NCBI GenBank assembly: GCA_964016885.1
Contig: CAXHJY010001407.1
Coordinates: forward strand, 1-47,549
Length of the DNA stretch: 47,549 bases
From: Eledone cirrhosa
Taxonomy: Eukaryota
Direction: 5' to 3'
Shown: piece after piece, positions 1-47,549 of the stretch
Numbering within the stretch: the first letter of the stretch is position 1
How the letters are laid out: every line of letters starts with the position of its first letter
Notes under the pieces: model-generated
What the model was told of the DNA's origin: nothing
Databases searched by the model: none
The model's input: only the letters and a program-made list of their open reading frames with translations
Translations under genes and position numbers: made by a program

Positions 1-335
1 TACGACTTCAGTTATACCATAAACGTGGTTTTGTCTTTGCGTGTAATTGTTCTCACCGCTCCACACCATGACGTATTATCTTCGTTTTTTCCGTTCATTA
101 CCAGAGAACGTCTCCACGAACCACCTAATAGAATATTAGTCTACGACTTCATTTATACCATAAACGTAGTTTTGTCTTTGCGTGTAATTGTTTTCTGCGC
201 ACCAAATAATGACGTATTATCTTCGTTTTTTTTCCGTTCTTTGCCAGGGAACGTTTCCACGAACCAAAGTATCGTCTTCCTGTCTTCCTTCGGTTGCAAT
301 GTTTTTCGAAATATTTACTTCTGCGTTCACAGATT
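1..335 (-). mobile_element. Fragment related to Helitron family B with internal duplication
   Basis: Reverse complement resembles 37855-38062; 1-122 is repeated at about 142-263. Confidence 0.6.
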
Positions 336-520
336 GATTTTTTTAGTTTCAGAAAATCCCGTTAAGGGTGAAAGCAGCGATTCTTTGCTTAAACTTTAAT
401 CTGTTATTTTAATAAATATTTGCTCTACGGTTCTTATATATTTGATATATATTTATCCTTATCGATCCCTCTTTGGATTTTAGTCTTCAAATTTATTATT
501 ATTACTATATATATATATAA

Positions 521-609
<89 letters not shown>

Positions 610-755
610 AACCAGTAAGACCCCGACAGCTGAGCTCAAGCTTTTTTCCTATTACCCACTCTACTACCTCAAGTATTGAGTACTTTGGTGCGTTATGGTC
701 CACCTGGTTCCTTACCACATTTCCTTCGTTATATATATATATATATATATATACG

Positions 756-787
<32 letters not shown>

Positions 788-802
788 AACACACACCTAT
801 AC

Positions 803-841
<39 letters not shown>

Positions 842-858
842 TATATACACACACACCC

Positions 859-891
<33 letters not shown>

Positions 892-923
892 CATACATAT
901 ATACATATATATATATATACATA

Positions 924-2450
924 CTAGCATTAAAGCCCGGCGTTGCTCGGGGTCATTAAGTTACCAAAGTTAGGTTGCACCACCCATTTTATGGCACCAT
1001 TTTTTTGTCTGCCAGGCACTGGGTGAATGAATTGCAGACCTGGAAGCATGAGCTGCGCCAGCAGTGACAATTGTAGTTTCGCCTATGGATATTATCTCTG
1101 TGCAAAAAAGTGTTGAAATTTATGGTTTCACAGTACTTGCGCAACACGCGCGTAGACGATGCCAGCCGAACAACAGAGCTGCGATGGAGTTGTTCTGCAT
1201 GTTTGTCTGTGTGTTTTCTAAATTTAAGACAGTAGGGAGGGTTGTGATATGAGGAAGAGTTAGCTGTTGTTTCTAGCAGGTTTAGTGACCTCATAGAGGA
1301 TATGTGTTTTCTAAATTTAAGACAGTAGGGAGTGGTGTGATATGGGGGAGAGTTAGCTGCTGTTTCTAGCAGGGTTTAGTGACCTCATAGAAGATATGTT
1401 TTCTAAATTTAAGACAGTAGGGAGGGGTGTGATATGGGGGAGAGTTAGCTGCTGTTTCTAGCAGGTTTAGTGACCTCATAGAGGATATTATTGTTTATCA
1501 TTATCTATAAAAGGCAGATTGTTGTTGTTGTTGTGTGTGTGCACATGTTCCATGTTTATACATTTGCACAATTTCAAACCGATTCGACTCAAAAGTTCGT
1601 TGAGAGGTTTTAAAAAAGATTTATCGCTTGTTGTTGAATAAATGTATCTGTTGCTTTTGAATAATTGTCGTTTCGTATGAAATGTAATAATTGTTTCTAC
1701 TTTTTTGGCACAAGGCCAGCAATTCACCAGTACATTACTGGTACTTTATGTAATAATAAACGTTCTCTCTCTCACTCCCTCTCACTCTCTTCTCTCTCTC
1801 TCTCTCTTCGGCAATCACGCACGTTGTTTAATTGCTTTAAATGTTGTTAATGAATAGTCGTGTATTTGTGGTTATAAATCCCGCACGTTGTTTAATTGCT
1901 TTACATTTTTTTTTATCAATTTATGTGAGTGTGTGTTTGTATTTATTTGTAAATAAATCATTAAGCTTGAAGCAAATAAAAGTTAGTGTGGTTATAAATC
2001 ACGCACGTTGTTTAATTGCTTTAAATGTTTTTTTATCATTTGAAGTGAGTGTGTGTTTGTATGCGTTTGGAAATAAATCAGTAAGTTTGAAGTATAAAAG
2101 AGAAAGTAGCAAAATGTGTGGGTTGTAGATAGAGGTAAGCAGATGATATGAGAGAGTAAAACGGACAGTATCACCATCAAGCTTGGAAAGAGAAAGTAGC
2201 AGAAAGTATGAAGTTGTATAGATTTTGAATGGTAATGGAAAGAGTTTAGCACTTTAAATGACAGAGAAAAATCGTAAAATATTGATTTTTATCTATTTTT
2301 TGCGTAATTGTGGGTGAAATTGAAAAATTTATCTGTGCCAAGACGCAATCGAAGCTATTTCGAATACTGAATTGTAAATTTCAATTGAAGAAATTCTATA
2401 TCGTAGATTTCTATAACAAAGGAGCATGTCCATACACTGAGCTTTATAGA
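924..2450 (-). mobile_element. Non-autonomous Helitron family A (composite/rearranged copy)
   Basis: Minus-strand 3' end CCCGAGCAACGCCGGG...CTAG|T at 924 and 5' A|TCTATAAAG at 2450; 924-1300 closely matches 46237-46620. Confidence 0.65.
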
Positions 2451-2481
2451 TTATGATACACACACACACACACACATATAT

Positions 2482-2555
<74 letters not shown>

Positions 2556-2559
<4 letters not shown>

Positions 2560-2747
2560 ATTGTTTCTACTTTTGGCACAAGGCCAGCAATTACCCAGTG
2601 CATTACTGCTACTTTATTTTATCGACCCCGTAAGGATGAAAGGCAAATAAACCTTGGCGGGATTTGAACTCAGAATGGCAAGGACCATAACTCTATGCGC
2701 TAAAGCATGGCGTCCGACCCTCTACCCATACTGCCAATCCACCGCCA
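2556..2747 (-). mobile_element. tRNA-derived SINE (Meta/Nin-domain-like core)
   Basis: Reverse complement of the family with A box TGGCAGTATCGG, B box GAGTTCAAATCC and core TTTGCCTTTCATCCTTACGGGGTCGATAAAATAAAGTACCAG. Confidence 0.8.
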
Positions 2748-2768
2748 TTATATTTATATATATATATA

Positions 2769-3148
2769 AGGGCGGTGGATTGGCAGTATCGGTAGAGGAT
2801 CGGACGCCATTCTTTCTAGCATAGTTACGTCCCTTTACAGTCTGATTTCAAATCCTGCCGAGGTTAACTTTGCCTTTCATCCTTACGGGGTCGATAAAAT
2901 AAAGTACCAGTAATGTACTGGGTAATTGCTGGCCTTGTGCCTAAAGTAGAAACAATTAAGGGCGGTGGATTGGCAGTATCAGTAGAGGGTCGGACACCAT
3001 GCTTTCCAGCATAGTTACGTCCCTTTACGATCTGAGTTCAAATCCCGCCGAGGTTGACTTTGCCTTTCATCCTTACGAGGTCGATAAAATAAAGTACCAG
3101 TAATGCACTGGGTAATTGCTGGCCTTGTGCCAAAAGTAGAAACAATTA
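2769..3148 (+). mobile_element. Two tandem copies of the same SINE
   Basis: Two head-to-tail copies of about 190 bp ending GTAGAAACAATTA. Confidence 0.85.
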
Positions 3149-3371
3149 TATTTATATATATATATATATATATATATAATAATAATAAGGGTTGACGGAC
3201 CCAGCATATTTATCAATGCCAGTACCGGTTGTATCTCAGCGCACTCAATGGGCAATGTAAGATACATTACCAGAGTATACACATAGTTATTTCCCACTCT
3301 ACTACTCTAAGTATGACCCCCGACGGCAGAGCTCAAGCCGTTTCGACGGCTATTTCTGGACTCGGTGGTGC

Positions 3372-3416
3372 GGGGCTCTGATGATCGCCAACACCGTGAA
3401 ACAGGCTGTTAGCTTC
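3372..3416 (+). ncRNA. Putative type I hammerhead ribozyme
   Basis: GGGGCT-CTGATGA-TCGCCAACACCGT-GAA-ACAGGCTGT-T^AGCTTC; stems I and III pair, stem II is weak. Confidence 0.6.
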
Positions 3417-3956
3417 TCTCTCTTCTTTCGCCGAAAAGAAGTAAGTGACATAGTCACTACTTTAAAACCGATAGTGTATGGTCTTAAAAATGTTTTTAAT
3501 TAAACATACGGTATATTGCCAAATATACTATACATACATTCATGTATACATCGCTATTTCAGAGCATCAATCCTAATATATATATATACTCATACACACA
3601 CATGTATACGTAGGAAAATGTGGCAAGTGTCACAACACAATAATCGTATATGGCGTCTATCTTTGATTTCTCGCTATAATTCAGCGCCATCTACATAGAA
3701 ATCTTAATATGGCCGCCGACTCTAACAGGTCATCTTAAACAAATCATACAACATAATTCAGAACGCAAAGAATCCCAAAATATATTGATTGCCGCTACTT
3801 CAGTCATTTCACTTCGTTCTTTGGCTTCTTGAAATACCAAGGAACCTAACGATTTTTTATGCCCTCCTTGAACCAGTAATAACATTGGGTTTGTTGGTTT
3901 GATTTTTGACAAAGTCAAGTCACATGCTCTGCCAACTTTGTCCTGATAGAAAAAGA

Positions 3957-4016
3957 AGAAATTCTTCAAGAAATTCTTCAAGAAATTCTTCAAGAAATTC
4001 TTCAAGAAATTCTTTA
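3957..4016. repeat. 12-bp tandem repeat (AAGAAATTCTTC), about 5 copies
   Basis: Read directly. Confidence 0.85.
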
Positions 4017-4299
4017 AGTTTTGTTGGCCCTCTCATTAATATATTTATATCATTTCTAAACAATTTTGAAAATATTCAAGAATTTGTAGGTATTCAGTAA
4101 TATAACTATTTCATTATCAGTAATGGTTATGAGATTGTTAGTAATATAACTAACAATCTCATAACATAAACATTTTAAAAACGTTCATTACCATAGTTCT
4201 AATAACGGTCACTGTGACTTTAATATAAATTTGAAAAAAAAAAAACACGAATTTTTGGGGATTTAGTAATATAACTAAATTTTTCATTGTTACGTTGAT

Positions 4300-4522
4300 T
4301 AGGGTGGTAGATTGGCAGAATCGGTAGATGCTTTGTGGCATAGAATTACGACCCTTTACGTCCTGTGATCAAATCCCGCCGAGGTTAGCCTAGTTTTTCC
4401 GCCTTACGGGATCGATAAAATAAAATAAAGCACCAGTAATTTACTGGGTCGTTTTAATCGATTTATCACTTTCTTAAAATTGCCAAAATTGCTGGCCTTC
4501 TACTTAAATCTGAAGCCATTAT
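4300..4522 (+). mobile_element. Older copy of the same SINE
   Basis: Degenerate A/B boxes and core. Confidence 0.65.
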
Positions 4523-5098
4523 TACGTTGATGTTTGCAACATAACTTAACAAAGGTCCTTACGTAAAATTATATTGGGAGGTTTTTAGAGGTTTTTAGAT
4601 AAATATTTTTTTAACCCTTTCTTTTATATATTTATTTATATATTTCTAGGGGGAAAAAACCGCCTAGGATTTTAAAAATAATTTGGGAAATAACCACACA
4701 CACACACATATATATATATATATAATAAAGAAAGTGTGGTAAGATACCAGGTGGACCATAAAGGACCAGAGTACTCGATACTTAGGGTAGTAGAGTGGGT
4801 AATCGGGGAAGGGATAGAGAAAGAGGGGCAGACCCTTAAATGTGTTTTCCGTGCTATTTCCAGCTTCACCTTTTCTCTCTCTCTCTCTCACGCACACTCA
4901 CCCCATCTCTCTCTCTATATATATATATATTTATATATATTTTTTCTATACCTGTATATATATATGTTTTCTATACCTTTCATTTATATATATATATAAA
5001 AGATACTGAAGCGAAAAGCGAAAACCGACCACCAAACAGTGAGTGTGTTCTGTTATTAATTCTGGCAATATTACACAAATATGACCCTCCCCAAGTAT

Positions 5099-5914
<816 letters not shown>

Positions 5915-6010
5915 AAAGTTATATTTAAAATCACTGCCAAATCAACTTCCCAAATGCAAGTCGATTGAAAGGTATGTCGTATCTATTTATTTATAAGACT
6001 GTTTATATTG

Positions 6011-6076
6011 TATTTTGTCTGAAGAAGGCATAACATATTGTTAATATGATATCCCTGAAATATATATAATGAAATA
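6011..6076 (+). ncRNA. Type I hammerhead motif, PLE pLTR family A
   Basis: TATTTTGT-CTGAAGA-AGG...CCT-GAA-ATATATAT-A^ATGAAATA. Confidence 0.7.
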
Positions 6077-6113
6077 AATATGGTTTTATAAATATAGTTT
6101 CCATTTATTTAAT

Positions 6114-6191
<78 letters not shown>

Positions 6192-6434
6192 ACAATTAGT
6201 TTTTCTTAAATAAAAGAACGAAATGTCTTACACAGGGGAAAATATAACGAAAAGAAATCGAAAATGCAACTGGAGTCTTTTTAAGAATATTTATTTATTT
6301 CCTTTACCGGTTTCACAGTCTGTATACATATATGTATGTACGTCTGTATACATATATGTATGTACGTGTACATACTTATATTTAAGTAACAGCTGTACTA
6401 AGAGTGGGAAATAAAATTTCGTTTCATTTTTTCC

Positions 6435-6512
<78 letters not shown>

Positions 6513-6519
6513 GTATATA

Positions 6520-6602
<83 letters not shown>

Positions 6603-6698
6603 AAAGTTATATTTAAAATCACTGCCAAATCAACTTCCCAAATGCAAGTCGATTGAAAGGTATGTCGTATCTATTTATTTATAAGACTGTTTATATTG

Positions 6699-6764
6699 TA
6701 TTTTGTCTGAAGAAGGCATAACATATTGTTAATATGATATCCCTGAAATATATATAATGAAATA
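6699..6764 (+). ncRNA. Type I hammerhead motif, family A (duplicate of 6011-6076)
   Basis: Same sequence as 6011-6076 inside a local direct duplication. Confidence 0.7.
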
Positions 6765-6801
6765 AATATGGTTTTATAAATATAGTTTCCATTTATTTAA
6801 T

Positions 6802-6859
<58 letters not shown>

Positions 6860-7351
6860 ACAATTAGTTTTTCTTAAATAAAAGAACGAAATGTCTTACA
6901 CAGGGGAAAATATAACGAAAAGAAATCGAAAATGCAACTGGAGTCTTTTTAAGAATATTTATTTATTTCCTTTACCGGTTTCACAGTCCTTATGCTTTTC
7001 AAAAGTAGAATTGAGATGGAGGGTTTGTGGTTTCTCTCTTAACTTATTTGATCTATCTTGTTAATTTCTTGACGTCATCACTGTCATCGAATTCTTCCAT
7101 TACATAGTTATTGTTGTTGTTGTAGTTGTTTTTATAGTGAGGATGTTGATAATGGTGATGATGATGATGATGATGATGATGACGGTGATATTGGTGAGGA
7201 TAATGATAATGAGATGATGGTGATAATGTTGATGGTAAGGGTGATGATGATGATGTTGATGATGATGATGAGGGTGAGGATGATGATGATGGTAGTGGTG
7301 GTGCTGATGACGACGATGATGATGGTGATGATGGTGATGGTGATAATGATG

Positions 7352-8372
7352 ACTTTAAAGAATAGCTTTGCTGAAGGTGTTTTAAAGCTTAATGTGAATT
7401 GGGGAGAGTACCAAATAATATTTCTAGTTCTAGTTTTTTTGTTTGGTTTAGTGTTTAAGTTAATACTAGGATGATATGTCATGTTATTGTTATCTATGTA
7501 TTTAATTCTATTTCAGTATCCTGCTCTATGTAAAGCCTCATTATAATACTCAGCCTTATCATCAAAAATATTTTTATTAGCGGTGATACATGAAATCCGT
7601 TGTTGAACGCTATTGACAATAGTGTTTTTAATATTTCTAGGATGATTAGAATTGAAAGTTACATAACTTAGATTTTCGTTAATTTTAGGGAAAGGATAGT
7701 AAAGACCTATGCTAAGGTTTAAAGTTACATCTAAGAAGTTAACGATTTTATAGTTATTCTCTATTTCTAACTTAAGATTGTAGTTGTTGAAAAATTGTAT
7801 TATGGATTTTCTTTTCCTATTAATTTCACTATTGCTATGGTATTCAGTTAAAAGCAACATATCGTCACGATATAAACATCCGGTCATTTCTGGCATTTTC
7901 CTATGCAGTACATTATTAATAAATAATCCAACGAGGTCTGTAAGTTGCGCCGAGTAAGATGATTCCATAGTGATATCAAAATTGTTTTTCTGTCGGCTCT
8001 TGTCCAGAGATGATTATTAAATTCTATTATTGTTTTACGTGCTGTTAGAATTATATTCATTTCATCACTAGATAAGTCTGTATGTTTAGACTCGTAGATA
8101 ACTACCTTATTAAGTAAACTAGGGGTAATAGAGGAATAATAATTATAAGTAGTGGTATAATTCTATTAAATATATGTTTGCTAATTATGCCTAAGTCGGA
8201 TTTAGATGGTGCGATGAGTCTGACTGGTAGTTCAATTTCAAAATTTCTTTTGTGGTCCTTCAGGTTAATTTTCGGTTTTCTAGGTATAAAGGGTTCAGTC
8301 CTATTTTGGATGCCTAATTTGTAAATAATTTCAGAAGCTTTTCTATTTAACGTTGAAAGGTCTTCATTTGAA
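7352..8372 (-). mobile_element. Penelope-like element reverse transcriptase fragment (disrupted)
   Basis: Translations LKDHKRNF..PVRLIAPSKSDLGIISK, FDITMESSYSAQLTDLVGLF, LYRDD, VNFLDVTLNL, SNHP and RNIIWYSPQF are typical PLE RT/thumb motifs; stops and a deletion are present. Confidence 0.88.
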
Positions 8373-8643
8373 ATGTTTCCCCCCAAAATTAACGTAAATG
8401 CTAGCTCTTCTTCCTTTCTCTTCTTTCCTACGCATACAATAACTTATCATAATTATTTAAATTTTCCATAGCGTCTAAAATAATGTTTTTTTCAGCCCTT
8501 TTATTTAAACCTCATTTGCATACACATCTTAATAATTTGAAATATCTGACTTTTCTTCTCTTATCCCTTCACTATCCAAGGATAACTTGAACTGTTAAGG
8601 TATATTCTCCTTGGTTATGTCAAAATTTATAAAACACACTTCG

Positions 8644-8704
8644 TATTTTATCTGATGATAGCGTACCAAAATGTTGGTACCCTTGAAATATATATAATAG
8701 AATA
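8644..8704 (+). ncRNA. Type I hammerhead motif, family A
   Basis: TATTTTAT-CTGATGA-TAGCGTACCAA...TTGGTACCCTT-GAA-ATATATAT-A^ATAGAATA; in a pLTR-like segment next to the PLE RT fragment. Confidence 0.72.
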
Positions 8705-8894
8705 AATATGGTTTTATAAATGTAGTTTCCATTTATTTAATATCATTGTATATTATACTCCAGAAAACCTTTAGAGTGCTCTGAATCAGTTATAAACATT
8801 TATATTTGTTGAATTACCAACAAATTGAATATCCCTTCTCTGCTTATATATACATATATATATGTATATATATGTGTGTGTGTGCGTATATATA

Positions 8895-8945
<51 letters not shown>

Positions 8946-9927
8946 CCGTATATGTATATATGTGGGGGTTTATGTGTGTATGTATACATACATACACACA
9001 TTGACAGAGATACATATACACACACACACGTTGAAGGACCTCTGTCAGCTCATTATTACAGTTTTCCAATCTCGTGACTCCCACCTCCTGTGTCTCTGTG
9101 TACCTGTGCATGTGTCAGTGTGTGTGTGTGTGTGTAGGTATGTGTGTCTGTGTATGTGTGCAAGTGTGAATATGTATGAATGTGTGTGTGTAGGTATGTG
9201 TATGTAGGTATGTGTGTGTGTGTGTCTGTGTGTGTATGTGTCTGTGTGTGTATGTGTATGTGTGCATGTGTGAATATGTATGAGTGCATGTGTGTAGGTA
9301 TGTGTATGTAGGTATGTCTGTGTGTCTGTGTATGTGGCATGTGTGAATATGTATGAATGTGTGTGTGTGTAGGTATGCCTGTGTGTATGTATGTAATATG
9401 TGTGTGTCTGTGTATATGTGCATGTATGAATATGTATGAGTGTATGTGTGTCTGTGTGTGTCTGTATATGTGCGTGTGTGAATATGTGTTTGAGTGTGTG
9501 TGTGTGTGTAAAAGTGCGTTCCATTATATTTCGATTGCTTGTTTAACATATATACCTTTCAACAGAGCTGCTCTTCTCTCCCTCTCTCTCATCTCTTACT
9601 CTCTCTTTCATCTCTTACTCTCTCTCATCGCTTACTGTCTCTTTCTCTCTCACTTATCCCTTACTTTCTCTCTCTCTCTCTCTCATCTCTTACTCCTTCT
9701 CTCTCATCTCTTACTGTCTCTCTCTCTCTCATCTCTTACTGTCTCTCTCTCTCTCATCTCTTACTGTCTCTCTCTCTCATCGCTTACTGTCTCTCTCTCT
9801 CTCATCCCTTACTGTCTCTCTCTCATCTCTTACTGTCTCTCTCTCCCCCATCAACTCTCTCTCCTCCTCTATCTCACTCAACTCTCTCCCTCTCTATCTA
9901 CCTCAACTCTCTCTTTCACATCTCCCC

Positions 9928-10029
<102 letters not shown>

Positions 10030-10140
10030 AGTGAAAGCTTAGTAAAATCGAAGCCTTGGCTGCAGCCAAGCAAAATCGACCTACAATTAGGAATGTGTAG
10101 CAAAGCACTGAATTAGGGTAGGCACTCAGAGTAATAACAT

Positions 10141-10888
10141 TACGTTTAAATAGCTTGACAAATTGAAAATTGCGGCAAGCAAAACCCAGCCATACAATAC
10201 CAAAACAAAGAAAAAAGTAATCAGGTTAGACAACAGACCTGGACAAATCGAACGATATTCTGCAATAAATTTGATATGTTTTTATGGATCTGAAATCAGC
10301 AATCCAACTTACGTAATTGTAGGTCGATTTTGCTTGACCCCAGCCAAAGCTTTGATTTTACTAAGCTTCCACTTGTATTATTATCTCCTAGACCTAATAA
10401 TTAATTAATTAATTTAATTAGACAATTCTGTTGATTGGTTAATTATTTATGTTTGTTTAATAACGTCTAGTCGAGAGCTTTTATTCGGAATGTTGAGCGG
10501 AATTATTTTCCTTTGTTAACACTTTGAAATTACCCGCCAAATGCCGGGGGTTACTTCCCTTGTTGGAAATAACACGTGACAACGAAAGACTAAAGGCTGT
10601 CTATTGTAACAGTTTTCATTGAGTTGCAGTTCACACCGGTTTGAGGCATAGAACGAAATACCTGTCGATGACGTGAATCCCCTGTTCGATCATAGAATAC
10701 CACAAGCTTACGTATTACGTAAGTTGGATTGATGATTTCGGATTCCATAGAAACATATCGGACGTATTGCAGAATATCGTTCAATTTGTCCAGGTCTGTT
10801 GTCTAACCTGATTAGTTTTTTCGTTGTTTTGGTATTGTATGGCTGGGTTTTGCCTGCCGCAATTTTTAATTTGTCAAGCTATCTAAAC

Positions 10889-10891
<3 letters not shown>
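10141..10891. mobile_element. MITE-like element with imperfect terminal inverted repeats of about 175 bp
   Basis: 10141-10317 is the reverse complement of 10714-10891; TA at both ends; non-coding. An overlapping second inverted pair is 10026-10089 / 10314-10377. Confidence 0.6.
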
Positions 10892-10985
<94 letters not shown>

Positions 10986-11067
10986 GGAGGTGAGTTTTAA
11001 ATCAACATATGTTGATTTAAAACTGCACTATCCACAAGTGTTTTTTAGCCTTCATATCATGTTCTCC

Positions 11068-11138
11068 TGTTTTATCTGATGAAAACACAAATATTATTGC
11101 ATGATGATGTTTGTTTTTGAAATGCGCATAATAAAATA
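11068..11138 (+). ncRNA. Type I hammerhead motif with long stem II
   Basis: TGTTTTAT-CTGATGA-AAACACAAATATTAT...ATGATGTTTGTTTTT-GAA-ATGCGCAT-A^ATAAAATA; palindromic stem III, 8-bp stem I. Confidence 0.78.
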
Positions 11139-11168
11139 CATGGAACTCCTTTAACCATCTTTTGATCT

Positions 11169-11232
<64 letters not shown>

Positions 11233-11486
11233 CTATCTGTTTATCAATATGTTTGATTGCATGACGACTCATATATATGTGCGGATGTTTATGCATACAT
11301 ATATATATATATATGTGTAAATATACATGTATATAATCTGTGTATATACATATATACATACATTATCATTATTATTCACAGCAATATTAACAGTAATGAT
11401 AATAACAACCTTTGAAGGTTTAGTAAAATTATCGAGTCTGTCTATATATATATATATATAAATAAGTATATATTAATAAATTTATA

Positions 11487-11530
<44 letters not shown>

Positions 11531-11534
11531 ATAT

Positions 11535-11591
<57 letters not shown>

Positions 11592-11602
11592 ATATATAAT
11601 AT

Positions 11603-11751
<149 letters not shown>

Positions 11752-12484
11752 CAGACATCACTGATATATATTATTGAGTAAATAATATGGAAAGGTTATG
11801 TTTATGTCAATCCTTCCTCAATCAGTTTACATATATATATATAATTTATCTATATTAAGACTGATGTTTTTGTTCGCTGTCACGCTTAGCAGATATTGTG
11901 GAGGGAGGAGACTGTCAAACGACAAACAGAGGGTATATGATAGCAGACTTGTTCTTTGGAGATGGATGGAGGGTGAGGTGATTATCACGTTTTGCTGTCT
12001 GACAAACAGGAGAAAGAGTGATTGAGAGAAGGAAAAATGAGAACAGGTTGTAGTAGGCTTAGCTATATGTTGCTTTAAGTAAGCTTTATATACACAGTGT
12101 TACTATGAATATTGTGATAAAAGAAATTCTGGAATAATGATATTTACTTGTAAACCATTCGGTTGTCTCCTATTTTATTAACACGCTGAGAGTAAACTGA
12201 AAAACTGAAACGGAATCTGGAAAATAGCGAAATGTACTCAGTTTATATATCTACGTTCTACACACACTACTATGTGTTTTTGTTTGTGTATACACACTGT
12301 CATATACACACAATGATATACACTGCGATATACACTCGTTGCTATGTATAATAATTCGTATATATACAATGCTATGTAATATAATTTGTGTATGTACACT
12401 CATATATACCTTAGTTAGTATGTGTATATACACTGCTACATACATTGGTGTGTGCGTGTATATACTCTGCTACGTATATTAGTT

Positions 12485-12592
<108 letters not shown>

Positions 12593-12744
12593 CATATATA
12601 CACAAATATGTATTGTAGGTCGTGTATATACATTTCTAGGTAGCTTAGTTTGTGTATATAGACTGCTATGTGTATTATTTTGTGTATATATACACTGCAA
12701 CATATCTTAGTTGGTATATACATATATATATATATATATCGACA

Positions 12745-12914
12745 GTGGATCAACTCTCGTCAAATCGGACCGAGGAAAAAATGTTTCCGTTAGTCTTTCC
12801 AATTGCTAGTACTATCTATCGGCCGAACTCCAGGTAGAAGGAGCAACGTGAAATAAAGTGTCTTGTCAAGGACATAACCCATCGCCCGGTCCAGGAATTG
12901 AACTCACAACCTTA

Positions 12915-12918
<4 letters not shown>
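12745..12918 (-). mobile_element. 5'-truncated copy of the CORE-like SINE
   Basis: Reverse complement of about 40729-40900. Confidence 0.75.
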
Positions 12919-12998
<80 letters not shown>

Positions 12999-13054
12999 CA
13001 AGTAAGAATATTTTCGAAACAGCGAGTGGGTTTCAAATTATTAGAAATGTAAGC

Positions 13055-13166
13055 TATCGCCGTATTTTGACTAAAGAAATTAAAGAAATTATTTAGCCTG
13101 ATAGTGGGGTTCTTAACCCCATTATCAGGCTAAATAATTTCTTTAATTTCTTTAGTCAAAATACGG

Positions 13167-13171
<5 letters not shown>
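13055..13171. repeat. Near-perfect palindrome
   Basis: 57-bp arms around a CTT loop at 13112-13114, one mismatch seen. Confidence 0.9.
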
Positions 13172-13260
<89 letters not shown>

Positions 13261-13368
13261 TATATATATATAATATATATATATATAATATATATATATA
13301 TAATATATATATAATATATATATATATGAAATATATATATATAATATATATATATATATGTATAATAT

Positions 13369-13517
<149 letters not shown>

Positions 13518-13545
13518 TGTTCCACAGCAGTTAGTTCACCATTAC

Positions 13546-13584
13546 CGAGAACAATTGTTTCACCTTATTCGGATCATCAGCTCG
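13546..13584 (-). ncRNA. Type I minimal hammerhead motif downstream of a PLE endonuclease remnant
   Basis: Minus strand CGAG-CTGATGA-TCCGAATAAGGT-GAA-ACAATTGT-T^CTCG, about 200 nt 3' of the PLE C-terminal fragment on the same strand. Confidence 0.72.
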
Positions 13585-13789
13585 TTTTAAATAAGGTTGT
13601 ACGGAAAAGGAAAAAAAAACAACCGTACGAATACGCATGTGCAGAAACAGTCACTTCCCAGGGGGGGGGGGGGGGTAAACACACGATACATCAGTGCGCG
13701 AGAGACAACTGTGGATGCTCAGAAGAATAATAGATTATTCATGTTATTCAGTCCAGAATATTATAGATTGTTCATGTTAATCAATCTGG

Positions 13790-14045
13790 AACTTTGAAAT
13801 TATGTAATAGGTGTTTCCAGACGGGTGGACACCGCGAAAAAAGTTCATTTCTTGCATTTATACAAGTGCTAATACGCAACATTCTCAGGATATTGATTCT
13901 TTCTTCAATGCACAGCCCACAAGATGGATTCCCATTTCCGTATGGCTTAGACTTAGTAATAACTTTCCATTGAATGAAGTAATTCACGCCTGTGTCCTTG
14001 AGGGACCATACGTAGCTCGCGAGCTTCGTGGTCACTGCTACAAAG
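13790..14045 (-). mobile_element. Penelope-like element C-terminal (GIY-YIG region) remnant
   Basis: [48 protein letters not shown]...NARNELFSRC resembles the PLE C-terminus (LSxYIWxLK...W...CxLCxxEK...NxRxELxSxC). Confidence 0.82.
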
Positions 14046-14086
14046 ATTTGTTGGTATATATACATTAATACATACCTTTCGTTTCT

Positions 14087-14204
<118 letters not shown>

Positions 14205-14266
14205 GAGGTTATATTTATGCAGAGGTTATATCTAATTTGTTGGGATTCAACAAGCTTAAAAATCTG

Positions 14267-14332
14267 TATTTTATCTGATGAAAGCGCACCATAATTTACC
14301 TTGGTCGCCCTTGAAATATATATAATAAATTA
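14267..14332 (+). ncRNA. Type I hammerhead motif, family A
   Basis: TATTTTAT-CTGATGA-AAGCGCACCA...TGGTCGCCCTT-GAA-ATATATAT-A^ATAAAT. Confidence 0.65.
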
Positions 14333-14381
14333 ATTATGGTTTTATAAATATAGTTTCCATTTATTAATATATTGTGTATAT

Positions 14382-14428
<47 letters not shown>

Positions 14429-14467
14429 CATACATACATATATATATATATATATGTATATATTACT

Positions 14468-14547
<80 letters not shown>

Positions 14548-15057
14548 GCTATCTATGGTAGTTAATGTATATACACAGATACATACATTAATCTGTGTAT
14601 ATACACTACTCTAAGAACATATTGCTTTATATAAAAACAATTTTATGTTAGAGAACAACACAAAATTGTTCCATTAGGAAACAGCGTACATTGAAGCAAT
14701 ACTTTAGTTTGGTTCCAATAAATCTCAATATTATTGTAAATATTTTATAAACGATATCAACAAAAGGATATGTTTTCATATAATTTGTTAATATATCATG
14801 ATCACAACATTTTATTGAACAATATTGTGCGTATATATATATATAAAACAATACTACATTATGTATGTATGTATGTATGTATGTATGTATGTATGTATGT
14901 ATGTATGTATGTATGTATGTATGTATGTATGTATGTATGTATGTATGTATGTATGTATGTATGCATGTATGTATGTATGTGTGCATGTATGTATGTATGT
15001 ATGTATGTATGTATGTATGTATGTATGTATGTATGTATGTATGTATGTATGTTTGTA

Positions 15058-16265
15058 TTGGCGACTAAACTGGCAACCCCACCAAGGTTTCTTGGTGAGG
15101 AGGGTGACTTTGGACATCCTGCAGGACTAAAAACAAAACCTGTCAAAGGGCAAAGGAGCTCTTAAGAGTCAATGACCATCCAAAATCACTGCGAGAGATG
15201 ACCCCTTAGCCTTTGTCAAGGCAGAATTCTAGGAGAAGGAAAACTCTGATATAACACCTGCAACCCTGATGGTATCCAATGATGTTGAATTGTTCTTCTT
15301 TTTGGTAAATATCATCTTGGTTAAGAGAGTGGGACTGGCTTTGTGCTGTGCCTTTGCTCACTATAAAAGCTTCACGGCACAGGCATTGCTTTATATCTGG
15401 AGATCTCTCTGCACTTGTCATCATATGGTACCATGGGCCCATCACTATGTGTCAATAATTGTCACAAGTGTTCTGTTTGTACCAGTTTTCAAGTCGCTGG
15501 CTGGACTAAAAAGCCAATTCACTCGTTCAGCGCATCGGTAGGGGTTCTCCTACATGGATATAAAGTAGTGGCCGTACTCGAAAACGAGTTGGTAGCCATC
15601 ATATATATATATGTACATATATATGTATATATGTATGTATGTGTATGTATGTATATATATATATGTACATGTATATATGTGTATGTATGTATCCCAGTAC
15701 ATCCTGTCTCATGGTCGGGTCGTTGGCGACTAAACTGGCAACCCCACCAAGGTTTCTTGGTGAGGAGGGTGACTTTGGACATCCTGCAGGACTAAAAACA
15801 AAACCTATCAAAGGGCAAAGGAGCTCTTAAGAGTCAATGACCATCCAAAATCACCGGGAGAGATGACCCCTTAGCCTTTGTCAAGGCAGAATTCTAGGAG
15901 AAGGAAAACTCTGATATAACACCTGCAACTCTGATGGTATCCAATGATGTTGACTTTTTCTTCTTTTTGGTAAATATCATCGTGGTTAAGAGAGTGGGAC
16001 TGGCTTTGTGCAGTGCCTTTGCTAACTATAAAAGCTTCACGGCACAGGCATTGCTTTATATCTGGAGATCTCTCTGCACTTGTCATCACATGGTACCATG
16101 GGCCCAGAACTATGTGTCAATAATTGTCGTAAGTGTAGTGTTTGTACCAGAGTTTTCAAGTCGCTGGCTGGACTAAAAAGTCACACTCGTTCAGCGCATC
16201 GGTAGGGGTTCTCCTACATGGATATAAAGTAGTGGCCGTACTCGAAAACGAGTTGGCAGCCACCA
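15058..16265 (+). mobile_element. Two direct copies (offset 665 bp) of a roughly 540-bp non-coding element, possibly derived from an RTE 5' UTR
   Basis: 15058-15600 matches 15723-16265; copies separated by microsatellite; HDV-like fold at the head of copy 2. Confidence 0.6.
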
Positions 16266-16463
16266 TATATATATATATGTGTGTGTGTATGCATGTATGT
16301 GTGCATGTGTGCATGTATGTTTGTATGTGTGTGTGTTACATGTCATATTTGACAGACACGCCGATTTCACACATTCGTGTTTTGTGCTATAGAATGTATG
16401 GAGACAAAATATATATATATATAATAAGAAGTTGACGGACCCAGCATAGGTATCAATGCTCTG

Positions 16464-16507
<44 letters not shown>

Positions 16508-16509
<2 letters not shown>

Positions 16510-17010
16510 CAATATATTAATAAATGGAAACTATATTTATAAAACCATATTTATTTCATTTAACATATTTCAAGGACACCAAAGCAAATTATGGTGCGCT
16601 TTCATCAGATAAAATATAATATACATCAGTTTTATAAACAAATATTGACATACCTTTCAAAGAATGCGACCATGTCGGTTGGAAGCTCCCGGATAGTGGG
16701 GTTATTAATTTTATTATTGGTCTATTATGCAAATTAGTGTCGGCTTAATTTAAATGTATGGAATTTAAACCTCTCCGACACTAATTTGCATAATAGACCA
16801 ATAATAAAATTAATAACCCCACTATCCGGGAGCTTCCAACCTACATGGTCGCATTCTTTTAAAGGTATGTCAATATTTGTTTATAAAACTTATCTATATT
16901 ATATTTTATCTGATGAAAGCGCACCATAATTTGCTTTGGTGTCCTTGAAATATGTATAATGAAATAAATATGGTTTTATAAATATAGTTTCCATTTATTA
17001 ATATATTGTA
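16508..17010. repeat. Fold-back inverted repeat with an HHR in each arm
   Basis: 236-bp arms (16508-16743 / 16775-17010), 31-nt spacer. Confidence 0.9.
16902..16966 (+). ncRNA. Type I hammerhead motif, family A (mirror copy at 16552-16616 on minus is damaged in stem III)
   Basis: TATTTTAT-CTGATGA-AAGCGCACCA...TGGTGTCCTT-GAA-ATATGTAT-A^ATGAAATA. Confidence 0.7.
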
Positions 17011-17095
17011 TTTTTACTCCAAAAATTTGTTGAGTGCATTATATCAGTTATAAAAATATCTGCTTGTTATATCCCAACAAATTAAATATAACTTC

Positions 17096-17212
<117 letters not shown>

Positions 17213-17753
17213 GTATATGTATATATATACATATATATACATATATAAACATATATATACATATATATACCATACCAAAACACACATATATATATATATG
17301 TGTGTGTGTGTGTGTTTTGGTATAGACGAGAGAAAAGACCATTTAACACGAGGCACAAGATGCGAATATTTATATTAACATTTTGACTTATTGCATTTTC
17401 GTGGCTGTAGTTACAAAGGTCTATTTCAGGAAATACTTGTCCATGGCCCAAATAAACCCTGTCACTTATAGTAGGATCATTGAAATTGATGGACTAATTT
17501 GGACATTATTAGCGTTCACGGTGGTACTTAATTTTCATAAATACTGAATTGTGAGCCAAGCAGCTGAAATGTTGTGTATGTGGGGAGGTGTATATATATA
17601 TATATATATATCTGTGTATGTGTGTGTGTATGGCTGTATATATATATTTGTGTGTGCGTGATTTGTGTGTGTGCGCGCGTGTGCGTGTGTGCGCGTGTGT
17701 GCGCGTGTGTGCGCGCGTGTGCTCATGTGTGTGTGCGCGTGTGTGTCCGTGTA

Positions 17754-17801
<48 letters not shown>

Positions 17802-17928
17802 AATATATGAATATAGATACATATATACATATATATATAAATGCATATATACGTCTGGATCGGACGTCAGACAGATGTTATAACGTATATATATGTATGT
17901 AAATACATATATATATATATGTATGTAA

Positions 17929-17972
<44 letters not shown>

Positions 17973-17978
<6 letters not shown>

Positions 17979-20900
17979 ATAAATGCTCTGAAATAGCGAT
18001 ATATATGTGAGTATAGACATAGAATATTCGAAAATATTCTGTATGTTTATAATAAACATTTTGAAGACCTAATCGCTATAGAATAGAATACGTCACGTAT
18101 TACAATTAGATTCTCGACAAAAGCAAGGGAAGTAATCTACGCGTTTCATTCTTGTTAGAATTCATCAGGACTACATATCCAGTGCTTTTATCGAGAATGA
18201 CACAGCTAGAGACTTATAGAATACTTAGCTGTGTACTGGAACTGGTTTGAAAGAGCGGTTGCCGGTCCGGCAGAAATTAGAAATTGGAATAAATGCTCTG
18301 AAATAGCGATATATATGTGAGTATAGACATAGAATATTCGAAAATATTCTGTATGTTTATAATAAACATTTTGAAGACCTAATCGCTATAGAATAGAATA
18401 CGTCACGTATTACAATTAGATTCTCGACAAAAGCAAGGGAAGTAATCTACGCGTTTCATTCTTGTTAGAATTCATCAGGACTACATATCCAGTGCTTTTA
18501 TCGAGAATGACACAGCTAGAGACTTATAGAATACTTAGCTGTGTACTGGAACTGGTTTGAAAGAGCGGTTGCCGGTCCGGCAGAAATTAGAAATTGGAAT
18601 AAATGCTCTGAAATAGCGATATATATGTGAGTATAGACATAGAATATTCGAAAATATTCTGTATGTTTATAATAAACATTTTGAAGACCTAATCGCTATA
18701 GAATAGAATACGTCACGTATTACAATTAGATTCTCGACAAAAGCAAGGGAAGTAATCTACGCGTTTCATTCTTGTTAGAATTCATCAGGACTACATATCC
18801 AGTGCTTTTATCGAGAATGACACAGCTAGAGACTTATAGAATACTTAGCTGTGTACTGGAACTGGTTTGAAAGAGCGGTTGCCGGTCCGGCAGAAATTAG
18901 AAATTGGAATAAATGCTCTGAAATAGCGATATATATGTGAGTATAGACATAGAATATTCGAAAATATTCTGTATGTTTATAATAAACATTTTGAAGACCT
19001 AATCGCTATAGAATAGAATACGTCACGTATTACAATTAGATTCTCGACAAAAGCAAGGGAAGTAATCTACGCGTTTCATTCTTGTTAGAATTCATCAGGA
19101 CTACATATCCAGTGCTTTTATCGAGAATGACACAGCTAGAGACTTATAGAATACTTAGCTGTGTACTGGAACTGGTTTGAAAGAGCGGTTGCCGGTCCGG
19201 CAGAAATTAGAAATTGGAATAAATGCTCTGAAATAGCGATATATATGTGAGTATAGACATAGAATATTCGAAAATATTCTGTATGTTTATAATAAACATT
19301 TTGAAGACCTAATCGCTATAGAATAGAATACGTCACGTATTACAATTAGATTCTCGACAAAAGCAAGGGAAGTAATCTACGCGTTTCATTCTTGTTAGAA
19401 TTCATCAGGACTACATATCCAGTGCTTTTATCGAGAATGACACAGCTAGAGACTTATAGAATACTTAGCTGTGTACTGGAACTGGTTTGAAAGAGCGGTT
19501 GCCGGTCCGGCAGAAATTAGAAATTGGAATAAATGCTCTGAAATAGCGATATATATGTGAGTATAGACATAGAATATTCGAAAATATTCTGTATGTTTAT
19601 AATAAACATTTTGAAGACCTAATCGCTATAGAATAGAATACGTCACGTATTACAATTAGATTCTCGACAAAAGCAAGGGAAGTAATCTACGCGTTTCATT
19701 CTTGTTAGAATTCATCAGGACTACATATCCAGTGCTTTTATCGAGAATGACAGTACACAGCTAAGTATTCTATAAGTCTCTAGCTGTGTCATTCTCGATA
19801 AAAGCACTGGATATGTAGTCCTGATGAATTCTAACAAGAATGAAACGCGTAGATTACTTCCCTTGCTTTTGTCGAGAATCTAATTGTAATACGTGACGTA
19901 TTCTATTCTATAGCGATTAGGTCTTCAAAATGTTTATTATAAACATACAGAATATTTTCGAATATTCTATGTCTATACTCACATATATATCGCTATTTCA
20001 GAGCATTTATTCCAATTTCTAATTTCTGCCGGACCGGCAACCGCTCTTTCAAACCAGTTCCAGTACACAGCTAAGTATTCTATAAGTCTCTAGCTGTGTC
20101 ATTCTCGATAAAAGCACTGGATATGTAGTCCTGATGAATTCTAACAAGAATGAAACGCGTAGATTACTTCCCTTGCTTTTGTCGAGAATCTAATTGTAAT
20201 ACGTGACGTATTCTATTCTATAGCGATTAGGTCTTCAAAATGTTTATTATAAACATACAGAATATTTTCGAATATTCTATGTCTATACTCACATATATAT
20301 CGCTATTTCAGAGCATTTATTCCAATTTCTAATTTCTGCCGGACCGGCAACCGCTCTTTCAAACCAGTTCCAGTACACAGCTAAGTATTCTATAAGTCTC
20401 TAGCTGTGTCATTCTCGATAAAAGCACTGGATATGTAGTCCTGATGAATTCTAACAAGAATGAAACGCGTAGATTACTTCCCTTGCTTTTGTCGAGAATC
20501 TAATTGTAATACGTGACGTATTCTATTCTATAGCGATTAGGTCTTCAAAATGTTTATTATAAACATACAGAATATTTTCGAATATTCTATGTCTATACTC
20601 ACATATATATCGCTATTTCAGAGCATTTATTCCAATTTCTAATTTCTGCCGGACCGGCAACCGCTCTTTCAAACCAGTTCCAGTACACAGCTAAGTATTC
20701 TATAAGTCTCTAGCTGTGTCATTCTCGATAAAAGCACTGGATATGTAGTCCTGATGAATTCTAACAAGAATGAAACGCGTAGATTACTTCCCTTGCTTTT
20801 GTCGAGAATCTAATTGTAATACGTGACGTATTCTATTCTATAGCGATTAGGTCTTCAAAATGTTTATTATAAACATACAGAATATTTTCGAATATTCTAT

Positions 20901-23387
20901 GTCTATACTCACATATATATCGCTATTTCAGAGCATTTATTCCAATTTCTAATTTCTGCCGGACCGGCAACCGCTCTTTCAAACCAGTTCCAGTACACAG
21001 CTAAGTATTCTATAAGTCTCTAGCTGTGTCATTCTCGATAAAAGCACTGGATATGTAGTCCTGATGAATTCTAACAAGAATGAAACGCGTAGATTACTTC
21101 CCTTGCTTTTGTCGAGAATCTAATTGTAATACGTGACGTATTCTATTCTATAGCGATTAGGTCTTCAAAATGTTTATTATAAACATACAGAATATTTTCG
21201 AATATTCTATGTCTATACTCACATATATATCGCTATTTCAGAGCATTTATTCCAATTTCTAATTTCTGCCGGACCGGCAACCGCTCTTTCAAACCAGTTC
21301 CAGTACACAGCTAAGTATTCTATAAGTCTCTAGCTGTGTCATTCTCGATAAAAGCACTGGATATGTAGTCCTGATGAATTCTAACAAGAATGAAACGCGT
21401 AGATTACTTCCCTTGCTTTTGTCGAGAATCTAATTGTAATACGTGACGTATTCTATTCTATAGCGATTAGGTCTTCAAAATGTTTATTATAAACATACAG
21501 AATATTTTCGAATATTCTATGTCTATACTCACATATATATCGCTATTTCAGAGCATTTATTCCAATTTCTAATTTCTGCCGGACCGGCAACCGCTCTTTC
21601 AAACCAGTTCCAGTACACAGCTAAGTATTCTATAAGTCTCTAGCTGTGTCATTCTCGATAAAAGCACTGGATATGTAGTCCTGATGAATTCTAACAAGAA
21701 TGAAACGCGTAGATTACTTCCCTTGCTTTTGTCGAGAATCTAATTGTAATACGTGACGTATTCTATTCTATAGCGATTAGGTCTTCAAAATGTTTATTAT
21801 AAACATACAGAATATTTTCGAATATTCTATGTCTATACTCACATATATATCGCTATTTCAGAGCATTTATTCCAATTTCTAATTTCTGCCGGACCGGCAA
21901 CCGCTCTTTCAAACCAGTTCCAGTACACAGCTAAGTATTCTATAAGTCTCTAGCTGTGTCATTCTCGATAAAAGCACTGGATATGTAGTCCTGATGAATT
22001 CTAACAAGAATGAAACGCGTAGATTACTTCCCTTGCTTTTGTCGAGAATCTAATTGTAATACGTGACGTATTCTATTCTATAGCGATTAGGTCTTCAAAA
22101 TGTTTATTATAAACATACAGAATATTTTCGAATATTCTATGTCTATACTCACATATATATCGCTATTTCAGAGCATTTATTCCAATTTCTAATTTCTGCC
22201 GGACCGGCAACCGCTCTTTCAAACCAGTTCCAGTACACAGCTAAGTATTCTATAAGTCTCTAGCTGTGTCATTCTCGATAAAAGCACTGGATATGTAGTC
22301 CTGATGAATTCTAACAAGAATGAAACGCGTAGATTACTTCCCTTGCTTTTGTCGAGAATCTAATTGTAATACGTGACGTATTCTATTCTATAGCGATTAG
22401 GTCTTCAAAATGTTTATTATAAACATACAGAATATTTTCGAATATTCTATGTCTATACTCACATATATATCGCTATTTCAGAGCATTTATTCCAATTTCT
22501 AATTTCTGCCGGACCGGCAACCGCTCTTTCAAACCAGTTCCAGTACACAGCTAAGTATTCTATAAGTCTCTAGCTGTGTCATTCTCGATAAAAGCACTGG
22601 ATATGTAGTCCTGATGAATTCTAACAAGAATGAAACGCGTAGATTACTTCCCTTGCTTTTGTCGAGAATCTAATTGTAATACGTGACGTATTCTATTCTA
22701 TAGCGATTAGGTCTTCAAAATGTTTATTATAAACATACAGAATATTTTCGAATATTCTATGTCTATACTCACATATATATCGCTATTTCAGAGCATTTAT
22801 TCCAATTTCTAATTTCTGCCGGACCGGCAACCGCTCTTTCAAACCAGTTCCAGTACACAGCTAAGTATTCTATAAGTCTCTAGCTGTGTCATTCTCGATA
22901 AAAGCACTGGATATGTAGTCCTGATGAATTCTAACAAGAATGAAACGCGTAGATTACTTCCCTTGCTTTTGTCGAGAATCTAATTGTAATACGTGACGTA
23001 TTCTATTCTATAGCGATTAGGTCTTCAAAATGTTTATTATAAACATACAGAATATTTTCGAATATTCTATGTCTATACTCACATATATATCGCTATTTCA
23101 GAGCATTTATTCCAATTTCTAATTTCTGCCGGACCGGCAACCGCTCTTTCAAACCAGTTCCAGTACACAGCTAAGTATTCTATAAGTCTCTAGCTGTGTC
23201 ATTCTCGATAAAAGCACTGGATATGTAGTCCTGATGAATTCTAACAAGAATGAAACGCGTAGATTACTTCCCTTGCTTTTGTCGAGAATCTAATTGTAAT
23301 ACGTGACGTATTCTATTCTATAGCGATTAGGTCTTCAAAATGTTTATTATAAACATACAGAATATTTTCGAATATTCTATGTCTATA

Positions 23388-23391
<4 letters not shown>
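17973..23391. mobile_element. Retrozyme-like array 1: 310-bp HHR-containing monomer, about 5.7 copies then about 11.7 inverted copies
   Basis: Unit starts at 17973, 18283, 18593, 18903, 19213, 19523. Orientation flips at 19751-19752; inverted units start at 19751, 20061 ... 23161. Units look identical by eye, there is no ORF, both sides are (TA)n, and each unit holds one HHR (6 on minus, 12 on plus). Confidence 0.92.
19791..19879 (+). ncRNA. Type I minimal hammerhead ribozyme (representative copy of 18 in array 1)
   Basis: GTAGTC-CTGATGA-ATTCT(AACA)AGAAT-GAA-ACGCGT-A^GATTAC (19815-19857): complete core, 5-bp stem II, palindromic stem III, 6-bp stem I. Stem I extends past an internal loop via ATTCTCGATAAAAGCA/TGCTTTTGTCGAGAAT. 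Predicted cleavage after 19851. Confidence 0.9.
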
Positions 23392-23418
<27 letters not shown>

Positions 23419-23419
<1 letters not shown>

Positions 23420-24518
23420 CTATATAAATTGGAAGTGGTCGGACGTTGTATATTTAAGTAAGTAAGTAGGTGTAGTCGGATAAACATCGAAACGGCTTGG
23501 TGGAATGCAGCAAAAATTTAGACATTTATGCAGAATGACCCGAGAAGGCGTTGGGTAGACTTTCAAGCTACAAGCTTCCATGGTTACGGAGAAAATCGAT
23601 GAAACAGAAATTTCCCATTCAAATTGAACTGAGAGTAATCTGTGAACGCAGAAGTAAATATTACGAGAAACGTTGCAACCGAAGGAAAACAGGAAGACCA
23701 TATTTTGGTTCGTGAAGACGTTCCCTGGCAATGAACGGAAAAAAACGCGAGGATAATACGTCGTTATGTGGAGCGTGAAGAACAATTTCATGCAAAGACA
23801 AGACCAAGTTTATGGTATAAATGGAGTCGTTAGACTAATATTCTATTGAACATAACAGAATGATTTCCATCCCCGGAGTTTAAGAATGATGTAAATAAAA
23901 TTGAAAACGAAAATGACAGAGGTTATTAAAATAGTAAAAGTAAATAGTGAAGATTTAGGCCAGTACATACGTATGCCCCGACGTACATACACATACATAC
24001 GCACACACAAATACATACCCGCACACACACACAAACACACAAACACACACACACACACAGACACACAGACACACGAGCGCGCGTGTATAAACCTTATGGA
24101 TTTCTACAGTATTTTCACCAAACGTAAGACATAGGTTACTTATGTACTCCGGATGGTCATGGGCACTTTCATTTTTCCATATATTGATTATAGGGCCTCC
24201 CGACAGATAACCCCCTTTAACCACTTCCTTGGAGTCGACTGAAGAACTGCAGTGCAATGCAACAAAACGTCATAACCTCTGGAGTTCGCAACCGATTTTC
24301 ACAAAACTTGACACATGGGCTACGTTTGTCCTACAGATGAATGTGAACTCTCAGAATTGGCACATATTGAGTAGGGGACCCCTGGGGGCAGGAACCCCCT
24401 TTGGAAAAAGCCGATGATTTTGTAAAAGTATAGTTTTCGAAGCAGCACTGAAGTATTGACATAAATGTTATACACAACTGCTATTTAATACTCGAGCAAC
24501 GCCGGGTAGCTCTGCTAG
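23419..24518 (+). mobile_element. Non-autonomous Helitron family B
   Basis: Near copy of 37647-38708; ends CTCGAGCAACGCCGGG-TAGCTCTG-CTAG|T. Confidence 0.75.
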
Positions 24519-24524
24519 TATATA

Positions 24525-24631
24525 TAATTGTTTCTACTTTTGGCACAAGGCCAGCAATTATCTCAGAGCATTACTGGTACTTTATTTTATCGACCCTGTA
24601 AGGATGAAAGGCAAAGATAACCTCGGCGGGA
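24525..24631 (-). mobile_element. SINE 3' half
   Basis: Core and tail of the same family. Confidence 0.7.
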
Positions 24632-24639
24632 TAATGATA

Positions 24640-25755
24640 TTAAATAAAGAGATGATTATTGAATTCTATTAATGTTTTCCGTGCTGTTAGAATTATATGC
24701 ATTTCATCACTAGATAAATCTGTATGTTTCGATGCGTAGATAAGAGCCCTATTAAGTAAACTAGGAGTAATAGAGGAGTAGTAATGAATTTTTTGTTATG
24801 TTTAAATTTTATGTTATTGAACCAATCGATAACTTCATTAGTACCGTTCCATAGTTTCAGGTGTGATTTTTCTTTAAATTGTGGGATAATTCTATCGAAT
24901 ATATGTTTGCTAATTATGCCTAAGTCTGATTTAGATGGTGCTATAAGTCTGACTGGTAGTTCTATTTCAAAACTTCTTTTGTGGTCTTTCAGGTTAATTT
25001 TCGGTTTTCTGGGTATAAAGGGTTCAGTCCAATTTTGGATGCCTAATTTATGAATTATTTCAGAAGCTTCTCTATTTAACGTTAAAAGATCTTCATTTGT
25101 TGTTATTTTGTAGTTTTTTCTGAGTTCTTTCAATATAAGGTTATTATATTCGTCCTTTTCCATTCCATATAAATTATTAGTTTTATCAGATTTTACGAGG
25201 ATCTTCTTAGTTTTTTCAAGATTGTCTATATTATTCTTGAGGCCTTAAAGGTATTCCTGGCCTATAAATTGGTTTTTCTTGAATTTAATGTTTTGTATAA
25301 TAGATATTACTTCATTTTCAAATTCAGTTAGTAGTTTGTTGCTAGTGGATTCTTCTTAGATTTGAAGATAAGATCAAAGTTGTAACTCGATTTATTTATT
25401 TTTTCATCTGATTTTCTATCGAAATGGAAAGCACGCCATCTAAGTCTTCGTATAAAGGAGTCAAATTTCTCAATGAGTTGTTTTAGATATTCCTTATTCT
25501 TAGGTAAGGGTACATCTTTTAGAGAGGAAGAAATCCTAAAGAATTCCATTATTTAGCAATCAGTTATAATTTAAAGTGCTCGACATTAAAGGGGCTATTT
25601 ATAAGTAGAAGGGATATTTAATTTGTTGGAAATTCACCAAATATAAATGTTCATAACTGATTCAGAGCACTCGACAAGATTCTGGAGTAAATATTCAATG
25701 ATATTAAATAAATGGAAACTATATTTATAAAACCATATATATTCTATTATATAGA
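24640..25755 (-). mobile_element. Penelope-like element 5' part (pLTR tail plus ORF N-terminus), same family as 7352-8372
   Basis: SLKDVPLPKNKEYLKQLIEKFDSFIRRLRWRAFHF, VKSDKTNNLY and LKDHKRSF..PVRLIAPSKSDLG; nucleotide similarity to 8020-8370. 25600-25755 is the reverse complement of the sequence following the family A HHRs. Confidence 0.88.
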
Positions 25756-26042
25756 ATAAATTTTCCTTGGATAGTGAATTTAAAGAACAGATTTTTCAAA
25801 ATTGTTAGGATGAGTATGAAAATGAATATGTAAATGAGGTTGAGTTATATGATTGAAAAACTTTCTTTAACAATTTAATTTTTTTATATTTTAATATATT
25901 AATATTTCTAAATGGTAATATCTCTAATATTTGTAGTACTTTCACCTTTCAGCAAAAATTTCTTTTAATATATATATATATATATATTTATATATATGTA
26001 TGTGTATAGATATTTATATATATTTATGTATATCTATATATT

Positions 26043-27025
26043 TCGCAAACTCCATCCACCAGAGCATTAGAGTTACTATAGACTACCCAAGTAGACACCC
26101 CAACCATCGATTACCTGTACTAGACACAGAGCTCTGGTTAGATACCATTAACAACCAAAAACAAAACCTCCATTCCCATTATGCCAAACCCATGACTTCC
26201 AAACATCTGATCCACCGAAACTCGGCCATTTCGGACCATACCAAAATCAACATACTGATTGCGGATTTGGTACGGGTGATGAGAAATGTGTCCCGCATGT
26301 GCAACCCCGAAGAACTAGAGAGACACATACAACACTTCATCCACCGTATGCAGTTCTCTGGCTACAATCAGAGAGATAGAATCAGAGTGTATAGAGGAGC
26401 CAGAACCAAATGGGAAAAAATGGTAAATAATGACATAAATGGGACCAGCCCCTTGTATAGGAGCAAATTTTGGAATAGAATAGAAAGAACTAGGAACAAG
26501 GCTAATAGAATAAACTCATGGTATGATAGCAATAAATACCAGAGTGTAATGTTCATCGATACAACCCCTAGAGGCGAACTAGCCTACAAATTTAGAAGGG
26601 CCCTAAATAAACATAAACTCAATATTAAGATAGTAGAAAGACCAGGTACCTCCGTAAAAACACTTATTAGCAAGACATACCCTTTTCAAAGACCCTCATG
26701 TATAGATAAGAAATGTATAACCTGTAAAATGGCGCATGCGCAAACTGAGCACACAACACACACACAGAAACAAAATGGCGTAGGACAGAACAAAGGAGAG
26801 GCACAGAAACAAAGAAAGGAATCCCCAGTCACTGAAGAGGTCACAGAGTGTGTGACGAAAGGACTATGACCATATATAAACAACTATCTGGTTGTGGAAC
26901 CAACCAACCAACCAGAAATTTATAAATTTATAAATTTGTAAATTTATAAATATATAATAAATTGAAGTGAAAGCAACTGGTGCGTGTGTTTCTTATTGGC
27001 AACATGACCCTCCCAAAGTATAACT
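26043..27025 (+). mobile_element. Second Penelope-like lineage: RT C-terminus/thumb plus Cys linker, endonuclease missing, then HHR/pLTR
   Basis: Open frame with LPVLD, YAKPM, SAIS...KINIL, RMQFSGY, FIDTTPRGELA, KIVERPGTSVK and CIDKKCITC, then a switch to non-conserved sequence containing an HHR. The tail ATGACCCTCCCAAAGTATAAC recurs near 5080-5101. Confidence 0.8.
26828..26870 (+). ncRNA. Type I hammerhead motif at the 3' end of the second PLE ORF
   Basis: GTCA-CTGAAGA-G-GTCACA(GAGTG)TGTGAC-GAA-AGGACT-A^TGAC; one extra G before stem II. Confidence 0.7.
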
Positions 27026-27967
27026 ATATCTATATAATTTTAAGTTTAATTTTTTAATTTTTTTAAAATTCTTTAATTCTTACACTATATTTTTCCATTG
27101 ACACCCTCTAAAGCTATTTTTAAACGTAGATTAATAACCATTAACTGACATTAGAAAAATCCTATTCAAGACGATTTTTAAACATTCACTCTTCTTTCGA
27201 CTAAATAATTAATTAATCTCACACTAACTCTTAAAAAATGTATCGATTAACAAACAAAATTGGAATTATCTTTCCTTTCTCAATCATATAAACTTATTAC
27301 ATTATTATATACGTAACTCCGTTAAATTAAAACATTCTCAAAGCCGAACAGGATATTCAAATATATAAATTCATAATTTTAACTACCTATTTATTTACAT
27401 AAAATACAAAATCAACCTCCCTCGTAACTCATATTATAAACAACCACCTAAAACTTGAACTACCTATTTATTTATTTATTTATTTATTTATTTATCTACA
27501 TTAAACACAAAATCAAAACCCCTCGTAACTAATAATTGAAAATTAAATCTTTAATAATAATACATATGCTATTATTAAAATATATATTGATATTTATATT
27601 TTTAACTCAATACAATATTGTAATAAGATAAATACTTACAAACATAATTCTCCATATAAATATATACATAATATAGGTAAATATTCAAATTTTTCCCCAA
27701 AATTAACGTATATAAGTGGTCTTCTTCTTTTTCTTTTTCCTTTTCCTTTTTCTTTTTCGTTCTTTCTCTCCTACTAATATATCTAAACATTCCATAGCGT
27801 TTAAAATAACGGTTTTTCAATCATATAACTCAACTTCATTTACATATTCATTTGTATACTCATCCTAACAATTTTGAAAAATCCGTTCTTTAAATTCACT
27901 ATCCAAGGAAAATTCAACTGATAAGGTATGTTTCCTTGGCTATGTCAAAATTTATAAAACACATTTG

Positions 27968-28029
27968 TATTTTATCTGATGAAAGCGTACCAAAGTTTTG
28001 GGTACCCTTGAAATATATATAATAGAATA
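27968..28029 (+). ncRNA. Type I hammerhead motif, family A
   Basis: TATTTTAT-CTGATGA-AAGCGTACC...GGTACCCTT-GAA-ATATATAT-A^ATAGAATA. Confidence 0.75.
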
Positions 28030-28744
28030 AATATGGTTTTATAAATATAGTTTCCATTTATTTAATATCATTGAATATTTGCTCCAGAAATCTGTCGAGT
28101 GCACTGAATGAGTTATAAACGTTTATATTTGTTGAATTTCCAACAAATTAAATATCCCTTCTACTTATATATATACGTACATACATATATGTATACAGAC
28201 GTACAGTAGTATGTATATATATATAGATACATGTATATATGTACGTATGGGTTTACCGAACATTTATTATATATGTGTACATGTATGTATATATATACAT
28301 ACTACTGTACGTCTGTATACATATATGTATGTACGTATACATACTTATATTTAAGTAACAGCCGTACTAAGAGTGAGAAATGAAATTTCATTTCATTCTT
28401 TTCCATTTATCGTTTTCGGTACGCCCGGCCAACTAACTCACTCGATATGCAAATTAGGCTGCTCAGCCGTTAATATGCAAAAGGAAAGTATATACGTTCA
28501 AATGTTCAATCATCTAACAGGAAGGTATACGATGCTGACGATAGCTAATAAGTTTGAAAGTAGTTCATCGTTCCTTTGTCAGTGTTGAACAAGGGGCAAC
28601 GATGGTTGCCGAACACTGTACGGTTTAATTCGGGCTGTTTGTTTACAAACAAATCGAACATTTAAGTATCAGCCGTACTAAGAGTTACATTTAAGTATCA
28701 GCCGTACTAAGAGTGAGAAATGAAATTTCATTTCATTCTTTTCC

Positions 28745-28803
<59 letters not shown>

Positions 28804-28815
28804 ATATATATATCA

Positions 28816-28895
28816 TAACATCTCTTTCTGATGAACGATCCAGACATATATTAATATTGTCTAGGGACCAGAAACCTTTGGTAATGGAGTAGTTA
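28816..28895 (+). ncRNA. Degenerate hammerhead motif (ACCTTTGGT stem III family; relative at 29162-29223 on minus)
   Basis: CTCTTT-CTGATGA-ACGATCCAGACA...TGTCTAGGGACCA-GAA-ACCTTTGGT-A^ATGGAG; stems I and II imperfect. Confidence 0.5.
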
Positions 28896-28923
28896 TATAT
28901 TGTGTTGTTCACTTTCTAATTAA

Positions 28924-28987
<64 letters not shown>

Positions 28988-29013
28988 TATTTTATATATA
29001 TATATATATAAGT

Positions 29014-29057
<44 letters not shown>

Positions 29058-29128
29058 TATTGAAGTTTCCGTTGAAAATTGAAAAAGTCAGAGGAATGAA
29101 GTGTGGTCTATGTAAGTTACAGAGCTGA

Positions 29129-29297
29129 ATATTTAATGTATAATAAACAATACAATATAATTACCAAAGGTTTCCCGAATAAGACGAATACAAGAAACGT
29201 CCGCATTCGTTCGTCAGAGAAGGCAATTGCCTTGTATTCGTCTTATTCGGGAAACCTTTGGTAATGAGGTAATTATATTGTATTGTTTATTATACAT

Positions 29298-29304
<7 letters not shown>
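29129..29304. repeat. Fold-back inverted repeat of an HHR-containing segment
   Basis: 29129-29194 vs 29231-29304. Confidence 0.8.
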
Positions 29305-29378
<74 letters not shown>

Positions 29379-29541
29379 TTCAAGAGTAACCAATCTTAAA
29401 GAGAGAGATGGAGATAAGAGAGGAAAGATTGGTGAATTATTTAGAAGCCAAAGCGTAAAGGCATGTGCTCAATGTGCAATATGCAATAGAAATCAGCTAG
29501 GTGGCTGGGTTCATGCAGAAGTTAAGCGCGCAGAGCTGGAA

Positions 29542-30321
29542 ATATTCATTAGTTAAGCAAAACAAGGCCACAAATTTTATAAGGAAGACATTATTAGAAG
29601 ATTGTCAACATATTTTAGTTTGATGTAAGGAATATAGAGAATAATAATAATAATATTAATAATAATAATGTCCGTTTACAATTGTTTCGCTACTCCATAT
29701 AATATTTCTGGATCAGATGACTATATATCATTATTGATCTGGTTCAGTTGAAAATAATTAACATATTTAAAAACAGAGCGGCTCATCGGAACTTCAAAGG
29801 AATATAAATTAAAATAAGGAGAGAATGTTATATAATGTAGTGTTTCACTATGGTGTCCTGGTTGTATCAGTTGTCAACCATAATCAAGCAGTATTCATCT
29901 GTCGAGGCTGCATTGTGTGAGATCTGCCTATGTTACCCATAGGCAGATCTCACACAATGCAGCCTCGACAGATGAATACTGCTTGATTATGGCTGACAAC
30001 TGATACAACCAGGACACCATAGTGAAACACTACATTATGTAACATTCTCTCCTTATTTTAATTTATATTCCTTTGAAATTCCGATGAGCCGCTCTGTTTT
30101 TAAATATGTTAATTATTTTCAACTGAACCAGATCAATAATGATATATAGTCATCTGATCCAGAAATATTATATGGAGTAGCGAAACAATTGTAAACGGAC
30201 ATTATTATTATTAATATTATTATTATTATTCTCTACATTCCTTACATCAAACTAAAATATGTTGACAATCTTTTAATAATGTCTTCCTTATGAAATTTGT
30301 GGCCTTGTTTTGCTTAACTAA

Positions 30322-30328
<7 letters not shown>
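29542..30328. repeat. Long palindrome, 391-bp arms, 5-nt loop
   Basis: Centre CTGCCTATG-TTACC-CATAGGCAG at 29933-29937; about 6 mismatches between arms seen by eye. Confidence 0.92.
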
Positions 30329-30363
<35 letters not shown>

Positions 30364-30574
30364 TGTGAGTGTGAGTGTAAGCATGTGTCTGTGTTTCTAA
30401 TTATGTCTGACTGTGTGTGTGTGTGTATTTTCTGTGATATATTTAAGCTACATTGAAATATCCTACAATACAGCTGGAATTGAACAAAACCACTTCCATT
30501 TTCAGTGAAGAGACAAACAATAATCTAATCAATAGAAATGACATATAGATAGATTTCCTTTGTTAACGAACTGT

Positions 30575-31330
30575 TGCCTAGTATAAACTGTATGTTGTAG
30601 TCATTTCACCTTTGTATAACACCATGCTAGAGAGGCTTTGGGTGCTGTAAAGTGTTGTACGGTTAATATCTGGTCGGGGTGGGTAATATAAAGTGTATGT
30701 TGTTGTAATTTCCCCCTTGTATAACACCTTTGTACAACAATCAGGGTAGTGTAAACTGTTGTACGGTTAGTACCTGGTCTTGTATAGTTCGTACATGATC
30801 TGGTGTGATTTAGGTATGTGTATAAACTGTATTTTGTTGTCATTTCACCTTTGTGTAACACCATGCTAGAGAGGCTTGTGGTAAAGTGTTGTAATGTTAA
30901 TACCTTGTTTGGTGTGGTTTGGTATAAACTGTATGTTGCAGTCATTTCACCTTTGAATAACACCTTGGTAGATAGACTTGGGGTGCTGTAAAGTGTTGTA
31001 CGGTTAATATCTGGTCGGGGGGGGGGGTAATATAAAGTGTATGTTGTTGTAATTTCATCCTTGTATAACCCCTTTGTACAACAATCAGTGTAGTTTAAAC
31101 TGTTGTACGGTTAGTACCTGGTCTTGTATGGTTCGTACATGATCTGGTGTGATTTAGGTATGTGATTGTTATTACATCTTGTGTAACACGTGGCTACAGC
31201 ATCTGGGGTAATATAAAGGTTTCTATGGTTCACACCTGGTCTGATATAAACTGTATGTTGTTGTCATCACACTTTATATAACACCTTGGTATAGCAGCCA
31301 GGGTAGTGTAAAGAATTGTATAAATCATAC
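30575..31330. repeat. Degenerate minisatellite (about 100-120-bp subunits)
   Basis: TATAAACTGTATGTTG...TAACACC motifs recur near 30582, 30821, 30923 and 31245. Confidence 0.7.
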
Positions 31331-31667
31331 TTGATCAGGTATGATATGGTTTCGTATAAATAATATGTTGTTAATATATTAGGGCGATAGATTGACAGGA
31401 TCGGTAGAGTGTCGGACAACATGCTTTGCGGCATTGGGTTACGTCTCTTTACTATACATCACTACGGCGTCCCTACGAGTCCACAAAGAGTTAAGTGTTC
31501 GTATCATAACATACATCGTACCAACATTATGCCATTAAAATCAAAATATTTCATGCTGTTCCTCCGATTCTTTTTTCTTTATTTTTTTTGCCAATGAAAT
31601 GATCGATTGTTTGTTATCTCCCCTTTTTGTCTCTGCTTATTTTCAGTTGTGGTCATATGATCAAAGG

Positions 31668-31785
31668 ATGAGTTGTAGTGGTGGAGAACCCGACCGGTCA
31701 GCTTTAGCCCGGAGTCGTAGCATTGACCATCAGCTTGATGAAGAACGTGAGAGAAGAATGAAGGAAATTCAACTACTGGTGTTAG
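31668..31785 (+). CDS. Divergent G-protein alpha subunit (Gq-like gene structure), coding exon 1
   Basis: Encodes MSCSGGEPDRSALARSRSIDHQLDEERERRMKEIQLLVL-G, matching the Galpha N-terminal helix/beta1 pattern (SxxIDxxL...E.KLLLLG). Polypyrimidine+CAG acceptor ends at 31646; GTGAG donor at 31786, phase 1. The frame is open back to the acceptor, so an upstream N-terminal extension is possible. Confidence 0.88.
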
Positions 31786-31806
31786 GTGAGCTGACAGACA
31801 AATTCT

Positions 31807-32513
31807 TTTAGTTTCAACAGTCTCAGATCAAGTCACTTGCCAGACATGTACAACTGTGACTAAAATGACTCTTCCATGATATAATTGTTTTAGTTTTAAC
31901 ACAGTCTCAGATCAAGTCACTTGCCAAACATGTACAACTGTGACTAAAATGACTCTTCCATGATATAATTGTTTTAGTTTCAACACAGTCTCCGATCAAG
32001 TCACTTGCCAGACATGTACAACTGTGACTAAAATGACTCTTCTATGATGTAATTGTTTTAGTTTCAACACAATCTCAGATCAAGACACTTGCCAGGCAAG
32101 TACAACTGTGATTAAAATGACTCTTCTATGATGTAATTGTTTTAGTTTCAACACAATCTCAGATCAAGACACTTGCCAGGCAAGTACAACTGTGATTAAA
32201 ATGACTCTTCTATGATGTAATTGTTTTAGTTTCAACACAATCTCAGATCAAGACACTTGCCAGGCAAGTACAACTGTGATTAAAATGACTCTTCTATGAT
32301 GTAATTGTTTTAGTTTCAACACAATCTCAGATCAAGACACTTGCCAGGCAAGTACAACTGTGATTAAAATGACTCTTCCATGATGTAATTGTTTTAGTTT
32401 CAACACAATCTCAGATCAAGACACTTGCCAGACATGTACAACTGTGACTAAAATGACTCTTCCGTGATGAAATTGTTATAGTTTCAACACAATCTCAGAT
32501 CAAGACACTTGCT
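31807..32513. repeat. 84-bp minisatellite, about 8.4 copies
   Basis: TCTCAGATCAAG-type motif at 31821, 31905, 31989 ... 32493. Confidence 0.92.
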
Positions 32514-32909
32514 ACAGAGGTACACGGTGGCTAATCTTGAGAATTATTCCCTGTAAAAGATGGTTCAGTGAACTGATATGACCATTCTACAAGTGAACTT
32601 GTCATCGTTGCTAAAATATCAGTCAAGTGTACACACACACACACACATACACCACCCCCACCACCCCCACTATCACCACGGTTTCACACACACACACATC
32701 ACAGAACAGATATACACACATATCACAGAACAGATACACACACATATTACTACAAAGCAGATACATACACACACATGCACACATAAACACACACATACAC
32801 AAACACATACACACACAAACACACGTAACAGATACTTGACTTTTAACAGAAGACTTACAGAACAAAGCAACATAATGGACGACCTTCTCTTATATTAGTG
32901 ACATTTGAT

Positions 32910-32970
32910 TGGTGGTGGTGTTGATGGTGGGGGTGGGTGATGGTGGTAGTGGTAGTGGTAGTGTTGTTGA

Positions 32971-33003
<33 letters not shown>

Positions 33004-33117
33004 TGGTAGTGGTGTTGATGGTAGTGTTGTGGTGGTGGTGGTTGTGGTGATAGTGGTGATGGTAGTGGTGATAGTGGTAGTGGTATGGTGGTAGTGGTAG
33101 TTGTAGTGTTGTTGATG

Positions 33118-33149
<32 letters not shown>

Positions 33150-34676
33150 GGTGGTGGTGGTGGTTGTGGTAGTGGTGTTGGTGGTGGTGGTTGTGGTGAT
33201 AGTGGTAGTGGTATGGTGGTGGTGGTGGTAGTGGTATGGTAGTGGTAATGGTAATGGTAGTGGTATGGTGGTGGTGATGGTAGTGGTATTGGTATGATGG
33301 TAGTGCTGGTGATATGGTGGTGGTGATGGCAGTGGTGGTGGTGGTATGGTGGTAGTGCTGGTAGTGGTGGTGGTATGGTTGTAGTGATAGTGGTATGGTG
33401 GTGGTATGGCGGTAGTAATATTGGTATAGTGGTAGTGATATAGTGGTGGTGATGGTAGTGGTATTGGTATGGTGGTAGTGGTATGGTGGTAGTGATAGTA
33501 GTGATGGTATTGGTATGGTGGTAGTGATGGTGGTATGGTGGTAGTGGTATTGGTATGGTGGTAGTGATGGTAGTGGTATTGATATGGTAGTAGTGATGGT
33601 AATGGTGGTAGTGGTATTGGTATGGTGGTAGTGATGGTAGTGGTGGTGGTATGGTGGTAGGGGTATTGGTATGGTGGTAGTGATGGTAGTGGTGGTGGTA
33701 TGGTGGTAGGGGTATTGGTATGGTGGTAGTGATGTTAGGGGTATTGGTATGGCAGTAGTGATGGTAGTGGTGGTGTTATGGTGGTAGTGATGGTAGTGGT
33801 GGTGTTATGGTGGTAGTGGTGGTGTTATGGTGGTAGTGATGGTAGTGGTGGTGTTATGGTGGTAGTGATGGTAGTGGTGGTGTTATGGTGGTAGTGATGG
33901 TAGTGGTGGTGTTATGGTGGTAGTGGTGGTGTTATGGTGGTAGTGATGGTAGTGGTGGTGTTATGGTGGTACTGATGGTAGTGGTGGTGTTATGGTGGTA
34001 GTGATGGTAGTGGTGGTGTTATGGTGGTAGTGATGGTAGTGGTGGTGTTATGGTGGTAGTGGTGGTGTTATGGTGGTAGTGATGGTAGTGGTGGTGTTAT
34101 GGTGGTACTGATGGTAGTGGTGGTAGTGATGGTGGTAGTGATGGTGGTAGTGATGGTAGTGGTGGTGTTATGGTGGTAGTGATGGTAGTGGTGGTGTTAT
34201 GGTGGTAGTGGTGGTGTTATGGTGGTAGTGATGGTAGTGGTGGTGTTATGGTGGTAGTGATGGTAGTGGTGGTGTTATGGTGGTAGTGGTGGTGTTATGG
34301 TGGTAGTGGTGGTGTTATGGTGGTACTGATGGTAGTGGTGGTAGTGATGGTGGTAGTGATGGTGGTAGTGATGGTAGTGGTGGTGTTATGGTGGTAGTGA
34401 TGGTAGTGGTGGTGTTATGGTGGTAGTGGTGGTGTTATGGTGGTAGTGATGGTCGTGGTGGTGTTATGGTGGTAGTGATGGTAGTGGTGGTGTTATGGTG
34501 GTAGTGGTGGTGTTATGGTGGTAGTGGTGGTGTTATGGTGGTAGTGATGGTAGTGGTGGTGTTATGGTGGTAGTGATGGTAGTGGTGGTGTTATGGTGGT
34601 AGTGGTGGTGTTATGGTGGTAGTGGTGGTGTTATGGTGGTAGTGATGGTAGTGGTGGTGTTATGGTGGTAGTGATG
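32910..34676. repeat. Degenerate (GGT/AGT/GAT)n tract with 15- and 24-bp higher-order units
   Basis: GGTGTTATGGTGGTAGTGATGGTAGT-type units. Confidence 0.9.
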
Positions 34677-34800
34677 TATTATGGGTAAATCGTCACAATC
34701 CTTCCTGGTATTCCCTCCAACTCTTCAAATCCCGCCAATGTAAATTTTCTCTTTTCATATTTCCATAAAATATAGAACCAGTACAATACTGGCGTTGATT

Positions 34801-34849
<49 letters not shown>

Positions 34850-34922
34850 GACTCTGTCTCTCTTTCTCTCTCTCTCAGTCTTCTCTCTCTCTCCGTTTCT
34901 TTTCTTTTTTTCTTTCTTTCAT

Positions 34923-34973
<51 letters not shown>

Positions 34974-35090
34974 CTCTCTCTCTCTTTCTCTCTCTCTGGA
35001 AGGAAGGAGGGAAGGAAAGATATCGACTTTGTTCATAGATGGAGGAGATTAGGTTCCGCCAGGTTTAAAATGCCAGAGACAGGCTGTAGG

Positions 35091-35126
<36 letters not shown>

Positions 35127-35134
35127 GGAGACAA

Positions 35135-35186
<52 letters not shown>

Positions 35187-35204
35187 GGTAGATACAGATA
35201 TGAT

Positions 35205-35840
35205 GGCTGCAAACTCGTGTTCGAGCATTGCGATCGCCTCATAAAATGCTCAAAAATGTGAGGCACGAATGTTGCTCTTTAAACCAGCCAAAGACCAGCA
35301 CCCTCTGGCACATATATGGTAACTGTAGGATCCTCCGGGACTTTCCATTGCTTTGTTCTGGATGTGTGTTCTCATGTGTCATTTTCTCCCATTCATAAGA
35401 TGAAATTCCAGCACAAGCCAAGGTGCCCTTGACACAGTCCTGGTACCACATTTTTAGTTTGTGTGATGGTCGCCTTCCTTCTCACAGTCTCCGTAGAGAA
35501 GTTGCTTTGGAATGCGATCATCAGACATCCGGACCACGTGTCCACAGGACCTGAACCGGTGCCGAAAGATCATGCTCTCTATAGTCACGCACCTGCTCCG
35601 TTCGAGAACTTCCAAATCACTGGCGAACATTTTCCATTGCACCCCAAGTAACTTACGAAGAGATTCCAGTTCCTTGAGGTGCTTGCTGTATGTGACCCAC
35701 GTTTCACAAGCATAAAAGAAAGAGGAGACGACACAAGTCAGATACACTTTCACCTTGGTTTCGATAGTGGTACCTCGTTGGGACCACAAACGTTCATGCA
35801 GCCGTCCAAAAGCATCACTGGCTTTCTTAATTCTTAATCT
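35205..35840 (-). mobile_element. RTE-clade LINE 3' fragment
   Basis: ASDAFGRLHERLWSQRG...TKVKVY...YACETW...GHVVRMSDDRIPKQLLYG, typical of the RTE C-terminal region; followed by a (TCTA)n tract. Confidence 0.88.
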
Positions 35841-36210
35841 AATATATATTTGTGAAATGGGTGGTGGTTGAAATTCAGATGTGCACGGTTAAATGGTAGT
35901 AGACGTGGTCGGAGGGACATGAAAATTTACACACCTATGTAAAAAAGTGCCAAGGAAGCAAATAGACGAAGTTTCAAATCTCTAACTTGAAAAATGTGGT
36001 CCCTAGGGCCGCCAAACAGTGTATTTACTATCGCGTTCGGTGAGTTATTTCCCCCTGTTCTAATACTTGGATGAGTTATTTTCCGTAGTTGCTTTCAATA
36101 TTCATTGTGTTATTTACAATTTCATACAAATAAAGCAATAAATAAAGGATTATGAGTTCATGCAATTGACTTATGTTTCGTCACTATATATATATGAATA
36201 TATATATATA

Positions 36211-37010
<800 letters not shown>

Positions 37011-37646
37011 GAAAACGCTTTAATAAAAAAAAATATCAACTGTAATGTATGTATGCATGTATTTATGTGTTTATATGAGCGGGGATATGCAAGTAAATCT
37101 TACTTTGTGGACAGCTGCCCCTTAGCATAATATTCATGCTAGAACAGCATATATTTGAAAGTTTTCAGGGAGTTGAATTACTGATTTTGGATCGGCAGCT
37201 TTAGCTTTGAAAAAATGAAATGTGCAGTGTAAACATTTTTTATTATTCCTCCGGGGATGAATCTTCTCGGCCTTTTCCAATCTCTTTCTTTCTCTCTGGA
37301 AGAAATCAGCCGTAGTAAGACCTAAAAAAATGGTTAGATACACCATGACGCACCGTGCATCACGGTGGAGTTGAAAAGCAGACTCAGAACATGGCGTTGT
37401 GTGTGGGGGGGGGGGGGCTTGCAGCCCAATGTTCCAGGGGGAGCAGAAGAAGAAGAAGAAGAAGAAGAAGAAGAAGAAGAAGAAGAAGAAGAAGAAGAAG
37501 AAGAAGAAGAAGAAGAAGAAGAAGAAGAAGAAGGTGTGAGCTGGAGTCCTATCAAATATGTAGGTTGTGTCTTAGATTGAAGGTTTAGTAGAAACAATTC
37601 ATGTATAGTTTTGTACTTTTCTTTTTGTCATTCATATATAAACAAA

Positions 37647-38707
37647 TCTAATATAGAAATTGGAAGTGGTCGGACGTTGTATATGTAGGTGTAGTCGGAT
37701 AAACGTCGAAACGGCTTGGTGGAATGCAGCGAAAATTTACACAGTTATGCGGAATGACCCGAAGAGGCGTTGGGTAGACTTTCAAGCTACAAGCTTCCAT
37801 GGTTACGGAGAAAATCGATGAAACAGGAATTTCCCATTCAAATTGAACTGAGAGTAATCTGTGAACGCAGAAGTAAATATTTCGAGAAACGTTGCAACCA
37901 AACGAAAACAGAAAGACGATATTTTGGTTCGTGAAGACGTTCTCTGGCAATGAATGGGAAAAAAGCGAGGATAATACGTCGTTATGTGGAGCGTGAAGAA
38001 CAATTTCATGCAAAGACAAGACCAAGTTTATGGTATAAATGGAGTCGTTAGACTAATATTCTATTTAAAATAAGAGAATGATTTCCAACCCCGAGTTTAA
38101 GAATGATGTAAATTAAATTGAAAACGAAAATGACAGAAGTTATTAAAATAGTAAAAGTAAATAGTGAAGATTTAGGCCAGTACATACGTATGCCCCGACG
38201 GAATACACATACATACGCACACACAAATACAGACACACCCATAAACACACACACACACGCGCACGCGCGTATGTATAAACCTTATGCATTTCTACAGTAT
38301 TTTCACCAAACTTAAGATATAGGTTACTTATGTACTCCGGAGGGTCATGGGCACTTTCATTTTTACAGATATTGATTATAGAGCCACCCGGCAGATAACC
38401 CCCTTTAACCACTTCCTTGGAGTCGACTGAAGCACTGCAGTGAAATGCAACAAAACGTCATAACTTCTGGAGTTCGCAACCGATTTTCACAAAACTTGAC
38501 ACATGGGCTACGTTTGTCCTACAGATGAATGTGAACTCTCAGAATTGGCACATATTGAGTAGGGGACCCCTGGAAGCAGGAACCCTCCTTTGGAAAACAG
38601 CCGATGAATTTGTAAAAGTATAGTTTTTTAAGCAGCACTGAAGTATTGACGTAAATGTTATACACAACTGCTATTTAATACCCGAGCAACGCCGGGTACC
38701 TCTGCTA

Positions 38708-38708
<1 letters not shown>
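37647..38708 (+). mobile_element. Non-autonomous Helitron family B
   Basis: A|TCTAATATAG start; CCCGAGCAACGCCGGG hairpin and CTAG|T end. Confidence 0.8.
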
Positions 38709-38748
<40 letters not shown>

Positions 38749-38751
<3 letters not shown>

Positions 38752-39993
38752 ACAAACATAGAATATTCGAAAATATTCTGTATGTTTATAATAAACATTT
38801 CGAAGACCCAATCGCTATAGAATAGAATACGTCACGTATTACAATTTGAGATTCTCGATAAAAGCAAGGGAAGTAACCTACGCGTTTCATTCTTATTAGA
38901 AATCATCAGGATTACATATCCAGTGCTTTTATCGAGAATGACACAGCTAGAGACTTATAGAATACTTAGCTGTGTACAGGAACTGGTTTGAAAGAGCGGT
39001 TGCCGGTCCGGCAGAAATTAGAATTTGGATATAATGCTCTGAAATAGCGATATATATGTGAAGACAAACATAGAATATTCGAAAATATTCTGTATGTTTA
39101 TAATAAACATTTCGAAGACCCAATCGCTATAGAATAGAATACGTCACGTATTACAATTTGAGATTCTCGATAAAAGCAAGGGAAGTAACCTACGCGTTTC
39201 ATTCTTATTAGAAATCATCAGGATTACATATCCAGTGCTTTTATCGAGAATGACACAGCTAGAGACTTATAGAATACTTAGCTGTGTACAGGAACTGGTT
39301 TGAAAGAGCGGTTGCCGGTCCGGCAGAAATTAGAATTTGGATATAATGCTCTGAAATAGCGATATATATGTGAAGACAAACATAGAATATTCGAAAATAT
39401 TCTGTATGTTTATAATAAACATTTCGAAGACCCAATCGCTATAGAATAGAATACGTCACGTATTACAATTTGAGATTCTCGATAAAAGCAAGGGAAGTAA
39501 CCTACGCGTTTCATTCTTATTAGAAATCATCAGGATTACATATCCAGTGCTTTTATCGAGAATGACACAGCTAGAGACTTATAGAATACTTAGCTGTGTA
39601 CAGGAACTGGTTTGAAAGAGCGGTTGCCGGTCCGGCAGAAATTAGAATTTGGATATAATGCTCTGAAATAGCGATATATATGTGAAGACAAACATAGAAT
39701 ATTCGAAAATATTCTGTATGTTTATAATAAACATTTCGAAGACCCAATCGCTATAGAATAGAATACGTCTCGATAAAAGCACTGGATATGTAATCCTGAT
39801 GATTTCTAATAAGAATGAAACGCGTAGGTTACTTCCCTTGCTTTTATCGAGAATCTCAAATTGTAATACGTGACGTATTCTATTCTATAGCGATTGGGTC
39901 TTCGAAATGTTTATTATAAACATACAGAATATTTTCGAATATTCTATGTTTGTCTTCACATATATATCGCTATTTCAGAGCATTATATCCAAA
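38749..39993. mobile_element. Retrozyme-like array 2: 312-bp variant monomer, about 3.3 copies plus an inverted partial copy
   Basis: Unit starts at 38749, 39061, 39373, 39685; inversion at 39768-39769. Same family as array 1 with fixed differences. TA-rich flanks. Lies in the Galpha intron between coding exons 1 and 2. Confidence 0.92.
39790..39832 (+). ncRNA. Type I minimal hammerhead ribozyme (array 2 variant; 3 more copies on the minus strand)
   Basis: GTAATC-CTGATGA-TTTCT(AATA)AGAAT-GAA-ACGCGT-A^GGTTAC; core intact, U.U at the base of stem II. Confidence 0.85.
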
Positions 39994-40107
39994 AATATAT
40001 ATATATATATATACATGTAAAGTTATATTTAAAATTGTTGGGTTACAACTAGTAAATATTTATAACTGATATAAAAGCACTCGACAAATATTTGGAGTAT
40101 ATTTACA

Positions 40108-40908
<801 letters not shown>

Positions 40909-41026
40909 CATATATATATATATAGAGAGAGAGAGAGAGGTAGTGAGACAGAATTATTATCAATATGGAAGTTCTTCAAAACAGAAAAAAAAAACTTCTA
41001 TTTTTTCAAATTATTTTTTCATATAG

Positions 41027-41211
41027 GTGCTTCCGGTTCCGGGAAAAGTACCTTTATTAAACAAATGAGAATCAAATATGGTGACGGCTTTCCCGAAAAT
41101 GAACGCCATTACTTCAAACCATTTATTTACGAGAACATCACGCATGCGCTGCATCATGTCTTAGATCACATGGTAAACATGAAAATCATATATAATGACC
41201 CCTCGATGCAT
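41027..41211 (+). CDS. G-protein alpha subunit, coding exon 2 (P-loop and alphaA)
   Basis: tttttcatatAG acceptor, GTAAGT donor, 185 nt, phase 1 to 0. Encodes (G)[61 protein letters not shown], collinear with Gq [23 protein letters not shown]...VYQNI. Confidence 0.93.
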
Positions 41212-41262
41212 GTAAGTATGATAACTACTTTTTATTTGAGAGGGGATTGAAGGGGTGCAGGT

Positions 41263-41292
41263 TATCATCATCATCATTAACAGCATCATTAA

Positions 41293-41323
<31 letters not shown>

Positions 41324-41333
41324 GCCATCATCG

Positions 41334-41375
<42 letters not shown>

Positions 41376-41648
41376 CCATCAACATCATCATCACCATCAA
41401 CATCATCATCATCATCATCATCATCACCATCAACATCATCATCACCATCAATATCATCATCATCATCATCACCACTATCATCATCATCATCATCATCATC
41501 ATCACCACTATCATCATCATCACCATCATCATCACTATCATCACCATCAATATCATCATCACCATCAATATCATCATCATCATCATCACCATCACTATCT
41601 TCATCATCATCATCACCACTATCATCATCATCATCATCATTATCATCA
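41263..41648. repeat. (CAT)n microsatellite
   Basis: Read directly. Confidence 0.9.
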
Positions 41649-41939
41649 ACGTTGTCAATTCCTATCTAGATATTTGATTCAGTTTAATATTTTAATCTTC
41701 ATATTTTTTGTCTTTATTTCTTTGATTCTGTTTATTTTATTATTTTTATTATTATTTCTATTTTATTGTTTTTCTCATTTCTGTTTTCATTTATTTAACT
41801 ATTTTGTTGTCCTTATTTTCTGTTTTGTTCTTTGTTTCTATATTCACTGTTTCTATTTATGTTCCTACTGTTCCTCTTTTTGCTTTTCCCTGTTGTTATT
41901 TCTGTTTTTCGATGTTTATATCCCTGTTTTTTTTTTCAT

Positions 41940-42390
41940 TGTCCCTATTTCTGTTTTCGTCGTTCTTATTTCTGTTTTCACTGTTCCTATTTCTGTTTTC
42001 ATTGCTCTCATTTCTGTTTTCACTGCTCCCAGTTCTGTTTTCACTGTTCCCATTTCTGTTTTCATTATCCCCATTCCTGTTTCGCTGCTCCCATTTCTGT
42101 TTTCACTGCTCCATTTTCTGTTTTCACTGCTCCCATTTCTGTTTTAACTGCTCCCATTTCTGTTTTCACAACTCCCATCTATGTTTTCACTGCTTCCATT
42201 TCTGTTTTCACTGCTCCCATTTCTGTTTTCACTGCTTCCATTTCTGTTTTTAACGGCTCCCATTTCTGTTTTCACTGTTCCCATTTCTGTTTTCGTTATT
42301 CCCATTTCTGTTTTCGTTGCTCCCATTTCTGTTTTCATTATTCCCATTTCTGTTTTCGTTATTCCCATTTCAGTTTTCATTGTTCCCATG
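41940..42390. repeat. 21-bp minisatellite (CCCATTTCTGTTTTCACTGCT)
   Basis: About 20 degenerate copies. Confidence 0.88.
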
Positions 42391-42595
42391 TCTGTTTATT
42401 TTATTTTTGTATTCGTTCTTTTTATTCCGTTTTCGTTGTTTTTAATATCTCTGTTGTCATTTTGTTCTGTTTTTTGTCTGCTTTTATTCCTGTTTTATAT
42501 ATTCATTTCTATTTCTATCTATGTATAATTTCTGTATTTCCCTCACTCTCACTCTCTCTCACTTTCTCTTTCTTGTACTTCGTCTTCTATGGCAG

Positions 42596-42861
42596 GAAAC
42601 GGTGAGTGAGTTTGAGAAGAAGTATCCACGTATCCGGGCATTACTCCTACACACAGTCGAAGAAGATGAGGCTCGCTTTGACCAATTGAGCACCAATCTA
42701 TTCCCCGCTCGACCCAGACGTCTTTCGAACTTTTACTGTCATTACGAGAAACCAGATATTTCCTTAATCCTGCAGGTTTGGCATAACTCTGGCGTTCAAC
42801 AGTGTTACACGAATCTCATAGATCCTGACAATGAAATATTTCTGCCCTACTCTGAAGAATA
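42596..42861 (+). CDS. G-protein alpha subunit, coding exon 3 (helical domain with insertion)
   Basis: Long pyrimidine tract + CAG acceptor, GTGAGT donor, 266 nt, phase 0 to 2, splitting a Tyr codon as in Gq genes. ISLILQVWHNSGVQQCY aligns with Gq AIKSLWNDPGIQECY. Later exons were not found in the window. Confidence 0.85.
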
Positions 42862-42877
42862 GTGAGTACCAAATACC

Positions 42878-43325
42878 ATTTAACTTTGCCTTTCATCCCT
42901 ACGGGGTCGATAAAATAAAATACCAGTAATACACTGGGTAATTGCTGGCCTTGTGCCAAAAAGTAGAAACAATTATTAAGTTTTGAGTTCGGTGGATTGG
43001 CAGTATCAGTAGAGAGTCGGACTCCATGCTTTGAGTTCAAATCCCGCCGAGGTTAACTTTACCTTTCATCCTTACGGGGTCGATAAAATAAAATACTATT
43101 AATGCAGTGGGATAATTGCTGGCCTTGTGCCAAATGTAGAAACAATTATTAAGTCTAACAAGGGCGCCGTGCTTTGCAATCAAAAAGTTACATCCCTTTA
43201 TGGTCTGAGTTCAAATCCCGCCGAGGTTTACTTTGCCTTTCATCCTTACGGGGTCGATAAAATAAAGTACCAGTGATGCAGTGGGATAATTGCTGGCCTT
43301 GTGCCAAATGTAGAAACAATTATTA
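42878..43325 (+). mobile_element. Three tandem partial SINE copies
   Basis: Core plus tail repeated three times immediately after the exon 3 donor. Confidence 0.8.
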
Positions 43326-43601
43326 AGTTTTGACAGGTTTTTTTTTGTTTTGTTTTATTAATTGTTTTTCAAAATTGTTCAAAAATGCCGGACCAAATAC
43401 TTCCTTATACGTTCTGAGTTCAAATTCTACCGAAGTATCTTGGAACCACTGGACATTTCAATTATTGAGGTTCGAAAAGTTTACTCTTGCTAACATGGTG
43501 CTCGGGGTGAAACATTACTAAATGACAATTAAAAATGGAGGAGGATTTGAGGAAACCTGGGAATGAAAATGGGTAGGAGGGACCAATGTGACCTGAATCT
43601 C

Positions 43602-43714
43602 TGAGAACCACTGTCTTTGAAAGAAAAGACCTCTTTGAGAACCACAGTCTTTGAAAGAAAAGACCTCTTTGAGAACCACAGTCTTTGAAAGAAAAGACCT
43701 CTCTGAGAACCACT
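43602..43714. repeat. 34-bp tandem repeat, about 3.3 copies
   Basis: TGAGAACCAC at 43602, 43636, 43670 and 43704. Confidence 0.85.
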
Positions 43715-43953
43715 GGTACAGTGAAGAAGGAAAAACATAATGAACATTTAAGTTCAGATCACGGAAATTACCACCACGGGACTTGTTGTTGTTGTTTCTG
43801 CTGCTTTTATTTGTCTCCAGAAAGAGAAGAGGAGATTGAAAGATAGACAGAGATAAATTGGTCAATTTCTTTATTATATATCAATTTACTATCGCATGTT
43901 CAGGGGTGATAAATTTACACGCGCGCGCGTGTGTGTGTGTGTATGTGTTGCTT

Positions 43954-44038
<85 letters not shown>

Positions 44039-44098
44039 CATAAACCACATATGCATACATACATGTAGGCAAAGACACACTTAAATATATATATAAAT

Positions 44099-44132
<34 letters not shown>

Positions 44133-44550
44133 TGGTAAACGGAATAGAAAATGCTGACAAATTGTTCACAGTGAAAAATAGTTTAATTAGGAATAAATGA
44201 GAATTAGTAATTGTATTGGTTAGTATTCAGTTTTGGTTTTAAGTGTTACCGGTTGCGCATTTCTAAATGCTTTTCAAAAATAATTTTGAGATAGAGCGTC
44301 CGTGATGTGCAGAAAATTGCTTATTGTAATCCAGTTCGTGGTGAAGATAGCCAGTTCCATGGATGGTTTCAACGTACGGTTAGGGGTAACTCCACAAGTT
44401 TTTAAGAATCACGTTCAATCTTGGAGTATAAAGTATAAAAGAGAAAACGCAGGTAAGCATTAAAAAAAGGATTTTATCCTTTTTTTAATGCTTACCTGTG
44501 TTTTCTCTTTTATTCTATATATATTTTTTATTCTCTCTCTCACTCTCTCC

Positions 44551-44619
<69 letters not shown>

Positions 44620-44689
44620 AACATCTACGCACATATACATACATACACACAAGCATATATACATACTTGTTGTAAACACATACATACAG

Positions 44690-44878
44690 ATAGTTGTTTC
44701 TACTTTTGGCACAATGCCAGCAATTACCCCAGTGTATTACTGGTACTTTATTTTATCGACCCCCGTATGGATGAAAGGCAAAGTTAACCTCGGCGGGATT
44801 TGAACGCAGTCCATAAAGGGACATAACTCTATGCTGGAAAGCATAGCATCCGACTCTCTACCGATACTGCCAATCCAA
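44690..44878 (-). mobile_element. SINE, same family
   Basis: Near full-length reverse-complement copy. Confidence 0.8.
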
Positions 44879-44935
44879 CATATAATTACATGTACTTACA
44901 CACACACAACCTTACATGTATGAATACATAGATAA

Positions 44936-44982
<47 letters not shown>

Positions 44983-45584
44983 CACACACACACACATACA
45001 CTCATACACACAGACACTCATTCACACAGACACACGCACACACACAGACACACACCCACAGACGCACACTCACACAGACACACACACACACACTCACACA
45101 CACACAGTCACACACACACAGACACTTACACAGACACACTCACACAGACACACACGCACACACAGACACACACACACAGACACACACTCACACAGACACA
45201 GACACACTCACACACACACACACACTCACACACACACTCACACAGACACACACACACAGACACTCACTCACACAGACTCACACACACACACGTATGTGCA
45301 TGTACGTATGGATGCTTTTATATGCGTGTACGTTTCAGTGCATATAAATATGTATGTATGTATGTAGGTGTGTGTGTGTGTTTGTGAATGTGCGTGTGTG
45401 TGTTTGTGCGTGTGTGGTTGTGACTCTGTGTGTGGAGTTATGTATTCATGTGTGTCAGGAAGTGTATAAGTGCGAAGATGTGTTTATGTGTATATTTAAG
45501 TATGTCTTTGCGTTCATGTATGTATTTATGCACATGTGGTTTATGAAGTGTGTGTATGTGTGTGCATGTGTGTGTGCGTGTGCA

Positions 45585-45679
<95 letters not shown>

Positions 45680-46236
45680 TAGATAGATATACACAACCAG
45701 TCGTTACTTCTTCAAACGTTTCCATAGAATGAATATGTAAGAATACACTACTCTGTGCATCCTTCCATTTTCAAAGCAATAGACTGTGATTTGAGGAATT
45801 TCACTGCTATTTCTAGCAGATCAATACATAGAGGCTTCTTCTTTCACCGTTGATTTCTACATAAAATCCCATGATAATGCCTAAACGTTATCTGAAGGGT
45901 TCAGTATCAATCCGGGGGCATCATCAGGTATTCCGAAATTTATCCAACAATTAACAGACACAACCCAAGACACAATATAATAGACACAATCAAGACTTGA
46001 AGGCGGCTACCCGGACTAGCAACTGCTAATTTTTGGTCGCCTTTCGTCTTGGGCATCTCTCTCTGCTTTTCAGCCCCTTTGATTGTGTCTATTATATTCC
46101 TTTGTTAAATTTCGGTATGCCTGATGATGTCACCGGATCATCGGATTCATACTGAACCTAGTCATTGAAATGTTCATAGTATAATAAACCTTTAAGGAAT
46201 TACAGCAAGTCCAGCCTCCTGTCATTTATAATATTA

Positions 46237-47173
46237 CTAGCATTAAAGCCCGGCGTTGCTCGGGTCAGTAAGTTACCAAAGTTAGGTTGCACCACCCATT
46301 TTATGGCAGCACTTTTTTGTCTGCCAGGCACTGGGTGAATGAATTGCAGACCTGGACTGCCGAAGAAGGAGCTGCGCCAGCAGTGACAATTGTAGTTTCG
46401 CCTATGGATATTATCTATGTGCAAAGAAGTGTTGAAATTTATTGTTTCACAGTACTTGCGCCACACGCGCGTAGACGATGCCAGCCGAACAACAGAGCTG
46501 CGATGGAGTTGTTCTGCATGGTTGTCTAATGTGTGTTTTCTAAATTTAAGACAGTAGGGAGGGTGTGATATGGAGGAGAGTTAGCTGCTGTTTCTAGCAG
46601 GTTTAGTGACCTAATAGAGGATATTACTGTGTATAGTAAATAAACTGATACTTCTTTCGCGTTTCTTGAGAGATGTTTTAAAAAGGATTTATCGCTATTT
46701 TTTTTGTTGTTGAATAAATTTATCTGTTGCTATTGAATAATTGTTGTTTTGACTCAAAAACAGACGTTCTCTCTCTCACACACACACTCTTTCTCTCTCT
46801 CTCACACACACACTCTCTCTTCTCTCTCTCTCTATCCTTCATTTCTTTTCTCTCTTCTTCGGCGTTCCTAAAGGAAGTTTGTAAGTTTAAGCGTATATAA
46901 GAGAAAGTTGCAGCATGTATGTAGTTTTATCGAATTTTAAGGGGAGTAGAGAGAGGAATCAGATTGTATTAGAGGGTGAAGCGTCATGTATTTAGGTTTA
47001 TATCGATTATTTCCGTAATTGTGGGTGACTTTAAAATAAATAAAGAATCGTTGACCTAAGTTAGACCATTTATAACATTCTTATAGACTTTGAGTCGAAG
47101 CGGTTTTAAATTGTGTAAATGTATAAACATGGAACACGCACACACACAACAACAACAATCTGCCTTTTATAGA
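46237..47173 (-). mobile_element. Non-autonomous Helitron family A
   Basis: Minus strand A|TCTATAAAAGG ... hairpin CCCGAGCAACGCCGGG ... CTAG|T; no target duplication. Confidence 0.75.
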
Positions 47174-47549
47174 TAATGATGATATATATAAATAATATTT
47201 TAAAGCTGAGCGTCGTGTGTATGTATTATGTATGTATCCTACACACCTCCCTATAGTTTCTTAGCTTTACTCTCTCCGTCGCTCTTCCCTCTCTCTATAA
47301 TAGATCATTCCCCTCTCTATAATTTAACTGCTTTACTCTCTCTGTCGCTCTTCACTCTCTATATGACAACACTGTTTTAGTTTCCGTATCTCCCTTCAAT
47401 CATCTGTCGTCGCTCACATAAGTAACACACACACACACACACAAAAACACACACACATGCACACAAATACACATACTTTCACCCCTGGTTTCGCCAATTG
47501 CCGGATAACATCAAAACAAAACACACAGACACACACATGCACATACACA

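Follow-up and report, generated by a model that had tools for sequence, protein, structure and literature searches.

Two arrays of a hammerhead-bearing repeat in a contig of Eledone cirrhosa each consist of two opposed arms joined head to head. All 140 closed head-to-head arrays that we examined pair one outer end at phases 263-273 of the repeat unit with one at phases 227-240. The reading we favour, with fair confidence, is twin target priming on one, probably circular, RNA by a borrowed enzyme of a Penelope-like element (PLE), into (TA)n, as a single event. Taken by its parts, twin target priming on a shared template is likely, and twin target priming with a circular template is somewhat more likely than not. 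That both DNA ends prime had been proposed in a first-pass annotation of this DNA; it is supported by the unlike outer ends, by microhomology at the joints, by units shared between the arms and by the unmet predictions of a fold-back. The anatomy is not new in kind, because ends about 35 nt apart and an inverted 5'-truncated copy are a published PLE signature, which the annotation had overlooked.

The window arrays and their repeat unit

The window, that is the whole stretch of DNA analysed, is an entire unplaced contig of 47,549 nt; genome-wide searches covered the 3.0-Gb assembly. As shown in Table 1, phases are numbered in hammerhead sense from phase 1 at window position 19751. All four outer ends are 3' ends in this sense and lie in (TA)n. 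The whole units of array 1 are identical, both within each arm and between arms, and the unit of array 2 shows about 94% identity to them. The flips of orientation, noticed beforehand with their CA and TC overlaps, were confirmed in both arrays. Target-site duplications are unreadable within (TA)n. At the array 2 site neither a second copy nor an empty allele was found in the assembly.

Table 1. Features of the two head-to-head arrays in the window
Feature	Position	Strand	Remarks
(TA)n flank, left of array 1	17940..17972	.	
Array 1 long-end arm	17973..19752	-	5.74 identical 310-nt units; outer 3' end phase 266, inner end phase 37
35-nt 'tail' (phases 232-266)	17973..18007	-	only at array 1 long outer end; matches the PLE tail as described in PMC8557442 and PMC11167929
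Array 1 head-to-head junction	19751..19752	.	2-nt overlap CA
Array 1 short-end arm	19751..23391	+	11.75 identical units; inner end phase 1, outer 3' end phase 231
Type I hammerhead motif, one unit	19815..19857	+	phases 65-107; repeated in every unit; from sequence and folds
3' module, one unit	19906..20023	+	phases about 156-273; contains both start sites
(TA)n flank, right of array 1	23392..23419	.	
(TA)n flank, left of array 2	38709..38748	.	
Array 2 short-end arm	38749..39769	-	3.27 units of 312-nt variant; outer end phase 229, inner end phase 145
Array 2 head-to-head junction	39768..39769	.	2-nt overlap TC
Array 2 long-end arm	39768..39993	+	0.72 unit; inner end phase 43, outer end phase 266
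(TA)n flank, right of array 2	39994..40012	.	common to adjoining hammerhead-bearing palindrome

The family, with units of 310-312 nt, is a type I hammerhead retrozyme, an already known kind. According to sequence and fold (fold z -4.0), the unit hammerhead has the core and stems I and II, together with a short, palindromic stem III. The core is intact in 149/149 dominant units, and cleavage is predicted after phase 101, at window position 19851. An Rfam search with the unit hammerhead gave no match at the gathering score. The window arrays contain no ORF of at least 220 aa, and the RT plus GIY-YIG ORF of an autonomous PLE is absent from the units. The tandem noncoding units (310/312 nt) fall within the range of about 170-400 nt of non-LTR retrozymes, and the element is dispersed at many loci, with 995 exact long-end matches and 155 loci fetched. 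By every feature testable here, the element is a non-LTR (animal) retrozyme.

The 3' module is common to three other repeat families whose ribozyme cores differ. Its pattern has 15,952 matches genome-wide, and its hairpins show compensatory changes in 4/26 pairs. An older retrozyme family at 3340-3590 has another hammerhead but shares the 3' module and both kinds of end with the present family; copies of the older family are 93-97% identical, with 2241 candidates. At 40013-40455 and 16507-17107 lie head-to-head palindromes of a different hammerhead-bearing family, again in (TA)n. One end of these palindromes is about 95 nt longer than the other, and their centres are near-symmetric (1-nt and about 20-nt spacers), unlike those of the retrozyme arrays. 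More than half of the words of the unit (19751-20060) are present in 20 sequencing runs of 17 studies. Two runs from two other organisms each contain one self-closing 340-nt contig of the root unit type at depth 26-34. These contigs could come from related species, trace DNA or circles, and they carry no weight in the argument.

Each array is adjoined by one copy of a 1.1-kb repeat (23403-24526 and 37634-38716), which ends in a hairpin and CTAG. The two copies are 91% identical, and we take the repeat to be Helitron-like. About 1 kb from array 2 lies a G-protein alpha subunit exon (41026-41211; PF00503, E 4e-14), single in the assembly. SINE-like 190-bp units, tandem and inverted, occupy 2558-3149 between TA tracts. 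A 310-codon open frame at 25937-26866 is without a Pfam match; by eye it resembles retroelement fragments in three fetched loci (L034, L117, L182).

Outer ends across the genome

A long-end pattern, (TA) followed by the unit from phase 266, gave 995 exact matches in the genome and a reversed-pattern control gave 0, so the fixed ends are not due to chance. Short-end patterns gave 1311 and 559 matches, the former count including some C>T-variant units from inside arrays. Three sets of loci were compared. Set a held 20 of the 22 non-window loci of a similarity listing, chosen by similarity alone; among its 22 arrays, 16 were head-to-head, one had a second arm of about 10 nt and five were single-arm. 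Set b held 99 of the first 100 long-end matches listed, one being skipped as it lay inside another stretch. Its loci were head-to-head in 93 cases and single-arm in four; one stood at an N gap, and one was longer than its stretch, with the short end found 15 kb away. In the 91 closed arrays of the 93, the short end was at phase 231 (50 arrays), 240 (31) or 228-236 (10). Set c held 36 loci from the short-end listing, distinct from those already fetched: 31 were head-to-head with the long end at 263-273, four single-arm and one open.

The 140 closed arrays with unlike ends are thus the two of the window, 16 found by similarity, 91 anchored at the long end and 31 anchored at the short end. If each end chose its site independently, like ends would be expected in half of the anchored arrays; long/long pairs were found in 0/91 and short/short pairs in 0/31. 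The window had suggested that outer ends fall at only two places in the monomer about 35 nt apart, one of each kind per array and each running into TA-rich sequence, and this held in 140/140. The first-pass annotation had named random end positions in other copies as its refutation; the positions are not random. (TA)n was present on both flanks of the window arrays and of the unanchored head-to-head arrays, the anchored sets being selected for TA at one end only. The insertions therefore have the traits of PLE-type insertion: an inverted copy (93/99, 31/36 and 16/22 in sets b, c and a), a tail at one end in every closed array and a (TA)n target.

An artefact of assembly from fold-back reads was considered, since the window comprises an unplaced contig of 47.5 kb in full, and its junctions are known from the assembly alone. 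However, the flanks are unrelated, the arms differ in end site and length, and the same layout occurs at more than 130 places on chromosome-scale contigs. We give this explanation practically no weight.

Joints, arms and template

Overlaps of at least 2 nt were present in 38 of the 65 insertion-free joints (expected 11.7, p 4e-13), in agreement with the earlier proposal that the two cDNAs were linked by microhomology. Insertions were called in 28/93 joints, of which about five are artefacts of the caller and three are complex. Many of the short insertions copy nearby sequence, one joint (L146) shows serial re-priming, and the arms of L153 and L173 are separated by foreign DNA (about 270 and 54 nt). 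Inner-end phases and their offset modulo the unit were uniform (KS p 0.41 and 0.17, offset 0.68), and inner ends lay within 40 nt of each other in 26/93 arrays, with 24.3 expected. The long-end arm was the longer in 54/91 arrays and the short-end arm in 37/91; the two lengths correlate weakly (rho 0.34, p 0.0009). Nearly uncoupled inner ends, microhomology and either arm being the longer are as expected from end-joining of two separately stopped cDNAs and not from a fold-back.

Both window joints had suggested junctions guided by hairpins. This was ruled out by the uniform phases across 93 other arrays, and the hairpin beside the array 1 junction, to which the first-pass annotation had drawn attention, is incidental. 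Run-off at the ribozyme site was ruled out by the absence of an inner-end pile-up at the predicted cleavage site (5/186, expected 5.4).

A self-priming fold-back, in which a cDNA snaps back and is itself copied, is proposed for Penelope in PMC3846280. It would accord with the unit hairpins that adjoin both window junctions and with the symmetric centres seen in 4/91 arrays and in the palindromes of other families. Inner ends coincide within 15 nt on the template in these 4/91 arrays (expected 0.9, p 0.013), which leaves room for a minority route. Against it stand the uniform offsets, the 54 to 37 division of the longer arm, unit-specific variants that are not mirrored and the foreign filler between arms, and a fold-back copy would also need to stop at the fixed second site. 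Junctions here are not palindromic, as against the self-priming model described in PMC3846280, and the uncoupled inner ends speak against self-priming. Fold-back is largely refuted for the retrozyme family, where we hold it very unlikely; it may apply to a minority and to non-tandem PLE copies. Mirrored variants in L106 and L107 were dropped as reference-unit artefacts, the L107 reference being one unit.

The arms of an array share their unit. Dominant units of 149 arrays fell into 50 types, and an identical unit was found in both arms of 97/106 arrays with whole units on each side, compared with 0.08 for random pairs; the nine exceptions differ by 1-2 substitutions. The identity of units within an array, explained beforehand by a shared template, is thus borne out. 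Across 131 arrays, the stretches that both arms cover hold 106 unit-specific variants present in one arm only, so later conversion is too rare to be the homogeniser. Some conversion between arms does exist, because the arms of L063, and likewise those of L182, have a variant in common that is out of register.

The arrays might instead have begun as short head-to-head inserts that were later expanded or homogenised in DNA by slippage, unequal exchange or conversion. A 7-unit duplication in L063 points this way, as do variants that recur here and there in two very long arrays, L085 and L181; in these three arrays, of 28 to about 48 units, such changes represent later DNA-level turnover. For the family as a whole we think this origin highly improbable, as DNA-level expansion could give no strand-specific A>G bias, unshared variants persist and 59/119 arrays have no single-unit variant.

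Each DNA end might also have been primed on a separate RNA from the same expressed source, held in an asymmetric enzyme dimer. This would give one end of each kind and independent stops, with no enzymes displacing each other on 310 nt. It would also suit L072, whose arms differ in state at phase 67: the long arm has A for four outer passes and then G, and every pass of the short arm has G. The change could reflect a template switch, conversion, or editing while the cDNA was made. At least 50 dominant types exist, yet arms agree in 97/106 arrays, including types private to one array, and L098 would require the same template series in both arms. Two RNAs are accordingly given a small chance.

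Substitutions were analysed on a minimum spanning tree of 31 types with at least three identical units, from 113 arrays. On the ribozyme strand, whole-array substitutions were A>G in 14/35 and T>C in four, and single-unit substitutions were A>G in 5/117 and T>C in 21 (A>G contrast p 6e-7; second contrast p 2e-4). A>G recurred at phases 67, 121 and 50 on four, three and two backgrounds, all in predicted stems. ADAR preferences were used when reading A>G sites as A-to-I. With the backbone site 103 left out, 6/7 A>G sites follow a U, compared with 36/91 of the A's. When sites were counted once, or T>C was halved to mimic structural selection, the A>G excess remained at p 0.009-0.04. A>G is also the best tolerated change in stems, through G-U pairs, and its recurrence could arise via recombination. 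Since a DNA process would show no strand preference and edits to a multimer would appear in single units, these substitutions suggest a monomer bottleneck at the RNA level, most simply an A-to-I-edited circle. Single-unit variants (arrays L031-L185) are themselves T>C-rich on the ribozyme strand (21 vs 5 A>G, p 0.009), possibly from RT misreading of U, and their counts are overdispersed between arrays.

The alternative closest to our reading keeps twin target priming and takes as the usual template the uncleaved, linear, multimeric transcript of an array already in place. In 3/131 arrays (L081, L098, L166) a variant is confined to the outer pass or passes of both arms and is in register when units are counted inward from the outer ends, which one monomer circle would not be expected to give. 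The arms of L098, one of 3 and the other of 17.7 units, each begin at the outer end with two passes of another known three-variant type. The small excess of coinciding inner ends also agrees with a multimer, and the anole PLE in vitro, as described in PMC11167929, did not require ribozyme cleavage. On the other side, editing would strike single units of a multimer, whereas A>G changes extend over whole arrays and few single-unit variants are of this kind. In addition, 17/31 dominant types (at least three identical units) are confined to one array, inner ends are mostly uncoupled, and four palindromes of non-tandem elements, an anecdotal comparison, are near-symmetric. We consider the multimer unlikely as the usual template, though it keeps an appreciable share. 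The first-pass annotation had left the RNA as circular or multimeric. The A>G pattern favours the monomer circle, and a few arrays, the three above, fit better with linear multimers or a joint template switch. These three, the change of state in one arm of L072, the out-of-register variants of L063 and L182 and the four arrays with coinciding inner ends all count against our reading.

Proposed mechanism and relation to known elements

In the proposed pathway, units would be transcribed, self-cleave and be ligated to monomer circles, some of them A-to-I edited. A PLE RT-GIY-YIG protein, probably a dimer, would bind the structured 3' module and cut both (TA)n strands. The first 3'-OH would start at phase 263-273 and the second at 227-240, a further 35-40 nt or so along, and a few bases of A/U pairing would serve each start. 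Each would then be extended around the circle by strand displacement, covering anything from 0.2 to more than 30 turns, and would stop independently of the other. Host microhomology-mediated end-joining would then join the two cDNA 3' ends and fill the second strands. Where the second end failed to prime, a single arm would result, its inner end joined to the other flank. The most specific form, in which a PLE dimer takes up a single circular ribozyme RNA bearing A-to-I edits, gives each break end one of the two start sites and carries out two simultaneous rolling-circle reverse transcriptions, is put forward tentatively. If true, the dimer and its reading of an edited circle would be a general mechanism of PLE tails and head-to-head inversions, and the arrays would be genomic proof of animal retrozyme circles as a transposition intermediate.

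For L1, twin priming is known: both target ends prime on one RNA, and microhomology-joined cDNAs give an inversion. In L1 the internal site taken by the second primer varies, and the two parts have no RNA overlap. In contrast, the second site here has a fixed place about 35 nt away from the first, and the arms recopy the same sequence many times.

Non-LTR retrozymes as described by Cervera and de la Pena 2020 (PMC7229834) and by Li, Clavereau and Pollet 2026 (bioRxiv 10.64898/2026.07.22.740005) resemble the present family in their noncoding tandem units of about 300 nt with one type I hammerhead each, in their many dispersed loci and in the presence of PLEs in the same genome. A circRNA template and PLE mobilisation are proposed there as hypotheses. 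Expression and cleavage are shown for those published retrozymes; the present family is known from genome sequence. It also differs from published retrozymes in that its insertion anatomy bears the PLE signature. We found no description of head-to-head arrays, fixed paired ends or (TA)n targeting in the main text of either report.

EN+ PLEs leave an inverted 5'-truncated copy with an optional 30-40-bp tail, and Neptune and Naiad have a (TA)n bias, according to PMC8557442 and PMC3846280. The arrays are like them in the head-to-head inversion, the tail at one end and a microsatellite target that hides target-site duplications. They are unlike them in having no ORF, in that both arms are multi-unit and in a tail rule that is strict (140/140) and not 'optional'.

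For Poseidon PAc of the green anole, two internal RNA start sites bound the tail in vitro (Frangieh et al. 2024, PMC11167929). The purified protein cuts and extends both strands of an AT-rich target and is predicted to be a dimer. The account in PMC11167929 reports neither a strand difference in start site nor an inverted product nor a circular template. By this analogy, an enzyme without a strand difference would not alone give strict pairing, which counts against the proposed pathway; unlike that report, the genomic arrays imply one start site per DNA end. The strict pairing of unlike ends connects the in vitro result of two start sites with genomic inversion.

The inverted copy, the tail and the (TA)n bias are thus PLE traits known already, and circle-templated tandem cDNA was proposed earlier. 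Our literature searches, which covered mainly open-access main texts, found no twin priming of PLEs or retrozymes, no head-to-head retrozyme arrays, no unlike-end rule and no ADAR or editing marks in such arrays. According to PMC8557442 it is undefined how PLEs form their tails and inverted copies, and retrozyme circles as templates are a hypothesis in PMC7229834; with a young family of about a thousand or more arrays, both open questions become countable tests. Strand-specific A>G fixed array-wide is a candidate RNA-level mark on the monomer, and the 120-nt module is a candidate for the smallest cis signal needed to place long tandem cDNA at a break.

Genome-wide, 10,595 GIY-YIG candidates were found and 150 scored, giving many RT plus GIY-YIG PLEs. 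The module was absent as a pLTR in 38 GIY-YIG loci, and no module-bearing partner PLE stood beside 31 loci of related families. The one module match among the GIY-YIG loci (L187) belongs to a separate head-to-head insert. At another locus (L219), a truncated RT plus GIY-YIG element also stands in TA as a head-to-head insertion, one of its ends long and the other short.

Follow-up and report, generated by a model that had tools for sequence, protein, structure and literature searches.

Head-to-head arrays of a 310-nt hammerhead repeat in Eledone cirrhosa resemble animal retrozymes and carry insertion features of Penelope-like elements (PLEs)

Animal non-LTR retrozymes were among the closest described systems. 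In related animal retrozymes, the RNA accumulates mainly as circles made after self-cleavage, as described in parts of PMC7229834, whose supplement shows further invertebrate examples. Cleavage occurs in dimers when helix III is minimal (passages of PMC7229834, PMC4209133 and PMC7761336). The retrozyme class, the circle hypothesis and the link to Penelope-like elements (PLEs) are already published. The mobility of retrozymes, however, is still hypothetical. The 2020 proposal of a circular template and a PLE helper had, by 2026, gained support from co-occurrence and homology only. PLE insertions bear three marks according to PMC8557442: a 5'-truncated copy in inverted orientation, (TA)n as the target, and a tail of 30-40 bp that only one end carries. 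In AT-rich DNA, a purified PLE protein cut each of the two strands and extended it, and reverse transcription began at two positions inside the RNA that lay one tail length apart (PMC11167929). The same study found that insertion by this protein in vitro could proceed without ribozyme cleavage.

The window analyzed here was the whole 47.5-kb stretch of Eledone cirrhosa contig CAXHJY010001407.1 (positions 1 to 47,549). A repeat of about 310 bp was present at two loci, array 1 (17973-23391) and array 2 (38749-39993), and the features are collected in Table 1. Counted from the predicted cleavage site, the monomer was 310 nt long in array 1 and 312 nt in array 2. Monomer positions refer to the array 2 monomer unless stated otherwise. 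The stretch at 38749-39993 was an inversion and not a simple tandem array, its minus-strand arm holding 3.27 copies and its plus-strand arm 0.72 copy. Both arrays (2 of 2) were head-to-head inversions in the ribozyme sense, and an inverted 5'-truncated copy lay beside the 5' end in both. The arms overlapped by 2 bases at each inversion junction, and the junctions lay at different monomer positions (246/210 in array 1, 46/254 in array 2). All four arms matched their own monomer exactly (5421 bases in array 1 and 1247 in array 2). All four, including the 0.72-copy right arm of array 2, passed through the predicted cleavage site. The 310-nt unit was non-coding, without LTR structure and without the RT and GIY-YIG endonuclease ORF of an autonomous PLE. 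Its GC content was 35% (108 of 310 bases). No Pfam family was found in the three array frames scanned, and no match to the A/B-box consensus was found in the monomer. With regard to the criteria for retrozymes, the arrays consisted of tandem units within 150-450 bp, each with a type I hammerhead, and their GC content was below 45-50%.

Table 1. Features of the window. Monomer positions are counted from the predicted cleavage site.
Feature	Position	Strand	Remark
Array 1, left arm	17973..19752	-	5.74 identical 310-nt copies; 3' end at 165 (long end)
Array 1, tail	17973-18009	-	at the long end of the left arm
Array 1, right arm	19751..23391	+	11.75 identical copies; 3' end at 130 (short end), into (TA)n
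Array 2, left arm	38749..39769	-	3.27 identical 312-nt copies, exact monomer match; from monomer 46 to 3' end at 130 (short end), into (TA)n
Array 2, right arm	39768..39993	+	0.72 copy: monomer 254-312, then 1-167 (long end)
37-nt tail, monomer 131-167	39957..39993	+	right end of array 2 only, absent from the left
Two small hairpins of the 3' module	39907..39945	+	upstream of the tail; common to the element at 3340-3577
(TA)n target left of array 2	38709..38748	.	flank sequence
Shorter TA run right of array 2	39994-40012		
Type I hammerhead motif, 43 nt	39790..39832	+	core pattern; predicted cleavage between 39826 and 39827
89-nt hammerhead with stem I extension and 16-bp distal helix	39475..39563	-	fold z = -7.0, 200 shuffles
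Hammerhead proper in the 89-nt domain	39497-39539	-	
Further hammerheads, array 2 left arm	39185-39227 and 38873-38915	-	
Third element	3340..3577	+	different hammerhead-like core at 3378 joined to the 3' module
Second hammerhead-like family	5971-6125, 6659-6813, 8643-8809, 14265-14382		
Second family, continued	16502-17100, 25644-25753, 27965-28155, 40013-40455		
Other hammerhead-like cores	5379, 13580, 29217	-	several unrelated families
Other hammerhead-like cores	11076, 28535, 28828, 46121	+	several unrelated families
1.1-kb repeat	23403-24526 and 37634-38716		91% alike; partial copies at 2-335
Inverted duplications	29542-30328, 12917-13301, 2558-2958, 10141-10891		no hammerhead core found; several bounded by TA runs
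Truncated retroelement ORF	26048-26731	+	RT C-terminal region, CX4CxxC motif
G-protein alpha (q-like) internal exon	41027-41211	+	starts near residue 39

The outer ends followed a fixed pattern. In each array, one outer 3' end was at 130 and the other was at 165 (167 in array 2 numbering), and the short and long ends were on opposite sides in array 1 compared with array 2. The offset was 35-37 nt, and the rough chance of the same two ends in both arrays was 0.0025. All four outer ends ran into TA repeats, as did the third element and loose read ends. When target-site duplication was examined, both flanks of the arrays were TA runs. The third element was older than the arrays. Its 3' module was about 80% like monomer 69-165 (the 3' ~110 nt), with the same long end before (TA)n. 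In the hairpins of the 3' module, 14 of 14 pairs were kept in all five rows, with one two-sided change. This change was not significant as covariation, since it was reached by 88 of 500 shuffles. Among loose ends in TA runs, the short end accounted for 275 raw reads and 9 contigs, and the long end for a single contig. Opposite-strand joints were also seen in the runs, at other monomer positions. In run X23, 3112 loose ends at 39345, together with the read ends at 39331 and 39470, were rejected as element ends because they coincided with AATT sites; X23 is a chimeric reduced-representation library. The 18-base tail motif had 0 matches in viral contigs. Its 16 matches in metagenomes were alike only over 18-43 bases around the motif and were treated as chance. 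No PLE sharing the tail or the 3' module was found in these collection scans of viral contigs and metagenomes, and the ribozyme pattern had 0 matches in metagenomes.

A type I hammerhead core was present in every copy (18 in array 1 and 4 in array 2), with CUGANGA, GAAA and a UH cleavage site. In the predicted fold, the 6-bp helix I was distally closed, and helices II and III were loop-closed. Helix III was short and palindromic, and the invariant ACGCGT was predicted to form a 6-bp duplex of -9.5 kcal/mol. The 89-nt domain gave fold z values of -7.0 (39475..39563) and -6.4 for the two variants, and each circular monomer folded better than 100 of 100 shuffles. Rfam gave 0 matches in the window at the gathering threshold. 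The Hammerhead_HH9 model aligned over model positions 1-77 at 19.9 bits (39790..39832) and 22.1 bits, far below its cut-off of 52. With regard to a loop 1-loop 2 tertiary contact, the model placed a 6-nt loop II and an internal loop in stem I at these low scores. Other Rfam matches at the E-value level were hairpin look-alikes. A G10.1-C11.1 pair at the base of helix II is highly conserved in canonical hammerheads, according to part of PMC4209133. This pair was absent here. It was replaced by U.U in array 2 and in ~95% of the raw reads, and by A-U in array 1. However, U.U at this position has an active precedent in axolotl HHR_Amex2 (part of PMC7229834), so that the missing pair denotes a variant that still belongs to the hammerhead class. 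T likewise stood on both sides at the base of helix II in the hammerhead-like cores at 3378, 5379, 13580 and 28535.

We are confident that the arrays are an animal non-LTR retrozyme, and PLE-driven insertion is likely. In the whole model, to which we give a probability of about 0.55, the arrays are young retrozyme insertions whose RNA was self-cleaved, circularized and copied by a PLE into (TA)n. Next to the observed anatomy, uniformity, end positions and allele spectrum, we infer transcription, cleavage, a circle and a helper enzyme. The non-coding 310-312-nt hammerhead repeat would be transcribed, and the transcript would be self-cleaved as ribozyme dimers and then circularized. The RNA would be copied back into (TA)n DNA by a PLE protein, whose endonuclease would make a cut in each strand of a TA run. 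Reverse transcription would be primed by each of the free ends at one of two sites in the 3' module, 35-37 nt apart, and would continue for a varying number of turns of the circle. Head-to-head joining of the two cDNAs at a 2-base overlap would follow. Variants that spread would be those keeping a workable ribozyme. The zero variation within arrays and the 5% between them are explained if each array is a clonal copy of one RNA variant. Several results counted against this model. In vitro, 8 of 9 predicted frog retrozyme dimers were uncleaved, as reported in part of bioRxiv 10.64898/2026.07.22.740005, and cleavage was dispensable for insertion. The missing G10.1-C11.1 pair and the low HH9 scores were also unfavorable. 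A further proposal, which we hold only tentatively, is that each array was printed clonally into DNA, in one step, from one circular RNA molecule. A PLE dimer would use the two cut strands as primers, at two sites separated by 37 nt, and would roll round the circle on both sides, giving inverted double concatemers.

Since all four arms crossed the cleavage site, the template was not a cleaved linear monomer. It would be a circle or an uncleaved multimer and, given PLE mobilization, a circle is somewhat favored. The other template assumes the same element and PLE helper, with an uncleaved linear multimer of a long uniform source array that was twin-primed without a circle. We consider it unlikely, although unprocessed RNA was the dominant substrate of purified PLE (PMC11167929). 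The minimal stem III and the predicted misfolding of the array 2 ribozyme would suit an uncleaved template and, as array 1 shows, there are source arrays with at least 12 identical copies. However, array 1 would need an uncleaved transcript of at least 18 identical ribozyme units (>5.4 kb), with ribozymes able to dimerize. The allele spectrum described below also pointed to cleavage under selection. The circle is favored because of the transcript that array 1 would otherwise need and because related retrozymes accumulate as circles after self-cleavage.

Growth of the arms as satellite DNA was also considered. Here, a short inverted PLE-type fragment would be inserted first, and the arms would then grow by unequal exchange or slippage. 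Local satellite growth is the route favored in the discussion of bioRxiv 10.64898/2026.07.22.740005. The arm lengths varied widely (0.72 to 11.75 copies), and recent expansion or homogenization could give perfect identity. However, separate expansion of the two arms of array 1 would have to leave them identical over 5421 bases, and flanking repeats in the window showed ordinary divergence. Even then, the seed would have to come from a template that was circularly permuted and longer than one unit. Satellite growth is therefore improbable, and copying of a circular template by a PLE is the preferred reading.

The two array monomers differed by 16 substitutions and one 2-nt indel, which was 5% between arrays and zero within. 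The initial annotation had described these differences as changes that preserve the ribozyme stems. Its individual observations were present in the sequence: stem I was GTAGTC/GATTAC in array 1 and GTAATC/GGTTAC in array 2, the distal helix U.G became U-A, loop II changed from AACA to AATA, the core and ACGCGT were unchanged, and each array was internally uniform in all arms. The supposed opening of the first stem II pair was a real difference (A-U versus U.U). It was not a loss in array 2, however, since U.U is the family majority and the A-U form was found in 112 of 2106 reads. As covariation, the differences carried less weight. All three pair-keeping changes were one-sided, with A/G opposite U, and no pair was changed on both sides. 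Given 16 random substitutions, an untouched 17-nt core had P=0.40. There was 1 change that broke a confident pair, compared with 3.1 expected from random placement of the same substitution types for the array 1 fold (P=0.12) and 4.4 expected for the array 2 fold (P=0.03). Selection was not established by the arrays alone because they were two variants only and the pattern was marginal.

The preservation of the stems was formally true, but the active fold of array 2 stem I was predicted to be weaker. In nearest-neighbor folding without tertiary contacts, stem I of array 2, with G2, was predicted to slip, and core C3 was paired with a probability of ~0.93 compared with 0.22 in array 1. The predicted active fold was 3.6 kcal/mol above the minimum in array 2 and 0.4 kcal/mol in array 1. 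The slip was due to G2, as the difference was 1.5 kcal/mol without it, and the combination of G2 with the G279 of array 1 was the worst (6.6 kcal/mol). These values suggested that the array 2 ribozyme may misfold, which fits relaxed rather than tight selection.

Variation across the family was obtained from 4 of 24 listed runs, none of the 24 being on record as RNA, by alignment to one monomer. These were the contigs of runs X1, X4 and X5 (three organism labels) and the raw DNA reads of run X23. Two contig sets (501 and 2555) and 8898 reads aligned to one monomer, showing many dispersed copies and variants of the hammerhead repeat in the genome. The X23 majority had the stem I of array 1 (A2 in 1995 of 2531 and G279 in 1985 of 2476). 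The two stem I alleles of array 2 were at 21% and 20% in X23 and at about 4% and under 0.1% in X4, and they occurred together in a single X5 contig. They are a subfamily mark, which fits either stem compensation or plain linkage. In X5, one low-depth contig of 342 bases, with a different organism label, closed on itself and held a full monomer with the array 2 stem I.

Among the listed alleles (4% and above), the only variable core position was N7 (A in 518 and C in 99 of 2080; 25% and 5%). N7 is left free by the established hammerhead consensus. A change was counted as tolerated when it was in a loop or at N7, or when it kept or made a pair, which applies to 25-34% of possible changes in the 43-nt ribozyme. 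All 8 listed substitution alleles in the 43-nt ribozyme were tolerated (P 1e-5 to 2e-4), as were 12 of 13 in the 89-nt domain. Without the alleles that had framed the question, the counts were 4 of 4 (P 0.004-0.013) in 43 nt and 7 of 8 (P 0.001-0.012) in 89 nt. A stem I insertion allele (110 of 2537 reads) was not tolerated by the rule and was outside the substitution count. When it was counted, the values were 8 of 9 (P up to 0.001) and, for new alleles, 4 of 5 (P 0.015-0.046). In the whole monomer, 36 of 40 listed alleles were tolerated, and the four pair-breaking alleles were in the distal helix (one) and in two other hairpins (three). These P values are rough, because X23 is a reduced-representation library and the alleles mark subfamilies rather than independent events. 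Neither the window nor the listed alleles contained a change on both sides of a pair within the ribozyme. A U-A to C-G change in the distal helix is hinted at by loose ends in X4, and one hairpin pair had alleles on its two sides, at 102 (76%) and 117 (7%), but these came from unlinked contigs and were not counted as covariation.

The common alleles sit in loops, at N7 or where they keep wobble pairs, as expected if spreading variants keep a workable ribozyme. A workable ribozyme is therefore likely to be under selection. The selection on RNA structure proposed in the initial annotation thus found support in the family-wide alleles, and neither in the two-array comparison nor in covariation. 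Under neutral drift, the variants would be random and the pairs kept by chance or shared ancestry. The marginal two-array test and the subfamily inheritance of alleles, including two stem I alleles that may be merely linked, would allow this. However, drift is very improbable in view of N7 as the only listed variable core position, the tolerance of the non-framing alleles, and the variable positions 268, 269 and 275, which were all in internal loops. As a separate observation, derived alleles at 2, 20, 70, 78, 126, 278 and 297 leaned to A>G on the ribozyme strand. Sense-strand A>G numbered 7 compared with 2 T>C (P=0.057, hand-polarized against the read majority). This lean is a lead for RNA editing or strand-biased mutation.

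An assembly artefact, in which read fold-back or repeat collapse produced the copy number, uniformity or inversion, is hardly credible: 17.5 copies stood without one difference, PLE structures are known to trouble assemblies (part of PMC8557442) and the read support concerned family joints and not the junctions or copy numbers of these two loci, but the flanks were not mirrored, the ends were at fixed monomer positions, tandem and opposite-strand joints occurred in independent runs (the head-to-tail joint in 1770 raw reads with ~90 starts), and a collapsed consensus would not give read-rare alleles fixed in array 1 (G20 4%, C129 4%, A289 5%) and in array 2 (G78 1%, G70 3%, G126 5%). The initial annotation had argued against a pure artefact and for independent insertions of two variants. 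Both points held, the latter by the different junctions and the different, unmirrored flanks. A segmental duplication of array plus flank was rejected, as the shared 1.1-kb neighbor was on opposite sides in the same orientation.

The window was repeat-rich and dense in hammerhead-like cores. A second hammerhead-like non-coding family, with nine cores, was located in TA runs and had two alternative 3' ends ~85 nt apart. Both of its inverted pairs consisted of one short and one long arm, the same rule as in the arrays. One of these pairs started ~20 bases from the right end of array 2. The 1.1-kb repeat abutted both arrays at opposite ends. It ended with a short hairpin and CTAG before (TA)n, which we take to resemble a Helitron 3' end. 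Array 2 is probably in the intron preceding the G-protein alpha exon. In this intron, plus-strand ribozymes could cut the pre-mRNA.

The truncated retroelement ORF was considered with regard to the helper. Its best match was an Octopus vulgaris protein with 66% identity, and 56 matches among 241 candidates were longer relatives. By our own reading of their sequences, these appeared to contain a GIY-YIG-like domain downstream of an RT that bears a YVDD motif. Pfam gave only a weak RVT_1 match, in 1 of 6. This layout suggests Neptune/Nematis-type PLEs as a candidate class of helper. The tail motif was absent from the ORF fragment, so this ORF is not shown as the partner.

The arrays themselves bear the insertion marks of PLEs, and they point to two likely priming sites and a 3' module. 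This anatomy makes retrozyme mobilization testable in vitro and genome-wide. The initial annotation mentioned neither the inversion and the tail, which are the more telling feature, nor the retrozyme class. The variation that it did describe carries less weight by itself, being a modest sign that is to be expected of any live ribozyme family. If the one-step print were true, the genome would document directly that a PLE can reverse-transcribe a ribozyme circle in rolling-circle fashion. The thousands of arrays in the genome would then be an archive of RNA variants, possibly with copied-in A-to-I edits.

In the literature, no description of a cephalopod retrozyme family or of tail-bearing inverted retrozyme arrays was found in a search outside supplements, with thin coverage of the subscription literature. 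The words "inverted" and "octopus" were absent from the main text of PMC7229834, "tail" and "inversion" from the main text of bioRxiv 10.64898/2026.07.22.740005, and "octopus" from 12 supplementary files of PMC4918200. Compared with the non-LTR retrozymes of mussel, coral and axolotl, as presented in parts of PMC7229834, the arrays shared ~300-nt tandem non-coding repeats of low GC content, one type I hammerhead per unit and several variants per genome. The closest ribozyme forms in those parts were axolotl HHR_Amex1 and Amex2. The palindromic minimal helix III was like that of Amex1, and the U.U at the base of helix II was like that of Amex2. Expression and circles were demonstrated for the retrozymes of PMC7229834, whereas for the present arrays they are predicted. 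The arrays also differed in their head-to-head inversions and in two fixed 3' ends in (TA)n. With the pLTR-hammerhead PLEs, as covered in parts of PMC8557442, PMC11167929 and PMC4209133, they had in common the inverted 5'-truncated copy, the tail at one end, (TA)n targets, tandem copies and a type I hammerhead suited to dimer cleavage. They differed from PLEs in the absence of an ORF, in the 310-nt unit and in that both arms can be multimers. Unlike the pLTR hammerheads described there, the ribozyme had a 6-bp stem I with distal closure and was not the minimal form. Frog retrozymes were interpreted as non-autonomous PLE derivatives in bioRxiv 10.64898/2026.07.22.740005, with the same proposed helper and origin as here. 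The frog case, as given there, rests on co-occurrence and pLTR homology, whereas the present case rests on insertion anatomy.
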